Below are positions 1 through 64,000 of a stretch of 64,000 bases of DNA, piece after piece (position 1 is the first letter of the stretch; each line of letters begins with the position of its first letter). Source of the DNA: Clostridiales bacterium (GTDB lineage: Bacteria > Bacillota > Clostridia > Christensenellales > Borkfalkiaceae); NCBI GenBank assembly GCA_015069565.1, contig SVIJ01000001.1:8056-72055 (forward strand), given 5' to 3'. The position numbers were made by a program, and so were the translations under genes. The notes under the pieces are model-generated. The model was not told where the DNA came from. It worked only from the letters and a program-made list of their open reading frames with translations, and did no database searches.

Positions 1-966
1 TTCCTGAGCGTGAATGCGCCCAACTTGGAAGCAAGATTCATCGACGGCAGCGCATACGAGCTGGAATCTTGGATGTACGAAGTATTCTCAAGAGACGGTC
101 AGTACGCGGACGAACGCTTCTACGCGAACTTCTATTACTATGCAATGTATCTCTATTACGGGTACTATCCTTACGGCTCAACCTACGGATTGATGCTCAC
201 CTATCCCCAAAACGGCGTGGGCTACGACGAGTTCATTTGGTCTTGCTTCTTCCAGGATATCTACTATACGGAAGATACGATTGATGAAACCACCATGTCT
301 GCAATCGACGCCGTGAAGGCGTTGCCCGACTTGGCGGAAATTCAAGGCTTGATTGCTTCGGCGGATCAGGCGGCGGCGCTTGTGAGAGCGGAAGAAATCA
401 CCGCACTCTTGAAGACGGCGCGCGGTATGTACAACAACATCGTCAGCGATACGCAGCTTGCGTTCTTCAACGGCGGCTTTGACGGTACGGATTACTTTGC
501 GGTTCTCTCTGAAAAGGAACAGGCAATGCGTCCTGTGAAGGATCATTTCGGCATCAAGACGACGGTTGTATCCATCACGTTGGTATCGACGCCCGATAAG
601 ATGCAGTATATCGAAGGGGAAACGATCGACACGACGGGTATGGTGATCGAAGCAACCTACGACGACGGTACGAAGGCGGTGGTGGACGGCTATACCCTGT
701 CCACGAACGTGGCAACCCTGACTGGCGGTAGAATCACCGTTTCGTTCGGCGGCAAGACGACGTCCTTCCGTATCACCGTGAAGGCGGCGGAAGAAAAGCC
801 CGACGAGCCTGTGATCCCCGACGACCCCCCTGTATCTTCCGACACCGAAGAACCTGCGCCTTCTGAAAAGAAGGGCTGCCGTTCGGTAATCAGCGTAAGC
901 GGCGCGGTGTTCGGGTTGGCAGTTGCGGCGGTGGTGCTGCTCAAAAAGAAGGAGGAAAACGTATGA
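1..966 (+). CDS. Cell-surface protein, C-terminal part (5' end outside window)
   Basis: Frame is open from base 1 (no stop before the listed GTG at 10). Contains a beta-rich Ig-like module (VSITLVSTPDKMQYIEGETIDTTGMVIEATYDDGT...RITV) and a Pro/Asp/Glu stalk. Ends in a hydrophobic anchor VISVSGAVFGLAVAAVVLL followed by KKKEE. Confidence 0.55.
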   Translation, partial: FLSVNAPNLEARFIDGSAYELESWMYEVFSRDGQYADERFYANFYYYAMYLYYGYYPYGSTYGLMLTYPQNGVGYDEFIWSCFFQDIYYTEDTIDETTMSAIDAVKALPDLAEIQGLIASADQAAALVRAEEITALLKTARGMYNNIVSDTQLAFFNGGFDGTDYFAVLSEKEQAMRPVKDHFGIKTTVVSITLVSTPDKMQYIEGETIDTTGMVIEATYDDGTKAVVDGYTLSTNVATLTGGRITVSFGGKTTSFRITVKAAEEKPDEPVIPDDPPVSSDTEEPAPSEKKGCRSVISVSGAVFGLAVAAVVLLKKKEENV

Positions 967-1661
967 AAACGGTGAAAAAAATCCTGCTTATTTTGCTTTC
1001 CGTTTTGACGTTTATGCTGTGTTGCGCTTGTGGGAACACGGACAGCGCAATCCCGAAGGAATTTTCTGTTTGCGTCACCTATTGCTTTAACGGCGGCAAG
1101 ATGGAAAACTACGCGGAGAGAACGCAGTTGACGGTGTTCTATAAACCGCAATCGCGTATCGCCGAGCCGGGCGTGAGCACCAGCGAATTACAGGAAGTAA
1201 AACGCAGCGGTTGCTTTGCGGCGGGCTGGTACTATGCAAAAACCAACGAAAAGGGTGAGATTGTCTACGACGAAGTAGGCAATCCCATCCCTGGGGATAA
1301 GGCTTTCGACTTCAAAAACGACGTGGTCACGGAAAACATCACGCTCGTGATTAAGTGGAGCCAAAAAATCAAGGTTATTTTCAAAAATCTCTATTCTACG
1401 CAGGCCAAGGAATACACGAAGAACTATGAATCGGGCGATAAGTTCAACCGCCCTGGCATTGAAACTTCGGCAAGGGGCGGCAAGGTGGAAGGCTATTACT
1501 GGTCTTACGACGAAGGGACGGACACCTATTCCGACGAAATCGTATTCGGCAATTTGACCTTTGACGACTTGCAGGCAAGAATCGGGGATGATCCTGAAAA
1601 AGAAGGCGATTACGCAGTCCTTTACGTCTACGTAAAAATCGCGCCTGAAACGAATGAATAA
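963..1661 (+). CDS. Secreted/lipoprotein-like protein with GW-type (Listeria-Bacteroides repeat-like) modules
   Basis: ATGA overlap with the upstream stop. N-terminal signal MKTVKKILLILLSVLTFMLCCACGN. GW-containing motifs (CFAAGWYYAKTNEKGEIVYD; VEGYYWSYDEG) resemble the repeats in the 9350 gene. Confidence 0.55.
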   Translation: MKTVKKILLILLSVLTFMLCCACGNTDSAIPKEFSVCVTYCFNGGKMENYAERTQLTVFYKPQSRIAEPGVSTSELQEVKRSGCFAAGWYYAKTNEKGEIVYDEVGNPIPGDKAFDFKNDVVTENITLVIKWSQKIKVIFKNLYSTQAKEYTKNYESGDKFNRPGIETSARGGKVEGYYWSYDEGTDTYSDEIVFGNLTFDDLQARIGDDPEKEGDYAVLYVYVKIAPETNE

Positions 1662-1682
1662 ATATAAAGGAAGGAGAAAATC

Positions 1683-4439
1683 ATGGTGAAATTTTTACGC
1701 GAAAAGAAAGCATTTTTCGCAAAAGCATTGTCGGTATGTCTTGCGATTTCGTTGAGCATGACAGCCACGGCTTGCGGCGGAAAAACACCCGATTCGAGCA
1801 GCAACGACAGCACGGGTTCGGGGGATTCGTCCGTTAAGCAAAAAATTTACGACAACGAAACGATGCCCGTCACCTTTTCCGTAGGAGAACTGGACGGCGT
1901 ATTCAATCCTTTTTATTCGACTTCGGCATACGATGGCGAAATCGTAGGTATGACGCAGATCAGTATGCTTAGCTCCGACGCGCTCGGCGGCGTAGCATAT
2001 GGCCGTGAAGAGCCTGTTATGACGCTCGATATGACGCAAACCATGTACGACGCGGACGGGCAGGTGACGGAAGACGGTTCTTCCGACGGCACGACCGTGT
2101 ACGAGTTCTTGATCAAAAACGGCGTTAAGGACAGCCAAGGCTATCCCATCACAATCAACGACGTACTCTTTAATATGTACGTATATCTCGACCCCGTTTA
2201 CAACGGTTCTTCGACGATGTATTCGACCAAGATCCAAGGCTTGAACGCATATAAGACGGGTAAGGAAACGGGTACGGAAGACGAAGTGCACGGTATGAAC
2301 ACGACCGCGCTTGCAAACGCTCGTTCTACCATCAACAACGTGATCGCGTATGCGAACGCGGTGTATTTACCCGATCAGTATCAGCACGCGTTCACGGACG
2401 AACAGGTGGCAGAGTTTGAAACGTATATCGAAAAGCTGTACGGCTTCTTCGAAAATATGCTTCCTGTGGACTGGAACGGCTGCTCCAACAGCATGGAAAC
2501 GGCGCAAGAAAACTATATCTTGGTGGACGGCGAAGAATACCGTACCAACAAGGAAAACCCGAGAACGTACGAAATTTCCAAGGTTTGGGAATATTTCTGT
2601 ATCGCGGAAGGGCTTTGCCAGTACGTTAAGGTAAACGACGACGAAAAGACGGACGAAGAAACGCCCCGTTATTACGTAGTTGTGGACACGGGTATCCAAA
2701 ATGATATCGAACAGGCAACGGCAGGGCTTTCGGACGCGGATGCGATTCTTGAAGCGGAAAAGAAGATTTGCTTTGACGCAATGCGCGACGAATACAAGAA
2801 CTACGGCAAGGTGGAAACCCTTTGCTACGGTTTCTCCGTCGGCAACGAGCTGCTTGAATACTTGAAGGGTATCGAGCTTGAAAAGCTTACGTCGGCATCC
2901 GACGCAATCAAGAATATCCACGGTATCACGACGAGAAAGACCACCGTGTTCAACGGTGTGAACTACGCAGAATCGCACGACGTTTTGAGAATCGTTATCA
3001 ACGGCGTTGACCCCAAAGCAATTTGGAACTTTGCATTCACCGTTGCGCCCATGAGATATTACGCAAGCGCAGAGCAAATCGAGCTCTTCGACGGCTTACA
3101 GCATTTCGGTGTGGAAAAGAGCTCGACGACCTATCGTGACGATCAGCTGAAAAACGTAGAACGTATGGGCTTGCCCATCGGCGGCGGCGCGTATATGGCA
3201 AGCTCCGCAAACGGTACGCCTGCAAAGGTGAGAACGGACTTCCGTTCCAAGAACGTTGTATACTATCAACGCAACCCGTACTTCTATACGATCGGTATCG
3301 ACTCGCCTACGGCGACCAAGGACGACTATGCAAAGAGCGCGGAAGAAGCGGATACGCCGATCCATAACGCGAAGATTAAGTACTTGCGTTATCAGGTTGT
3401 TTCGTCTTCCAACGTTATGGACGCGATGATTGCGAAGGAAATTGATTTCAGCTCGGAAATTTCCGCAAAGCAAGCGACCATCAACCAGCTGAACCAGTAC
3501 AGCGATTATCTCGATTACGCTCGTCAGCCGAACAACGGCTACGGCTATATCGGCTTGAACGCAAAATACGTGCCTGATATCGAAGTTCGTCGTTTGATCA
3601 TGTACGTTATGGACCGTACAATGATCACGGACAGCTACTACACCGACGGTTTGGGCAGCATCATCGAACGTCCTATGACTACCAACTCTTGGGCATATCC
3701 CGACGACGCGACGCAGTACTATACGCAGGACTGGTTCATCCAGCATTACCAGGAAGCGTATGGTATCACCTTGGCAAAGGTTGCGGATACGGCGCAGTTC
3801 TTAGAAAACGCGTTGAAGGCGCTTGGTTATCAAAAGTCGGACGGTATCTACCAAAAGAAGCTTGCGGACGGCAAGACGACGTCGAAGCTGGATTACACCT
3901 TCACGATCGCAGGCGAAACGAAAGATCACCCTGCATACTCGGTATTCGCTTTGGCGGCGGAAGATTTGAACAAGGCGGGTATGAGCATCGACGTTAAGAC
4001 GGACGCGCAAGCGCTTTCCAAGCTCGCAAACGGTCAGCTTGCCGTTTGGGCGGCTGCGTGGGGCAGCGCGATCGACCCTGACCTGTATCAGGTATACCAC
4101 AAGTATTCGCAGGCAACCAGCGTCAACAACTGGGGCTATTCCACGATTTTGGATAGCAACAACAGCAAGCTGTACGAAGCAGAATTGAAGATCATCGACA
4201 AGCTCTCTAAGGACATCGATTTGGCGCGTGCTACGCTCGACCAAGACATCCGCGCGGACATCTATGCGGAAGCGCTCGATTACATTATGGAACTTGCCGT
4301 GGAACTTCCCACCTACCAAAGAGTAAACCTGCTCGTATACAATTCTTCGAAGATCGACCCTGCGTCCTTGACGGCGAAGAGCGATTTGACGGCTTACAGA
4401 GGCTTGATCGAAAAGATTTGGGAACTCGACTTGCTTTAA
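1683..4439 (+). CDS. ABC transporter substrate-binding lipoprotein, family 5 (Opp/Dpp-type), unusually long (918 aa)
   Basis: RBS AAGGAGAA upstream. Signal plus lipobox (LSMTATAC-GG). Family-5 SBP-like blocks (GGGAYMASS; YGYIGLNAKYVPDIEVRRLIMYVMDR). First gene of an SBP-permease-permease-ATPase-ATPase set. Confidence 0.8.
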   Translation: MVKFLREKKAFFAKALSVCLAISLSMTATACGGKTPDSSSNDSTGSGDSSVKQKIYDNETMPVTFSVGELDGVFNPFYSTSAYDGEIVGMTQISMLSSDALGGVAYGREEPVMTLDMTQTMYDADGQVTEDGSSDGTTVYEFLIKNGVKDSQGYPITINDVLFNMYVYLDPVYNGSSTMYSTKIQGLNAYKTGKETGTEDEVHGMNTTALANARSTINNVIAYANAVYLPDQYQHAFTDEQVAEFETYIEKLYGFFENMLPVDWNGCSNSMETAQENYILVDGEEYRTNKENPRTYEISKVWEYFCIAEGLCQYVKVNDDEKTDEETPRYYVVVDTGIQNDIEQATAGLSDADAILEAEKKICFDAMRDEYKNYGKVETLCYGFSVGNELLEYLKGIELEKLTSASDAIKNIHGITTRKTTVFNGVNYAESHDVLRIVINGVDPKAIWNFAFTVAPMRYYASAEQIELFDGLQHFGVEKSSTTYRDDQLKNVERMGLPIGGGAYMASSANGTPAKVRTDFRSKNVVYYQRNPYFYTIGIDSPTATKDDYAKSAEEADTPIHNAKIKYLRYQVVSSSNVMDAMIAKEIDFSSEISAKQATINQLNQYSDYLDYARQPNNGYGYIGLNAKYVPDIEVRRLIMYVMDRTMITDSYYTDGLGSIIERPMTTNSWAYPDDATQYYTQDWFIQHYQEAYGITLAKVADTAQFLENALKALGYQKSDGIYQKKLADGKTTSKLDYTFTIAGETKDHPAYSVFALAAEDLNKAGMSIDVKTDAQALSKLANGQLAVWAAAWGSAIDPDLYQVYHKYSQATSVNNWGYSTILDSNNSKLYEAELKIIDKLSKDIDLARATLDQDIRADIYAEALDYIMELAVELPTYQRVNLLVYNSSKIDPASLTAKSDLTAYRGLIEKIWELDLL

Positions 4440-4498
4440 TCAGCAACGAACGCCGTGGCAGGGGGAAGACCCTGCCACGGTGAAAAAGGAAAGTAATT

Positions 4499-5497
4499 AT
4501 GGTTAAATATATAGCGAAAAGATTGCTGCTGTGCCTTTTGGTGCTGTTCGGCGTATCTGTGATTATTTATTGCTTGGTTCTTTTGATGCCGACCGACTTC
4601 GTTGACCAAAAGTTTGCTTCGCAAATCGCGCAGGGCGCAATGGACAAACAGGCAATTCAGGAAATGAAAGAAAAATACGCCTTGGCGGATAAATCCTTCG
4701 CGGGGATCTTCAATGGGTATTTTAACTGGCTTGGAGGGGTTTGTACGGGGGATCTCGGCAGATCCTTCAAGTACGACGCACCCGTCACTACGGTTATCGT
4801 GGAAAATATGGGCATTTCCTTCGGGATCTCGTTTGTCGCGCTCGTGTTGCAGTTTGCAATCGCAATCCCTTTGGGTATTAAGGCGGCTTGCAATCAATAT
4901 GGCAAAACGGACTATATCGTGACAATCTTGACGATGATGGGTATTTCCTTGCCCACCTTCTTCTTGGCGGCGTTGCTCGTACAGGTGTTCGCCATCAATC
5001 TCGGCTGGTTCCCCGTGAACGGCTTGGTGACGGCAAACCTGCCTACGGATACGTCCGCGTTTATGCGTTTCTTGGACGAACTGTGGCATCTTGTATTGCC
5101 GATGACCACGCTTGTAATTTTGTCCATCGGCGGCTTGATGCGTCACACGCGTACGAATATGCTCGAAGTTTTGAACGCCGATTACATTCGTACTGCAAGA
5201 GCGAAGGGCTTGTCCGAAAGAACGGTCGTGTATAAGCACGCGTTCAAGAACACGATGATCCCCATCGTCACGATGACGGCAGGGATTATTCCCAGCCTGT
5301 TCGGCGGTGCGATGATCACTGAAACGGTATTCGGTATCCCTGGTATCGGGAAAATGGCGTACGACGCCTTGAAGATCGGCGACGTGCCGTTCGTTATGGG
5401 CTACAATATGTTCCTTGCCATCTTGACGGTGCTCGGAACGTTGTTGTCCGACTTGATGTATATGGTGGTTGACCCTCGCGTCAAGCTTACAAAATAA
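4499..5497 (+). CDS. Opp/Dpp-type ABC permease (OppB-like)
   Basis: Multi-TM protein with the conserved cytoplasmic loop YIRTARAKGLSERTVVYKHAFKN. Position in the operon fits. Confidence 0.9.
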   Translation: MVKYIAKRLLLCLLVLFGVSVIIYCLVLLMPTDFVDQKFASQIAQGAMDKQAIQEMKEKYALADKSFAGIFNGYFNWLGGVCTGDLGRSFKYDAPVTTVIVENMGISFGISFVALVLQFAIAIPLGIKAACNQYGKTDYIVTILTMMGISLPTFFLAALLVQVFAINLGWFPVNGLVTANLPTDTSAFMRFLDELWHLVLPMTTLVILSIGGLMRHTRTNMLEVLNADYIRTARAKGLSERTVVYKHAFKNTMIPIVTMTAGIIPSLFGGAMITETVFGIPGIGKMAYDALKIGDVPFVMGYNMFLAILTVLGTLLSDLMYMVVDPRVKLTK

Positions 5498-5511
5498 GGA
5501 GGTGCTGAAAA

Positions 5512-6666
5512 ATGGAAAAAGAAAAAGAAGTAATTTCGGAAGATTCCGTATCCGTGGAACAGTGCGCTCCTGAAACGCTTACGGAAGAAACGGCGGTTGC
5601 GGCGGCTACGGCTGACGCGGTGGCGGATACGGTGAATACGGAAGAGAGCGAAAAGTCGGAAGAAGGATTCCTTTCCGACAATATCCGCGTGCTTTCGCCT
5701 GGGAAACTGGTTGCAAAGCGGTTTTTCCGTTCCCGTTTGTCGATGGTCGGCTTGATCATCATTGTCACGCTGTTCTTGATTTCCTTCATCGGGCCGTTGT
5801 TCTCGCCTTGGGGGGAAAAGACGCAGGACCTTTCTGGCGGTGCGCCCATTCACGGCGTGACGGGCTTTGAGTTCAAAGCGCCTGGCGACGAAGAAGTGAT
5901 TAGCGCGTACATCGAAACGATCTCTTACCCTGAAATGAACAGAAACCAAACGACCCCCACGTGGGATCACTGGTTGGGTACGGACGATATGGGGATGGAC
6001 ATTCTCACACGTTTGATGTACGGTGGACGTATTTCCCTGACTCTTGGCTTTATCGTTATCATTTTAGAAACGATTTTAGGGATCATATTAGGCGGTTTAG
6101 CAGGCTATTTTGGGAAGTGGGTGGACGCCGTCGTTATGCGTACGGTCGATATCCTAAGCTGTATCCCGTCCTTGCCGATTATGCTAATTATCAGCGTTAT
6201 TCTCGATTCCAACGGGGTCGACGGGCGGTATAAGATCTATTACATGATGGTAATGATGACCGTTCTAGGCTGGTCGGGGATTGCTCGTCTTGTGCGCGGG
6301 CAGGTGTTGATGCTTCGCGAGCAGGAATATATGGTCGCGGCGGACGCTTGCGGTATTCCCGTATCCCAGCAGATCTTCAAGCACCTTGTGCCGAACATTA
6401 TGCCGCAGCTCATCGTCACGATGACGCTTGGTTTGGGCTCTATCATTTTGACGGAAGCGACGCTTGGGTTCTTGGGGCTCGGCGTAGAATATCCCAGCGC
6501 GTCTTGGGGTACGATGATCGAAGCGGGCTCAAATCCCGACGTTTTGCGTAGTGGGTTCTGGAATATGTGGATTCCCGCAGGTATATGTATCGTTTTGGCG
6601 GTGTTGGCGTTCAACTTTATCGGCGACGGCTTGCGCGATGCGTTTGACCCGAAAATGAAGAGGTAA
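5512..6666 (+). CDS. Opp/Dpp-type ABC permease (OppC-like) with acidic N-terminal extension
   Basis: C-terminal 300 aa is a typical OppC-like permease (HWLGTDDMGMDILTRLMYGGRISL...). About 60 aa of E/A/T-rich extension precedes TM1. Confidence 0.9.
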   Translation: MEKEKEVISEDSVSVEQCAPETLTEETAVAAATADAVADTVNTEESEKSEEGFLSDNIRVLSPGKLVAKRFFRSRLSMVGLIIIVTLFLISFIGPLFSPWGEKTQDLSGGAPIHGVTGFEFKAPGDEEVISAYIETISYPEMNRNQTTPTWDHWLGTDDMGMDILTRLMYGGRISLTLGFIVIILETILGIILGGLAGYFGKWVDAVVMRTVDILSCIPSLPIMLIISVILDSNGVDGRYKIYYMMVMMTVLGWSGIARLVRGQVLMLREQEYMVAADACGIPVSQQIFKHLVPNIMPQLIVTMTLGLGSIILTEATLGFLGLGVEYPSASWGTMIEAGSNPDVLRSGFWNMWIPAGICIVLAVLAFNFIGDGLRDAFDPKMKR

Positions 6667-6671
6667 TTGCC

Positions 6672-7985
6672 ATGGCTGAAAATAAACACGTGCATCGCCT
6701 TAGTGCGAAAGAATTGCGTGCAATCGCAAAAGAAAACAGCAAAACGATCAAGCATTACGAGAAACTGAAAAAGCGTAAATACATTCCCGAAAGCGAATAC
6801 GTGACTGAAATGAAGGACGAAAAGAACGTTTTGGAAGTGGAAAATTTGCACACCTATTTCTTCACCGACGTAGGTGTGGTAAAGGCTGTAAATAACGTTT
6901 CGTTTAACATTCCGCAGGGCGCGACGGTCGGTATCGTGGGCGAGAGCGGCTGCGGTAAAAGCGTCACTTCCCTGTCGATTATGGGCTTGGTACAAGGCCC
7001 GACGGGGCAGGTCGTCGACGGCGAAATCCGTTTTAAGACGGAAGTGTTGAAGACGGACGAAAACGGCAAATATATCCCTGTCTATGAGCTGGACGAGAAC
7101 GGCGAAAAGATCGTCGAATCCGTTCGAGTGGATAAAAAGACGGGGGCAGAGATCGTTCAATACAAGCAAAAACGTGATGAAACGGGCGCTTTTGTGTTTG
7201 AAAAAGAACCGAAGGTGTATAACCTTGTCAAAGCGCCGAAGAGCGAAATGAGCAAGATCCGCGGCAGAGAAGTGGCGATGATCTTCCAAGAACCGATGAC
7301 GTCGCTCAATCCTGTATTTACGATCGGCCAGCAGCTGGACGAAGTGTATCTCTTACATAATCCTGGCGTGACGAAGGAAGGCGCGAAAGCGCGCACCTAC
7401 GAAATGCTGAAACTCGTTGGGATCATTCCCGAAAACGTGTACACTCGCTACCCGCACGAGCTTTCTGGCGGTATGCGTCAAAGAGTCGTGATTGCGATGG
7501 CGCTGACCTGCAATCCGCGCCTGATCATCGGCGACGAGCCGACAACGGCGCTCGACGTGACCATTCAAGCGCAGATCTTGGAGCTCCTTCGGGACATCAA
7601 GACCAAGATTAACGGCTCGATCGTGCTCATCACGCACGATTTGGGGGTAATCGCGGAAATGGCGGATTACGTCGTCGTTATGTATGCAGGGAAGGTGATT
7701 GAAACGGGTACGGTTATGGAAATTTTCAAAAATCCCTTGCACCCGTACACCATCGGTTTGCAAAAGAGCAAACCTGTAATCAACCAAAGCAAGGAAAGGC
7801 TGTATAGTATTCCTGGCAACGTTCCCAACCCGATTGAAATGCCTACGCATTGTTATTTCAAGGACCGTTGCGACCGCGCTTGCGACAAGTGCTCGGGCGA
7901 ATACCCTGGCTACGTACAGGTATCCCCGACGCATAAGGTAGCTTGCTATCTCTACAACGAGGAGGCGAAACATGAGCACGAATAA
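6672..7985 (+). CDS. Opp/Dpp-type ABC ATPase (OppD-like) with N-terminal extension and internal insertion
   Basis: Walker A GESGCGKS, signature LSGGMRQR, Walker B LIIGDEPTTALD. C-terminal oligopeptide domain with Cys motif. Confidence 0.9.
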   Translation: MAENKHVHRLSAKELRAIAKENSKTIKHYEKLKKRKYIPESEYVTEMKDEKNVLEVENLHTYFFTDVGVVKAVNNVSFNIPQGATVGIVGESGCGKSVTSLSIMGLVQGPTGQVVDGEIRFKTEVLKTDENGKYIPVYELDENGEKIVESVRVDKKTGAEIVQYKQKRDETGAFVFEKEPKVYNLVKAPKSEMSKIRGREVAMIFQEPMTSLNPVFTIGQQLDEVYLLHNPGVTKEGAKARTYEMLKLVGIIPENVYTRYPHELSGGMRQRVVIAMALTCNPRLIIGDEPTTALDVTIQAQILELLRDIKTKINGSIVLITHDLGVIAEMADYVVVMYAGKVIETGTVMEIFKNPLHPYTIGLQKSKPVINQSKERLYSIPGNVPNPIEMPTHCYFKDRCDRACDKCSGEYPGYVQVSPTHKVACYLYNEEAKHEHE

Positions 7986-9048
7986 TTCCATGATTACACC
8001 CGACTCCGTTTCGTCGGTAGAGCCCGTAGTAGAAGAAGTGGCAGGTGTTCAAGCGGCGGAAAAATCCGACGTGTTGCTCGAAGTCAAGAACTTGAAAAAG
8101 AGCTTCGTTGTAGGAACGAGCTTTTTCGGCAAGCCGACGAAATATCTTCGCGCGGTGGACGACGTTTCTTTTACGCTCAAAAGGGGCAAAACGATCGGTA
8201 TCGTAGGGGAATCGGGCTGCGGCAAAACGACGATGGGCAGAACGATTTTGAAGCTCCACGACGTGACGGGCGGCAGAATTATCTTCGACGGCGAAGACAT
8301 CACCGACTATACGCGCGCGCAAATGCGTGCGTTGCGCCAGCGGATGCAAATCATTTTCCAAGACCCCTATTCTTCCCTTTCTCCGAGAATGAACGTCGGG
8401 GAAATCATCGGGGAAGCGGTCAAGGTACACGGCATCGTGCCCGCGCATGAGCAAAAGAAGTACATTCAAGACATCATGCAAAAGTGCGGTTTGCAGTCCC
8501 ATTTCTACGATCGCTACCCGCACGAGTTCTCGGGCGGTCAAAGACAGCGTATTTGTATCGCAAGAGCGATTGCCCTTAAACCCGAGCTTATCATCTGCGA
8601 CGAGCCCGTTTCGGCGCTCGACGTGTCCATTCAAGCGCAGATTATCAACCTTTTGAAGGATATGCAAAAAGAGATGAACATCGCTTACGTCTTCATCTCG
8701 CACGACCTTTCCGTCGTAGAGCATATCTCCGACGAAGTGGGGGTTATGTACTTGGGTAATATGGTGGAAAAAGGGCCGAAGGACAGGATTTTTGCAAATC
8801 CTTTGCACCCTTACACGCAGGCGCTGTTTAGCGCGATTCCCGTTCCCGATCCCGAAACGAAGATGCAACGGCGTATTTTGAAGGGGGATATCCCCAGTCC
8901 GTCGAATCCACCTTCGGGGTGTAAATTCCACACGCGTTGTGAACGCTGTATGGAAATTTGCAAAACGAAAGTTCCCACCGTTCGCGAAGTCGAGCCGGAA
9001 CATTTCGTAGCGTGCCATTTGTACAACGAAGACGAGAATGAAGGATAA
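7972..9048 (+). CDS. Opp/Dpp-type ABC ATPase (OppF-like)
   Basis: Walker [10 protein letters not shown], signature FSGGQRQR, Walker [13 protein letters not shown]. Overlaps the upstream stop by 14 nt. Confidence 0.9.
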
Positions 9049-9331
9049 CACGCAAGACACGGCAAAGAATAACGGCAAAAATACGAAAAAAGCAAAGAAA
9101 GAGAAGATCGTCTATATCGACGATCATCATACGGTTGCGAATATGAACGTGGAAGGTATGCCTTGGCACACCAAAAGCGATCCCGACCCTAAAAAGCAAC
9201 CCGACAGACTTTCTTTCAAGGAAAAGCTGGCGCTGACGCTTGGTGCGTATCGTGCGTACCTGCCCATTGTTTTGGGGATCGGCTTTTCCCTTTTATTCGT
9301 ATATTTACTGTTAAAATTGATGTGGAGTTGA
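9038..9331 (+). CDS. Small membrane protein (97 aa), hypothetical
   Basis: ATG overlaps the oppF-like stop by 11 nt. Lys-rich N-part and a single C-terminal TM (LPIVLGIGFSLLFVYLLLKLMW). Confidence 0.45.
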   Translation: MKDNTQDTAKNNGKNTKKAKKEKIVYIDDHHTVANMNVEGMPWHTKSDPDPKKQPDRLSFKEKLALTLGAYRAYLPIVLGIGFSLLFVYLLLKLMWS

Positions 9332-9349
9332 TTTTTTTGGACGGTCAAT

Positions 9350-12300
9350 ATGCAACGTAAGAAACTCAAAAATCTAACGATAAAAATGGCGGCTTTTCTC
9401 CTTTTTTGCGGCGCTTTTTGCGGCGCGGGGAGCGTTGCGCCGTCTTTTGAAAACGCACAGGCAGAGAGTGGCATAGCCCCCTCTGCTTTGCCTTTTGATG
9501 GCGGCGACCTTTTCCCGTCCACGACGTTGGAAGGCGGCTTTTCCGACACGCACGCCGCGAGTCAGGAAAAATATTTGTATTCCCGTATCGGCATGCAAAA
9601 GGACGGCGTTTCCGTCCGCGACGTCACCAAGGGCGCAACGGATGCACACCGTTCACGCGTCGTCGTGATTGATAGCGGCGTAAAATATGATCACGAAGAT
9701 TTTTTGGCGGCGGACGGATCTATTCGTTTTAGCCCTTTGAGCTACAACGTGACGATGAAAAAAACGGTCGCAGAAGCAGGGTATGAAATCTTGGCGGATA
9801 GCGAAATTGTAGGCGGACACGGTACCCAGGTATGCGGTCAAATCTTTGCCGTTGGGGATAATGGCGTCGGAATCGCGGGGCTTGCCGAAGACGTGGAGCT
9901 GATTTTTGTCAAGGTCACGCCCACCTCGCAAGGCGGCTACGACGGCTACGAGATGCTGGAAGCGATGGAGTACGCGGCAACGCTGAACGCCGACGTCGTG
10001 AATATGTCACTGGGCAATTTCTTGACGAGCAATCCCTATTCATCCGTTTTGCGTAGAATCCGCAATAGCGGCGCGGTGATCGTTTCTGCAGCAGGGAACG
10101 TTTCCAAGAGCGATTTGCATTATCCGTCTGCGGATAGTAGCGTAATCGGCGTGGGGGCGTTTACAAACCTGCTCAATTATTCGTCCACGGCGACGGAATA
10201 TCCCTTGGCTTCCTATTCGACGTTCGGGGATAAGAACGTGCAAGTTTGCGCGCCTGGCGGCTTTTACTCGACGACGATGGACGGCGGCTATGCGTACGCC
10301 AACGGCACTTCGCTCGCTACGCCGATCGTCACTTCGGCGGTGGCGCTGTATCGTTCGCTGTACCCCGAATCCACGGTAGAAGAAGTAGAAGCGGCGCTCT
10401 ATGCGTCCGCAACCGACCAAGGGGATTACGGCAAGGATTATAAGTTCGGCTACGGTGGCTTGAATATCTACGATTTCCTGTTTGGAAAAACGGGTCAGGT
10501 CACCTTTGATTTTGGGGGCGGCAACGAGCAAACGCGCACGGTGAAGGAAGGGCATGCTTTACAGGAGTACCCTTTCCCGACGGTGGGAAATATACCTACG
10601 GGTAAGGAGTTTGGCGGTTGGTACTTGGATAAAGCCTACACTAAGCCGTTGACCTATTATAAGCAGGTTTTGCCGATCGGCACGCGCGTGTACGCGAAGT
10701 GGCAAAATATCGGCGCAGACGGCTTATCGACGGGCTCGGCAAACGGCTGCGGCGCGCTGGATTACACCTTTACAAAAAGCGGCAATATCGCAATTAAGGG
10801 CTACCATGGCTGCGGTGAGCGCTTAATTTTGCCTAAAAACCTTACGGTGGACGGCAAAATCTACTCTATAACAGAGCTTGCGGCAAAGGCGTTGCAGGGG
10901 CATAAAACCTTGAAAAAAATCGTCTTGCCGACTACGGTGACGACGATTCGAGAATACGCGTTTGCCGACGATTATGAGTACGTATACCTGCCGTCGTCGG
11001 TGACTACGGTGGAAAAACACGCCTTCCGCAACAGCTCGGGAACGCTGTATATGGAAAGCGAAACGGGCGCGGACGGCTTTGCGGTCGGCTGGAACGAAGG
11101 CGCGGAGTTGACCAACGTTTTGAAGGTTGGACAAGTCAAGGTGGAAGACGGGCTGGAACTCGTCTTGATCGACGGAAAATATACCCTGCTTACCTACGAA
11201 GGTGCAGATAGGTACGTATCTTTGGATTTGGAATATCCTGTGACGACGATTGCGCCGCAGGCGTTTGAAGGAAATACACGCGTGGAAACGGTGTATGCGC
11301 CCGACGTGCTTTCGATCGGTGAAAGAGCGTTTTACGGCTGTACGGGCTTGACGGACGTGCAATTCTCGTCGGTGGAAAGCATCGGGGCTTCGGCGTTTTA
11401 CGGTTGCGCCGCCTTGACGGATCTGCAATTCCCCGCAAGCTTGCGCGTGATTGAAAACTCGGCGTTTGCAGGCAATGAAGCGCTCATTCGGTTTTCTATC
11501 CCTGCTGGGAGCGTTTTGGAGCGCATCGGCGATTATGCTTTTGAAGACTGCCTTTCGCTGGAAGGGGTGGATTTGCATAACGCGCAGGCGCTGACCTACG
11601 TGGGCTTGAACGCGTTTGCGGACGCGAAAAACGCCTTTGTGCTCTATATACCCGACAACGTACAAACGATCGGGTATAATGCTTTTGGCGGCATGCAGAG
11701 CTTGACTTCCGCGCGCTTGCCCTTTTTGGGTAGGGGGCGGAAGGATACGTATACCCACTTTGGATATACCTTCGGCGCAAGCAATATCGACCTGCAATCG
11801 GCGGTCGTGCCTGCGAATTTGCAGTATCTTTTCGTCGGCGGTGACGTGCAGGACGGCGCGTTCAAGGGAATGAGCGGACTCACCGTTTTTGTGGCAGGAA
11901 ATTGTAGCGAAGTAGACGGTCTTACCGTATTTAGTGGCGGCAGGTACGCGTTTATTCAAATTTATGCACAGGATTTGCTGATCGGGATGCTGGGCGGCAA
12001 AGCAAACAGCGAGTTGCCCACGTCGACGCTAAATAGCGCATTCCGCGCCCCCAAGGGCTATGCGAGCGCAGGCTGGTCGGGTGCGGACGTTTCCGTATTC
12101 CCTGCCGAAGGCACGCACGTGTGGACGCTGGATACGCAGGCGGAAAGCTATGAGATTGTCTTCTGCGACGAAGCAGGAAACGTTCTTTCTACGCAAACGC
12201 TTGGCTACGGCGAACGGGCAGTAGAACCCGCACTGCCGCAAAAGCCGACCACGGCGCAGTATGAATACGTCTTTATCGGTTGGGATCGTCCGTTGACGCC

Positions 12301-13657
12301 TGCGGTGGAAAACGCCGTCTACACGGCGGTATATCAAGCTGTGGCGCGGAGCTATACCGTGCGTTTTTACAGCGACGATGGAACGCTTTTGTCGCAGGAC
12401 GTTTACCTGTACGGCGAGATGCCGATCGCGCCGATCGTGAGCGATCGTCCGATGGACAACACCTATTATGAAAAGTTTGTCGGTTGGGATCATGAAGTGG
12501 CGCTTACGCAAGAGGATGCGGAATATCACGCGCGGTTTGAAAAAACGTACGTCGAATACAAGATTTGCTTCTTGTATGAAGACGGAACAAGCTTCTTTGA
12601 AAAGACATACTATTACGGGGAAGAAATTTCTGCACCGAACACGGATAGAGAACAAAACGTGGCATACAGGTACGAGTTTATCGGTTGGAAAGAGCCGTTT
12701 AGCATGGTCACGTGCGACGCCGATTATACAGCGTTGTACCGCGAAATTTTGCGTGAATACACCGTTGTTTTTGTGGATTACGACGGCAAGGAAATTAGCC
12801 GTGCAACGGTTGCGTACGGTGAAATTCCTGTGACCCCGACTCCGCCCGAAAGAGCGGAAGAAGGCGGTTTCCGTTATGAGTTCATCGGCTGGGATACGGA
12901 AGTGGTAGCCGTTTTCGGTGACGCTACGTATACGGCGGCGTATAAAGCGGTTTCGACGAAGATTACGGTCAAGTTTGTCAATTATGACGGCTCGCTACTC
13001 TCGGAAGCGGAATACGACAAGGGTGCGACGGTTATCCAGCCTAATACGCCGACGAGAACGGTGGATAGCAAGACCTATTATTACGAGTTCGCAGGCTGGG
13101 ATAAAGACGTGACGTCGGCAACGGAAAACGTGACCTATAAAGCCACCTACGAACGCAAATATTACGAATACACCATCCGCTTTGCGGACTACGACGGTAG
13201 TGTGATTTCGGAAGAAGTGTACCGCTATGGCGCGTCGGTGACCGTTCCTGCAAATCCGAGCCGTGAAGGGTATACCTTCGTCGGTTGGAATCCAGAGATT
13301 GCGAAGGCTGAAAAGGACGTTGTTTATACGGCGGTCTACGAAAAGTTTCCAGGCGGTGGCGGCTCGGGCGACGATAGCTCGGGGGGAAACACCAATAGCG
13401 GCGATGATAGCAGTTCGGGCGGCTTAGACGACTCGACGGGCGGCAATAGCTCGGGCAACAACGATAGCTCGGATAGTTCTAACGCAGATAGCAGTACGGG
13501 GGATTCGTCGACGGGCGCGTTCGATTCTTCGTCTATCGTACCGCCGTCGGTGCAGGATTCGCCCAAAAAGAGCGGCTGCAACGGAACGGTTGGGGGCGTG
13601 GGCGTATGCTGTATGCTTTTTGCGGCTCTCATCTTCTGCTGCAAAAAGGAAGAATAA
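9350..13657 (+). CDS. S8 (subtilisin-family) serine peptidase fused to BspA-type LRRs, six GW-type repeats, an S/G/D-rich linker and a C-terminal TM anchor
   Basis: Signal peptide present. Catalytic motifs RVVVIDSGV (Asp), GGHGTQVCG (His), NGTSLATP (Ser). LRR_5-like region (LILPKNLTVDGKIYSITELAAKAL...). Repeats of type Y.F.GWD. Hydrophobic tail VGVCCMLFAALIFCC-KKEE. Confidence 0.85.
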   Translation: MQRKKLKNLTIKMAAFLLFCGAFCGAGSVAPSFENAQAESGIAPSALPFDGGDLFPSTTLEGGFSDTHAASQEKYLYSRIGMQKDGVSVRDVTKGATDAHRSRVVVIDSGVKYDHEDFLAADGSIRFSPLSYNVTMKKTVAEAGYEILADSEIVGGHGTQVCGQIFAVGDNGVGIAGLAEDVELIFVKVTPTSQGGYDGYEMLEAMEYAATLNADVVNMSLGNFLTSNPYSSVLRRIRNSGAVIVSAAGNVSKSDLHYPSADSSVIGVGAFTNLLNYSSTATEYPLASYSTFGDKNVQVCAPGGFYSTTMDGGYAYANGTSLATPIVTSAVALYRSLYPESTVEEVEAALYASATDQGDYGKDYKFGYGGLNIYDFLFGKTGQVTFDFGGGNEQTRTVKEGHALQEYPFPTVGNIPTGKEFGGWYLDKAYTKPLTYYKQVLPIGTRVYAKWQNIGADGLSTGSANGCGALDYTFTKSGNIAIKGYHGCGERLILPKNLTVDGKIYSITELAAKALQGHKTLKKIVLPTTVTTIREYAFADDYEYVYLPSSVTTVEKHAFRNSSGTLYMESETGADGFAVGWNEGAELTNVLKVGQVKVEDGLELVLIDGKYTLLTYEGADRYVSLDLEYPVTTIAPQAFEGNTRVETVYAPDVLSIGERAFYGCTGLTDVQFSSVESIGASAFYGCAALTDLQFPASLRVIENSAFAGNEALIRFSIPAGSVLERIGDYAFEDCLSLEGVDLHNAQALTYVGLNAFADAKNAFVLYIPDNVQTIGYNAFGGMQSLTSARLPFLGRGRKDTYTHFGYTFGASNIDLQSAVVPANLQYLFVGGDVQDGAFKGMSGLTVFVAGNCSEVDGLTVFSGGRYAFIQIYAQDLLIGMLGGKANSELPTSTLNSAFRAPKGYASAGWSGADVSVFPAEGTHVWTLDTQAESYEIVFCDEAGNVLSTQTLGYGERAVEPALPQKPTTAQYEYVFIGWDRPLTPAVENAVYTAVYQAVARSYTVRFYSDDGTLLSQDVYLYGEMPIAPIVSDRPMDNTYYEKFVGWDHEVALTQEDAEYHARFEKTYVEYKICFLYEDGTSFFEKTYYYGEEISAPNTDREQNVAYRYEFIGWKEPFSMVTCDADYTALYREILREYTVVFVDYDGKEISRATVAYGEIPVTPTPPERAEEGGFRYEFIGWDTEVVAVFGDATYTAAYKAVSTKITVKFVNYDGSLLSEAEYDKGATVIQPNTPTRTVDSKTYYYEFAGWDKDVTSATENVTYKATYERKYYEYTIRFADYDGSVISEEVYRYGASVTVPANPSREGYTFVGWNPEIAKAEKDVVYTAVYEKFPGGGGSGDDSSGGNTNSGDDSSSGGLDDSTGGNSSGNNDSSDSSNADSSTGDSSTGAFDSSSIVPPSVQDSPKKSGCNGTVGGVGVCCMLFAALIFCCKKEE
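12149..13348 (+). repeat. Six tandem ~67-aa coding repeats inside the S8 peptidase gene
   Basis: Units start YEIVFCDE, YTVRFYSD, YKICFLYE, YTVVFVDY, ITVKFVNY, YTIRFADY. Each carries YG....P...P....Y.F.GW......D..Y.A.Y. Followed by an S/G/D low-complexity tract to about 13530. Confidence 0.8.
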
Positions 13658-13686
13658 ATTTGGTTAAAAACCTAAGCACAATCAAA

Positions 13687-13716
13687 AGCCCTGAGCAGTT
13701 GCTCAGGGCTTGTTGT
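13687..13716 (+). terminator. Intrinsic terminator after the S8 peptidase gene
   Basis: AGCCCTGAGCA-GT-TGCTCAGGGCT hairpin followed by a T-rich tail. Confidence 0.6.
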
Positions 13717-13754
13717 ATGCTTAAAATCGAGCGGGGGATTTTTTCAAAGAGCTA

Positions 13755-13783
13755 TTGACAAAGACTTCTATCTATGATAGAAT
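13755..13783 (+). promoter_or_regulatory. Sigma-70-type promoter for the TerB-like gene pair
   Basis: TTGACA, 17-nt spacer, TAGAAT, preceded by TG (extended -10). Confidence 0.6.
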
Positions 13784-13813
13784 AAGTGCAATAATTCTTT
13801 TTGGGGGTTCACT

Positions 13814-14224
13814 ATGAACATCAATTCTATGGTTAACTATTGCTTAGGGCTTTCCTATTACGACCTTGAAAATTTTGCAGGTCAAAACTACAAGAAGGTG
13901 CATGCACACATCGCAAGCAAGCACGGCGGCGACAAGGCAAACACCCTTCTCATCGGCTCGATTTTTACCTGTATTGCGACGGATGGCAAGCTTTCCGAAG
14001 GGGAATGGAAGTTCATCGCTTCCTTCATCGGCGGCTATACTTACGACGAAGCGTTTAAGGTAGCGAGTGAGTTCTATTGCGACGAAGCGGAAAAGACCAC
14101 GCGCGATCTGATCGATTTCTTGCCTTCGGACGTTGCGGAAGCGCTCGTTTCCGTGTGCATTGCGGTGCTTGCGGTGGACGGCAGAATGGAAGGCCCTGAA
14201 ATGGCGTTCCTTCGTAGCCTTTAA
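13814..14224 (+). CDS. TerB-like domain protein (136 aa)
   Basis: Two halves each carry the TerB-type A.DG...E..F motif (CIATDGKLSEGEWKFI; VLAVDGRMEGPEMAFL). Paralogue of the next gene. Confidence 0.5.
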   Translation: MNINSMVNYCLGLSYYDLENFAGQNYKKVHAHIASKHGGDKANTLLIGSIFTCIATDGKLSEGEWKFIASFIGGYTYDEAFKVASEFYCDEAEKTTRDLIDFLPSDVAEALVSVCIAVLAVDGRMEGPEMAFLRSL

Positions 14225-14244
14225 TGGCAAGGTAGGGGAAAAAT

Positions 14245-14664
14245 ATGACTGTACGTGAAATGATAGATATGTGTTTGGGTATGTCCCGTAGCGAGCTGGA
14301 AAACTTTGCGGGAAGATATTTTAACACCGTTTACAATTATCTTTCGGAGCAGGTTGGATCCAGCCTTGCGATGCGCGGAATGAAGATTGCTATTTTCAGC
14401 GCGCTTGCGGCGGATGGGGATCTTTCGGATGCGGAATACGAGTTTGTTCGTTCCTTCCTTGGCGGTTATTCTTATTCGGATGCGTGGCAGGAAGTGGATA
14501 TGGCGCAAAGCAGGGAATTGCGTGATGAAATTCACACGATGATTTGTAGACTTCCGTCGTCGCCGAGAGCGGCGTTCCAAGCGATGAGCATCGCGATCCT
14601 GTGCGTAGATAAGCGAATCTACGGCGAAGAAATAGACTATTTGGAAACCTATCTTCTTCCGTAA
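14245..14664 (+). CDS. TerB-like domain protein (139 aa), paralogue of 13814..14224
   Basis: Shares ...CLG.S...LENFAG... with its neighbour, plus ALAADGDLSDAEYEFV and ILCVDKRIYGEEIDYL. Confidence 0.5.
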   Translation: MTVREMIDMCLGMSRSELENFAGRYFNTVYNYLSEQVGSSLAMRGMKIAIFSALAADGDLSDAEYEFVRSFLGGYSYSDAWQEVDMAQSRELRDEIHTMICRLPSSPRAAFQAMSIAILCVDKRIYGEEIDYLETYLLP

Positions 14665-14682
14665 AGCTGTGCGCAAAAAAAT

Positions 14683-14712
14683 AAAACTCGGTTGCAAAAC
14701 CGAGTTTTTTCT
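14683..14712 (+). terminator. Intrinsic terminator
   Basis: AAACTCGGTT-GCAA-AACCGAGTTT followed by a T-run. Confidence 0.75.
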
Positions 14713-14746
14713 TTCTATGGAATGGTTGTTGGGATAAGCAAGCCGT

Positions 14747-14824
14747 GCCCTGCGTCCATACAAGCGTTTTTCCGCGATAATTGATAGGATTTCCCATCAC
14801 ATCGTATATGTATTGTATCACAAC
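14747..14824 (-). pseudogene. Short RHS/YD-repeat remnant
   Basis: Minus-strand translation VVIQYIYDVMGNPINYRGKTLVWTQG matches the Y.YD..GN....G..L.W YD-repeat pattern. No credible start. Lies downstream of a terminator. Confidence 0.35.
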
Positions 14825-14828
14825 AAGT

Positions 14829-14857
14829 ACAAAAACAGGGCGTGTTTCCACGCCCTG
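14829..14857 (-). terminator. Intrinsic terminator after the 14872..15483 gene
   Basis: On the minus strand: CAGGGCGTG-GAAA-CACGCCCTG followed by TTTTT. Confidence 0.7.
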
Positions 14858-14871
14858 CTCTTATATTAACC

Positions 14872-15483
14872 TTATATCCTATACTCAAATTCCATTTGCG
14901 TCAATTGTACACCTAAATTTTGAGTGACATACGGCATATGTGTAAACTTCTTTTTATTGATACTTTGATACAGCAATCGATTAAAAACGATACGATTTTC
15001 CACTCTGGAATACATTACGATATACCAACTTGCAGAATAATTATCCCCACGATTTCTAACGTAAGCGCTCAACGTTGGTTCATCTTTGAATTCTATCAAT
15101 TCCCCAAAAAAGAAAGCATCATATCCTAGGATAAATTCTGAAACGAAAAGACTTCTATACTTCGCTTGCAATTTTTCCAAATTGTCCGTAAGGCATTGAT
15201 TAAACTCCGTTTCAGTTTCCCATTTTAGAGAAAGATACACATCTATGTCCGAAGAATGGTAATTATACCGAACATACGAAAAATTTTCCACGTGTTCCAT
15301 ATCCACATCTTCGGGAAATATCGAAAACGAAGTACGAACATACTCATTTCTTAAAGTTTCATATTTCGCAAAATCTTTCGTTTCTTCGTATTTGTAATCG
15401 CCTTGTCCGCATGAGCCTAACAAGAAGATTATAACGCTAAAAACCATCCCTATAAACAACTTAAAAAATCGTTTTCTATACAT
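14872..15483 (-). CDS. AT-rich hypothetical lipoprotein (203 aa) in immunity-gene position after an RHS remnant
   Basis: Signal plus lipobox (VIIFLLGSC-GQG). Visibly lower GC than the flanks. Its ATG lies 2 nt after the stop of the RHS remnant. Confidence 0.7.
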   Translation of the reverse strand: MYRKRFFKLFIGMVFSVIIFLLGSCGQGDYKYEETKDFAKYETLRNEYVRTSFSIFPEDVDMEHVENFSYVRYNYHSSDIDVYLSLKWETETEFNQCLTDNLEKLQAKYRSLFVSEFILGYDAFFFGELIEFKDEPTLSAYVRNRGDNYSASWYIVMYSRVENRIVFNRLLYQSINKKKFTHMPYVTQNLGVQLTQMEFEYRI

Positions 15484-15485
15484 TT

Positions 15486-15707
15486 TTATCCCCCCAAAGC
15501 TCGTTTTATTATTGTTCCCCAGGTTTCACCATAATTTAGATTTGCCGTAATCGCATTTCCACTCGCATCCAAAACCTTATGGTTCCCCCACGCATCGTAC
15601 GCATAGTTTACCACAACGTTGGCATTGCTGTCAAGTATCGCAATAATATTTCCAAACAAATCCTTTCGGAACGCGTATCGGTTGCCGTCGTACAGTGGTG
15701 GAAGGGA
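15486..15707 (-). pseudogene. RHS/YD-repeat protein C-proximal remnant (no start codon)
   Basis: My manual minus-strand translation: SLPPLYDGNRYAFRKDLFGNIIAILDSNANVVVNYAYDAWGNHKVLDASGNAITANLNYGETWGTIIKRALGG*. It shows YD-repeat/RHS-core-like motifs. It begins directly after, and in frame with, the hydrolase stop codon. Confidence 0.5.
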
Positions 15708-16664
15708 TTAAAAGCCGCATTCTTCTTGGAATTCTCGCAAGCCTTCGACGTATTCGTCGGGGTTGTTTGGATAGGCAAGCCCGTGCCCTGCGCCGTGCAG
15801 GGTGATAAGCTTCTTTTTCGGCGCGTTGCACGCGGCGTACATATCCACGCTCATTTGATAGGGCACGTAATCATCCGCGTCGCCGTGCAGGAAAATCACG
15901 GGCGTTTTTGCTCGTTTCACCGACTCGATAGGGCAGGAATCGTTCGGGTCAAAGCCGCCGAAGATGATGCCGCCAAATCGGATAAAAGGGTATACCATGT
16001 CCGCAGGCAAGCCCATTTCACGCACCACCTTCTTGATGATTTCCTTTGCCGATGAAAAGCCGCAATCCGCCATCACGGAAACGACGTTTTCGGGCAGCGT
16101 TTCTTCCGATGCAAGCAGTACCGTCGTAGCCCCCATCGACACGCCGCCGATCATTAGCGTTCGATCCTTGCCAAACTTTTTCACGGCAAAGTCAATCCAA
16201 GTCAAGCAGTCCTTTTTCTCTTTGACGCCGAAGGTGATCACCCGTCCGTCGCTCGGGCCGCTTCCGCGTTGATTGACAATCAGCATACTTCTGCCCAGCG
16301 CCGCGCAACGGTCGATTGCGCCCGATAAATCCCGCTCCGCCGTGCCTTGGTAGCCGTGGAACAAAAGCTCTACGGGGGAGTTCGGGGCGTATTCATAATA
16401 TGCGCCGCGCAGGGTCAAGCCGTCGAAGGAAGTCACCGACACGTCTTCGTGCGGCAGCTTGCGTAAGCGTTCCATCCAGTCTTTCATTTGTGGGTAAAAA
16501 GGGACGTAGACGTCGCCTGGGGGATACTCGTATTCCCCTTCGCCGAGCGGCTTGCGCTTGGGGGAATAGAACACCTTCAAAAAGCAACCCAAGCAAATGA
16601 GCAAAAAAAGCGCCGCCACGCCTAAAATTCCGCAAAGAATCCAAAAAACAATCTCATACCACAT
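15708..16664 (-). CDS. Membrane-anchored alpha/beta hydrolase (S9/COG1073-like)
   Basis: N-terminal TM. Nucleophile elbow GGVSMGA, acid HGDADDYVP, His GAGHGLAY. Confidence 0.8.
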   Translation of the reverse strand: MWYEIVFWILCGILGVAALFLLICLGCFLKVFYSPKRKPLGEGEYEYPPGDVYVPFYPQMKDWMERLRKLPHEDVSVTSFDGLTLRGAYYEYAPNSPVELLFHGYQGTAERDLSGAIDRCAALGRSMLIVNQRGSGPSDGRVITFGVKEKKDCLTWIDFAVKKFGKDRTLMIGGVSMGATTVLLASEETLPENVVSVMADCGFSSAKEIIKKVVREMGLPADMVYPFIRFGGIIFGGFDPNDSCPIESVKRAKTPVIFLHGDADDYVPYQMSVDMYAACNAPKKKLITLHGAGHGLAYPNNPDEYVEGLREFQEECGF

Positions 16665-17019
16665 TTCTATTATCTCTCGTAATTAACCAAAGTAATATAA
16701 TCCAAACCAAGATTTTTAGCGGCAAATTTTGCCTACTACTTCGTTAAAAACCTTGATAAACCGTCGGGTTGATCTGCGGTTTTTGCCTTGTAGAAGGACG
16801 AAAATTTGCTCGCTATAAAATTGCTTCGCACCCAAAAGTTGGGATTTTGAAATGATTTTGGGCGCGGAGGAAGAAATTATACCAAAGTATTATGATGACG
16901 ACAAGCCACAAAAGCGTTCAAAAGACGGATTTTGGGCTGGTTTGGATTATATTGCTTTGGTTATAGGGGAATTATATCACTTTCTTTTTGCTTTTGCAAG
17001 CGGAAAAAGAGAAAAACCC

Positions 17020-17048
17020 TTGCAAGTGCGAGAAAAATGTGATATACT
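17020..17048 (+). promoter_or_regulatory. Sigma-70-type promoter of the ATP-grasp/TIR-NACHT/IMPase operon
   Basis: TTGCAA, 17-nt spacer, TATACT with upstream TG. A second TATAAT lies at 17053..17058. RBS AGGAG lies before the ATG at 17079. Confidence 0.6.
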
Positions 17049-17078
17049 AACGTATAATCACATTAAAAAGGAGCGATT

Positions 17079-17936
17079 ATGAAAGGGTGGCTGGTCGTCA
17101 ACGGCTTTTTACAATCGAATAAGTTTGACGAGCTGTACGCCTTTTTGTGCCGCGCGGCGGTTTCGCTCGGTATCGAATTAGAAAAAAAGACGTCGACGGA
17201 GCTTTTCGACCGCGTGGACGCGCTTGTGGATAAGCCCGATTTCGTGCTGTTTTGGGACAAGGACTACGCCCTTGCCAAGCGCTTGGAAAACGCAGGGCTG
17301 CGCCTTTTTAACAGCGCGGAAGGGGTGCGGCTTGCGGACGATAAAACGCTGACGGCGCTTGCCCTTTCGGGGAAGGTAAAAACCCCCAAGACGATGCTTG
17401 CGCCCATGACCTTCGACGGGGTGGGGTACACCGATTTATCCTTTTTGGCAAGAGCGGAAAAGGAGCTCGGCTATCCCATGGTCGTAAAGGAAGCGTGCGG
17501 CTCGTTTGGGCGGCAGGTATACTTGGTGCATAGCGCAAAAGAGCTACAAAAGCTTGTATCGGGCTTTGGGTATAAGTCCTTTTTGTTGCAGGAATATATT
17601 GCGTGCAGTTCGGGCAGGGATTTGCGCGTGAACGTCGTTGGCGGCAGGGTGCTTTGCGGAATGCTCAGAGAAAACGACAGCGATTTCCGCTCGAATATCA
17701 CAGGCGGCGGCAAGGCACACGCCTATACGCCCACGGTAGAGCAGTCGGACGCGGCGGTGGCGGCGTGTAGGGCGCTCGGGCTGGATTTTGCAGGCGTGGA
17801 CGTACTGTTTGGCGAAGGGGGAGATCCGCTCGTTTGCGAAGTGAATTCCAACCCCCATTTTAGAAGCACCTACGATTGCACGGGGGTGGATATGAGCGTG
17901 GAAATTTTGCGCTATATCCAAGAAATGCTTTTATGA
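17079..17936 (+). CDS. RimK-type ATP-grasp ligase 1
   Basis: GYPMVVKEACGSFGRQVYLV; LLQEYI...GRDLRVNVVGGRV; DFRSNITGGG; GLDFAGVDVLF...VCEVNSNPHF. Confidence 0.8.
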   Translation: MKGWLVVNGFLQSNKFDELYAFLCRAAVSLGIELEKKTSTELFDRVDALVDKPDFVLFWDKDYALAKRLENAGLRLFNSAEGVRLADDKTLTALALSGKVKTPKTMLAPMTFDGVGYTDLSFLARAEKELGYPMVVKEACGSFGRQVYLVHSAKELQKLVSGFGYKSFLLQEYIACSSGRDLRVNVVGGRVLCGMLRENDSDFRSNITGGGKAHAYTPTVEQSDAAVAACRALGLDFAGVDVLFGEGGDPLVCEVNSNPHFRSTYDCTGVDMSVEILRYIQEMLL

Positions 17937-18778
17937 AGGGCTGGCTGATTTACGACGAAGCAGGGGCGGCGCGCAACGAGTGGTTTATCGGCGAGTGCCT
18001 GCGCTATGCGAAGGAGTACGGGCTAGATTTGCGGTTGCAGATTGCGTGTGGCGAAGCTTGCCCCGACGAAGAGTTGCCTGATTTTGCGCTCGTGAGAACG
18101 ATTGCCCCTACGCTCAGCGAGCGTTTGGAAAAAGGGGGCGTCCGCGTGTTTAACAATGCGGAAGTGTCGGCGGTTGCCAACGATAAGTGGTACACCCACC
18201 AACGAGCGCTAACGCTCGACCTTCCCGTGATGGCGACACTACTTTCATCCGCTTGTCAAGAGAGTTCACCCTTTGGCTACCCTGTGGTGGTAAAAAAGCG
18301 TGACGGTCACGGCGGCAGCGAAGTGTATAAAGCGGATACGGAGTGGGAGTACCGCGCGCTTTGGCAGGGGCGCAATCCTGCGGACTACGTGACGCAGGCG
18401 ATTTGCTCGGAGCTTGGGAAGGATATGCGCGTTTACCTGCTCGGCGGCGAGATTTTAGGGGCGGTTTTGCGGACGTCTGAAACGGATTTCCGTAGCAACT
18501 TTTCGCTTGGCGGAAAGGTTGAATGCGTACCTGTCCCCCACGAAATTCAAAAAATGGTGCAAAAACTACATAAAAATCTGCAAACGGATTTTGTCGGAAT
18601 GGATTTTATTCGCCACGGCGGCGAATGGGTTTTGAACGAAATCGAAGACGTTGTAGGCAGCCGAATGCTGTACAAGTCGGCAGGGCTGGACGTGGCGAGA
18701 GCCTATATAATGCACGTGGCGAAAGCAATGGCAAAAACAACGGAAAAAACGCCTGAAAGGGGGCAAGAGAATGGATAA
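17933..18778 (+). CDS. RimK-type ATP-grasp ligase 2
   Basis: The start MKGWLIYDE overlaps the upstream stop (ATGA), and I prefer it to the listed 17876 start. GYPVVVKKRDGHGGSEVY; GKDMRVYLLGGEILGAV; DFRSNFSLGG; DFVGMDFI...VLNEIEDVVG. Confidence 0.8.
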   Translation: MKGWLIYDEAGAARNEWFIGECLRYAKEYGLDLRLQIACGEACPDEELPDFALVRTIAPTLSERLEKGGVRVFNNAEVSAVANDKWYTHQRALTLDLPVMATLLSSACQESSPFGYPVVVKKRDGHGGSEVYKADTEWEYRALWQGRNPADYVTQAICSELGKDMRVYLLGGEILGAVLRTSETDFRSNFSLGGKVECVPVPHEIQKMVQKLHKNLQTDFVGMDFIRHGGEWVLNEIEDVVGSRMLYKSAGLDVARAYIMHVAKAMAKTTEKTPERGQENG

Positions 18779-21611
18779 CAAGAACATCTTTATCAGCTAT
18801 GGGCACGGAACGCACGGCGAGAAGATTCAGCGGCTTGCGGATGATTTACGCAAATACGGCTTCAACGTCTTTTTCGACGTCGATTACTTAAAGCTTGGCG
18901 ACTGGGAACAAACCATCGACAAGCACATCGTCGCGTGTAAATACTTCCTGTTTTTCGTTTCCGAGCGTTCGACGTCCCCCGACGGGTACTGCTTGAACGA
19001 GCTTTGCCGCGCAGGTGAAAACAACTCGGTGATCATCCCCATTTTGGTGGACGATTCGCGCGTGCCGCTTAGCATCAACAAATACCAACGCCTGTTCTTC
19101 AAGGACTGCTTTGAAGGGGCGGACGGCTTGAACGAGAACAAGTACAAGGATTTTCTTATTCAGCTCGTTTCCATTTTGAGCGGAAACGTCAAGCTTGGCT
19201 TTGCGGACGAAGACGCGCGCTTGGAAGCGATTTTGCAGCCCATCTCGTCCAAGGATTTCGTCTTCCGCTACTACGACGATTTCTGCGGCAGAAAGGAAGC
19301 CTTCCAAAAGTTTGAAGAATTCGTGGCGTCGCCCAAGAACTTTTTCTGGATTAAAGCCAGACCTGGGTGCGGTAAAACGGCGTTTTCGAGTATGCTTATC
19401 TGGCGTTATTCGGAGTTTGTTGCGGCGGCGCATTTCTGCAAGTTCAACAACTCGGACAGAGCGAACCCGAAATACATCATCTCGTCGATTGCCTACCAGC
19501 TTGCAGGGGCGTTGCCCGAGTACAAGAAAAAGCTTTGCGAGCTGACGGGCTTGGAATCGGTGTTCGAGAAAAACGCTATGCGTATCTTTGAGTATTTGCT
19601 CATCGAGCCGACGCTCGATTTACACCCGAGCCGCCCCGTCGTGATCGTAATCGACGCGCTGGACGAGTGCTCTTGGCGTGGGGACAACGAGCTTTGCAAG
19701 CTTTTGCAAAGAATGCGTGGACGCATACCTGCCTGGATGAAATTCGTAATGACGAGCCGCGACGAAGCGGATATTCGCAGATATTTATCCCTGATGGCAA
19801 CGTCCTACACCCTTTCCGATACGGAAACGGACGACGACCTTCGCGAGTATTACAGAAAGCAATTTCCCCATGCGGGCGAAGACAAAATCGACGTCTTAGT
19901 GACGAAGGCGGAAGGGTCCTTCCTGTACGCGAGTGAAATCGTCAAGCAAATCAAGGAAGAAAACTTAACGCTCGACGATATCCATTTCTTCCCCGTCGGT
20001 ATTTACGGTTTCTTCAACGACTGCTTTTTGCGTATGTTCGGCAACGAAGCGGAGAACGAGATTACCTACGACGACGTAAAGCCGCTGTTAGAGTTTTTGT
20101 GTATTTCGCAAGAGCCTGTCGACGTCGATTTCTTGGAAGAATATTTGGAGCTCGACGAGTACCGCATCAACCAAATTTTGGCGCTCATTAGCGGTATGTT
20201 CCCCGTGCGTGACCGCACGATTGAGCCTGTACATAAATCACTTGTCGACTGGCTGACCGATTCCCACGACGTGGGGCATATCTTCTACGTCAGCAGAAAG
20301 AGCGGCTACAAGCGCTTGCTTTCCTATATCGAAGGCAAGTACGCAAGCGGCAAGGTGGACGATCCGTACGTGATGAAGTATTTTGGGGACACCCTGATCG
20401 CCTTAAAATCGTACGAGCGCTTGGCGGAAATTTTGAACGATTACGAGCTGCAACGCACCGTGATTGAAAAGCTCGACTTCGATTCGGGGCTGGAAAGATA
20501 CCTGTTGGAGCTCAAAAGCCTGCACGAAAACAAGAGCGAGCTTTGCGTCAAGCTTTTGTCCGAAGATACCTTCATCAAGCTCTTTTCAGCGAATCGTAGA
20601 CTGTTGTACAATTCAGGGATGTTCTTCACCTTAAAGAGCATCGGCTTGTCCGTAGCCTTGCGCACGGATAATCGAAACTGGGGCTTGGAAGGGGAAGTAG
20701 GAAAGGTTTTCTACTATTATATAGTAGAAGACTTTGCAAAAGCCATCAAAAAGGCAAAGACCCTGCTTGCGAGCGACGAGCTGAAAACGGACTACGTACT
20801 GCAATCGGAGCTTTATAACGTCAAGGGTCTTTCCGAGAGAAAGCTCGTGCTCTTTGACGACGCGCTCGAAAGCTTTGAAAACTGCATTGCCGCCACCGAA
20901 AGCGTGGAAGAAGCGCACAGCGAAAACAGCGATACCGAGTTTGAGCTTTCCTTGGCGCATCTTATCAAGGCGAAGATTTATCTTGCGATGCTCGATTTTT
21001 CCGCGTGCAATAAAAACTGCAAGAAGGCAATCAAAATCCTTGCGCGCAAGGTAGACGAGATGCCCGATTGCGACAAGCGGACGTCGAACATTTTGTTCCT
21101 TGCCGAAGACTATCGCGTTTTTGCCGACGCGCTCATTTGGCAAGGGGAATACGAAGAAGCGGCGGATAAGCTCAAAGAATGTCAGGACATCTACCAAGCG
21201 AACAACGGCTCGGTGGACCGGTACTATATTCGTTATAAATACACGTCGCTCTTATTGCATATTTTGCAAAAGGAAAGCGACGGCGCGGTGGAAGAGCTGG
21301 AAGATATGCTGGCGCGCGAAGCGACAAGCTCGTACGACAAGGGGCGGCTGTATCATTATATCGCGCTTTGCATATACTTGAATGGACGGGAGAATCCCGA
21401 GCTTGTCAAGAAGGGCTTTGAAGCGGCGAAAAAGGGTGTGGATACCTTCGACGGAATCGACGCTCTGCTCGAAAAGGCGGAGTGCGACCATTTGGCGCAA
21501 AAGCTTGCGAAGATGGCAGGCGCGCGCTATATGAGCGACGATGATGAAAACGAATACGTAGACGCTTGGATTGAGTACGTTGACGGATTTTTGCAGGAGA
21601 TAATCGGTTGA
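18771..21611 (+). CDS. TIR-NACHT(STAND NTPase)-TPR-like protein (bacterial NLR-like), 946 aa
   Basis: N-terminal TIR (IFISYGH...; FLFFVSERS...YCLNEL with Glu77 at 18999..19001). Walker A ARPGCGKT (K202). NACHT-type Walker B VVIVIDALDEC (D295-E299). The C-terminal ~400 aa is helical-repeat/TPR-like. The ATG overlaps the upstream gene by 8 nt. Confidence 0.85.
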   Translation: MDNKNIFISYGHGTHGEKIQRLADDLRKYGFNVFFDVDYLKLGDWEQTIDKHIVACKYFLFFVSERSTSPDGYCLNELCRAGENNSVIIPILVDDSRVPLSINKYQRLFFKDCFEGADGLNENKYKDFLIQLVSILSGNVKLGFADEDARLEAILQPISSKDFVFRYYDDFCGRKEAFQKFEEFVASPKNFFWIKARPGCGKTAFSSMLIWRYSEFVAAAHFCKFNNSDRANPKYIISSIAYQLAGALPEYKKKLCELTGLESVFEKNAMRIFEYLLIEPTLDLHPSRPVVIVIDALDECSWRGDNELCKLLQRMRGRIPAWMKFVMTSRDEADIRRYLSLMATSYTLSDTETDDDLREYYRKQFPHAGEDKIDVLVTKAEGSFLYASEIVKQIKEENLTLDDIHFFPVGIYGFFNDCFLRMFGNEAENEITYDDVKPLLEFLCISQEPVDVDFLEEYLELDEYRINQILALISGMFPVRDRTIEPVHKSLVDWLTDSHDVGHIFYVSRKSGYKRLLSYIEGKYASGKVDDPYVMKYFGDTLIALKSYERLAEILNDYELQRTVIEKLDFDSGLERYLLELKSLHENKSELCVKLLSEDTFIKLFSANRRLLYNSGMFFTLKSIGLSVALRTDNRNWGLEGEVGKVFYYYIVEDFAKAIKKAKTLLASDELKTDYVLQSELYNVKGLSERKLVLFDDALESFENCIAATESVEEAHSENSDTEFELSLAHLIKAKIYLAMLDFSACNKNCKKAIKILARKVDEMPDCDKRTSNILFLAEDYRVFADALIWQGEYEEAADKLKECQDIYQANNGSVDRYYIRYKYTSLLLHILQKESDGAVEELEDMLAREATSSYDKGRLYHYIALCIYLNGRENPELVKKGFEAAKKGVDTFDGIDALLEKAECDHLAQKLAKMAGARYMSDDDENEYVDAWIEYVDGFLQEIIG

Positions 21612-22381
21612 AAGAGTTGATTTCCTATTTGAAAAGTTTAATCGTGGAAGCAGGGGAGCTGTTGCTTTCGCAAACGGTTTCGGTGTCGAAGCATAAGACG
21701 GCAAACGACCTGCTGACGGAAAACGATCTTTTGATAGAGCGGTTTTTGATAGACGGCGTAAAGGGGAAGTTTCCCAGCGTGAACATCGTCAGCGAAGAAA
21801 CGGCGGCGGACAACGCCTTGCAGAGTGTGAGCGTGGTGATCGACCCGATCGACGGCACCTGCAACTATGCCGTGGGGACGGATCGTTTTGGGGTACAGGC
21901 AGCCATTTTTGATGGGGAAGAATGTGTGGCAAGTATGCTCTATTTCCCTGTGCAAAAGGAGCTGGTGACGGCGGAAAAGGGCAAGGGCGCGTTTTTGGGC
22001 GAGAAGCGGCTCGCGGTGGATACGGCAAAGCGAAGCGGCGACGGAGTGCTACTCATCAGCGACTACTATTCGGGGCAGGACGTGCCGATGGAAAAGCAGT
22101 TCGCGTTGGTGCAAGCCCTGCAAACGACGTTTTTGAAGACGCGGCATTTGGGGGCGGCGTGTGTGGATTTTGTGTCCTTGGCGCGCGGTCAAGCGGTGGC
22201 GTATATTTGCCATTATCATCATATTTGGGATATTGCGCCCGGGCTTTTGGCGGCGACGGAGAGTGGGTGTGTGTACGCGCATTTGAGCGGCGGGGAATAC
22301 CGCTACGGCGAGCCTGCCTTGGTGGTGGCAAACAGCGAAGAAACGCTGAAAAAGATACTAAAAACGTACGAAAAACTATAA
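21608..22381 (+). CDS. Inositol monophosphatase (IMPase/SuhB/CysQ) family phosphatase
   Basis: TTG start inside a TTGA overlap with the TIR-NACHT stop, with AGGAG 8 nt upstream. Motifs VSEE, VVIDPIDGTCNY, WDIAPG. Confidence 0.8.
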   Translation: MKELISYLKSLIVEAGELLLSQTVSVSKHKTANDLLTENDLLIERFLIDGVKGKFPSVNIVSEETAADNALQSVSVVIDPIDGTCNYAVGTDRFGVQAAIFDGEECVASMLYFPVQKELVTAEKGKGAFLGEKRLAVDTAKRSGDGVLLISDYYSGQDVPMEKQFALVQALQTTFLKTRHLGAACVDFVSLARGQAVAYICHYHHIWDIAPGLLAATESGCVYAHLSGGEYRYGEPALVVANSEETLKKILKTYEKL

Positions 22382-22410
22382 AAAAAGCGGCTTTTTAGCC
22401 GCTTTTTTTG
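22382..22410 (+). terminator. Intrinsic terminator closing the four-gene operon
   Basis: AAAAGCGGCT-TTTT-AGCCGCTTTTTTT. Confidence 0.8.
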
Positions 22411-22445
22411 ATGCTTTGACGATGTGCGCGATAAATTTCCTGCCG

Positions 22446-22740
22446 ACTGTCCGAAGTGGTGAATTGAACGCAATGCGTTCGTGAATTGAAACCTGCGGTT
22501 TCGTGAATTCTCGCTGACGCTCCGTGAATTGTTTGCCTTTGGCAAACGTTGCGGAAAAATTGAAAATCATTCCATAACGCAAGGCAACGCCTTGCAATTC
22601 ACGACGGCATAGCCGTCAATTCACGCGTTTGAAAAACGCAATTCACGATTGCCTTTGGCAATCAATTCACTCCACAGCGATATGTTTGCCTACGCCAAAC
22701 GTGGGGAACGTAGGGCGGGGGCTTGCTCCCGCCGAATGGG
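22446..22740. repeat. Hairpin-array element, copy A (GTGAATT/AATTCAC type) plus GC-hairpin module
   Basis: Core 22459..22670: 4 x (GTGAATT + short hairpin), a central hairpin, then 4 x (hairpin + AATTCAC). Followed by GCGATAT + GTTTGCC..CCAAAC and GGCGGGGGCTTGCTCCCGCC. Confidence 0.85.
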
Positions 22741-22783
22741 AATCCCCTGCCTGCGGCATCCCCCTTTGACAAGGGACAAGAGA

Positions 22784-23227
22784 TTAGATTTTATCCCGAC
22801 CTGCAAGATAATCCAACGAACAGGGCAGGTTTTTCGCTAATAGGTATAGGCTTGAAAGTTCGGGAATCTTTTTCCCTGCAAACCACAACGAGAGCTTGGA
22901 TTCGGTGATGCCCGTCAATTTGCTGATTTTATAGCGTGTTAAGCCACTTTCCATTATAATTTTACGAAAACGCTCGGTGGGTGTGCTGGTTAAAATGTAG
23001 CGTTCCTGTTGGCGTTCGTCCACTAAACCGAAAAGATAATCAAAGGAACATTCAAACACGTCCGAAATCTTGGCGGCGTTTTCGTAGGAAGGGATATGTT
23101 CGCCGCTTTTATATGCGTACAAACGGGATTGAGAAATCCCTGTTTTTTCAGAAAGCGCGCGGACGTCCATTTTGTGAATTAAAAGCAGTTCCAAAAATGC
23201 GTCCTGAAAGGTGTTTTCATTTTCCAT
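22784..23227 (-). CDS. XRE-family transcriptional regulator with two HTH domains
   Basis: Two HTH_XRE-like units (MDVRALSEKTGISQSRLYAYKSGEHIPS; LTRYKISKLTGITESKLSLWFAGKKIPE). Confidence 0.8.
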   Translation of the reverse strand: MENENTFQDAFLELLLIHKMDVRALSEKTGISQSRLYAYKSGEHIPSYENAAKISDVFECSFDYLFGLVDERQQERYILTSTPTERFRKIIMESGLTRYKISKLTGITESKLSLWFAGKKIPELSSLYLLAKNLPCSLDYLAGRDKI

Positions 23228-23287
23228 AATATTTTACCAACTTTTTTATTTTGTATAAAAATTATGCTTTTATTACCGTAAAAATAC

Positions 23288-23315
23288 TTGATTTTACCGC
23301 TAAGAAAAGTATAAT
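23288..23315 (+). promoter_or_regulatory. Promoter divergent from the XRE gene
   Basis: TTGATT, 16-nt spacer, TATAAT, in an AT-rich 120-bp divergent intergenic region. Confidence 0.5.
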
Positions 23316-23347
23316 AAAAGTAAAACATAAGCAAAGGACGAAAGATT

Positions 23348-23527
23348 ATGGAACAAAAAAGCGAAAAAATCGAAATAGAAAATTTGATAGAACAAATCAA
23401 AATAGTGTTAGCGGATGAGTTCGTGGCAAAAATGCGATTGAACAAGGAAGAAAAAATGTTGACGATGCGTTTTCCGAACGGACAAAAATTCGTTGTTGCC
23501 CTTTGGGAAGAGCGGCAATCATCGTAG
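23348..23527 (+). CDS. Small hypothetical protein (59 aa), not in the supplied ORF track
   Basis: My manual translation: MEQKSEKIEIENLIEQIKIVLADEFVAKMRLNKEEKMLTMRFPNGQKFVVALWEERQSS*. A weak AGGA RBS and a promoter lie upstream. Confidence 0.35.
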   Translation: MEQKSEKIEIENLIEQIKIVLADEFVAKMRLNKEEKMLTMRFPNGQKFVVALWEERQSS

Positions 23528-23535
23528 GGCAGAAG

Positions 23536-23756
23536 TTGTCCTTGCGGACAAGCGAGATTACGCCTGCGGCGTAGTGAGATTTACCTGCGGTAAGCGATAT
23601 TATGCTACGCACAGCGATATGTTTGCCTGTGGCAAACGTAAACGTAGGGCGGGGGCTTGCTCCCGCCGAATATAGGGACGGGCGTTCCTAATCGTCCAAA
23701 TGTAGGGGAGCGGTTTACGCTCCTGACAAAACGGGCGATTCGTGAATCGCCCCTAC
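23536..23756. repeat. Hairpin-array element, variant copy A' (GYGAKAT type) plus GC-hairpin and multibranch module
   Basis: TTGTCC-TTGC-GGACAA; GCGAGAT+TACGCC-TGC-GGCGTA; GTGAGAT+TTACC-TGC-GGTAA; GCGATAT...; GCGATAT+GTTTGCC-TGT-GGCAAAC; GGCGGGGGCTTGCTCCCGCC. GTAGGGG...CCCCTAC encloses two further hairpins. Confidence 0.75.
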
Positions 23757-23812
23757 GGAGGGATTCTATCGTTTCGCTTTCAAAAATTTGCCGTTCGCGC
23801 CCGAATTTTGAT

Positions 23813-23841
23813 TTGACATACGCGTGTGCGCGTGTTATAAT
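23813..23841 (+). promoter_or_regulatory. Consensus sigma-70 promoter of the aminotransferase gene
   Basis: TTGACA, 17-nt spacer, TATAAT. Confidence 0.65.
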
Positions 23842-23892
23842 AATTAGGATAAAGACGCAACACGCCGCGACGCGCGGCAAAGGATATTCATT

Positions 23893-25086
23893 ATGGTCAA
23901 CGAAAAGGCATACGCTTTGGGTAGCAAACGCTCGGCAATCCGAGAATTGTTCGAATACGCAAAAAAACGGGGCGCGGAAATCGGCGCGGAGAACGTCTTT
24001 GACTTCTCTATCGGCAATCCTTCTATCCCTGCGCCTGCGCGGGTGCATGCGGAAATCGAACGCTTAATGCAAGAAATGCCGTCCGTGGAGCTTCACGGCT
24101 ATACGTCCGCGCAAGGGGATAAATCCGTTCGCGAAACCATCGCGGACAACATGTTGTCCCGTTTTGGCTTTGCTATGGATGCAGACCTGCTGTATATGAC
24201 CTGCGGTGCGGCGGCAAGCTTGACGATTACGTTAAACGCGCTGACGGCGGAGCAGGGGGACGAGTTCTTGGTGTTCGCGCCCTTCTTCCCCGAATACCGC
24301 GTGTTCGTCGAAGGGGCAGGGGCAAAGCTCGTCGTTTTGCCTGCGGATGAAAACCTGCAACCCGACCTTGAAGCGCTTAAAAAGGCTCTAAATCCTAAGG
24401 TGCGCGGCGTGATTATCAATTCCCCGAACAATCCTTCGGGCGTCGTTTATACTAAAGAAAAGCTGGAAGGCATGGCGGCGATTTTGCGCGCGCATAGCGA
24501 AACGTATTCGACGGTGTATCTCATTTCCGACGAGCCGTATCGCGAGCTTGTATACGACGAAAGTACGGCGGTCACCTTCCCGATGAACGTGTACGAAAAC
24601 ACGTTGATTTGCTATTCCTATTCCAAGGCGCTCTCTTTGCCTGGCGAGCGAATCGGCTATATTGCCGTTTCCCCGAAGGCGGCGGACGCAAAATCGGTGT
24701 ACGCGGCGGTGTGCGGCGCAGGGAGAATGCTTGGGTTTGTGTGCGCGCCTGCGCTCTTCCAAAGAGTGGTGGCGGCGTGCGACGGCTTGACGGGCGAGCT
24801 TTCCGTCTACCGCAAGAACCGCGACCTGCTCTATAAAGGCTTGACGGACTGCGGCTTTGAATGTATTTATCCCGACGGCGCGTTCTATTTGTTTATGAAG
24901 ACGCCCGAAGGGGATGCGAACGCTTTTTGCGAGCGCGCGAAGAAGTACGAGCTGCTTTTGGTGTCTGGGGAGAGCTTTGGCGCGCCCGAATACGTGCGTA
25001 TTGCGTACTGCGTAGCAACCGAGCGCATCGAAAAAGCCCTGCCTGCATTCGCGCTTTTGGCGAAAGAATACGGTTTGCGCGGGTAA
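23893..25086 (+). CDS. PLP-dependent aminotransferase, class I/II (aspartate/aromatic type)
   Basis: N-terminus KRSAIRELFEYA...DFSIGNP. SYSKALSLPGERIGY contains the PLP-lysine motif. 397 aa. Confidence 0.85.
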   Translation: MVNEKAYALGSKRSAIRELFEYAKKRGAEIGAENVFDFSIGNPSIPAPARVHAEIERLMQEMPSVELHGYTSAQGDKSVRETIADNMLSRFGFAMDADLLYMTCGAAASLTITLNALTAEQGDEFLVFAPFFPEYRVFVEGAGAKLVVLPADENLQPDLEALKKALNPKVRGVIINSPNNPSGVVYTKEKLEGMAAILRAHSETYSTVYLISDEPYRELVYDESTAVTFPMNVYENTLICYSYSKALSLPGERIGYIAVSPKAADAKSVYAAVCGAGRMLGFVCAPALFQRVVAACDGLTGELSVYRKNRDLLYKGLTDCGFECIYPDGAFYLFMKTPEGDANAFCERAKKYELLLVSGESFGAPEYVRIAYCVATERIEKALPAFALLAKEYGLRG

Positions 25087-25173
25087 AAAACACTTGTTTT
25101 TCAGCCCTTTCCCCATAGGGGAAAAGAAAAATAAAAAAAATTAAAAAAATCGAAAAAATCAATTCAAAAAAGA

Positions 25174-25202
25174 TTGACATACCCCTTAGGTTGTGGTAGA
25201 AT
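25174..25202 (+). promoter_or_regulatory. Promoter of rpmG-secE-nusG
   Basis: TTGACA, 17-nt spacer, TAGAAT. An inverted repeat CCCCTTAGGT...ACCTAAGGGG spans the -10 region and the 5' leader. Confidence 0.6.
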
Positions 25203-25252
25203 ATAGACATGCACCTAAGGGGTGTAATTTTTTTGCATGGAGTTTTTTCATT

Positions 25253-25417
25253 ATGGCAGTTAAAACCGCTAGAAACAAAATCACGTTCGAATGCACCGAA
25301 TGCAAGAGCAGAAACTACGACAGTATCAAGAACAAGAAGAACGATCCCGACAGATTGGTTCTTTCCAAGTACTGCCCTCGTTGCAAGAAGCACACCGAAC
25401 ACAAAGAAGCGAAATAA
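25253..25417 (+). CDS. rpmG: 50S ribosomal protein L33
   Basis: [22 protein letters not shown]...[12 protein letters not shown] (Zn-ribbon form). Start chosen at 25253 rather than the listed 25193. Confidence 0.9.
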
Positions 25418-25463
25418 GTTTAGAAACGGCCTTGCTCTTTGAGTGGGGTACTTAGAGGTTAAG

Positions 25464-25700
25464 ATGGCAAACGCAACCAAAAACAAAAACAAAAAACCCA
25501 GTTGGTTCAAGCGCACGGGCGCAAAGATCAAGGAAACGTTCTCCGAGCTTAAAAGAGTGACGTGGCCTAAGTTCGGCACGGTCGTAAAAACGACGGGTGT
25601 CGTACTCGTGATCGTACTTGCCTTCCTGATCATTGTCACGGCTGTGGATCTCGGCTTGGCTGAGCTCTTGAAGCTACTCACCAATACGGGTGCAGTTTAA
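25464..25700 (+). CDS. secE: Preprotein translocase subunit SecE
   Basis: KETFSELKRVTWP followed by a single TM. Conserved position between rpmG and nusG. Confidence 0.85.
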   Translation: MANATKNKNKKPSWFKRTGAKIKETFSELKRVTWPKFGTVVKTTGVVLVIVLAFLIIVTAVDLGLAELLKLLTNTGAV

Positions 25701-25714
25701 TCGGAGGGGATATT

Positions 25715-26281
25715 ATGCCTGAGATGGAACAGCCCAAATGGTATATCATTCACACCTACTCTGGGTATGAAGCGATGGTCAAGGGGAGCATTGAAAAGCT
25801 GATCGAGAACAACAAGTTGCACGATTATATCGTGGACGTGAAGATCCCGATGGAGCAGGTTATCGAAGAAAAGAACGGCAAGAAGAAGATTGTGGAAAAG
25901 AAGCTTCTTCCCTGCTACGTGTTCATCAAGATGATCTACACCAACCAAATTTGGTATTACGTCACCAGCACGCGTGGTGTGACGGGTTTCTGCGGCCCTC
26001 AGGGTCGTCCCGTGCCCATGAAGGCGGAAGAGATTCGCAAGATGCGTTTGGAAGATCCTATGGAAGTGGAAGCTACCTTCAAGGTGGGCGATACCGTTTC
26101 CATCGACGACGGCCCTTTGGCAGGCTTCTTCGGAACGGTCAAGGAGCTCAACGATACGTCCAAAAAAGCGCAGGTTTCCACCACGATGTTCGGCAGAGAA
26201 ACGGTTGTGGAAGTGGAATACGTGCAGATTACGCGTGTAGACGCGCCTATGCCCGAAGCATCGGAAGACGCGGAAGGCTAA
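25715..26281 (+). CDS. nusG: Transcription termination/antitermination factor NusG
   Basis: KWYIIHTYSGYE NGN domain. KOW motif FKVGDTVSIDDGPLAGFFGTV. Confidence 0.95.
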   Translation: MPEMEQPKWYIIHTYSGYEAMVKGSIEKLIENNKLHDYIVDVKIPMEQVIEEKNGKKKIVEKKLLPCYVFIKMIYTNQIWYYVTSTRGVTGFCGPQGRPVPMKAEEIRKMRLEDPMEVEATFKVGDTVSIDDGPLAGFFGTVKELNDTSKKAQVSTTMFGRETVVEVEYVQITRVDAPMPEASEDAEG

Positions 26282-26390
26282 TTCGTTGCGGAAGTTTTTT
26301 CCGCGACACACACAAAATTGTTAAAAAAGTGGGAGAGATATGAAATACTTTCAGCATATCTTGTCAAAACCACAATAGGAGAAAATATTT

Positions 26391-26816
26391 ATGGCTAAGA
26401 AGATTATGGCAGTCGTAAAATTGCAACTTCCCGCTGGTAAAGCGACCCCGGCTCCTCCCGTAGGTTCCACCCTTGGTCCCTTCGGTATCAACCTGCCCGG
26501 CTTTACGAAGGAATTCAATGCAAAAACGGCAGACAAACCCGGTCTCATCATCCCCGTTGTTGTGACGATCTATCAGGATCGTTCCTTCACGTTCATTTTG
26601 AAGACCCCCCCCGCACCCGTTCTCATCAAGAAAGCACTCGGTCTTGAAACGGCAAGCGCAAAACCCAACAGCGTAAAGGTTGGTAAGCTCACGAAGGCGC
26701 AAGTAGAAGAAATTGCGAAGACGAAGCTTCCCGATTTGAACTGCACGTCGTTGGAAAGCGCAATGAGCATGGTAGCCGGTACTGCACGCAGTATGGGTAT
26801 CACCGTAGAAGACTAA
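26391..26816 (+). CDS. rplK: 50S ribosomal protein L11
   Basis: [25 protein letters not shown]. Confidence 0.95.
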
Positions 26817-26873
26817 AAGGAGAACGTGGCAGAGATTCTATCTCGCGATCGACCACAAGGAGGATTTTGAAAA

Positions 26874-27560
26874 ATGAAACACGGTAAGAAATATCAAGAC
26901 AGCGTAAAAGCATACGACTTGACGAAGCAATACGAAGCAAGCGAAGCGGTAGACGTAATTTTGGAAACTGCAAAGGCGAAGTTCGACGAAACGATCGAGC
27001 TTCACGTTCGTTTGGGCGTTGACCCCCGTCAAGCAGATCAACAGGTTCGTGGCGTACTCGTACTTCCCCACGGTACTGGTAAGACCAAGAGAGTTTTGGT
27101 TATCGCAAAGGGCGCAAAGGCAGACGCGGCGCAGGCAGCTGGTGCTGACTACGTAGGCGCTGAAGAGCTCATCGCGAAGATCCAGAACGACAACTGGTTC
27201 GACTTCGACGTTATGATCACCACCCCCGACATGATGGGTATGGTAGGTCGTATCGGTCGTGTACTCGGTCCCAAGGGCTTGATGCCCAACCCTAAGAGCG
27301 GTACCGTTACCATGGACGTTGAAAAGGCGATCAAGGAAGTTAAGGCAGGTAAGGTTGAATACCGTCTTGACAAGACCGCTATTATTCACTGCCCGATCGG
27401 TAAGAAGAGCTTCGGCAAGGAAAAGCTTGTTGAAAACTACACCGCGCTTATCGACGCAATCATTAAGGCGAAGCCCGCAGCAGCGAAGGGTACGTATCTC
27501 AAGAGCGTAGTTCTCGCATCGACGATGGGGCCTGGTGTTAAGGTAGTACCCAAAAACTAA
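26874..27560 (+). CDS. rplA: 50S ribosomal protein L1
   Basis: [23 protein letters not shown]; [26 protein letters not shown]. Confidence 0.95.
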
Positions 27561-27562
27561 TT

Positions 27563-27685
27563 AAAACGACGGATTTGCGGCGCAATAGTGCGTTGAACTT
27601 GCGTTTTCTCTCGGTCACGTACGTCTTGTACGCTCCCGTCGAGAAAGCCTTGTTCGCCTGCTCTTGCTTGCAACTGCGCCGTTTT
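27563..27685. repeat. ~122-bp structured repeat unit (family 2, A-type), followed by a degenerate partial unit to about 27765
   Basis: AAAACGACGGATTTGCGGCGCAATAG...CTTGCTTGCAACTGCGCCGTTTT. Near-identical to units at 54820 and 55064. The ends AAACGNCG/CGCCGTTT are complementary. Confidence 0.8.
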
Positions 27686-27817
27686 GGCTGTAAGATGGAG
27701 GCGAGTATCGCAGTGCTGTAAAGTGCGCCTTGCCTTGCTTGCATCTTGCATTGTTTTAGGGCGGGATGTGTCCGTCCACAAAAAACAAAAAAACTTTCGA
27801 AAGGCGGTCAAAAACGC

Positions 27818-27846
27818 TTGACTGCCTTTCGGAAAAGTGTTATAAT
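27818..27846 (+). promoter_or_regulatory. Promoter of rplJ-rplL
   Basis: TTGACT, 17-nt spacer, TATAAT. Confidence 0.65.
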
Positions 27847-27852
27847 CACATA

Positions 27853-28029
27853 GTCAGTAAAGACGAACACCGTAGAAAGCAAGTCCTTTTGGATAATGGG
27901 AAACCGCTTGCCGAGGTAGAAGGAAAAACTTTTTTTGAAAAGTAGTGTGTCCTTATGCCGATTGCGGTGTAAGGAATTTTTTTATGTCAGGCGATAATTT
28001 ACAGCGAAATCGCTTAAAGGAGGTAATTC
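27853..28029 (+). promoter_or_regulatory. rplJ 5' leader (L10-leader-like autoregulatory region)
   Basis: A ~175-nt untranslated leader with a hairpin plus T7 run at about 27951..27983, just before the RBS AAGGAGG. L10(L12)4-binding leaders are known at this position in Bacillota. I did not verify the fold. Confidence 0.4.
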
Positions 28030-28536
28030 ATGTCGGCGAATGTTGAAGCTAAGAAACAAATAGTGGAAGAGATTAAGGCGAAGATCCAAGCGAGCAAGTC
28101 GGTTGTATTTGCAGACTACAACAAGCTCACCGTTTTGGAAGTGACCGCTCTTCGTAACGAATTCAAAAAGGCAAACTGCGAATACAAGGTATACAAGAAC
28201 ACGCTTGTTAGAAAGGCGTTTAACGAACTTGGTTATACCGAATTCGATGCAGATTTGAACGGCCCTACGGCTGTTGTATTCTGCGCGGATGAAACCAGCG
28301 GCGCGTCCATTTTTGCAAAGGCTACGAAAGCAAACCCTGCGCTTGTAGAAAAGATCGTGCCCAAGTGCGCGTTCCTTGAAAACAAGTACATGGACAAGAA
28401 TGCGGTTAAAGAACTTGCGGCAATTCCTTCCAAGGAAGTACTCATCGCGAAGATGCTCGGCTGCTTGCAGTCTTCTATTTCCAAATTCGTTTACGTTTTG
28501 GACGTTATTGCGAAAGCAAAAGAAGCAGCAAACTAA
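28030..28536 (+). CDS. rplJ: 50S ribosomal protein L10
   Basis: KKQIVEEIKAKIQASKSVVFADYNKLTVLEVTALR. Confidence 0.95.
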   Translation: MSANVEAKKQIVEEIKAKIQASKSVVFADYNKLTVLEVTALRNEFKKANCEYKVYKNTLVRKAFNELGYTEFDADLNGPTAVVFCADETSGASIFAKATKANPALVEKIVPKCAFLENKYMDKNAVKELAAIPSKEVLIAKMLGCLQSSISKFVYVLDVIAKAKEAAN

Positions 28537-28583
28537 TCATTTATTAAAAAAATCATTATTAAAAATCGGAGGAAAAAATTACT

Positions 28584-28955
28584 ATGGATATCCAGAAACT
28601 TATCGAAGACGTAAAGTCTATGTCTGTTCTTGAACTCAACGAACTCGTAAAGGCACTCGAAGCAGAATTCGGCGTAAGCGCTGCTGCTCCCGTTGCTGCT
28701 GCAGGTGCTGCAGGTGCTGCTGAAGCTGCTCCCGCTGCTGAAGAAAAGACCGAATTCGACGTTGTATTGAAGGACATCGGTCCCAACAAGATCGCTATCA
28801 TCAAGGTTGTTCGTGAAGCTACCGGTCTTGGCCTTGCTGACGCTAAGAAGGCAGTTGAAGCTATGGGCGTTATCAAAGAAAACGCTCCCAAGGCTGATGC
28901 TGAAGCGTTGGTTGCTAAGCTTAAGGAAAACGGCGCTACCGCTGAACTTAAGTAA
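28584..28955 (+). CDS. rplL: 50S ribosomal protein L7/L12
   Basis: Ala-rich hinge, then [24 protein letters not shown]. Confidence 0.95.
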
Positions 28956-28975
28956 GTTTATCGCTGACAGAAAAA

Positions 28976-29007
28976 GGACGAGTGGATTTTCCACCCGTCT
29001 TTTTTTG
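28976..29007 (+). terminator. Intrinsic terminator after rplL
   Basis: GGACGAGTGG-ATTTT-CCACCCGTC followed by T7. Confidence 0.7.
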
Positions 29008-29152
29008 TTTTTTACAGCCGATTTTTTCGGCATTTTTCGCGCGCGTTTGCATGGAATTTGATAAAAATTAAGGAAAAGCGATAAAAGCACTTGACGAAAA
29101 GGGGGCAAATAGAGTACAATGAATAGGTAGAAAATCTATGGGAGAAAATACC

Positions 29153-30040
29153 ATGAAAGCGAATAAGATGTTCAAAAAAATCGTTTGTGCAGCGCTTGCG
29201 GCTACGACCGTTGTCGGCGGCGCGGTGGCTTTTGCCGGCTGTACGACCAACCACCCCGAAGTGGAAATGCAAATCGAATTTAACGGTGTCACCTACACCT
29301 TGGAATACAAGCTGTATAGAAAGAAGGCAACCAACACGGTCAACCATTTCTTGGCTTTGGCGGAAAACGGCTACTACGACGGGCTTTGCGTGCACGATTA
29401 CACGGCGGCTAAGTGGTACACGGGCGCTTATTCCTTCGACGAAACGACGGACGTGGACGGCGGCTTGGTGTACAAGGATTATTTCAAAACCGTTTCCGCA
29501 TACGAAAACAAGGACTTTGTCAGCGTTTGGAAGGATAGCGAGAAGGCTATCCCCACCTATACGCTCTACGGCGAATTCTCTGAAAACGGCATGACGATTG
29601 CAAAGGGTGACTTCCTTGCGCAGTCCTTCGGCTCCCTTTCCATGATCTATGAAGACAAGGGCGCGGACGCGGAAGAATATAAGGTATACGTAAACCGTTT
29701 GGACGGCAAGGGCGTGAGCGCAAAGGATTACGAAATGAACAGCGCAACGTCCATGTTTGCCATCAACATCACGGGCGCAGGTGTGGACAAAAAGCACGCA
29801 ACCTTCGCAACCTTAGAAGAAGATAGCGTGGATGAGCTGACCGCATTGAAGGATGCAATCGCCGCTTATATTTCCGCAAACTATCCCGACGATGAAGAAG
29901 GCGCGCCTACGTTCACGAACGAAACGACGATTCACTACGGTCAAAACGATCCGATCATCGAAGATTTGGAGCTTTCCGTGGAATACGACGTACCTTCCGA
30001 ACCGATCGTAATCAAGAGCGTGAAAGTGACGAAGTACTAA
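29153..30040 (+). CDS. Divergent cyclophilin-type peptidyl-prolyl isomerase-like lipoprotein
   Basis: Signal plus lipobox (AVAFAGC-TT). TVNHFLALAENGYYDGL resembles the cyclophilin core. Start at 29153 (GGAGA RBS) preferred to 29138. Confidence 0.55.
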   Translation: MKANKMFKKIVCAALAATTVVGGAVAFAGCTTNHPEVEMQIEFNGVTYTLEYKLYRKKATNTVNHFLALAENGYYDGLCVHDYTAAKWYTGAYSFDETTDVDGGLVYKDYFKTVSAYENKDFVSVWKDSEKAIPTYTLYGEFSENGMTIAKGDFLAQSFGSLSMIYEDKGADAEEYKVYVNRLDGKGVSAKDYEMNSATSMFAINITGAGVDKKHATFATLEEDSVDELTALKDAIAAYISANYPDDEEGAPTFTNETTIHYGQNDPIIEDLELSVEYDVPSEPIVIKSVKVTKY

Positions 30041-30051
30041 TTTTCGCTAAG

Positions 30052-30080
30052 AAAGCCTGCCATAGCGGCAGGCTTTTTTG
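30052..30080. terminator. Bidirectional intrinsic terminator
   Basis: GCCTGCC-ATAGC-GGCAGGC flanked by an A-run and a T-run, between convergent genes. Confidence 0.7.
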
Positions 30081-30087
30081 TTGCGTT

Positions 30088-30978
30088 TTATGCAGTAATA
30101 TCTACAATCAGCCCGTCTTCAATGCGGACGGAAAACTTGCGGACGTCGAACAAGCGCTCCGCTTTTTTGTACGTCAGCAGGCATACGCTAGGGTCGGGCG
30201 TGGGAAGCACGTGCAAAAACGCGCCCAAAAAATCGAGTACCGTTTCGGGGGATTTTTGCAACTCGTCGCAAAGAAAGGGGTTGAAATCCGCGCCGATGCG
30301 AATGCTCTCGAAAAAGGCATAGGCAAGCAACCCGTCCGAAGGCAGGTCAGCATCCTGCTTTAAGCGGTAGGAAGTCCGCTCGGCGCTTCCGCTTTCGATG
30401 GTGTAGACGCATTCTGCAATCCGTTTGTAGCGGTCGGAAAGGGGAATGGCTAGCCGTAGCTCGCTATCCGACCATTCGGCGGAAAGGTAGCTCTCGTCCA
30501 AAAGTCGCTTGCCGTCGGGGGCGAAAACGCATAGCCGATCCTTACCTTTAACAAGGATATTTTCCCCGATGAAAAATAGCTCGCAATCACAAAAGGAAGG
30601 GGGCAGGGTCGCGTTGAAGAAGCCGCTGGGAGTATTTATCCCCAAATACAAGCCCCCCTGTTTGGTGACGGTAGCAAGGGTTTCGCCCTTCCGTTTTTGC
30701 GTGATTACGCAAAGGGTTTGGTCGGTGGATATAAATCCGTGGATGAAAAGCGCCAAACCGCCGTCGAAGCGATAGACGTCCACCCCTTCGGGCGGACGTA
30801 AGGGCAGGCGCTCGTCGAGAAAAAAGCAGACGGGTTGCATGCCTTCCGCATCCACGCGGACGGGCATATTGTCCTGTAAGGAAAGCTCGGCAAAGCGTTC
30901 GAAATCGGAAATCCTGCCAAAGTATGCGCCGCCGACGTAAAGCGCGGCGGGGACGGATGATAAAAAATACACTCGCAT
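30088..30978 (-). CDS. Hypothetical protein (296 aa)
   Basis: Long ORF with no competing frame. I recognise no motif. Confidence 0.55.
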   Translation of the reverse strand: MRVYFLSSVPAALYVGGAYFGRISDFERFAELSLQDNMPVRVDAEGMQPVCFFLDERLPLRPPEGVDVYRFDGGLALFIHGFISTDQTLCVITQKRKGETLATVTKQGGLYLGINTPSGFFNATLPPSFCDCELFFIGENILVKGKDRLCVFAPDGKRLLDESYLSAEWSDSELRLAIPLSDRYKRIAECVYTIESGSAERTSYRLKQDADLPSDGLLAYAFFESIRIGADFNPFLCDELQKSPETVLDFLGAFLHVLPTPDPSVCLLTYKKAERLFDVRKFSVRIEDGLIVDITA

Positions 30979-31072
30979 ACGCCATCGTATGATATTTTTT
31001 TTCGGAATATGTATACTTTTTCAAAAATGAGTGAATAATTACCCTAACAAAGCCCATGAAGGAGTGGAAAGT

Positions 31073-31741
31073 ATGCAAAAAATTAACGGCTATACCGAAG
31101 AAGAAGCGAAGGAACTCATAGAGTTTGTAGACGAAGGGAAGAAGCAGGGGCATACGTTGACGGCGCTGTTTGAAGCGTATGGGAAACGCCGCGGCAGAGC
31201 GCGCGGGAGCGTGCGAAACTATTACTACGCGCTTATGAAAAACCAAGGGGGTGACGAGAGAATCGTCAAGCTTTTGGACGGCAAGCAGCTTTCCGTAGGA
31301 AAAATCCGTGCCTTTACGGAAGAAGAAGCGGACGAAGCCATTCGCAGTATCTTGCGCGAAAAGGCGAAAGGGGTATCCGTGCGAAAGGCGATTTACACCC
31401 TTGCGGGCGGTGACGATAAGCTGATGCTACGCTTGCAAAATAAGTACCGTAATACCTTGAAAAACGCCCCTGAAAAGATAGCGGCAATCGAGATGGAGCT
31501 GTTCGGCAAGGAATTGCCAAAAAGCAAAAAGAAAGGGGGCGTGTCCGCGACGAAAGGAGATTTGAGTGGAATTTTGAAGCGGAGCGACGCGCGCGAAATC
31601 CTGCAAAAACGCTTGGAAGAAGAGATCAACGAGCTGTACGACCGCTTGACGCAGGCACTGAAAGCGGAAAACGCAAGGCTTGCGGAAGAAAACGAAGCCC
31701 TGCGGTTAGAAATCCAACGCTTGCAAAAACGCTTCTCGTAA
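31073..31741 (+). CDS. Hypothetical protein with C-terminal coiled coil
   Basis: RBS GAAGGAG 8 nt before the ATG at 31073. The C-terminal heptad-like stretch LEEEINELYDRLTQALKAENARLAEENEALRLEIQRLQ. Confidence 0.55.
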   Translation: MQKINGYTEEEAKELIEFVDEGKKQGHTLTALFEAYGKRRGRARGSVRNYYYALMKNQGGDERIVKLLDGKQLSVGKIRAFTEEEADEAIRSILREKAKGVSVRKAIYTLAGGDDKLMLRLQNKYRNTLKNAPEKIAAIEMELFGKELPKSKKKGGVSATKGDLSGILKRSDAREILQKRLEEEINELYDRLTQALKAENARLAEENEALRLEIQRLQKRFS

Positions 31742-31770
31742 AAAAACGCCCAAAAAATGGGCGTTTTTTC
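31742..31770. terminator. Bidirectional intrinsic terminator
   Basis: AAACGCCCA-AAAAA-TGGGCGTTT with flanking A and T runs. Confidence 0.7.
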
Positions 31771-31805
31771 CTTGAATTTGCGCTAAAAAAAGCGTTTTTT
31801 TGCGG

Positions 31806-31994
31806 TTATTTTGCCGCCGCTTTCGACTTGCTTTCCCGCTTCATTTCTTCGATCTTTTCGTCCATCGCATCGTTGACCTTCGTCAAGACTTCGTCCTGTC
31901 CCTTCTTGATGATGGTGCGCATTCTATAACTGTTCGTCACGGCAACTGCGCCGCCCACTGCACCGATTAACATTCCTATTACAAACTTTTCCAT
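31806..31994 (-). CDS. YtxH-like small membrane-associated protein (62 aa)
   Basis: N-terminal Gly-zipper TM (FVIGMLIGAVGGAVAV) followed by a charged helix. Confidence 0.5.
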   Translation of the reverse strand: MEKFVIGMLIGAVGGAVAVTNSYRMRTIIKKGQDEVLTKVNDAMDEKIEEMKRESKSKAAAK

Positions 31995-32139
31995 ATTCTA
32001 CTCCTTTGAACGGTTTTTCCGCGTCAAGGACAGTATGCGCCGAACGGCTTGTGAAATATGCGAAACTTTCACAGGAAAAAACAGGAAATTCCTGCAAAAA
32101 AGGGTTGTAGAAAAGAGAAAAGTATGGTACAATAAGCGT

Positions 32140-32958
32140 ATGGAAAAAAGAGTGATTGCCTTTGATATCGGCTGCAAAAGAATCGGCGTGGCGATTTCCG
32201 ATCCCTTTGGGGAGTACGCGATGCCCTGCGAAACCTACCATCGTACCCGTTCCTTTTGGACGGACGTGGAAGCGATTGCAAAAATCGCAAAGGACAGGGG
32301 GGCGGCGGTGATCGTTTGCGGTATGCCCGTCAATTTTGACGGCTCGGAAAGTATTCAGACGGTCAAGACGCAGGAGTTTGTGGACGCCTTGAAGGAAAAG
32401 ACGGATATTCCCATCGCCTTGGAAGACGAGCGGTTCACCACGATGCAGGCGCGTGAAGTGCAAATTCAAGGGGGCGTAAGACGGGAAGATCGGAAAAAGA
32501 GTATCGACTCGATTGCGGCGTCGTACATTCTCGACGGGTACTTGGAGAGAGAGAAGAAAAGACGTCGGGCGGAAGCGGAAGAAAGGCGGCGCAAAGAGGC
32601 GCTCGCTTGGAATATAAAATCGGCAAGGAGAGATATAACAATGGATATGGAAAACATGGAAGAATACGAAGAGCTCAACATTTTGGAGCTTGAAGACGCA
32701 GACGGGAACGTGGAAAAGTTCGCGCATATCGCGACGATCGAATACAAGGGCGAAAAATACTGCTGTTTCCAGTTCGCTGAACCCGAAGACGAAGAACAGG
32801 AAGACGAAATCGTGATCTTCCACTTGGTTGGCGAAGGGGAAGACGCTCGTCTTTTCGAGATTGAAGACGAATCCCTTTTGGACGAAGTGTTTGCGGAGTT
32901 CTGCGCACAGTACGAGCAGTATGAAAATGCGGAAGACGCAAAGAAGCTGGATTCCTAA
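32140..32958 (+). CDS. ruvX: Holliday-junction resolvase-like RuvX (YqgF) fused in frame to a DUF1292-like acidic domain
   Basis: N-terminus RVIAFDIGCKRIGVAISD...AVIVCGMPVNFDGSE...ERFTT. A K/R/E linker follows. C-terminus DADGNVEKFAHIATIEYKGEKYCCFQ...IVIFHLV...LFEIEDESLLDEVFAEF. No stop between the two parts. Confidence 0.8.
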   Translation: MEKRVIAFDIGCKRIGVAISDPFGEYAMPCETYHRTRSFWTDVEAIAKIAKDRGAAVIVCGMPVNFDGSESIQTVKTQEFVDALKEKTDIPIALEDERFTTMQAREVQIQGGVRREDRKKSIDSIAASYILDGYLEREKKRRRAEAEERRRKEALAWNIKSARRDITMDMENMEEYEELNILELEDADGNVEKFAHIATIEYKGEKYCCFQFAEPEDEEQEDEIVIFHLVGEGEDARLFEIEDESLLDEVFAEFCAQYEQYENAEDAKKLDS

Positions 32959-32975
32959 TCTCGTTTGGAACGGTA

Positions 32976-33308
32976 GGGCGGGGGCTTGCTCCCGCCGATT
33001 GTAGGGACAGGCGTCCCCGACTGTCCGAAAAAGTGAATTGAACGCTATGCGTTCGTGAATTGAAATCTACGATTTCGTGAATTGTCGCTTGCGCGACGTG
33101 AATTGTTTGCCGATGGCAAACGTTGTGGTAGAATTTAAATTTTTCCATAACGCAAGGCAGAGCCTTGCAATTCACGACGGCTGTGCCGTCAATTCACGCG
33201 TTTGAAAAACGCAATTCACGATTGCTGTAAGCAATCAATTCACTTTGCCGCTTGCCGTATGAGATCCTTCGGCTACGCTCAGGATGACAAAGTGGGGCGC
33301 GTCAGGAT
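32976..33308. repeat. Hairpin-array element, copy B (GC hairpin + core 33033..33243 + GAGATCC module)
   Basis: See the finding at 33033. 304 bp (32976..33279) repeat at 35026..35329 with 4 mismatches. Confidence 0.9.
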
Positions 33309-33388
33309 GTTTGGAACTCAAAAATTAGAACGAAAGGGGCAGGTACGCGTTGAATGTGCACGTGTATCCAAGTGAAAGGAGAGGAAAT

Positions 33389-34864
33389 ATGAAAAAGAAA
33401 CTGCTTAGTGTATTGCTTGCGCTGTGCGGCGCGTTTGCGTTTACTGCCTGTGGTGGCGGAGATGGCGATAGCGTCGTTCTCGATAACAACTCCACGCCTG
33501 CGGCAAGTATCCCGACGGATTCCACGCCTGCGGACACTACGCCCGCCGAACCCGTCTTGCAGGATATGGATACCGCTTTTTCGGGTGCGAAAATTCTTTG
33601 GGAAAAGAGCCATTTGAGCGCAATGAATTCCCCTATCAAAACTTTCGAAGAAATCGTAGACCAACAGCTTGAACTTTTGGCGCAGGATTTAATCTACCGT
33701 CTTACGTATGTGTATGGGTACAATGAAACAGTACCTGTTCGACAATATATTCCTGTGACGCAACCATTAATGGTCAACGGAACGGAGTTGTCATGGAATG
33801 GTTATCCAGCAGAAATCGAAAGTGGGAAGTTGCTCGTAAATACTGGGGCTTCAAAACATGACGTTACTCATACCGTGAGCACTATGCACGTGGATTGCTT
33901 GTATTGCTATCAAACGTCCTTAGTTGAATACAATAATAATGCAAATCGTTTTCACCATACGTCTAATTTTTATTTATCTGGCGCAATGGAGGGAAGATAT
34001 TATAGCGCGGGCGCATTGGATAATGATGAACTTTCCGATACGAGCGTTCCCGAAAAAAAGTGGATTTATTCTTTGGATATAACCACTTATGAAAGTTACC
34101 TAAACTCCTACAAAAATAATTTCAAAATGGCTTTGCTGGAAATTGCAGGGAATAAAACGGTAACGGGTGATTATAGCGACGATGTATATCAAAATTTATT
34201 GCAATCTGTCAACACGTTTTTTATAGATGAAACAAAAGTTGCTGAATATATCTTATCAAAGGTCATTGGATCGAATTTGGTGGAATTTGACGAAGCTGTT
34301 TATGCTCAAAACTTTACAGACGCAGCAAATAAAATTTGTCGGTCTAAGTTTGGGGATATCGCGATATTTGGCGAATATGCTCCCCATTATTATAAGGCGT
34401 ATAAAAAGGTAATTCCTGCGATTGTGGAACAGGCGCTTGCGAACACCTTTGAAAATACGGACGTTTGTATCTATCCCGTGGTGAATAGATATGCCGTAAA
34501 TACAATCAATCATTATCAAATCGGCGGATCGTCGACGATGCGCGAAGCGGTGCTGATGCCCAAGGCGGGTGAAGTGGGAACGCTTACGGTCTTCGTGGAA
34601 GGAAATGAAGACTTTACGCTTTCCTACGACGTGTCGGTAAACGGCGTTGTGACGAGCAAGACTGTACAGGTCGTTTTGACGGACGGCAAAGCAACAGTGG
34701 ATTTGGATATTTCCGAAACGTTTGGCGCGTATAACGGAAACACGAACTCTTACACGGATGACTACATATACGGAAATTCGGGCGTGGATAGCCATGGTGA
34801 TAATTATATCGTATTTTACTACGATCGCGAAGATATGCACCTGTGGTTTAAGGGTGTGAAGTAA
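33389..34864 (+). CDS. Hypothetical lipoprotein (491 aa), AT-rich cassette gene
   Basis: RBS AAAGGAGAGG. Signal plus lipobox (AFAFTAC-GGGDGD). The central part is visibly AT-richer than its neighbours. Confidence 0.75.
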   Translation: MKKKLLSVLLALCGAFAFTACGGGDGDSVVLDNNSTPAASIPTDSTPADTTPAEPVLQDMDTAFSGAKILWEKSHLSAMNSPIKTFEEIVDQQLELLAQDLIYRLTYVYGYNETVPVRQYIPVTQPLMVNGTELSWNGYPAEIESGKLLVNTGASKHDVTHTVSTMHVDCLYCYQTSLVEYNNNANRFHHTSNFYLSGAMEGRYYSAGALDNDELSDTSVPEKKWIYSLDITTYESYLNSYKNNFKMALLEIAGNKTVTGDYSDDVYQNLLQSVNTFFIDETKVAEYILSKVIGSNLVEFDEAVYAQNFTDAANKICRSKFGDIAIFGEYAPHYYKAYKKVIPAIVEQALANTFENTDVCIYPVVNRYAVNTINHYQIGGSSTMREAVLMPKAGEVGTLTVFVEGNEDFTLSYDVSVNGVVTSKTVQVVLTDGKATVDLDISETFGAYNGNTNSYTDDYIYGNSGVDSHGDNYIVFYYDREDMHLWFKGVK

Positions 34865-34953
34865 AAAACAAAATAAAAGGGGCAGGTATGCGTTGAAAGG
34901 CGTACTTGCTTTTTTTTGTGTAAAGCAGGGGAAGCGTTTCTGGGGGAACGGTT

Positions 34954-35329
34954 GAGATCCTTCGGCTACGCTCAGGATGACAAAGTGGGGGTGCTCAGGA
35001 TGACGAAGTGGGGCGCTCGGGATAGGGGCGGGGGCTTGCTCCCGCCGATTGTAGGGACAGGCGTCTCCGACTGTTCGAAAAAGTGAATTGAACGCTATGC
35101 GTTCGTGAATTGAAATCTACGATTTCGTGAATTGTCGCTTGCGCGACGTGAATTGTTTGCCGATGGCAAACGTTGTGGTAGAATTTCAATTTTTCCATAA
35201 CGCAAGGCAGAGCCTTGCAATTCACGACGGCTGTGCCGTCAATTCACGCGTTTGAAAAACGCAATTCGCGATTGCTGTAAGCAATCAATTCACTTTGCCG
35301 CTTGCCGTATGAGATCCTTCGGCTACGCT
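34954..35329. repeat. Hairpin-array element, copy C (GAGATCC module + GC hairpin + core 35083..35293)
   Basis: Direct repeat of copy B, offset by exactly 2050 bp. Confidence 0.9.
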
Positions 35330-35385
35330 AATGTATAATTTTTTATAAAAATTACAAAAAATGCTAAAAAGGTGGGTGAAATCGG

Positions 35386-35414
35386 TTGATTTTAACCCGC
35401 CTTTATGCTAAAAT
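35386..35414 (+). promoter_or_regulatory. Promoter of rpsB-tsf
   Basis: TTGATT, 17-nt spacer, TAAAAT. Confidence 0.5.
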
Positions 35415-35531
35415 GGAAAGGCTGAAATTCACACTCGCAATCTGCGCGTAATCCGTGTCCGTAAATTTTTTTCATGCGGACGTCGTATACGAGCCAACGC
35501 AGACCGAGGAGGAAAAACGGAGGTATGAATT

Positions 35532-36284
35532 ATGGCAGTTATCACTATGAAGCAGCTCTTGGAAGCAGGCGTACACTTCGGTCACCAGACCAGAAGATGG
35601 AACCCCAAAATGAAGAAGTACATCTTCGCGGCAAGAAACGACATTCACATCATCGACTTGCAACTCACCGCTAACTTGATCGAAGAAGCGTACAAGTTCG
35701 TTGTGGAAAGCGTTAAGGCAGGCAAGTCCGTTCTCTTCGTTGGTACGAAGAAGCAGGCGCAAGATGCAATCAAGGAAGAAGCAGAACGTTGCGGTATGTA
35801 CTACGTCAACTCTCGTTGGCTTGGCGGTTGCCTTACCAACTTCAAGACGATGAGAAGCCGCGTTGAACGCCTTGAAAAGCTTGAAGCTATGGAAGCTAAC
35901 GGCGATTTCGATCTGCTCCCCAAGAAGGAAGTTATGCTCCTTAAAAAGGAAATGGGCAAGTTGCAGGCAAACCTTGGCGGTATCAAGAAGATGAAGAATA
36001 TGCCCGGCGTTATGTTCGTGGTTGACCCCCACAACGAAGATATCGCTATCAAGGAAGCAAAGAAGCTTGGCATCAAGATCGTTGCGATCACCGATACCAA
36101 CTGCGATCCCGATGAAATCGACTACGTAATCCCCGGCAACGACGACGCTATCCGCGCAATCAAGCTCATCTCTTCCGTAATTGCAAACGCAGTTATCGAA
36201 GCAAACCAGGGCGAAGAAGCGGTGGCAGCTCCCGTTGAAGAAGCAGTTGCAGAAGAAGCAGTAGCGGCGGAAGAAAACGCGTAA
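35532..36284 (+). CDS. rpsB: 30S ribosomal protein S2
   Basis: [22 protein letters not shown]. Confidence 0.95.
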
Positions 36285-36332
36285 GCTTTGCTTAAATCAG
36301 AAAAATCATAGAAAGATAAGGAGAATAGAATT

Positions 36333-37225
36333 ATGGCATTCACGGCTAAAGACGTAATGGCGCTCCGTGCAAGAACGGACGCTGGCGTAATGGATTGCAA
36401 AAAGGCTCTTACCGACGCTGACGGCGATATGGATAAGGCGGCAGACCTTTTGAGAGAAAGAGGTATCGCAAAGGCGGCTAAGAAGGCTTCCCGTATTGCG
36501 GCGGAAGGTATCGTTGCTTCTTACGTAGAAGGCAACGTGGGCGTATTGCTCGAAATCAACTGCGAATCCGACTTCGTTGCAAAGAATCCCCAGTTCGCGG
36601 AAATCGCAAACGTAATCGCAAAGGTTATCGTTGCTTGCGATCCTGCTGACGTAGACGCTTTGCTTGCTTGCGAAGTTCCTGGCGAAGGCTCGGTGGAAGA
36701 TTACTTGAAGAGCAAGATCGCTGTTATCGGCGAAAAGATTGCTGTTCGTCGTTTCACGAAGTACGTTTCGAACGGCTTCATCGCTACCTACATTCACTTG
36801 GGTGGCAAGCTCGGCGTTATGCTCGATATGAACGGCGAAAACACCGAAGAAGCTGCGGCGGTTGCGCACGACATCACCTTGCAGGTTGCATTCACGAAGC
36901 CTACCTATCTTACGAAGGATCAGGTTTCCGAAGAAGCGCTTGAAAAGGAAAAGGCTGTATTGAAGCAGCAGGCAATCAACGAAGGCAAGCCCGAAGCAAT
37001 CGCTGAAAAGATGGTTATGGGTAGAATCAAGAAGTACTACGAAGAAAACTGTCTTGTAGAACAGGCGTTCATTAAGGACGACAGCGTGAAGATTGCTGAC
37101 CTTTTGAAGAAGGGCAACGTGACCATCGCAAACTGCGTATTCTACGTAATGGGCGAGGCCTTGAAAAGAAGAGCGAAGACCTTAGCGAAGAAGTTGCAAA
37201 GCAAGTTGCGGCTATGAAGAACTAA
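36333..37225 (+). CDS. tsf: Elongation factor Ts (apparent 1-nt frameshift near the 3' end)
   Basis: MAFTAKDVMALRARTDAGVMDCKKAL. The listed ORF ends at 37217 with a non-canonical tail. The canonical tail LEKKSEDLSEEVAKQVAAMKN* lies in the +2 frame and ends at 37225. Confidence 0.9.
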
Positions 37226-37249
37226 GTCTTTCGCAAACAAACGAAAAGA

Positions 37250-37283
37250 AAAACTCACGGAAACGTTCCGTGAGTTTTTTGTT
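37250..37283. terminator. Bidirectional intrinsic terminator
   Basis: CTCACGG-AAACGTT-CCGTGAG followed by T6. Confidence 0.75.
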
Positions 37284-37286
37284 TTT

Positions 37287-37496
37287 TTAGATAGAAAAAA
37301 GCTCGTTGGGGGTAACTTCGTAGATTTGACACAGAAATAGAATTTGTTGGTAATTCAATTCAAATACTCCGTTTTCAAACCGACTGTATTGCTGTTGTGT
37401 CATTCCCATTTTTGCCGCAACTTCTTTTTGAGTGAAACCTTTGAATTTGCGCGCTTCTTTTAAATTATTACCGATCTTTTTGCTTAAACATTCCAT
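37287..37496 (-). CDS. XRE-family HTH regulator (69 aa)
   Basis: MECLSKKIGNNLKEARKFKGFTQKEVAAKMGMTQQQYSRFENG. Internal start at 37496 preferred over the listed 37664. Confidence 0.75.
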   Translation of the reverse strand: MECLSKKIGNNLKEARKFKGFTQKEVAAKMGMTQQQYSRFENGVFELNYQQILFLCQIYEVTPNELFSI

Positions 37497-37592
37497 ACGA
37501 AAAAAACATACCACAAAATGATGTAAAAGTCTTGACATACAACACAAAGTGATGTATAATAACAACAAGGAAAATGATAAAGTGAGGTTGCT

Positions 37593-38723
37593 ATGGAAGA
37601 AAATAAGGATTTGGAGTACGTGGAAGAGGAAACTACCGCAGAGGAAATTGCGCTTGCCGATCAAATGGGAGAATGCTTGCTGAAAGTATGGAAACTGGTC
37701 GGGTGCTTTGTGGCGGGGTGGATCGCTATGATGATCGGAATGACTTTGATCGATTATCGTGTAGATCAGTTCGCAATAGGTATCGTCTTTTTCATCGGCG
37801 GCGTTGCGTTGATGCCCCTGCCGAGCGTTATGCTGTTATGGGGCGGTGCAGGGTTTAGAGAATTATTTGATACCGATTATTTCATTGAAACGACTTATGC
37901 AGACGGACGAAAAACGGTGCAATTTGACGGTTCGATGACGTTTGCGAGTAAAATTGCCACTTTAGCGGTCGCTTTTTTGGCTGGTTTCATAATCACTCCC
38001 ATCCGTATCGTGATTGGTGTAATCAGTTTCCAAAAGGCGAAAAAAGAGTTGGGGATAGAAAAATTGCCAATCAAAGAAGACGTTAAATTCCCGTTCTTGG
38101 TGGCGATTTTGGCGTTCGTTGTGGGCTGCGTGCTGAATCTTGCCGTCACGAATATTGCAGGGGCGGTGCAGGACAAACAGATGCACACAGGTGATTACAC
38201 GGCGGAGGAAACGCTGGAAATCGTGGAGGGTTGGAAGAATTCAATGGCGGAACAATCCTTTTCGTATCGTGTCAATGGGAGTTGGTTGGAGGAAGGCAAT
38301 CTTTGTATCATTGACGTCAATTATGATAGGGGCGTGTACGCATTTACTGTCAGCAAAGCCAACAAGGGTGCAAGTGATAGAGTGTTCACGGAAGCGGATT
38401 CCCCGTTGCCTTTCGGTGTGTATTTGTATGAGGACGGCGAGTGGTCGCAAAACGCAAATTCTTTGTCGATAGACCAAAAGAGATTACTCAAGAGTTGCAC
38501 CTTGGACGCATATTTTGAAGCGTTCACGAGCCGTGAAACGATATTGAAGAATAATTCGTTTATGGGCGAAGAAGGTTATCGCCTTATGGTATATTATGAT
38601 TGGAATGGCGAAGAAAAATGTATGTTCTGGGAAGTTTACAAAAATGGTAATAGACCTTACCGAATCAACGGTTACGAAGGCTTGGGAGAGCTTTACGGTT
38701 CGGGTGACATTATGTTTGACTGA
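37593..38723 (+). CDS. Hypothetical 4-TM membrane protein with a soluble C-terminal domain (376 aa)
   Basis: Divergent from the XRE gene. Hydrophobic segments at about aa 35-85 and 120-190. I recognise no motif. Confidence 0.6.
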   Translation: MEENKDLEYVEEETTAEEIALADQMGECLLKVWKLVGCFVAGWIAMMIGMTLIDYRVDQFAIGIVFFIGGVALMPLPSVMLLWGGAGFRELFDTDYFIETTYADGRKTVQFDGSMTFASKIATLAVAFLAGFIITPIRIVIGVISFQKAKKELGIEKLPIKEDVKFPFLVAILAFVVGCVLNLAVTNIAGAVQDKQMHTGDYTAEETLEIVEGWKNSMAEQSFSYRVNGSWLEEGNLCIIDVNYDRGVYAFTVSKANKGASDRVFTEADSPLPFGVYLYEDGEWSQNANSLSIDQKRLLKSCTLDAYFEAFTSRETILKNNSFMGEEGYRLMVYYDWNGEEKCMFWEVYKNGNRPYRINGYEGLGELYGSGDIMFD

Positions 38724-38753
38724 TTGAGTAGGATATTGTAGGGTGAAAAGTGA

Positions 38754-38790
38754 GAAGCGTGCGAATGAGTTCCGCACGCTTCGTTGTTTT
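38754..38790 (+). terminator. Intrinsic terminator
   Basis: GAAGCGTGCG-(9 nt)-CGCACGCTTC followed by a T-rich tail. Confidence 0.6.
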
Positions 38791-38939
38791 ACAAAAAAAG
38801 TTTGATTTTTCGTCTACTTTTTTGCAAAATAGTATAGATTTTTTTTGCAATATATGGTACAATAGTTTAGAGCGTGCAAAATGCAAAAATGCGTAGTCTT
38901 TTTGCGCCGCTTACCCAACAAACAAAAAAGGAGAACGGT

Positions 38940-39647
38940 ATGCAACCTAAATACAAAAGAGTGCTTTTGAAACTCTCTGGCGAAGCCTTAGCAGGCGATC
39001 AGCGTTTCGGGCTCAATCACGAAGTGATTGCCCCTGTCGTAAAACAAATCGTCGAGCTTCACAACATGGGGGTGCAGGTCGGCTTGGTAATCGGCGGTGG
39101 CAACTTCTGGCGCGGACGTCAGGGCACGAATATGGATCGAACGACTGCCGATCAAATGGGCATGCTTGCGACGGTTATGAACTCGCTTGCGATGATGGAC
39201 GCAATCGAACAATACGGCGTGCCTGTACGCGTACAGACGGCGTTGGATATGATTTCCCTTGCAGAGCCGTTCATTCTGCGTAAAGCCCTTCGCCATTTTG
39301 AAATGGGGCGCATCGTGATCTTTGCTTGCGGTACGGGCAACCCGTATTGCTCGACGGATACGGCGGCGGCGCTTCGCGCTTGCGAAATCGACGCGGATAT
39401 TCTGCTCATGGCGAAGAACGTCGACGGGATCTATGATTCCGATCCCAAAACCAACCCCGACGCGAAGAAGTATGAGTCGCTCAAATACGCCGACATCATC
39501 AACCGCGGTTTGAAGGTGATCGACTTTACGGCGGCGACCATGTGTATGGAAAACAACGTGCCGACCTTGGCGTTTGGGCTCAATGAAGAGAACTCGATTG
39601 TGCGTGCGGTTTGCGGCGAGCATCTCGGTACGCTCATTTCCGTATAA
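38940..39647 (+). CDS. pyrH: UMP kinase
   Basis: RBS AAAGGAGAA. YKRVLLKLSGEAL...GGGNFWRG. Confidence 0.95.
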   Translation: MQPKYKRVLLKLSGEALAGDQRFGLNHEVIAPVVKQIVELHNMGVQVGLVIGGGNFWRGRQGTNMDRTTADQMGMLATVMNSLAMMDAIEQYGVPVRVQTALDMISLAEPFILRKALRHFEMGRIVIFACGTGNPYCSTDTAAALRACEIDADILLMAKNVDGIYDSDPKTNPDAKKYESLKYADIINRGLKVIDFTAATMCMENNVPTLAFGLNEENSIVRAVCGEHLGTLISV

Positions 39648-39691
39648 ATAGCGGAAAACCTTTGATAGAATAATATTAGGAGAATGGAAAA

Positions 39692-40264
39692 ATGATCGAA
39701 AACGAAAAGATTGAAGAGATGATGTTTGAACTGGAAGAAAGAGCGGAAAAGACCTTGAACGCTTTGGAAAACGAATACGGCGCAATCCGTGCGGGCAGAG
39801 CGAACCCGAAGATTTTGGATCGTATCGAAGTGGAAGCATACGGCGGTATGTCCCGTTTGATCGAGCTTGGCAACGTTTCCGCACTTGACGCTCGTTGCTT
39901 GCAAATCAACCTTTGGGATAAGTCCCTTTTGAAGGCAGTGGAAAAGGCGATTTTGCAATCGAACATCGGTATCAACCCGACCAACGACGGTCAGGTGATC
40001 CGTCTTGTCTTCCCCGTGATGACGGAAGAAAGAAGAAAAGAGCTTGTAAAGCAAATCAAGAAAATGGGCGAAGACGCGAAGGTGCAAATCCGCAACCAAC
40101 GCCGTGATGCGATGGACGTTTTGAAGAAGATGAAGGCGGCAAAAGAGCTTTCCGAAGATATGATTGCGGACTGCGAAGCGGAAGTGGAAAAGTTTATTTC
40201 CGCTACCATGACCAAGCTGGAAGGTATCATCGCGGCGAAGGAAAAGGAACTCCTTACCGTTTAA
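39692..40264 (+). CDS. frr: Ribosome recycling factor
   Basis: RAGRANPKILDRIEVEAYG...PVMTEERRKELVK. Confidence 0.95.
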   Translation: MIENEKIEEMMFELEERAEKTLNALENEYGAIRAGRANPKILDRIEVEAYGGMSRLIELGNVSALDARCLQINLWDKSLLKAVEKAILQSNIGINPTNDGQVIRLVFPVMTEERRKELVKQIKKMGEDAKVQIRNQRRDAMDVLKKMKAAKELSEDMIADCEAEVEKFISATMTKLEGIIAAKEKELLTV

Positions 40265-40279
40265 TTTGGGTCTGCCAAG

Positions 40280-40987
40280 ATGAAAATGGAAAAGAAAATC
40301 GGCGTTCCCCGTCACGTTGCCATCATTATGGACGGCAACGGCAGGTGGGCAAAGGCGCGTTTGATGCCCCGTTCGATGGGTCACCAGCATGGCCTTTCCC
40401 GTATGATGGGGCTGTTAGAGCACGCTTACGACGTGGGGGTGGAGTACGTGACCGTATACGCCCTGTCCACGGAAAACCTGAACCGCCCGAAGGAAGAGCT
40501 GAACGGCCTGTACGATCTTGTACGCAACCGCTTTTTGGAAGGGATTCGCAAGATTTGTAGCAAGGGCGTTCGTCTTCGCGTGATCGGGGAAACGGAGCTC
40601 TTGCCGCAGGACATTCAAGAGATTATCCGCAAAGCGGAAGAAGAAACCGCGCACTTTGTGGGAAGAGAAGTGAACGTTGCCCTTGCCTACGGCTCGCGCG
40701 CGGAGATTGTCCGCGCGGCGAAGGACGTGCTTGCGGCAGGGGAAGAACTGACGGAAGAAGCGATTGCGCGCCGCCTGTACACGCGCGGTCAGCCCGATCC
40801 CGATCTCATCATTCGCACGGGCAAGGAGAAGCGGCTTTCGAATTTCCTGCTCTATCAGGGCGCGTATGCAGAGCTGTATTTTTCCGATAAAATGTTCCCT
40901 GAATTTTCGGATGCGGACTTGGACGAAGCGTTCGCGGAATACGCGCGGCGTACCCGTCGTTTTGGGAAAACGGACGAACAGTTATAA
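40280..40987 (+). CDS. uppS: Isoprenyl transferase (undecaprenyl-diphosphate synthase)
   Basis: PRHVAIIMDGNGRWA...RTGKEKRLSNFLLYQGAYAELYF. Confidence 0.9.
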   Translation: MKMEKKIGVPRHVAIIMDGNGRWAKARLMPRSMGHQHGLSRMMGLLEHAYDVGVEYVTVYALSTENLNRPKEELNGLYDLVRNRFLEGIRKICSKGVRLRVIGETELLPQDIQEIIRKAEEETAHFVGREVNVALAYGSRAEIVRAAKDVLAAGEELTEEAIARRLYTRGQPDPDLIIRTGKEKRLSNFLLYQGAYAELYFSDKMFPEFSDADLDEAFAEYARRTRRFGKTDEQL

Positions 40988-40989
40988 TG

Positions 40990-41265
40990 CTTAGCCGTTC
41001 CAAACCGAATGGAAACAGCCTTAAAACGTTATTTTTCGCAGCTTAGGGCGTTTGCGCCCTTGCAGTATGTCGATACGGCGGCGGTCGCCACCGCCCAAAT
41101 CCATCGCAAAATCCCTGTTTTAAGGTGCTCGCAGTTTTCACGAGCGTAAAAGACCTTAAATGGAGGAATTGCCGCGTAGGAATACGTCCGTATTGCAGGC
41201 ATCCTGTACAGTTTGGGGCTTTTACGCCGTAAAAACCTGGTTCAATTCGGTTTGGAACGGCTAAG
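40990..41265. mobile_element. MITE-like element (276 bp) with perfect 21-bp terminal inverted repeats
   Basis: CTTAGCCGTTCCAAACCGAAT at 40990..41010 and its exact reverse complement at 41245..41265. No ORF inside. Lies between uppS and cdsA. Confidence 0.65.
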
Positions 41266-41329
41266 ATAGGCTAATTTTATAAAAACATGGGGGCAGGGTT
41301 GCGATGAACCCTGCTTTCAAAGGATTATT

Positions 41330-42220
41330 ATGAAAAAACGGCTACTTTCAGGCGCTGTGTATACCGCTTTGCTGGTGAGCGTCTTCTTGATAAAAATATT
41401 CGCGCCTACGCCTTGGGGGGATTTGGGCTTCGACGCCCTGATTTACTTCTTCTCGCTGATGGGTACGTTTGAAATCGTGCGCGCGATGGGGGACGGGATT
41501 TCCAAGTCGGGAAAGAGCGTCGTCACCCTGTTCACGGTGGTGTGCGTTCCCCTGTGCGTGGTTTGCCAAGTGCTTTGGGGGTACGGCATACAATGCGCGG
41601 CGGCGTGCTTTTTGTTGCAGGCGGCGGCGCTTTTGTCCACGCTTGTCTTTTGCCCTGAAACGAACGATCTAAAATCGGTGGGCGCGGCGCTCCTTTGCGG
41701 TACGTATCCAAACGCTTTTCTTTGTGTTTTGTTGTTGACCAACCACCTTGCGGAATCTTCCGCGTTGGGGGGCTCGCTCCTTGCGATGCTGTTTATTTTC
41801 ATCGTTTCGCCGATTGCGGACGTGTTGGCGTTTACCTTCGGTATGACCTTGCGCAAAAAGTTCCCGAAGAAATTAGCGCCGAAGGCGAGCCCGAACAAAA
41901 CGGTGATCGGCTTTATCGGCGGTTTGCTTGGCGGTGCGATTGCTGGCGCAGGACTTTATTTCGTCTATCATGCAATTTGCGGCGGTTTTGAGAATATGTA
42001 TATACAGTTGCCCGTGTACGTTGTACTGGGGGTATTGATCAGCTTGGTGACCGTCCTTGGGGACTTGGTGGAAAGCTCCATCAAACGCCATTGCGGCGTG
42101 AAGGATATGGGCAATATCATGCCTGGGCACGGCGGCGTGCTCGACCGTATCGACGGCACGATGTTTGCATCGGTGGTTGTGTATGCGGTGTTCACCGTTT
42201 GCGCGTTGCTTGGAATTTAA
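41330..42220 (+). CDS. cdsA: Phosphatidate cytidylyltransferase
   Basis: Polytopic membrane protein. C-terminal signature [28 protein letters not shown]. Confidence 0.85.
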
Positions 42221-42276
42221 CTGTTTTACGAAAGAAAGTACCCGACAAGGGTACTTTTTGATAGAAGGAGAAGGGA

Positions 42277-43425
42277 ATGAAAACCATTTCTTTGATTGGC
42301 TCGACGGGCTCGATCGGGCAGCAGGTGCTGTCCGTTGTTCGTCGGCACAGCGATCAATATCAAATCGAGAGTATTGTGGCGAACTCGTCCGCCGAGCTAT
42401 TCTTGGCACAGGTAAAGGAGTTTCAGCCTAAGTATGCCGCACTTGTAGACGAGTCGGCAGGCAGGGCGGTGGCAAGCCAAATCCCTGCGGGGGTGAAGTT
42501 CGGCTACGGCAAGCAGGCGGCGCTGGATGCCATCGCCTACGGTGAAGTGGCGTTTGTGGCGGCGACGGGCTTTGCAGGGCTGGAATATTCCCTTGCGGCA
42601 ATCGTGCAAAGGAAAGCTTTGGCACTTGCCAACAAGGAAACGCTTGTATGCGGCGGTGAGCTGGTAATGAGCGCTTTGAAGGGGGCAGGTACGCGTTTAA
42701 TGCCCGTAGATAGCGAACATTCCGCGCTTTGGCAGGCGCTTTCCTTCCGCACAGACGCGCCTTTCCGCCGTTTGATCATCACGGCGAGCGGCGGCCCGTT
42801 CTACGGGTGGAGCAGGGAGCAGCTGCAAGCGGTCACGCCTGCGTCCGCGCTCAAACATCCGACGTGGAATATGGGCGCAAAGATCACAATCGACAGCGCA
42901 ACCCTGCTCAACAAGGGGCTGGAAGTGATTGAAGCCAAGTGGCTGTACGATTGTCCGCTGGAAAAAATCCATACGGTGGTGCATCCTGAAAGCATCATTC
43001 ATTCGATGGTCGAGTTTGACGACTGCGGCATTTTAGCGCAGATGAGCTATCCGTCGATGGAGCTGCCCATTCAGCTTGCGCTCACTTATCCTGAGCGGCT
43101 CGATTGCGGCTTGAAGCCGCTTGATTTTGAGAAGCTTGGCGCAATCCATTTCAAGCCGCTTCGCAGAAAAGATTTTCCCTGCTATGATTTGGCGTTAAAA
43201 TCCGCCGAACTTGGCGATAATTATCCTTGCGCGATGAACGGCGCGGGGGAAGTGGCGGTGCACGCCTTCCTACGCGGTGAAATCCCTTTCCTTGCCATCG
43301 CGGATACGATCGAGCACGCGCTTGAAAAGACGGAGAGATGGGGTGTGGATAGCTTGGAAACGCTCGTCGAAACGGACCGCGCGGCGCGCGAATACGCAAC
43401 AAATTTTATCAAAGTGAGAGAGTAA
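42277..43425 (+). CDS. dxr: 1-deoxy-D-xylulose 5-phosphate reductoisomerase
   Basis: ISLIGSTGSIGQQVL; LANKETLV; PVDSEHSALWQ. Confidence 0.95.
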   Translation: MKTISLIGSTGSIGQQVLSVVRRHSDQYQIESIVANSSAELFLAQVKEFQPKYAALVDESAGRAVASQIPAGVKFGYGKQAALDAIAYGEVAFVAATGFAGLEYSLAAIVQRKALALANKETLVCGGELVMSALKGAGTRLMPVDSEHSALWQALSFRTDAPFRRLIITASGGPFYGWSREQLQAVTPASALKHPTWNMGAKITIDSATLLNKGLEVIEAKWLYDCPLEKIHTVVHPESIIHSMVEFDDCGILAQMSYPSMELPIQLALTYPERLDCGLKPLDFEKLGAIHFKPLRRKDFPCYDLALKSAELGDNYPCAMNGAGEVAVHAFLRGEIPFLAIADTIEHALEKTERWGVDSLETLVETDRAAREYATNFIKVRE

Positions 43426-43426
43426 A

Positions 43427-44725
43427 TTGAGTATTTTATTAGCAATCGACTTAGCGACAATCGGAAGAACGCTCGGCGGAATCGCGCTTGCCATTTTGAT
43501 CCTGCTTGCGATGGTGAGCATTCACGAGTTCGGGCATTACGTCGCAGGTAAAATCTTGGGGTTCAAAATCACGGAATTTTCCATCGGGTTTGGGCCTGCC
43601 ATTTTCAAAAAACGGAGCAAACAAACGGGTGAGCTGTTTGCCGTGCGTATCGTTCCCTTGGGGGGCTATTGCGCCTTTGACGGGGAAGAATACGACGAAG
43701 AAGACGCTCGCGCGGAAGCGCAAAGGACGGCGGAAGAAGGCGAAGGAAACGGGCAGGCAGACGAGCCGTTCGGGGACTTTTCCGCAGTGGAAGAAGGACA
43801 AAAAGAGCCTACCGTGTCCGAGTTGAGTGATGTCAAGGGTGAAAAGCCGCGCAAAAAGGACGAAGCGGAGTATCCCGAGCCGAAGGGGGTACGCTTTAAC
43901 GAGCAAGCCCCGTGGAAGCGGATTATCGTGCTTGTGGCAGGGGCTCTGATGAACTATCTCTTGGCGATTGTGCTGCTCCTGATTATGTGTTTTTCGTACG
44001 GCGTGCCGATGTGTATTGCCATTCCCGTCGATTATAACGGGGGAATGCTTTCCCCTGTCGAATGGGAAGTACAGGAGCTTTCGGCGGCGGACATTATCCT
44101 GTCGATTGACGGGGATAAAATCGGGATGTATACCGACTGTATGGACGCGCTCAAAGGCAAGGCGGCAGGCGAAACGGTTTCGGTGGAAATCAAACGCTTG
44201 ACGCAGGACGGCTGGAAGGATAAGTCTGTCACGCTCACGCTCAAAGCGGACGGCGCGTTTGAAAACTCTGCGGACGTGGAAGCATTGCAAGCGGCGATGG
44301 GGTTCCAAATCGGAACGCAGTCGGTAAAGACCACCTTTTGGCGGACGGTGGGCGGCGCGTTTACCTATTCGGGCGAGATGGCAACGTCCGTGTTGAAGAC
44401 GCTGGGCGAGCTGATTACAGGCGCGTTTGGGGATAAGACCGCCGACGTTGTGGGCGGACCTGTTTCCACCATCGGGCAAACGGCGCAAATCGCGATTGCA
44501 AGCCCCTTTTCCTTTCTGTATATGGCGTCCTTTATCGGTGTGAACTTGGCGGTTTTCAATCTCTTGCCCGTGCCTGCGCTCGATGGGTGTAAGGTGATTT
44601 TTTGCATCATCGAATGGATTCGCAAAAAGCCCGTCAATCGCAAGATTGAAGCGGCAATCAATTTTGCAGGGATTGTGTTCCTGTTCGGGTTTGCTATCTT
44701 GATTGATTTACTGAAACTGTTTTAG
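43427..44725 (+). CDS. rseP: Site-2 (M50) RIP metalloprotease RseP/RasP-like with an acidic insertion
   Basis: TTG start 1 nt after the dxr stop. HEFGHY zinc motif, PDZ-like middle, C-terminal NLLPVPALDG. Confidence 0.85.
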   Translation: MSILLAIDLATIGRTLGGIALAILILLAMVSIHEFGHYVAGKILGFKITEFSIGFGPAIFKKRSKQTGELFAVRIVPLGGYCAFDGEEYDEEDARAEAQRTAEEGEGNGQADEPFGDFSAVEEGQKEPTVSELSDVKGEKPRKKDEAEYPEPKGVRFNEQAPWKRIIVLVAGALMNYLLAIVLLLIMCFSYGVPMCIAIPVDYNGGMLSPVEWEVQELSAADIILSIDGDKIGMYTDCMDALKGKAAGETVSVEIKRLTQDGWKDKSVTLTLKADGAFENSADVEALQAAMGFQIGTQSVKTTFWRTVGGAFTYSGEMATSVLKTLGELITGAFGDKTADVVGGPVSTIGQTAQIAIASPFSFLYMASFIGVNLAVFNLLPVPALDGCKVIFCIIEWIRKKPVNRKIEAAINFAGIVFLFGFAILIDLLKLF

Positions 44726-44745
44726 AAAGGACGGATTATAGGTAA

Positions 44746-44904
44746 GTGAATTGATTTGCTTTGCAAATCGTGAATTGCCCTTGCGGGCGTGAATTGCATT
44801 CCACAAATGCGTGAATTGACGGCGGAAACGCCGTCGTTGCGGAAAAAATGAAAATCGTTCCATAACGTAAGGCTTTGCTTTGCAATTCACGAAACGGCAT
44901 TCAC
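44746..44904. repeat. Hairpin-array element, copy D (right arm truncated)
   Basis: 4 x (GTGAATT + hairpin), central GTTGCGG...CCATAAC, then only GTAAGGC-TTT-GCTTTGC + AATTCAC and a partial unit. Confidence 0.8.
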
Positions 44905-44943
44905 TAAAAAAATAATTTTTTCTTTGCTGTCAAGTAAAAATGC

Positions 44944-44972
44944 TTGACAGCTTGTTTTATATCGTGTATAAT
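44944..44972 (+). promoter_or_regulatory. Consensus promoter of ylxM-ffh-rpsP
   Basis: TTGACA, 17-nt spacer, TATAAT. The -35 lies in the inverted repeat GCTGTCAAG...CTTGACAGC. Confidence 0.65.
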
Positions 44973-45003
44973 AGCAAAGGATTGAAAGCAAGGGGGCGCG
45001 AAA

Positions 45004-45429
45004 ATGAAAGACGATTTGCATTTTATGCGGCTGTGGGATTTGTATTCCCCCCTGCTGACGGCAACCCAACGGGAAATCGCCGATTTGTATTTCAATTACG
45101 ATCTTTCGCTTGGCGAGATTGCCGAGCAAAAAGGGGTGTCCCGTCAAAGCGTTTCCGATTGCTTGCAAAAGTGCAGAAAACAGCTTGAAAAATACGACGA
45201 AAAACTGCAATTCGATAGAGCGCTTACCGAGCTTTCGGGCGAATATTCGGCATATATGACGACGGTGGCGCGTTGGATGGAAGAACAGCGAAAGAAGAAT
45301 CCGCAGCTTGCGGTGGAGCTGGACAATTTAGAGACAGCGCTCAAAAGAGCGCAGGCGGAATACGGCTCGGAGAGCGTCGCCGTAGACGGCGGCCTGATCG
45401 TGGGAAGCGTTTTCCGCGACGAAGATTAA
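45004..45429 (+). CDS. ylxM: YlxM/UPF0122 HTH protein (SRP-associated)
   Basis: LYSPLLTATQREIADLYFNYDLSLGEIAEQKGVSRQSVSD. Lies immediately upstream of ffh. Confidence 0.8.
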   Translation: MKDDLHFMRLWDLYSPLLTATQREIADLYFNYDLSLGEIAEQKGVSRQSVSDCLQKCRKQLEKYDEKLQFDRALTELSGEYSAYMTTVARWMEEQRKKNPQLAVELDNLETALKRAQAEYGSESVAVDGGLIVGSVFRDED

Positions 45430-45444
45430 AAAACGGAGTAAACT

Positions 45445-46764
45445 ATGGCTTTATTCGGCGGTTTGTCTGAAAGATTAAACCATATATTTTCAAAACTGAC
45501 CAAGCGTGGGAAGCTGACTGAGCTGGAAATCCGCACGGCGATGCGCGAAGTGCGCGTGGCGCTTTTGGAAGCGGACGTCAACTTGAAGGTGGCAAAGCAG
45601 TTCATTGCGGACGTTTCGGAAAAGGCGGTCGGGCAAGAGATCTTGCAATCGTTGAACCCTGCGCAACAGGTAATCAAGATTGTCAACGAAGAGCTGGTCA
45701 ATTTGATGGGCTCGAAGAACGCGAAGCTGGAAGTTTCTTCCAAGCTCCCCACCGTGATTATGATGTGCGGGTTGCAGGGCGCTGGTAAAACGACCCTTTG
45801 CGGCAAGCTTGCGATGCTGCTCAAAAAGCAGGGCAAACGCCCCTTGCTCGTGGCAGGGGATATTTACCGCCCTGCGGCGATCACGCAGCTGCAAGTGGTG
45901 GGCAAGAACGCGCAAACGGAAGTCTTTGAAAAGGGAACGCAAAGCCCTGTAAAGACGGCAAAGCAGGCGATCGAATACGCTCGTTCGCAGGGCTACGATA
46001 CAGTGATTTTGGATACGGCGGGTCGGTTGCAAATCGACGAAACGCTGATGCAGGAGCTGGAAAACGTCAAGAAGGAAGTGGAAGTGACGGAAACGCTGCT
46101 TGTCGTTGACGCGATGACGGGTCAGGAAGCGGTGAACGTCGCGCAGACCTTCAACGAGCGTTTGGAAATCACGGGCGTGATTTTGACCAAGCTCGACGGC
46201 GATACGCGCGGCGGCGCATGCCTTTCCATAAAAGCTGTGACGGGCAAGCCGATCAAGTTTATCGGCGTAGGGGAAAAGCTCGGGGATCTCGAGCCCTTCT
46301 ATCCCGATCGTATGGCGTCGAGAATTTTGGGTATGGGCGACGTGCTTTCGCTCATCGAAAAGGCGCAGCAGGCGATCACCGAAGAAGACGCTAAGAAAAT
46401 GCAACAAAAGATGAAGGAAAACTCCTTCACCTTGAACGATTACCTGGAACAGTTTGCGATGATGAAGAAGATGGGCGGCGCGCAAGCAATGCTCTCGATG
46501 CTCCCTGGCGCAGGGAAGCTGAAAGTGAACGAAGGGGACATCGACGAAAAGAAGATCGAGCACACCAAGGCGATCATCCTTTCCATGACGATGGCGGAGC
46601 GTGAAAATCCGTCGATCATCGACAGCAAGAGAAAACGCCGTATTGCGGCAGGCTCTGGCAGAACGGTGCAGGAAGTCAATCAGCTTTTGAAGCAGTATGA
46701 ACAGACGAAGCTGCTGATGAAGCATTTGAAGGGCAATAAAGGAAAAATGAGATTTCCTTTTTGA
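45445..46764 (+). CDS. ffh: Signal recognition particle protein Ffh
   Basis: GLQGAGKTT; DTAGR; Met-rich M domain. Confidence 0.95.
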   Translation: MALFGGLSERLNHIFSKLTKRGKLTELEIRTAMREVRVALLEADVNLKVAKQFIADVSEKAVGQEILQSLNPAQQVIKIVNEELVNLMGSKNAKLEVSSKLPTVIMMCGLQGAGKTTLCGKLAMLLKKQGKRPLLVAGDIYRPAAITQLQVVGKNAQTEVFEKGTQSPVKTAKQAIEYARSQGYDTVILDTAGRLQIDETLMQELENVKKEVEVTETLLVVDAMTGQEAVNVAQTFNERLEITGVILTKLDGDTRGGACLSIKAVTGKPIKFIGVGEKLGDLEPFYPDRMASRILGMGDVLSLIEKAQQAITEEDAKKMQQKMKENSFTLNDYLEQFAMMKKMGGAQAMLSMLPGAGKLKVNEGDIDEKKIEHTKAIILSMTMAERENPSIIDSKRKRRIAAGSGRTVQEVNQLLKQYEQTKLLMKHLKGNKGKMRFPF

Positions 46765-46805
46765 TAAATAAAAAAATATTTTAACATACTTTGGAGGTAT
46801 TTATT

Positions 46806-47099
46806 ATGGTAAAAATGAGACTTTTCAGAATGGGCGACAAGAAGAACCCTATCTACCGTGTTGTAGTTGCAGACAGCAGAAAGGCTGCTACTGGCGAATA
46901 CATCGAATGTATCGGTCACTACAACCCTAGTACGACCCCTGCGCAGGTGACGATCGACGTTGAAAGCGCAAAGGCTTGGATCGCAAAGGGCGCACAGCCT
47001 ACCGAAACGGTTAGATCCCTTCTTATCAGCGCAGGCGCTATGGAAAAGCCTGCTAAGCTTAGCCCTTCCAAGACGAAAGGCAAAAAGTCCGACAAGTAA
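46806..47099 (+). CDS. rpsP: 30S ribosomal protein S16
   Basis: MVKMRLFRMGDKKNPIYRVVVADSR. RBS GGAGG upstream. Confidence 0.9.
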   Translation: MVKMRLFRMGDKKNPIYRVVVADSRKAATGEYIECIGHYNPSTTPAQVTIDVESAKAWIAKGAQPTETVRSLLISAGAMEKPAKLSPSKTKGKKSDK

Positions 47100-47146
47100 T
47101 GTTTTTTGATGCCGACAAGCGGAATCGAAAAGCAGGAGTTTAGTAT

Positions 47147-47422
47147 ATGTTGGATTTGATTAAGTATATCGTCAATCAATTTGCGGAAGACAAGGAAAAC
47201 GTGGAATACACGGTGACTGAAAAGGAACGCGTGATCGAAGTAGTGATCACCCTTCCTTCTTCCGATATGGGCAAGGTGATCGGCAAGCAGGGTAAGATTG
47301 CAAAGGCGATGCGTACCATCGTCCGCGCGGCTACCCCCAGAAACAGCAAGAGATACGTAGTGGAAATCCGCGAAAAAGGCGGCGAAGCTGTGGATCTTGG
47401 CGATGAATCGGAAGCCGAGTAA
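47147..47422 (+). CDS. KH-domain RNA-binding protein (YlqC-like)
   Basis: DMGKVIGKQGKIAKAMRTIVRA. Conserved position between rpsP and rimM. Confidence 0.85.
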   Translation: MLDLIKYIVNQFAEDKENVEYTVTEKERVIEVVITLPSSDMGKVIGKQGKIAKAMRTIVRAATPRNSKRYVVEIREKGGEAVDLGDESEAE

Positions 47423-47503
47423 TTTAGGAGCAAATGCGTAAAGGGCTTTCCGTTTTTTGGAAAGCCTTTTTGCGTAGAAAATGCAAAAAAGCAGGTGGCA
47501 GGT

Positions 47504-48004
47504 ATGGAACGACTGATAATCGGCGAAGTGTTAAAGCCCCAAGGAATTCGTGGGGAACTCAAAATTAAAACCTTTACGGATAGTCCCGAAGACGTCAAGG
47601 CGTTCGGGACGGTGTACATTGACGGCGTGGCGTATAAAATCCTTTCTTTTAGAGTGGACGGAAGCGGCGCGGCGTACGTTGGCTTGCGCGGAATTCCCGA
47701 TCGGAACGCGGCGGAGCTTTTCCGTGGCAAAAAGCTGGAAGGGGATCGCGAAGACGCGCCTGAACTCGAAGAAGGTCAGTATTATATCGTGGATATGATC
47801 GGGCTTTCCTGTGAGACGGAAGAAGGGGAGTTTTTAGGCACCCTTTGCGACGTGCAAATTCTCTCTTCGGATATATACACGCTCGAAAAAGACGGGAAGA
47901 AGATTTTATTCCCCGTCGTTGGTGGCGTTGTTGTAGACGTGGATATGGCAAACAGAAAGCTCGTTGTCAACAAGAAAAAGTTTGACGAAATCGCAGTATA
48001 TTAA
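47504..48004 (+). CDS. rimM: 16S rRNA processing protein RimM
   Basis: IGEVLKPQGIRGELKIKTFTDSPE; PRC-barrel C-terminus. Confidence 0.85.
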   Translation: MERLIIGEVLKPQGIRGELKIKTFTDSPEDVKAFGTVYIDGVAYKILSFRVDGSGAAYVGLRGIPDRNAAELFRGKKLEGDREDAPELEEGQYYIVDMIGLSCETEEGEFLGTLCDVQILSSDIYTLEKDGKKILFPVVGGVVVDVDMANRKLVVNKKKFDEIAVY

Positions 48005-48012
48005 GGGATAAA

Positions 48013-49257
48013 ATGAACGAGAAAAAGGAAAAAAAGTTGCTAAAACAAGGGGAACTTCTTGTAATAGCAAAGGAATACGAAAAAGCAATGAAGCTCTTTC
48101 GTCGCGTAGCGAAAACGGGTAGTTTAGCCGCGCAGTGCTGGATTGCCAGAGTGTATATGGAACTTGGCGATTACGAGCGCGGTTGGTATCTTTTTCAAGA
48201 CGCAAAGGAAAAGGGCTGTTTGGACGGTGACTGGGGGATTGCTACCTGCTATTATAAAGGCTGGTATGCCGCAAAGGACGAAGCGAAGGCGGCACGCCTT
48301 TGGGCGGATACGGCAGAAAAAGGGCATGCGAGATCGCAAAGTAGCTTGGCGGTTTGTTATAATTGCGGATACGGCGTGGAAAAGAACGTGGATCTTGCGT
48401 TTGCGTGGTGTATGAAGGCGGCAAAGCAGGGGTATATGGGAGCGCAATGCAATTTGGCGAGTATCTATTATAACGGAGTCGTCGGAGAAAAAAATTACGC
48501 GGAAGCGGTGAAATGGCTGACGCTTTCTGCCGAGCAAGGTTATCCCAAGGCGCAATACCATTTGGCTGTTTGCTACGAACACGGCAAAGGCGTTGCCGTA
48601 AATATGAAAGAAGCGATTAAGCTCTATCTAAAATCTGCAAAGCAGGGGTACGTAAAGGCGCAGTACGCTTTGGGGACTTGTTATAGTCAGGGAATAGGCG
48701 TTGCTAAAAATTTCAAAAAGGCGGCGCAGTGGTATCACTTGGCGGCAGAGCAGGGCCACGCGCAGGCGCAATTCCACTTAGGCGTTTGCTATGCCGAAGG
48801 AAGGGGCGTTCCGCTGGATTTTCAGCAGGCGTTTGTCTGGTTTGAAAAATCGGCTGTGCAGGGTGTTGCATCGGCGCAATTCAACGCGGCGCTTTTGTGC
48901 TCGGAGGGGCATGGCACTCGAAAGGATTTGGTGCAGGCGGCAAAGTGGTACTTGAAGGCGGCGGAGCAGGGGCACGCGGAAGCGCAAAACAATTTGGGCG
49001 CTTGCTATCTTGACGGCGAAGGCGTTCCCTATAATGCCCGAGAAGCTGTAAAATGGTATGAAAAAGCGGCGTTGCAGGGGTATGCAAGGGCGCAATATAA
49101 CTTGGCGAAATGCTACGAAAAAGGGCAAGGCGTACCGCAAAGCTACGTCAATGCGATGAAGTGGTACAGCTTGGCGTCTGGGCAAAATTATGCGGATGCG
49201 GCAAAGCGTTATGAAGAGATGAAGCTGCTTGCCCCCAAAGAGCTTTTCCGATGGTAA
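48013..49257 (+). CDS. Sel1-like repeat (SLR/TPR-like) protein
   Basis: About 10 consecutive ~36-aa units of type A..W..KAA.QG...AQ..LG.CY..G.GV. Starts 8 nt after rimM, where trmD usually lies. Confidence 0.85.
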   Translation: MNEKKEKKLLKQGELLVIAKEYEKAMKLFRRVAKTGSLAAQCWIARVYMELGDYERGWYLFQDAKEKGCLDGDWGIATCYYKGWYAAKDEAKAARLWADTAEKGHARSQSSLAVCYNCGYGVEKNVDLAFAWCMKAAKQGYMGAQCNLASIYYNGVVGEKNYAEAVKWLTLSAEQGYPKAQYHLAVCYEHGKGVAVNMKEAIKLYLKSAKQGYVKAQYALGTCYSQGIGVAKNFKKAAQWYHLAAEQGHAQAQFHLGVCYAEGRGVPLDFQQAFVWFEKSAVQGVASAQFNAALLCSEGHGTRKDLVQAAKWYLKAAEQGHAEAQNNLGACYLDGEGVPYNAREAVKWYEKAALQGYARAQYNLAKCYEKGQGVPQSYVNAMKWYSLASGQNYADAAKRYEEMKLLAPKELFRW

Positions 49258-49316
49258 AACAGAAAATAAAAACGCCCGTTCGCGGCGCGGACGAGCGTTT
49301 TCTATTCAAAAAAAGT

Positions 49317-50033
49317 TTAGTTGTTTTCCTTGGTTTTGGGGTTCATGATTTTGATGAGCTGGTCGAACGCGCCCGATTTGCAAAGGGCGATCATTACCCC
49401 CGTCGCAATCAACGCGTCCGCAGGGATGTAGGTGCATTGATAGATGAACGAGTAAACGAACGAATTTGCGGTTGCCCAAGCAGGGAAGCCCGAGCTTGCG
49501 CCGAAGGTGTCAAAGAAAATCATGCCCGATAAAAGATGGGAAACAAAGCGAATGGAGAACACGCAAACCGCGCCCAAAACGATGGGTAAAATCCCGCGTT
49601 CCTTGCGGCGCATTTTTCCGAAAAAGCCCATCACGCCGACGCTCATAAATGCGAGCAAATAATCAAAAACGAAGGTAGCAGGTGTGAGAATATACGGATC
49701 TTCGATGAAATTGAGAAGCCCGTGCACCAGCCCTACGACGAAGCCCTTCGTCGGCCCGAAAACGTAGGCGTAGATCATGATCGGCACGAAGGATGCAAGC
49801 GTGACCGAACCGCCCGTTTGCACAAAAATAGGCGCTTTCAAAACGGCGAGCGTGAACGACATCGCAACGCAAATGCCTGCAAACGCCACTTCCTTGGCGC
49901 TGGAACGGGTTTTGCCGAACCTGCCGATGAGCGCGATGAGCGCAAGCAGGACGATAACGCCGCCGACGGAGATCCATTTTACAAGCTCGGTGGTTTCTTC
50001 GCTGACGGAAAGTAATGTGGAAAAAAGAAACAT
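49317..50033 (-). CDS. thiT: ECF-transporter S component, ThiT-like (thiamine)
   Basis: RBS GGAGAAGGAG. Six TMs. QTGGSVTLASFVPIM and FVSHLLSGMIFF resemble ThiT. A TPP-riboswitch-like leader lies upstream. Confidence 0.65.
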   Translation of the reverse strand: MFLFSTLLSVSEETTELVKWISVGGVIVLLALIALIGRFGKTRSSAKEVAFAGICVAMSFTLAVLKAPIFVQTGGSVTLASFVPIMIYAYVFGPTKGFVVGLVHGLLNFIEDPYILTPATFVFDYLLAFMSVGVMGFFGKMRRKERGILPIVLGAVCVFSIRFVSHLLSGMIFFDTFGASSGFPAWATANSFVYSFIYQCTYIPADALIATGVMIALCKSGAFDQLIKIMNPKTKENN

Positions 50034-50068
50034 AAAACACTCCTTCTCCGTCGCAAGCATTTTTCCAA

Positions 50069-50102
50069 GAAAAAAACGCCACGCTTTTATTTGCGTGGGC
50101 GC
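50069..50102 (-). terminator. Riboswitch expression-platform terminator
   Basis: On the minus strand: GCGCCCACGC-AAATAAAA-GCGTGGCG followed by T7, just upstream of the thiT RBS. Confidence 0.6.
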
Positions 50103-50134
50103 TGCTCTATACGTAAAAATATAGAAAGATGCTA

Positions 50135-50208
50135 TCAGTCTTTCGCTCAAGTATTACCTTGCCGATTCAAATGGTATAATCTCAGCCTTTTTAGGGGCAC
50201 CCACGACG
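50135..50208 (-). ncRNA. TPP (THI-box) riboswitch-like aptamer
   Basis: The minus strand reads GGGTGCCCCTAAAAAGGCTGAGATTATACCATTTGAATCGGCAAGGTAATACTTGAGCGAAAGAC. It contains the CTGAGA box, ACC..TGAA, the GTAATAC loop and GCGAAAGA. Divergent at some consensus positions. Confidence 0.55.
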
Positions 50209-50230
50209 GAATATTTAATTTAGTGTGTTT

Positions 50231-50259
50231 ATTATAATACGGAATTTTCAATTTGTCAA
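50231..50259 (-). promoter_or_regulatory. Consensus promoter for the riboswitch-thiT unit
   Basis: On the minus strand: TTGACA, 17-nt spacer, TATAAT. Confidence 0.65.
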
Positions 50260-50289
50260 TACTATACAATAAAAAAGGAAGAAAAAATT

Positions 50290-50874
50290 ATGCGTTATGA
50301 TTTTTATGCGTATATGGATCGAATGAAGTACATTCGCCGTTGGCAGCTGATGCGCTCGGAACGGGATGAAAATATCATGGAGCATTCACAGAGCGTTGCA
50401 ATGCTCACCCATGCGCTGGGCGTGATTCGCAATGAAGTATTCGGCGGCTCGGTCAACGTGGAAAAGGCGGTGCTGTACGCGATGTATCACGAAATCAGCG
50501 AAGTGCTGACGGGGGATTTGCCCACGCCGATCAAGTACTACAACCGCAGTATCCAAAGCGCGTATAAGGATTTGGAGCGTTCGGCGGCGGAAAAGATGTC
50601 TGAGATGCTGCCTACGGAGATGAAGGGCGCGCTTACGCCGTACATTTTGGCGGACGAAGAGAGCGAAGAATACAAGCTCGTGAAGGCGGCAGACCGTCTG
50701 AGCGCGTATATCAAGTGCTTGGAAGAGCTCCGCAGCGGCAACGGCGAGTTTGAAAAGGCGAAAAAGAGCATTGAAGACGATTTACATTCTCGGGGGATTC
50801 CCGAAGTGGAATACTTCTTCGAGCATTTTATCCCGTCCTTTGAGCTCACTTTGGACGAATTAGAAGGATTATAA
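50290..50874 (+). CDS. HD-domain 5'-deoxynucleotidase (YfbR-like)
   Basis: RWQLMRSERDENIMEHSQSVAMLTHAL; YHEISEVLTGDLPTP; KAADRLSAYIKCLEE. Confidence 0.8.
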   Translation: MRYDFYAYMDRMKYIRRWQLMRSERDENIMEHSQSVAMLTHALGVIRNEVFGGSVNVEKAVLYAMYHEISEVLTGDLPTPIKYYNRSIQSAYKDLERSAAEKMSEMLPTEMKGALTPYILADEESEEYKLVKAADRLSAYIKCLEELRSGNGEFEKAKKSIEDDLHSRGIPEVEYFFEHFIPSFELTLDELEGL

Positions 50875-50944
50875 TCACAAAGCTATCACATATTGCGTGT
50901 ATAATAAAGTATATTCTAAATAAGGATAGGGCGATAATCGGTCT

Positions 50945-52309
50945 ATGAAAAAGAAAATTTTGACAACCCTTTTGGCTAGCGTGCTGGCGTTTTCGGCGTT
51001 CGGGCTTGCGGGCTGTGCGGATTCGGCGTACGACATCGCGGTTAAAAACGGATTTACGGGAACGGAGCAGGAATGGCTGCAAAGCTTGCAGGGAGCGGAC
51101 GGACAGGACGCACCCAAGCTCACCGTGCACGACGTCTACGAAGAAGCGGTGGCAAGCGGCGAGTTTAGCGGCTCGTTCTCTGAATTTTTGGAAAGCTATT
51201 TGGCTTTGAGCGTACCTGAAAACAACAACGTCGAGATTTTGGCGAAGAACGTACTCTCGACGGTGAGTATCTATACGGGCTTTGAAACAACGGAAACGGG
51301 ACTTTTGGGGCAGGTGGTGAGCAAGGAAGTGTATTGTACGGCAGGTAGCGGCGTGATCGTCGACCTTGATCGCGAACACGGCAATGCCACCGTGATTACC
51401 AACTACCACGTTGTTTACGATAGCGGCGCAACGACGAAGGACGGCATTTCCGAAGACATTTGGCTGTACCTTTACGGTGCGGTGAATGCCTTTAATACCA
51501 AGACGGGCAAGGATGAAAACGGCGACGGGATCAAGGCTCGCTTTGTCGGCGGCTCGATGGATTACGATATTGCGGTGCTGGAAATTCAAGGCAGCAATAT
51601 CTTGAAGGAAAGCCTTGCTGAAGAAGCGACGTTTGGGGATTCAAACAGCGCGACGGTGGGGGAAAAGGTGTACGTGGTCGGCAATCCGCAAGGAATGGGG
51701 ATTGCCGTTTCCGAAGGGGTGCTGTCGGTGGATTCCGAATACATCGGCATGAAATCCTTGGACGGCGCAAACCGTACCGTTTCCTATCGCGTTATGCGTA
51801 CGGATGCGGCGGTCAACGGCGGCAACTCGGGCGGCCCGCTCTTCAATAGCCGTGGGGAGCTGATTGCCATCGTCAATGCCAAGAGTATTGCGGACGGCGT
51901 GGAAAACGTCGGGTATGCGCTGCCTGCGACGCAGGTGCTGGGGGTGATGGAGAACGTCAAAAACAACGGCGGCAGTATCAAGCGCGCGACGCTTGGGGTG
52001 ACGGTGATCATCGCGGATACCACCGTTTCTATGAAGACGGACGGTACGCTGTTGCTCACGGAGAAGATCGAGATTGCCGACATCACGAAGTTCAGCGCGG
52101 CGTATAACAAGTTGCAGACGGGGGATATCATGAAGTCGATGATCTATGGCGGCGTCACCTATCCCTTGACGCGTAGATTTTACGTCAACGATTTACTGCT
52201 CAAAGTGCAAAAAGGGGATACCGTGTCTTGGATCATTGAAAGAAACGGCAAGGAAATGAGCGTGGAAATCACCTTTGATAAGGACTTTATGTTCACTGCC
52301 GTTCAGTAA
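50945..52309 (+). CDS. Trypsin-like (S1) serine protease lipoprotein
   Basis: Lipobox FGLAGC-ADS. His ITNYHVV, Asp DYDIAVLEI, Ser GNSGGPLF. Confidence 0.8.
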   Translation: MKKKILTTLLASVLAFSAFGLAGCADSAYDIAVKNGFTGTEQEWLQSLQGADGQDAPKLTVHDVYEEAVASGEFSGSFSEFLESYLALSVPENNNVEILAKNVLSTVSIYTGFETTETGLLGQVVSKEVYCTAGSGVIVDLDREHGNATVITNYHVVYDSGATTKDGISEDIWLYLYGAVNAFNTKTGKDENGDGIKARFVGGSMDYDIAVLEIQGSNILKESLAEEATFGDSNSATVGEKVYVVGNPQGMGIAVSEGVLSVDSEYIGMKSLDGANRTVSYRVMRTDAAVNGGNSGGPLFNSRGELIAIVNAKSIADGVENVGYALPATQVLGVMENVKNNGGSIKRATLGVTVIIADTTVSMKTDGTLLLTEKIEIADITKFSAAYNKLQTGDIMKSMIYGGVTYPLTRRFYVNDLLLKVQKGDTVSWIIERNGKEMSVEITFDKDFMFTAVQ

Positions 52310-52321
52310 AAAAGAATAGCA

Positions 52322-52352
52322 AAGGCTTGCTCTTAGCAAGCCTTTTTTTCTT
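52322..52352 (+). terminator. Intrinsic terminator
   Basis: AGGCTTGCT-CTT-AGCAAGCCT followed by T7. Confidence 0.75.
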
Positions 52353-52412
52353 TCTACTATTGACAAAGCGGGGGAAGTGTGCTACAATAATTTGGATATA
52401 AGGAGAACGGCT

Positions 52413-53141
52413 ATGAAGACGGAAGAGTTTATCAAACGAATCAAAGGCGAAAATAGAATTGACCCTAAGCGCACGAACGAATTGCGTTCGCAGCTGCCGC
52501 TTGGGGAATATTCTAGCGGCGAATACGTGCTTTCCCACCAAATCAACGACCCCGAACGCTATCATCATACCTGTGTTAGTGGTTCGATGCGCGCGGAATT
52601 TATCGCTCGGCTGGTGCTCACTCTTTCGGGACTGTATTCCCGCTCCGAAGCGGTGTTTTTAATCGTTTCCCCCAACCTGTATTACGGTCAGTTGATGTCG
52701 CTCAAAAGCGCGGACGTGACCGTGCCTTTCGTCCTTTCCGAACGGGATATTCCGCCCGTTTTGGAAACGGTAAAGAAGCTTGCCGCGATGCGCCAAGGGA
52801 AGAAAACGGAAGCAAAAACCTTCTTGGTTTTGGACGGGCTTGAACTTTTAGAGCCTGAAAACAAGCGTTCTACGCTCGATTGCTACCGCCCCTTCTTTGA
52901 AGCGGTGGGGACGTCGGGGATTGAAATGATCACGGGCGTGGATTTGGCAAACACCATCTACGCAGGCTATCCTTCCACCTTTATCGGCATCGGCAACTGT
53001 CTTGTGACCCCTTCCTTGGATGGGGAAATGGACGTCACCTACGTAGGCATCGACGGCTCAATGTCTTCCCCCCAACGCGCGAAGTATCCGTCCCTGCCAA
53101 GCTTGAAAGAGTGCATTGACGAAAGGAACGCACAATGCTAA
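52413..53141 (+). CDS. Hypothetical protein, possibly a degenerate FtsK/SpoIIIE-like P-loop domain
   Basis: RBS AAGGAGAA. HHTCVSGSMRAEFIARLVLTL sits where a Walker A would be (no GKS/T). FLVLDGLELL is Walker-B-like. The stop overlaps the mutY start by 7 nt. Confidence 0.5.
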   Translation: MKTEEFIKRIKGENRIDPKRTNELRSQLPLGEYSSGEYVLSHQINDPERYHHTCVSGSMRAEFIARLVLTLSGLYSRSEAVFLIVSPNLYYGQLMSLKSADVTVPFVLSERDIPPVLETVKKLAAMRQGKKTEAKTFLVLDGLELLEPENKRSTLDCYRPFFEAVGTSGIEMITGVDLANTIYAGYPSTFIGIGNCLVTPSLDGEMDVTYVGIDGSMSSPQRAKYPSLPSLKECIDERNAQC

Positions 53142-54190
53142 TCAAAACGGACGATTTTGCGCTTGAATGCGTACCTGCCCCCTTGCTTTTGTGGTATCGG
53201 GCGCATAAACGCGACCTGCCTTGGCGAAGGAGCGGCGCGCCGTACACGACTTGGCTTTCCGAAATCATGCTCCAACAAACGCGCGTGGAAGCGGTGAAGG
53301 GGTACTTTGAACGGTTTGTGGCGGCTTTGCCTGACGTCTATGCTTTGGCAGCTTGTGAAGAAGACCGCTTGATGAAGCTGTGGGAAGGCTTGGGGTACTA
53401 TTCTCGGGCGAGAAACCTGCAAAAGGCGGCAAGGCAAATCGTGGAAGAATACGGCGGCGTCTTTCCGTCCGAGCCGAAGGAGCTGAAAAGGCTTGCTGGC
53501 GTGGGGGATTATACCGCAGGCGCGATTGCGTCGATTGCCTTTGGTAAGCGTGCGCCTGCCGTCGACGGAAACGTTTTCCGTGTGCTCTCTCGATTGATGA
53601 AAAACCCGACGCCGATCGACGAGCCGAAGTATAGAGAATATTTGGAAAATCGGCTTTTGGCGGTCTATCCAAGCGAAGGGGAAGACAGCAGCGATTTTAC
53701 CCAAAGCCTAATGGAGCTTGGCGCGCTGGTTTGTAAGCCGACTTCGCCTGCTTGCTACGCCTGCCCTTTGAAGGGAGTTTGCAGAGCGGAGAAGGACGGC
53801 ACGCAGACGGAATATCCCGTGAAAAAAGAAAAACCGCCAAAGCGGGAAGAGCGGCTGTTTGTGTTCTTGATTGAAACGCCGCAAGGGATTTGCGTGCGCA
53901 AGCGTGAGAAGGGAGTTTTGAAGGGCGTTTACGAGTTCCCTTCCGTGATTGCGGAAGTGGGCTTGACCCCTGAAAACGCATTAAAGGAATGGGGCATGTC
54001 CGAGTTTACCCTTTGTGCGGAACGAAAATACACCCATATTTTCACCCACATTCGCTGGGAGATGCTGGCGTATCACGTAGCGGTGGAAAACGCCCCCTTC
54101 GAGCGGTATACGCTTGCCGAGCTCGAAGAAAAAATATCCTTGCCGACGGCGTTTCGGCAATGCTTGACCTTGATAAAAAATCACGATTAG
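53135..54190 (+). CDS. mutY: A/G-specific adenine DNA glycosylase
   Basis: LLLWYRAHKRDLPWRR; PYTTWLSEIMLQQTRV; HhH-GPD GVGDYTAGAI; 4Fe-4S CKPTSPACYACPLKGVC; NUDIX-like C-terminus. Confidence 0.9.
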   Translation: MLIKTDDFALECVPAPLLLWYRAHKRDLPWRRSGAPYTTWLSEIMLQQTRVEAVKGYFERFVAALPDVYALAACEEDRLMKLWEGLGYYSRARNLQKAARQIVEEYGGVFPSEPKELKRLAGVGDYTAGAIASIAFGKRAPAVDGNVFRVLSRLMKNPTPIDEPKYREYLENRLLAVYPSEGEDSSDFTQSLMELGALVCKPTSPACYACPLKGVCRAEKDGTQTEYPVKKEKPPKREERLFVFLIETPQGICVRKREKGVLKGVYEFPSVIAEVGLTPENALKEWGMSEFTLCAERKYTHIFTHIRWEMLAYHVAVENAPFERYTLAELEEKISLPTAFRQCLTLIKNHD

Positions 54191-54203
54191 GAGAATAGAT
54201 AAA

Positions 54204-54821
54204 ATGAAAGTATTGATGTTGAACGGAAGCCCCCACGAACACGGTTGTACCTACGTTGCCCTTTCCGAAGCGGCAAAGGCGCTCAATGAAAAGGGGATCG
54301 AAACGGAGATTGTTTGGCTGGGCAAAGAGCCCTTGGAAGGCTGTCGCGGCTGCGCGGCTTGTTCCAAGCTTTGGAAGTGCGTGGTGGACGATAAGGTGAA
54401 CGAATTTGCCGAAAAGGCGGCGGAAGCGGACGGCTTTATTTTTGGCTCGCCCGTGCATTACGCATCGGCAGGCGGCGCAATCGTTTCCTTTATGGATAGA
54501 CTTTTTTACAGTAGCGGCAGAAAGATGGCGTACAAGCCTGCGGCTTGCGTGGTGAGCTGCCGTAGAGCAGGCGCAAGCGCGACCTTTGACGTTTTGAATA
54601 AGTACTTCACCATCAACCAAATGCCCGTCGTATCGTCCAACTATTGGAACGAAATCCACGGCAACACCCCCGAACAGGCTTTGCAGGATGCGGAAGGCTT
54701 GCAGACGATGCGGCTGCTCGGCAAGAACATGGCTTGGCTCTTGCAATGTATCGAAGCGGGCAAGGCGGCAGGGATTGCACCTGAGAAGGAGAAGAAAATC
54801 TGGACCAACTTTATTAGATAA
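54204..54821 (+). CDS. Flavodoxin-fold NAD(P)H-dependent FMN reductase / iron-sulfur flavoprotein-like
   Basis: MKVLMLNGSPHEHGCTY...ADGFIFGSPVHYASAGG. Confidence 0.7.
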   Translation: MKVLMLNGSPHEHGCTYVALSEAAKALNEKGIETEIVWLGKEPLEGCRGCAACSKLWKCVVDDKVNEFAEKAAEADGFIFGSPVHYASAGGAIVSFMDRLFYSSGRKMAYKPAACVVSCRRAGASATFDVLNKYFTINQMPVVSSNYWNEIHGNTPEQALQDAEGLQTMRLLGKNMAWLLQCIEAGKAAGIAPEKEKKIWTNFIR

Positions 54822-55110
54822 ACGGCGAATTTGCGGCGCAATAGTTCGTTGAACTTGCGTTTCCCCTAGGTCACGTACGCCTTGTACGCTCCCGTCGGGG
54901 AAGCCGCGTTCGCCTGCTCTTGCTTGCAACTGCGCCGTTTAGAAACGGTGGATATACGGTGCAATACGGCGTTAAACCTGCGCGCCCTTCGGTCACGTAC
55001 GTTTTGTAAGCTCCCATCAGGGTGCTCGGTTTGCCTTGTCTTGCTTGCAACTGCACCGTTTAGAAAACGACGGATTTGAGGCGCAATAGTTCGTTGAACT
55101 TGCGTTTTTT
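54820..55110. repeat. Family-2 structured repeat, 2.4 tandem units (54820..54940, 54943..55061, 55064..55110)
   Basis: Units start AAACGGCG / AAACGGTG / AAAACGACG and end CGCCGTTT / CACCGTTT. Period about 122 nt. Unit 1 begins inside the stop codon of the upstream gene. Confidence 0.85.
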
Positions 55111-55206
55111 AACGCAAGGCTGTGCCTTGCATATCACATTTGCGGAGCAAATATATCACGTTTACGCAGTAGACATATCACAAATCCCAGCAGGGATTTA
55201 TATCAC
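55111..55206. repeat. Hairpin-array half element, ATATCAC variant
   Basis: GCAAGGC-TGT-GCCTTGC ATATCAC; ATTTGC-GGA-GCAAAT ATATCAC; GTTTAC-GCA-GTAGAC ATATCAC; AAATCCC-AGCA-GGGATTT ATATCAC. Confidence 0.8.
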
Positions 55207-55210
55207 TGTC

Positions 55211-55244
55211 AAAAAAGACCGTCCCCATCGGACGGTCCTTTTTT
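55211..55244. terminator. Bidirectional intrinsic terminator
   Basis: A6-GACCGTCC-CCATC-GGACGGTC-CT6. Confidence 0.75.
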
Positions 55245-56418
55245 ACACATACGGGTGTTCGCCGCGAATCACTGCAAAGCAGTGTTCGTTGCGGCGCTTG
55301 ATCTCTTGTTCCACCGCTTTGACGGCGTCGGCAACCGAATAACTACTGTCGGCAGGGACAACCAAATCGAAAATCAGGTTGGTCACCGTTTCCCCCTGCG
55401 TCATGCGGAAATCGTGAATGGTAAAGGCGGGGTCGATCGCCTTGGCGCATTCGTCCGCAAAAGCGCGCATTTTGTTCACCTGCTCGTCGCCGACGGCAAT
55501 CGGGTCTAAGTGGATGGTGACGATGCAACGAAACCTTTCGTACATATCCCGTTCTACACCGTCGATGATCTCGTGTGCGTAGTTGATGTTGCAATCGGAC
55601 GGCACTTCCGCGTGGAAGGAAACGATCTTTCTGCCAGGGCCGTAGTCGTGTACCATTACGTCGTGTATGCCGACAATCTGTTCGTATTGCGCCGTAAAAT
55701 CGTAGATTTCTTGGATAAATTCAGGGCTGGGCGGCGAGCCGAGCAGCAGGTCGATAATTTCCTTTGCCGACTTAAACCCAGCGAGCAAAATCAAGCAAGC
55801 AATCAAGATCCCTGCAACGCCGTCGAGCGGAAATCCGCTCAGCCAACCGAGCTTGGACGCAAGCGCCGAGAAGAACACGAGCGCGGTGGAAACACAATCC
55901 GAAATGCTATCAAGCGCGGTTGCCTTCAAGGCGGCGGAATCAATTCTCTTGCCGAGCTTGCGGTTGAAGAAGAACAGCCAAAGCTTGACGAGAATGGACG
56001 CGCCCAAAATGATGAAGGTTGCCGTTCCCACGCTGGGGGCGGTGGGGGAAAAGATGCGCTCTACCGACGTGATGAAAAGCTCTGCGCCGACGAAGATAAT
56101 CACGGCGTCGACGATAAAGCCTGTTATGTACTCAAACCTGCCGTGCCCCAAGGGGTGTTCCTTGTCGACAGGCTTTGCCGCCAAGCGAAAGCCGATCATT
56201 GTGACGACGGACGAGCCTGCGTCTGACAGGTTATTGAGCGCGTCTGCAACGACGGCGATGGACGCGGTGAGTAGCCCCATCGTCAGCTTGCCGACAAAGA
56301 GCAGGACGTTCATCACGATTCCCGTGACGGCGGCAAGGGTGGCGTGCGCGGCGCGTACCCGTTCATTTTTCAAATCGTTGCGGTTTTTCACAAAGAGCCG
56401 CAATAAAAAATCAGTCAT
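55243..56418 (-). CDS. Cation diffusion facilitator (CDF) family metal efflux transporter
   Basis: Six TMs with AVVADALNNLSDAGSS and SISDCVST motifs, plus a C-terminal cytoplasmic domain. Confidence 0.9.
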   Translation of the reverse strand: MTDFLLRLFVKNRNDLKNERVRAAHATLAAVTGIVMNVLLFVGKLTMGLLTASIAVVADALNNLSDAGSSVVTMIGFRLAAKPVDKEHPLGHGRFEYITGFIVDAVIIFVGAELFITSVERIFSPTAPSVGTATFIILGASILVKLWLFFFNRKLGKRIDSAALKATALDSISDCVSTALVFFSALASKLGWLSGFPLDGVAGILIACLILLAGFKSAKEIIDLLLGSPPSPEFIQEIYDFTAQYEQIVGIHDVMVHDYGPGRKIVSFHAEVPSDCNINYAHEIIDGVERDMYERFRCIVTIHLDPIAVGDEQVNKMRAFADECAKAIDPAFTIHDFRMTQGETVTNLIFDLVVPADSSYSVADAVKAVEQEIKRRNEHCFAVIRGEHPYV

Positions 56419-56545
56419 AGAAATACCAGTCCTTGGTTGTTGCTATTATTATACGCCGACAAAAAAAATTTGTCAACGATAAGTTGTCGGGATTCAAGTC
56501 CTGTCAACTTAAAAAAGATTTTTTTCATTTCCGACGTAAAAATGC

Positions 56546-56574
56546 TTGCCAAAGGTGAAAAAATAGTCTATAAT
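56546..56574 (+). promoter_or_regulatory. Promoter of rplS
   Basis: TTGCCA, 17-nt spacer, TATAAT. The ~95-nt leader (56580..56671) could correspond to the L19 autoregulatory leader known in Bacillota. I did not verify the fold. Confidence 0.55.
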
Positions 56575-56671
56575 GTTAGACGACTTCGAGCGTTCCGCTG
56601 CCTTTTTGGGTGTAATGAGGAATTACACAGCGGGTTATGAACGTTTCGTAAATAACGGAGGTATGAGTCTG

Positions 56672-57016
56672 ATGAAAGGATTAATTGAAGCAATTAACGC
56701 TGAAAACCTGAAAGCCGAAGTTCCCCAGTTTAACGTAGGTGATACTGTTAAAGTGGGCTACAGAATCATTGAAGGTGGCAAGGAACGTGTACAAAACTTC
56801 GAAGGCGTCGTTATCGCAAAGAGAAACGGCGGCATTTCCGAAACCTTCACGGTTCGCCACATTTCCTACGGCGTAGGCGTTGAAAAAACCTATCCTCTGC
56901 ATTCGCCCAAGATCGCGTCCATCACGGTCGTTAGAAAGGGTAAGGTTCGCAGAGCGAAGCTGTACTACTTGCGCGGCTTGACCGGTAAGGCGGCAAAGGT
57001 TAAGGAAAAGATTTAA
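56672..57016 (+). CDS. rplS: 50S ribosomal protein L19
   Basis: [48 protein letters not shown] at 56672 has proper spacing from GGAGG. Confidence 0.9.
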
Positions 57017-57037
57017 GTTTTATAGGCTGAATCACAA

Positions 57038-57069
57038 AAGAGCACCCAAAGTCAGGGGTGCTCTTTTTC
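57038..57069 (+). terminator. Intrinsic terminator after rplS
   Basis: GAGCACCC-AAAGTCA-GGGTGCTC followed by T5. Confidence 0.75.
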
Positions 57070-57140
57070 TTGGTTGCCTATTCTTATAAACGGCGCAATA
57101 CTTCGTTAAACCTGCGCGCCCTTCGGTCACGTACGGCTTC

Positions 57141-57419
57141 TAGCCAGACAAGAATAATACGAACCTGATTTTTAATGGCAGATTTCGTCTAAATACGGCG
57201 TTGAAATCCTCGGTTAACCGTCAAGGTTGCCCTACGGTTTCGCCTTGTCTTATCCAAAATCGGCTCATTAAAAATTGCTACGCACCGCAAAGCGTGAAAT
57301 TTTCGATAGATTTTGGCGAAGGTGGGCGCAGTCGTATACGAATACTACAAGCCCAAATTTGCCGAAAGATGCGGAAAGAGCGTGCTTTGCGGCTGGTTTG
57401 TATTATTCTTGTCTGGCTA
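57141..57419. mobile_element. MITE-like element (279 bp) with perfect 19-bp terminal inverted repeats, nested in a family-2 repeat
   Basis: TAGCCAGACAAGAATAATA at 57141..57159 and its exact reverse complement at 57401..57419. The flanks 57088..57140 and 57420..57460 join into one family-2 unit. Confidence 0.7.
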
Positions 57420-57653
57420 TGCTCCCGTCAGGGTGCTCGGTTTGCCTTGTCTTGCTTGTTTCTAAAAATAGGCAGGGGCTATTCTTGTATACAGCGCAAT
57501 ACGGCGTTAAACTTTTAGGAAATATTTTTATTCAAAAATATAGGGCAATTCAGTTTACTTTTTTTGATTTTTTTTGTACAATAGGAAAGAGCGTTCCTTT
57601 ATGTATGGTCGCGCGCGTACGCGAAAGAGAAAAGGGCGCAAGGGAGATCTTCT

Positions 57654-59576
57654 ATGAGAAAAATAGGCAGTTATGTTTGGGCGTTTTTGGCAATGCTTGC
57701 GGCGGTGATCGTCTTGGGCTTTGCTACGATCGGGACTACCGTAAGCGCGGGCGATTCGATGACCTGCTTTGCAGGCAAGACGGTAGCTTATCAGTTTGTC
57801 GGCGGCTCGAAGACGGTGGAATCCGTCTACGTGAACGTGGGCGCGATCTATGATAAGATCGGCGCAACCGCGAAGATCGAAGTAGAATATGCTTCTTCGA
57901 CGACGAGCACGAGCGGCACGGATATTGCTACGCCCTATCAGATGAGCAATATCGCATCGACGGCAGGCAGAAACGGGCTCAACTACAACTGGCAACAGGT
58001 GGTATCTGGTGCAAACAAGACCGCGAGCCGCTTGTTCTTCAAGACGGATAAGAGCTTAGAGCTTTACGAAATCGTGGCGTTCGACAAGAACGGCAACCGT
58101 ATCGAAATGATGCCCGCTTCCTTGACTTCGCCCTATGCGATGGAGGATTGCTTGAAGACGCTGGACGCGCAGGAACGCCTGACGAAGGATTTTCTTGCGG
58201 ACAAATCCATGCGAAAGGTGTTTACGCAGGAAGAGGGGGTCACGCTGACGGCAATCAATACGCTCGGCGCGAAGGCGTACGAAGGCTTGACGTACAACCT
58301 TGACGGTAATTTCGGCGTGCTGGCAACGGCGTTCTCGTCGGCATCCGTTGGGCTTTTCGGGGTTTCCCCGTTCGCTCTTCGCCTGCCTTCCATGCTCGCG
58401 GCAGTGGCAAGCATCGTATTTCTGTTCCTTCTTTGCAAGGAGCTGTTTAAGAGTGAAAAATACGCATTCTTTGCAAGCCTTTTCTTCGTGCTTGGCGGAA
58501 TTTTGACTTCGGTGGGCCGTCTTGGCACGCCGCATATTATGGTGGCGTCCGCGCTGATTGCGGCGGCGTACTTTGCATACCGCTTCTTCGCGAAGGGGAT
58601 TTCGGCAAACGCGCCTATTCGTAGCGGCTTGAACGTCTTTGCGGCAGGTTCGCTTTGCGCACTTGCCATCGTGATGGAAACGCTGGCGGTAGTGCCTGCC
58701 TTGGGCGTGTTCGTGCTTGTAGGCTTTGGCGTTAGACGTGTTTTCCTTGCGGAAAAAGTGGCGAAGGCGAAGCTCGGCGTAGACGAAAAAGCGGAAGAAA
58801 TCAGCGAAGAAAAGAAAGCAAAGCTTGCTGAAATCAAGAAAGAATATGCCTACAAAAAGCGCGTATCCATCGCGTTTGGCTTGCTTTCCTTTGTGGCGGT
58901 CACCTTTGTGCTCCTGCTCATCGTGGGCGTGGCGTTCTATAAACCGTTCGTACTTGCGTATGATAATGCAGGCGAACATTCCAAGAGCTTCTTGGCGCTG
59001 TTGTTTGCAAACGTTTTGGACAGCGCAAAGGCGGACTTCTTGACGACGGCGGAAGCGAAGGGGAGCGTCTTTGCTTGGCTCTTGCCCTTCCGTTCGGACG
59101 TTCTCTATTCGGCGAAGGTAGGCTCGCAAACGGTGGTTTGGTCTGCGAGCATGAATATGGGCTTGTCTTTCTTGTCCCTTGCGGCGCTTGCGTTTGTGAC
59201 GGTGAAGGTGGCGTACGGGTTTGTGGTGAAGACGAAGGACAAGGTGGATTTGCGTGTTCGCCGTGCGTACTTCGTATTCTTGGTGGCGATGGCAACGAGC
59301 ATGATTGCGGCTGGCGCAAAGGGTGCGCCTACGGTGCTTGCGTCCACGCTGTTTACGGCGGCGCTCTTCTCGTTCGTTCCCTTGGCGGCGCTGGCTCTGG
59401 AAACCTGTAAATGCAAAGAAAAGCAAACGGTGATCAGTGTAATTCTCTACGCTACGCTTGCGGCGGCGCTTGTGTTCTTCGTAATCGGCTCGCTTGCGAC
59501 GGTTGGCGCGGCAAAGCCCTTGCTTGGCGGCAATAGCGGTGGCGGCGACGGCGAAATTTGGACGGACAACTATTAA
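57654..59576 (+). CDS. Large polytopic membrane protein, possible GT-C (PMT/ArnT-like) glycosyltransferase
   Basis: N-terminal TM plus a ~190-aa extracytoplasmic domain, then about 10 TMs (LRLPSMLAAVASIVFLFLLCKELF...). The assignment is by architecture only. Confidence 0.45.
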   Translation: MRKIGSYVWAFLAMLAAVIVLGFATIGTTVSAGDSMTCFAGKTVAYQFVGGSKTVESVYVNVGAIYDKIGATAKIEVEYASSTTSTSGTDIATPYQMSNIASTAGRNGLNYNWQQVVSGANKTASRLFFKTDKSLELYEIVAFDKNGNRIEMMPASLTSPYAMEDCLKTLDAQERLTKDFLADKSMRKVFTQEEGVTLTAINTLGAKAYEGLTYNLDGNFGVLATAFSSASVGLFGVSPFALRLPSMLAAVASIVFLFLLCKELFKSEKYAFFASLFFVLGGILTSVGRLGTPHIMVASALIAAAYFAYRFFAKGISANAPIRSGLNVFAAGSLCALAIVMETLAVVPALGVFVLVGFGVRRVFLAEKVAKAKLGVDEKAEEISEEKKAKLAEIKKEYAYKKRVSIAFGLLSFVAVTFVLLLIVGVAFYKPFVLAYDNAGEHSKSFLALLFANVLDSAKADFLTTAEAKGSVFAWLLPFRSDVLYSAKVGSQTVVWSASMNMGLSFLSLAALAFVTVKVAYGFVVKTKDKVDLRVRRAYFVFLVAMATSMIAAGAKGAPTVLASTLFTAALFSFVPLAALALETCKCKEKQTVISVILYATLAAALVFFVIGSLATVGAAKPLLGGNSGGGDGEIWTDNY

Positions 59577-59603
59577 GCAAAAGATAAACTAAGGGAATAG
59601 ACT

Positions 59604-61127
59604 ATGATAGCAAACGTACAAAGTTATGCCCTGAACGGCTTGGAAGGGGTGGCGGTGACCGTCGAAACGGACGTTTCGCGCGGAATGCCCACTTACGAGA
59701 TCGTCGGCTTGCCCGATGCGGCGGTGAAGGAATCGAAGGAGCGAGTGAGAAGCGCGATCAAAAACAGCGCACTCACCTTTCCTTTGCAAAAAATCACCGT
59801 CAATCTCGCGCCTGCGTACGTGCGTAAGGAAGGTACGGCGCTCGATCTTCCCGTGGCAATCAGCCTGCTGGTTGCGGAAGGCGCGGTGAAAGCCGACTTA
59901 GGGAATACGGTGTTCGTCGGGGAGCTTGCTTTAAGCGGCGAGCTTCGTCCGATCACGGGCGTTTTGCCGCTCATCATTTCCGCGAAGGAAAAGGGGTATA
60001 CTACCTTTGTCGTTCCCGAAGGGAATGCCAAGGAAGCGTCCTATGTACACGGCGTGCGTGTTTATGCGGCGAAGAGCCTTCGCGCGGTCGTGGAGCATTT
60101 GACGGGCGAAAAACCGCTTGAATGCGTACCTGCTGCCGACTTTTCGGCTGGCGCGGCGCAAAAAGGCGCGCACGATCTGTCCTTTGTAAAGGGTCAGCCG
60201 ATGGCAAAGCGCGCTTTGGAAGTGGCGGTTGCAGGCGGACACAATATCCTGTTCGTAGGGCCGCCTGGAAGCGGCAAAACGATGCTGGCGCGGTCGATTC
60301 CGTCGGTGCTGCCCGATATGCAGTTCGACGAAGCGCTCGAAATTACGAAAATACACTCGGTGGCAGGGGTGCTTGGGGAAGAAGGGATTGTCAGCGTGCG
60401 TCCTTTTCGTACCCCCCATCACACCGCAACCACCGTATCCTTGTGCGGCGGTGGGAATAAATCGGTGCATCCTGGGGAAATCAGCTTGGCGCACGGCGGC
60501 GTGCTCTTTTTGGACGAGCTGCCCGAATACAAGCGTTCGACGCTGGAAGCGCTTCGCCAACCGCTCGAAGACGGCGTAATCACCATCTCGCGCGCAGGCG
60601 GCACGATCACCTATCCTGCGTCCTTTATGCTCTGCGCGAGCATGAATCCCTGCCCCTGCGGCAACTACGGCAGTCAAAAGAAGCGTTGCACCTGCACGCC
60701 GCGTGACATTCGTTCGTACAGAGCGCGTATATCTGGCCCGCTTTTGGATAGAATAGATATTCAGGTGGAAGTGGACGGCGTGGAGTACGACGATCTCGTT
60801 TCCGAAGAAGTCGGGGAGAGCAGCGCGGCGGTCAAGGCAAGAGCGGACGGCGCAAGACGAATTCAACGTATGCGCTTTGAAGGCTCGGCTGTGAAGACGA
60901 ACTCGGAGATGGGGGAGAAGGAGCTTCGCGCTTATTGCGCTCTTTCGCCCGAATGTGAGCAGGTCTTGAAGGAAGCGTTTGAAAGCTTACAGCTTTCTGC
61001 GCGCGCCCGATCGAGAATCTTGAAGGTGGCGCGGACGATTGCCGATTTAGAGCTTTCGGAAAACATCACCGCAGAGCACTTATACGAAGCCATTTCTTAC
61101 CGTACGTACGGTGCTGGAGAAGAATAA
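59604..61127 (+). CDS. comM: Mg-chelatase-like AAA+ protein YifB/ComM
   Basis: Lon-like N-terminal domain. Walker A GPPGSGKT. GVLFLDELPE. Cys cluster CPCGNYGSQKKRCTC. Confidence 0.9.
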   Translation: MIANVQSYALNGLEGVAVTVETDVSRGMPTYEIVGLPDAAVKESKERVRSAIKNSALTFPLQKITVNLAPAYVRKEGTALDLPVAISLLVAEGAVKADLGNTVFVGELALSGELRPITGVLPLIISAKEKGYTTFVVPEGNAKEASYVHGVRVYAAKSLRAVVEHLTGEKPLECVPAADFSAGAAQKGAHDLSFVKGQPMAKRALEVAVAGGHNILFVGPPGSGKTMLARSIPSVLPDMQFDEALEITKIHSVAGVLGEEGIVSVRPFRTPHHTATTVSLCGGGNKSVHPGEISLAHGGVLFLDELPEYKRSTLEALRQPLEDGVITISRAGGTITYPASFMLCASMNPCPCGNYGSQKKRCTCTPRDIRSYRARISGPLLDRIDIQVEVDGVEYDDLVSEEVGESSAAVKARADGARRIQRMRFEGSAVKTNSEMGEKELRAYCALSPECEQVLKEAFESLQLSARARSRILKVARTIADLELSENITAEHLYEAISYRTYGAGEE

Positions 61128-61128
61128 C

Positions 61129-61407
61129 ATGACAACCTTTTTAATCTATTTACTCGTACTCGTCGTGATCAGCTTGGTCACCTTTTGGCAATACGCGTCG
61201 GACAAGATGCGCGCAAAGAACGATCTTTGGCGAATCCCCGAAGGGGCGCTGCTGGCGCTGAGCTTTTTTGGCGGCGCGATCGGTGGACTTGTGGGTATGT
61301 ACTACCTGCGCCACAAGACCAAGCACTGGTATTTCGTTGTAATCAACGTTTTCGGGCTTGTTTGGCAGTTGATTTTGGCGGCGTATCTTTTGGCAGTCGG
61401 CATCTAA
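61129..61407 (+). CDS. DUF1294-family small membrane protein
   Basis: WRIPEGALLALSFFGGAIGGLVGMYYLRHKTKHWYF. Confidence 0.7.
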   Translation: MTTFLIYLLVLVVISLVTFWQYASDKMRAKNDLWRIPEGALLALSFFGGAIGGLVGMYYLRHKTKHWYFVVINVFGLVWQLILAAYLLAVGI

Positions 61408-61410
61408 ACG

Positions 61411-62466
61411 ATGTGGACAAAGGAAGAAAAATGCCTGTTGTGGCTGGATAGCTTCCCGTTAGAGCCTGTAAAAAAGCAGGCGCTGATAGCGGCGGCAGGG
61501 AGCGCGTTGGCGCTCGTCAAAAGCTTTTCGCTTTACGCAAAGGACGTAGAGCCAGAGCTTGCGGAGCGGATGCAAACATCGCTTTCTGACGGCGAGTATT
61601 TTTCCGAGCTACAAGCAGGGCTGGAAAAAGAGAAAATCACCCCTGTTTTTTACGGCGGCGAAGGCTACCCAGAGGGTTGGCTTACTCTTGCGGACGCGCC
61701 CCTGTGCCTGTACGCAAAGGGGGATTTGGGGCTGCTGCAAGAAAAAAGGTTCGCGGTGGTTGGATCTCGAAGAACGACGGAAATCGGTCGGAAGACAGGC
61801 AAAAAAATCGCGGAAGCGCTGACGGCGCATTTTGCGGTGGTGACGGGCTCGGCGGACGGCGGCGACGAAGCGGCGCTTAGCGGCGCGCTTGCAGGCGGCA
61901 AGGCAATTTGCTTGCTGGCAGGCGGTTTTGGAAGCGTTCCAAAGGAAAATCCCTTGCTTTCCGAAACGGAAAAGAAGGGCTTATTGCTAGCGGCTTGCCC
62001 CTACGATACGCCTGTGAGAACGTATTCCTACGAATATAGAAACAAGTTGCTTGCGGCGGCTTGCGAAGGCGGACTGGTGCTGGGCGCGGCAAAAAAGAGC
62101 GGCTCGCTCATCACCGCCAAGTATCTCAAAGCGCAGGGGAAAAAGCTGTTTGCCATTCCCTATTCCCCGTCGGTGGCGGCAGGGGAAGGGTGCAACGCCT
62201 TGATCAAGGACGGCGCGTTCTTGACGGAAAGGGCGGAAGATATTTTCTCGCAGTACGGGATCACCGTAGAACAAAAGCCGAAGCCGACTCTTTCAGATAC
62301 GGAAAGCGCGGTTTTCAAGCTCTTGCAGGGGCTGGGGGAAGCGCACTTATCGGAAATTGCGAAGGACTCGGGGATACCCATATTCAAACTTACGGCAATC
62401 CTGTCGTCGCTCGAAGTGAAGGGCGCGGCGGTCAAATTAGGCGGAAACCGCTACGCAGCCGTCTAA
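61411..62466 (+). CDS. dprA: DNA processing protein DprA
   Basis: VVGSRRTTEIGRK...VVTGSADGGDEAAL...SGSLITAKYLKAQGKKLFAIP. Winged-helix C-terminus. Confidence 0.9.
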   Translation: MWTKEEKCLLWLDSFPLEPVKKQALIAAAGSALALVKSFSLYAKDVEPELAERMQTSLSDGEYFSELQAGLEKEKITPVFYGGEGYPEGWLTLADAPLCLYAKGDLGLLQEKRFAVVGSRRTTEIGRKTGKKIAEALTAHFAVVTGSADGGDEAALSGALAGGKAICLLAGGFGSVPKENPLLSETEKKGLLLAACPYDTPVRTYSYEYRNKLLAAACEGGLVLGAAKKSGSLITAKYLKAQGKKLFAIPYSPSVAAGEGCNALIKDGAFLTERAEDIFSQYGITVEQKPKPTLSDTESAVFKLLQGLGEAHLSEIAKDSGIPIFKLTAILSSLEVKGAAVKLGGNRYAAV

Positions 62467-62548
62467 AACGGACGAAAGCGGTTGAAAATTTATTATTATA
62501 GTCAATTTATAGGCTCGGCGCTTGGATCGAGCCGCAAAAGGAAAACGA

Positions 62549-64000
62549 ATGGATCTTATTATCGTTGAGTCGCCTTCCAAGGCGAAAACCATTGAAAAGT
62601 ACTTACAAGGTAAGTACTACGTACAAGCTTCCGCGGGACATATCCGCGATTTGCCCGTGCACTCCTTGGGGGTGGACGTGCGCAACAACTATGAACCGAA
62701 ATACGTCACTTCCGAAGGGAAGGAAGACATCATCAGCCGCCTGACGAACGCGATGAAAAAAGCGGGCAAAGTCTACCTTGCAACCGACCCTGATAGAGAA
62801 GGGGAAGCCATCTCTTGGCATTTGCAGACGGTTTTGGGGCTCGACCCGAACGGCGAACACCGTATCGAGTTCAACGAAGTTTCGCCCACGGCGATTCAAG
62901 CGGCGCTCGCAAAGCCGAGAAAAATTGATTACGGGCTCGTAGACGCGCAACAGGCGCGCCGTGTACTCGATCGACTGGTGGGGTATAAGCTTTCCACCCT
63001 GTTAAACCACAAGATCATCGACGAGAACGCGGACGGCAGACGCAGTCTTTCGGCGGGCAGAGTGCAATCGGTTGCCCTGCGCTTGATTGTGGAACGGGAA
63101 CGGGAAATCACCGCCTTCAAGCCCGAAGAATACTGGAACTTGACGGTGGAGCTTGTTGACGAGGAAGGCAAGCATTCCCCCTTCAAGGCGATGCTCGAAA
63201 AGAAGGGAACGAAAAAATACAAGCCTGCATCCAAGGCGGAAGCGGATAGCGTGATTGCGGCGCTTTTGGCAGGCAGCTACGTTGTGAAAAAGGTGAAAAA
63301 GTCGGTGGTGAAATCGCACGCACCCGCACCGTTCACGACGAGTACCTTGCAACAGGACGCGTCTTCCAAGCTCGGGTTTTCTTCGCCCGATACGATGTCC
63401 TTGGCGCAACACTTATACGAAGGTATTCAGACGTCGCGTGGCGACCACGTTGCGTTCATCACCTATATGAGAACGGACTCCGTCCGTGTTTCGCAGGACG
63501 CGCAAAACAAGGCGCTTGCGCACATTCGCGCGGTCTACGGCGACGCTTACGCGCCTGCAAAGCCCAACTATTATACGACCAAAAAGGGGGCGCAGGACGC
63601 GCACGAAGCGATTCGTCCCATCGACCTTTCGATGACCCCCGACAAGGCGAAGGGATTGCTTGACGCCCGTCACCACAAGCTCTATAAGCTCATCTACGAG
63701 CGTTTCTTGGCTTCGCAGATGGCGGAAGCGGTGTACAACAGCGCGCAGATGGAAATTGACAATAGCGGCTACGGCTTTAAGGCAAGTGGCAGGGTGCTCA
63801 AATTCCCTGGCTTCACCGCCGTATATCAGGATTTCTCGCAAAAAAGCGACGACGAAGGGATGGATAATTCCAAGCTTCTTCCCGACCTTTCCGAAGGGGA
63901 TACGGCGTTGCAAAAGGATATGAAGAGCGAGCAAAAGTTCACCAAGCCCCCCCTGCGCTATACGGACGCAACGCTCGTTAAAATGATGGAAGAAAAGGGG
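62549..64000 (+). CDS. topA: DNA topoisomerase I (3' end outside window)
   Basis: Manual translation MDLIIVESPSKAKTIEKYLQGKYYVQASAGHIRDLP (Toprim). The frame stays open to the window end. Absent from the ORF track because no stop is reached. Confidence 0.95.
   Translation, partial: MDLIIVESPSKAKTIEKYLQGKYYVQASAGHIRDLPVHSLGVDVRNNYEPKYVTSEGKEDIISRLTNAMKKAGKVYLATDPDREGEAISWHLQTVLGLDPNGEHRIEFNEVSPTAIQAALAKPRKIDYGLVDAQQARRVLDRLVGYKLSTLLNHKIIDENADGRRSLSAGRVQSVALRLIVEREREITAFKPEEYWNLTVELVDEEGKHSPFKAMLEKKGTKKYKPASKAEADSVIAALLAGSYVVKKVKKSVVKSHAPAPFTTSTLQQDASSKLGFSSPDTMSLAQHLYEGIQTSRGDHVAFITYMRTDSVRVSQDAQNKALAHIRAVYGDAYAPAKPNYYTTKKGAQDAHEAIRPIDLSMTPDKAKGLLDARHHKLYKLIYERFLASQMAEAVYNSAQMEIDNSGYGFKASGRVLKFPGFTAVYQDFSQKSDDEGMDNSKLLPDLSEGDTALQKDMKSEQKFTKPPLRYTDATLVKMMEEKG

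Follow-up and report, generated by a model that had tools for sequence, protein, structure and literature searches.

The region studied lies in a 64,000-nt stretch of contig SVIJ01000001.1 (assembly GCA_015069565.1, Clostridiales bacterium), hereafter the window. A variable slot lies between a ruvX-DUF1292 fusion gene (ending at 32958) and the promoter of rpsB (a gene starting at 35532), and a lipoprotein gene lies inside it (Table 1). Each side of this gene carries a 285-nt composite, consisting of an A1 hairpin, an A2 hairpin and a GTGAATT array, with the initial 20 nt of a C module after it; the resulting 304-nt copies are referred to as R1 and R2. They are in direct orientation, offset by 2,050 nt, and differ by four mismatches and no indels, a match far beyond chance that reproduces exactly what had been read from the letters of the window (the original prediction). 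The mismatches fall at repeat positions 41, 50, 162 and 243, where the left copy has C, C, A and A (SNP state 1111) and the right copy T, T, C and G (2222). The predicted RNA fold of R1 has an energy of -133.5 kcal/mol (z = -9.2). Copies of the C module, (T)GAGATCCTTCGGCTACGCT, begin at 33260, 34953 and 35310, the third being truncated after 20 nt, and two 22-mers (33333-33354 and 34876-34897) flank the gene. The gene map, the three-site module with its partial last copy and the inner 22-nt repeats all agree with the original prediction, which had placed the cassette between ruvX and the rpsB promoter.

Table 1. Features of the ruvX-rpsB slot, in coordinates of the window.
Feature	Coordinates	Strand	Description
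ruvX-DUF1292 fusion gene	32035..32958	+	Left anchor; Pfam RuvX 2.9e-38, DUF1292 4.4e-9
17-nt spacer TCTCGTTTGGAACGGTA	32959..32975	+	Left junction, 'empty'-type haplotype
R1, left 304-nt copy	32976..33279	+	A1 hairpin 32976-32996, A2 hairpin 32997-33027, array 33033-33243, linker, C-module start 33260-33279
R1 array core	33033..33243	+	4 x (GTGAATT + G..C hairpin), centre GTTGTGGTAGAATTTAAATTTTTCCATAAC (33122-33151), 4 x (hairpin + AATTCAC)
Left C module (TGAGATCCTTCGGCTACGCT + CAGGATGAC unit)	33260..33309	+	Overlaps the last 20 nt of R1
Upstream 22-mer copy (hairpin module D), without T tract	33333..33372	+	In lipoprotein leader
Lipoprotein gene, 491 aa	33389..34864	+	Lipobox signal peptide (Cys21), linker rich in Thr/Pro, variable helical middle, C-terminal beta-sandwich
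Hypervariable low-GC gene centre	33718..34391	+	No blastn similarity to L072, L073, L175, L176, L177 alleles
Lipoprotein-gene intrinsic terminator	34876..34915	+	Downstream 22-mer, complementary arm and T tract
Middle C module + extra 23-nt CAGGATGAC unit	34953..35025	+	Immediately upstream of R2
R2, right 304-nt copy	35026..35329	+	A1, A2, array, truncated C'; adjoins rpsB promoter region
rpsB promoter and leader (AATGTATAAT...)	35330..35531	+	Right slot anchor; predicted promoter TTGATT-17-TAAAAT at 35386-35414

Similarity to all relatives stops at or just past the ruvX-DUF1292 stop codon and starts again, for every one of them, at 35327-35330. Across the genus, the slot between ruvX and rpsB is a hotspot with varying cargo. 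Within one species, the space up to the rpsB promoter holds either a small repeat only (A1 plus hairpin array) or an accessory lipoprotein gene with C modules on either side. The upstream C module and module D are also present 5' of the lipoprotein gene in L072, L073 and L175, and L176 has diverged C-type units in place of the former. The terminator is kept in all lipoprotein alleles compared, as is the C module 3' of it in all lipoprotein-bearing strains compared. The 17-nt spacer has the same letters in the lipoprotein-less conspecific L197 and in the metagenome contig L200, and shows 5-6 differences from the corresponding junction in the lipoprotein-bearing L175.

The lipoprotein has a lipobox (MKKKLLSVLLALCGAFAFTAC, then GGG; signal peptide judged by eye), whose Cys21 is invariant across six homologues and conserved at 90% or more across 44. 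All 449 homologues found are unannotated, and a Pfam and NCBIfam search of the protein returned no match. The closest of them (P0001, P0002) also lie at this locus, and no paralogue was found in the genome; a 50-aa protein in the same cluster (P0122) was discarded as a homologue, its sequence being unrelated. The protein (AF2 model: pLDDT 78.5, pTM 0.77) has a disordered Thr/Pro-rich linker, a helical and variable middle and a conserved C-terminal beta-sandwich. Foldseek matches to this last domain were weak, with CBM29, CBM4 and CBM11 as the best (E = 0.009-0.03, target TM 0.33-0.39; none at E <= 0.001).

The gene had been described as AT-richer than its surroundings. This holds for its centre, where GC is 0.33-0.42 over about 33700-34450 (0.376 in 33718-34391), and not for its two ends, which at about 0.46-0.50 are like the genome (0.50). 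The coding parts on either side of the centre are 85-99% identical to the alleles of L072, L073, L175, L176 and L177. The central ~670 nt, in turn, fall into three allele classes, with amino acid identities of 19-30% between classes and 98-99.5% within them, even across species-level backgrounds. These alignments point to the low-GC centre as the exchangeable cassette proper, which the earlier reading had missed. The central domain would be swapped between strains and species through recombination in the conserved coding ends, independently of the 304-nt repeats. Three divergent central alleles crossing species boundaries are the signature of a phage or host-immunity target; the lipoprotein, carried by about half of the conspecific contigs, may therefore be useful as a strain-level ecology marker.

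The 304-nt repeats are composites of dispersed intergenic repeat families and are not specific to this locus. The 304-mer has 74 BLAST matches in the 1.27-Mb genome, which contains ~65 half-arrays, about 30 copies of the A1 hairpin (GTAGGGCGGGGGCTTGCTCCCGCCGAA) and 283 occurrences of the 8-mer GTGAATTG, against ~39 expected. The 22-mer is itself a member of a dispersed hairpin family, and its word GGCAGGTRYGC occurs 94 times. Since the 304-mer, A1 and the 22-mer word all recur genome-wide, the three nested repeats all lack specificity for this locus; the original prediction had overlooked the dispersed modular family to which the repeats belong. Between array copies, the stems are kept and the loops differ. 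Most full copies have 11-nt terminal inverted repeats at the array core (AAAGTGAATTG...CAATTCACTTT), some elements are chimeric, with two arms bearing different, non-complementary linkers, and GCGATAT arrays contain three or four units among sister strains. Arrays were found in 24 of the 61 genus genomes (incomplete MAGs). Neither R1 and R2 nor the sites where G061 was compared showed a target-site duplication; an 11-nt duplication of GTAGGGCGGGG bounds a GCGAGAT-type array inside A1 at three sites. A Rfam scan of 32000-36500 and 32960-33320 gave no match. The hairpin-array family, which is abundant among uncultured gut Clostridia, does not appear to have been described before in the literature.

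The youngest pairs of the family lie near each other and in direct orientation. All three pairs with at least 98.6% identity are 1.7-2.05 kb apart, and five of the 11 pairs with at least 94% identity lie within 12 kb, compared to a same-contig chance of 2.9% at random. One such pair, of a sister array, brackets the essential rplM-rpsI operon, and one conspecific strain lacks the array at both sites. A strict orientation rule was discarded as the source of direct repeats, as C (7:3) and A1 (8:4) show no more than a mild orientation bias with respect to transcription. The R1 array contains a consensus promoter-like site, TTGCCG-16-TGgTAGAAT (33107-33134). The idea that half-arrays are portable promoters came from their extended -10-like end and from the half-array adjoining the lipoprotein ribosome-binding site in L176. 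It fails as a general rule, with solo half-arrays pointing to gene 3' ends 13 times and to gene starts four times on a crude ORF map.

R1 and R2 are 98.7% identical, and neither exceeds 92% identity to any other copy in the assembly, which is 83% complete. The two-copy state is not an assembly artefact, since both junctions recur in contigs of two other samples: L201 spans ruvX, the left copy and the lipoprotein 5' end (99.94% identity, SNP state 1111), and L196 spans the lipoprotein 3' end, the right copy and rpsB (99.98%, 2222). Conspecific strains differ in this region. In L175, whose flanks are 97.7-99.5% identical and whose contig covers both sides of the gene, the order is ruvX, C, lipoprotein, C, rpsB; both sides lack the A1-A2-array, and the upstream spacer contains nothing but a C module. 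No copy is present on the downstream side of L177, the one side that its contig covers, or on that of L195. Both 304-nt copies are recent, as they are more alike than either is to other copies and close conspecifics lack them; the recent duplication suggested in the original prediction is supported by these comparisons, including L175 and L177 on the sides covered.

Another conspecific allele, found in L192, L193, L194 and L197 (98% identical), has no lipoprotein gene and reads ruvX, the same 17 nt, A1, a GCGATAT half-array and rpsB; the first three are on long contigs. In two more distant lineages, L072 and L073, the lipoprotein gene is at the same site and the left copy is absent. In both of these and in L175, a partial A1 start (GGATAGGGGYG) precedes the C-lipoprotein-C unit, and L072 has a full A1 3' of the unit. 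Once joined, the flanks align colinearly with the empty sites, with no target-site duplication. G061, where ruvX and rpsB are 211 nt apart with no repeat between them, was rejected as an empty site: it belongs to a different species (ruvX 77% nucleotide identity) and has no arrays, and the conspecific contigs took its place in the comparison. A metagenome scan with RuvX retrieved 65 loci, none of which was conspecific or had the lipoprotein at this site. The repeats seem to have reached the gene, rather than the gene having arrived with them, because the lipoprotein occupies this site without 304-nt repeats in conspecific and more distant strains and because rplM-rpsI is bracketed likewise. 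The same observations speak against the capture of the gene by the repeats, as originally proposed.

The single-copy empty site between ruvX and rpsB that the original prediction expected in related strains, with the cassette poised for excision, was found at contig level in L200, a metagenome contig of 2,417 nt from sample 3300018878. It consists of ruvX, the 17-nt spacer, one repeat and rpsB, in a background nearly identical to the window (no mismatches in 1,563 nt on the left, two in 550 nt on the right). The SNP pattern of its repeat in the assembled contig is 1-1-2-2, left-copy states followed by right-copy states, and the switch point falls inside the longest stretch identical between R1 and R2 (111 nt). 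Unless mis-assembled, L200 would be the product of one crossover between R1 and R2. No circular junction was seen in this contig-level comparison.

Our preferred reading, to which we assign a probability of about 0.68, is that of a slot with passive dispersed repeats, in which a crossover between young copies deletes the lipoprotein gene, the doubled state is of recombinant or local-copy origin, and the gene centre is swapped separately. The repeats would be passive, non-coding members of a dispersed modular family and a substrate for ordinary homologous (RecA-type) recombination, the dependence on RecA being presumed. A single crossover between R1 and R2 would remove the 2,050-nt segment with the lipoprotein gene and leave one chimeric copy. 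The event was probably a deletion and not an integration, because the right copy, set against other copies, appears derived at three of its four SNP positions (AATTCAC is the consensus linker, and at positions 50 and 162 the left copy is matched by the C10 copy).

The doubled state may itself have arisen by a crossover in the 20-nt C'/C homology between a one-copy 'empty' haplotype and a lipoprotein haplotype with one downstream copy, or by local copying of the element into the neighbouring spacer. Three features suggest a recombinant origin: a left junction of 'empty' type, a repeat border that coincides exactly with the point at which the truncated C' adjoins the rpsB promoter, and a divergence between the copies (1.3%) similar to that between strains (1-2.5%). 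The 17 nt of the left junction fit poorly with simple copying into an L175-like site. Neither postulated parent with the right SNP states (a single 1111 copy, or C-lipoprotein-C followed by one A1-A2-array) was seen among the conspecific contigs compared.

The alternatives differ mainly in how they treat L200 and the age of the copies. L200 could be an assembler's walk from the left to the right copy through their identical 111-nt core, in which case the doubled repeats would be real, a stable local duplication with no excision. The contig is short and switches where a de Bruijn path would, but it ends in unique coding sequence and not at the repeat borders, as if there had been no branch at the repeat. 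Final k-mer sizes usual in metagenome assemblers exceed the 111-nt stretch, which counts against such a mis-join, and long contigs of this species (L192, L193, L194) also carry gene-less alleles; we regard it as unlikely, with appreciable weight left to it. It is very improbable that both copies are old and have been held 99% alike by continuing gene conversion, having been lost from the strains that lack them. Nearby family members are generally more alike than distant ones, but several independent clean losses would be required, as L175 (98% identity) lacks both copies and L072 and L073 lack the left one. The ongoing gene conversion offered in the original prediction is needless, since close relatives have no copies to keep alike.

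Other readings would have the gene move into the slot. Integration of a 2,050-nt circle, carrying one repeat and the lipoprotein gene, into an L200-like site by a single crossover is the formal mirror of the deletion, fits the same SNP patterns and would be gene capture as originally proposed; the varied cargo of this hotspot across the genus is in its favour. It is nevertheless quite improbable: the circle's repeat would have to be the exact complementary chimera (2-2-1-1), the lipoprotein is already at the site without these repeats in conspecific and distant strains, and the ORFs around the locus include no replicon or recombinase. Rather improbable, too, is that the small A1 hairpin and the C module, more than passive homology, serve an undescribed site-directed recombination system as attachment sites, with arrays and whole surface-protein genes inserted at a fixed hairpin position. 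The arrays placed after GTAGGGCGGGG at three A1 sites, with the 11-mer duplicated, fit this proposal, as do the partial A1 start ahead of the C-lipoprotein-C unit in L072, L073 and L175 and the full A1 behind it in L072; if it were true, the 304-nt bracket would be one state of a programmable surface-antigen locus with on/off switching and allele swapping. The least probable reading considered is a composite (MITE-flanked) transposon moved by the genome's single RAYT-like HUH enzyme (NF047646 77.8 bits, cut-off 80; PF01797 32.9 bits). The 11-nt terminal inverted repeats of the array core would suit it, but no target-site duplication was seen around the unit, the repeat-gene-repeat unit was seen at this locus only, and the repeat is bordered by A1 and a truncated C module instead of by array ends. 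The RAYT-like gene occurs in three of 61 genus genomes, compared to 24 of 61 for the arrays, and its flanks contain no abundant repeat words; no array lies within 4.5 kb of it (G000:C52:12325-12849). G068, G076, G005 and G003 have 37-84 array matches each and no RAYT homologue (incomplete MAGs). RAYT/REPIN mobilisation was accordingly rejected, as the gene neither co-occurs with arrays nor is flanked by them.

Under the preferred reading of passive repeats, tiny structured intergenic elements reshape genomes among strains of one species: copies arise in adjacent spacers, and a direct pair makes the enclosed gene deletable. It also calls for caution in annotation, as a gene between direct repeats of a dispersed family is not necessarily a mobile cassette; an essential ribosomal-protein operon is bracketed likewise.

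Several known systems resemble parts of this locus. The Gut-1 RNA motif (Rfam RF01706) is an orphan structured motif known from gut metagenomes alone (PMC2864571). Its model, however, did not match the repeat, either in a 4.5-kb scan at E <= 1 or in a 361-nt scan at E <= 10. REP, BIME and REPIN elements, which go with RAYT transposases, are short non-coding intergenic palindromes in many copies, with inverted halves and strain-to-strain turnover (PMC3116915, PMC3337134), and the arrays share these features. Like REPINs, the 304-nt repeat has mirror-image arms, here of four units each, that can fold into a long hairpin (z -9.2). Unlike them, the arrays have a constant 7-nt linker, a different sequence in each hairpin stem and four units per arm, and the chimeric arrays carry arms with different linkers. 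The proposed origin of the doubled state, with a long anchor (rpsB plus repeat) on one side and the 20-nt C-module homology on the other, would resemble homology-facilitated illegitimate recombination (PMC3240628). Pneumococcal BOX elements, boxA-(boxB)n-boxC, are modular composite repeats with variable tandem inner modules and stem-loops (PMC3049150). The arrays share with them variable tandem modules, predicted stem-loops, clustering with and insertion into other repeats and the lack of a known dedicated transposase. They differ in that a fixed heptamer links their modules, which are mini-hairpins of 13-19 nt, and kinship in sequence is not expected.

Genes between directly repeated IS or MITE copies can be deleted by homologous recombination (pop-out). 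The locus is similar in its two direct copies of at least 300 nt around dispensable DNA and in a chimeric one-copy product with no target-site duplication. It differs in that the repeats are non-coding hairpin-array composites and not IS, and in that the event is reconstructed from contigs of different samples and not from culture. The mechanism appears to be an ordinary one, here with both the two-copy and the one-copy state present in nature.

The 304-nt direct repeats bracketing the lipoprotein gene (R1, left copy; R2, right copy), the C modules and the 22-nt inner direct repeats (22-mers) were all found as originally described. The window (G000:C51:8056-72055) belongs to a metagenome-assembled genome of 1.27 Mb, 83% complete and with 50% GC, and derives from contig JGI 3300031555 Ga0318466_10007999. 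The repeat is not unique, with 74 BLAST matches to the 304-mer within its own genome. It is a four-part composite of an A1 hairpin, an A2 hairpin, a two-armed array and a linker followed by the first 20 nt of C (C'). About 65 half-arrays occur in the genome, where the 8-mer GTGAATTG is found 283 times versus approximately 39 expected, the core word of the 22-mer 94 times, and the recurrent module order is C, A1, (A2), array, C. Copies of a given array unit share their stems and differ freely in their loops; genus-wide, the heptamer is constant and the stems are wholly different. Minor families use the linkers GCGATAT, GTGAAGT, GTGATAT and GCGAGAT, and since some elements combine a GTGAATT left arm with an ATATCGC right arm, pairing between arms is not conserved. 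An Rfam search of the repeat, Gut-1 included, gave no match, and at least three consecutive GTGAATTG units were present in only three IMG/VR viral contigs (L203, L204 and L205), L204 carrying arrays at both ends in inverted orientation. The hairpin-array family is unusual and apparently undescribed.

Features of the locus and of related loci (window positions unless a contig is named; G000, the window's own genome; L handles, contigs of relatives or other samples)
Feature	Position	Description	Contigs
RuvX-DUF1292 gene	32035-32958	one ORF, likewise in many genus members	
R1 / R2	32976-33279 / 35026-35329	offset 2,050 nt; 4 mismatches (repeat positions 41, 50, 162, 243), 0 indels	
Two-armed array	33033-33243	4 x (GTGAATT + G...C mini-hairpin, ~22-nt spacing), centre, 4 mirrored units	
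A1		hairpin GGGCGGGGGCTTGCTCCCGCC, ~30 copies in genome	
A2		second hairpin of 304-mer	
C module	33260, 34953, 35310		
22-mers	33333, 34876		
Lipoprotein gene	33389-34864	between ruvX-DUF1292 fusion gene and rpsB	
Variable centre	33718-34391	~670 nt, GC 0.38-0.43	
Allele (i)		ruvX, 17 nt, A1, three or four GCGATAT units, rpsB; no lipoprotein	L192, L193, L194, L197
Allele (ii)		ruvX, C, lipoprotein, terminator, C, rpsB; no A1 or array	L175; downstream side only, L177, L195
Allele (iii)		R1, C, lipoprotein, C, R2	window; left half L201, right half L196 (two other samples)
Allele (iv)		ruvX, 17 nt, one R, rpsB	L200
Left block in 88%-identical lineage	L176:4335-4653	three C units, A1, A2, left half-array only, then lipoprotein	L176
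Strain-variable islet	37286-38770	HTH gene and 376-aa gene between tsf and pyrH	present, L192, L196; missing, L175 (conspecific); other genes, L195
XRE-module bracket	22673-22737 / 23610-23671	GCGATAT-hairpin and A1 modules, 89% identical over 65 nt	
rplM-rpsI bracket	G000:C12:1038-1184 / 2814-2960	147-nt direct repeats, 98.6% identical	L178, L183
Longest near-identical pair in genome	G000:C52:4323-4714 / 6004-6395	392 nt, 99% identical	L179
RAYT-like gene	G000:C52:12325-12849	single copy	L081, L082

About a dozen species of the genus have ruvX and rpsB 211-290 nt apart; in others the interval measures 0.7 to over 7 kb and holds diverse cargo, in which lipoproteins are frequent. The nearest GTDB representative (211 nt, no repeat) is a different species whose genome lacks arrays altogether. 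The informative comparison set comprised contigs encoding identical or near-identical proteins. The window's species was present in eleven samples, with flanks 97-99.98% identical and four structural alleles of the slot. The lipoprotein occupies the same slot in the more distant L072, L073 and L176, with other module combinations; the gene is accessory and resident in the slot. RuvX and DUF1292 are two separate adjacent frames in other genus members, a fusion/fission polymorphism, and a second strain-variable islet lies 2 kb downstream.

R1 and R2 are 98.7% identical, and no other copy in the assembly exceeds 92% identity to either. This supports the predicted recent duplication; both copies are recent additions in one lineage. 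The empty site foreseen in the original prediction, a single repeat between ruvX and rpsB, was found in L200, a gene-less allele that supports a locus poised for excision. Its left flank is identical to the window over 1,563 nt, and its repeat matches R1 at the first two variable positions (41, 50) and R2 at the last two (162, 243). One crossover within a 111-nt identical stretch of R1 and R2 would produce this chimera. Deletion is the simplest direction, because integration would need a circle bearing the exact complementary chimera; a further argument is that three of the four right-copy states look derived, given the consensus linker AATTCAC and a C10 copy sharing the left-copy state at 50 and 162. 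L200 is a 2.4-kb assembled contig, and an assembler changing paths within the repeat would produce an identical sequence. We consider the allele real with a probability of about 0.75. The process at work is ordinary homologous recombination, with an unusual repeat family as its substrate.

Regarding the doubled state, the window's left junction (17 nt and A1) matches the gene-less haplotype and differs from L175, the repeat end coincides exactly with the junction of the truncated C' and the rpsB promoter, and the 1.3% divergence between R1 and R2 equals that between strains. These observations fit a recombinant origin, which we infer: a one-copy gene-less chromosome would have recombined with a lipoprotein-bearing chromosome carrying one copy downstream, with crossovers placed in the 20 nt of C'/C and either within rpsB or past it. 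Alternatively, the repeat could have been copied locally, for which there is a precedent: rplM-rpsI is bracketed by a 126-nt GCGAGAT-type array at the same position within A1. In the window's strain, L180 and L182, this array precedes rplM and again follows rpsI; the conspecific L181 has it at neither site. The two copies are 98.6-99.3% identical. Genome-wide, all three repeat pairs at least 98.6% identical are direct and 1.7-2.05 kb apart, and 5 of the 11 pairs at least 94% identical lie within 12 kb, versus a random same-contig chance of 2.9%.

The 147-nt rplM-rpsI repeats are a GCGAGAT/GCGATAT half-array inserted within A1 after GTAGGGCGGGG; in L184 the block downstream of rpsI differs, consisting of a full GTGAATT element and C modules. 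The XRE-module bracket is a similar but older pair. The 392-nt pair consists of the 3' coding part and terminator of neighbouring ORFs (185 and 278 aa) with differing N-terminal parts and 31-41% GC, and may mark another swap-type locus.

The idea of a captured gene cassette was not borne out: an essential operon is bracketed likewise, so bracketing by these repeats is no evidence of a mobile cassette, and the lipoprotein is resident in the slot. No transposase could be linked to the repeats. A RAYT-like HUH transposase gene (NF047646, 77.8 bits, just missing the NCBIfam cut-off of 80; PF01797, 32.9 bits) was rejected as array mobiliser, as it is not repeat-flanked and occurs in 3 of 61 genus genomes (homologues in only two of the 60 others searched) versus arrays in 24 of 61. 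A role of half-arrays as general promoters was not supported genome-wide. Upstream of the lipoprotein, the best match to a consensus promoter falls within R1. In L176, a half-array adjoins the lipoprotein RBS, with the array's GTTGTGGTATATT about 20 nt away; here the gene may use the array end as its promoter.

The lipoprotein (491 aa, lipobox Cys21) is a member of a large family lacking annotation (449 hits); Pfam and NCBIfam searches gave no match. Its gene had been described as AT-rich, which holds for the centre and not for the rest. Between strains, ~330 nt at the start of the gene and ~470 nt at its end are 85-99% identical, and in the centre no DNA similarity was detectable. The central domain forms three allele classes (window, L072, L073, L175, L176, L177), with amino acid identities of 19-30% between and 98-99.5% within classes. 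The same class is present in backgrounds whose flanking genes are 10-22% divergent, implying recent interspecies transfer or long-lived balanced alleles. From conserved ends, three central classes and class sharing together it follows that the exchangeable cassette is intragenic; recombination within the conserved parts of the coding sequence moves it. A variable centre between conserved ends is the pattern expected of a surface target under diversifying selection.

The AF2 model (pLDDT 78.5) comprises a disordered linker, a helical middle and a C-terminal beta-sandwich weakly resembling CBMs. The number of GCGATAT-hairpin units differs, three versus four, between sister strains L192 and L193/L194/L197, a variation resembling the unit-number polymorphism of boxB modules.
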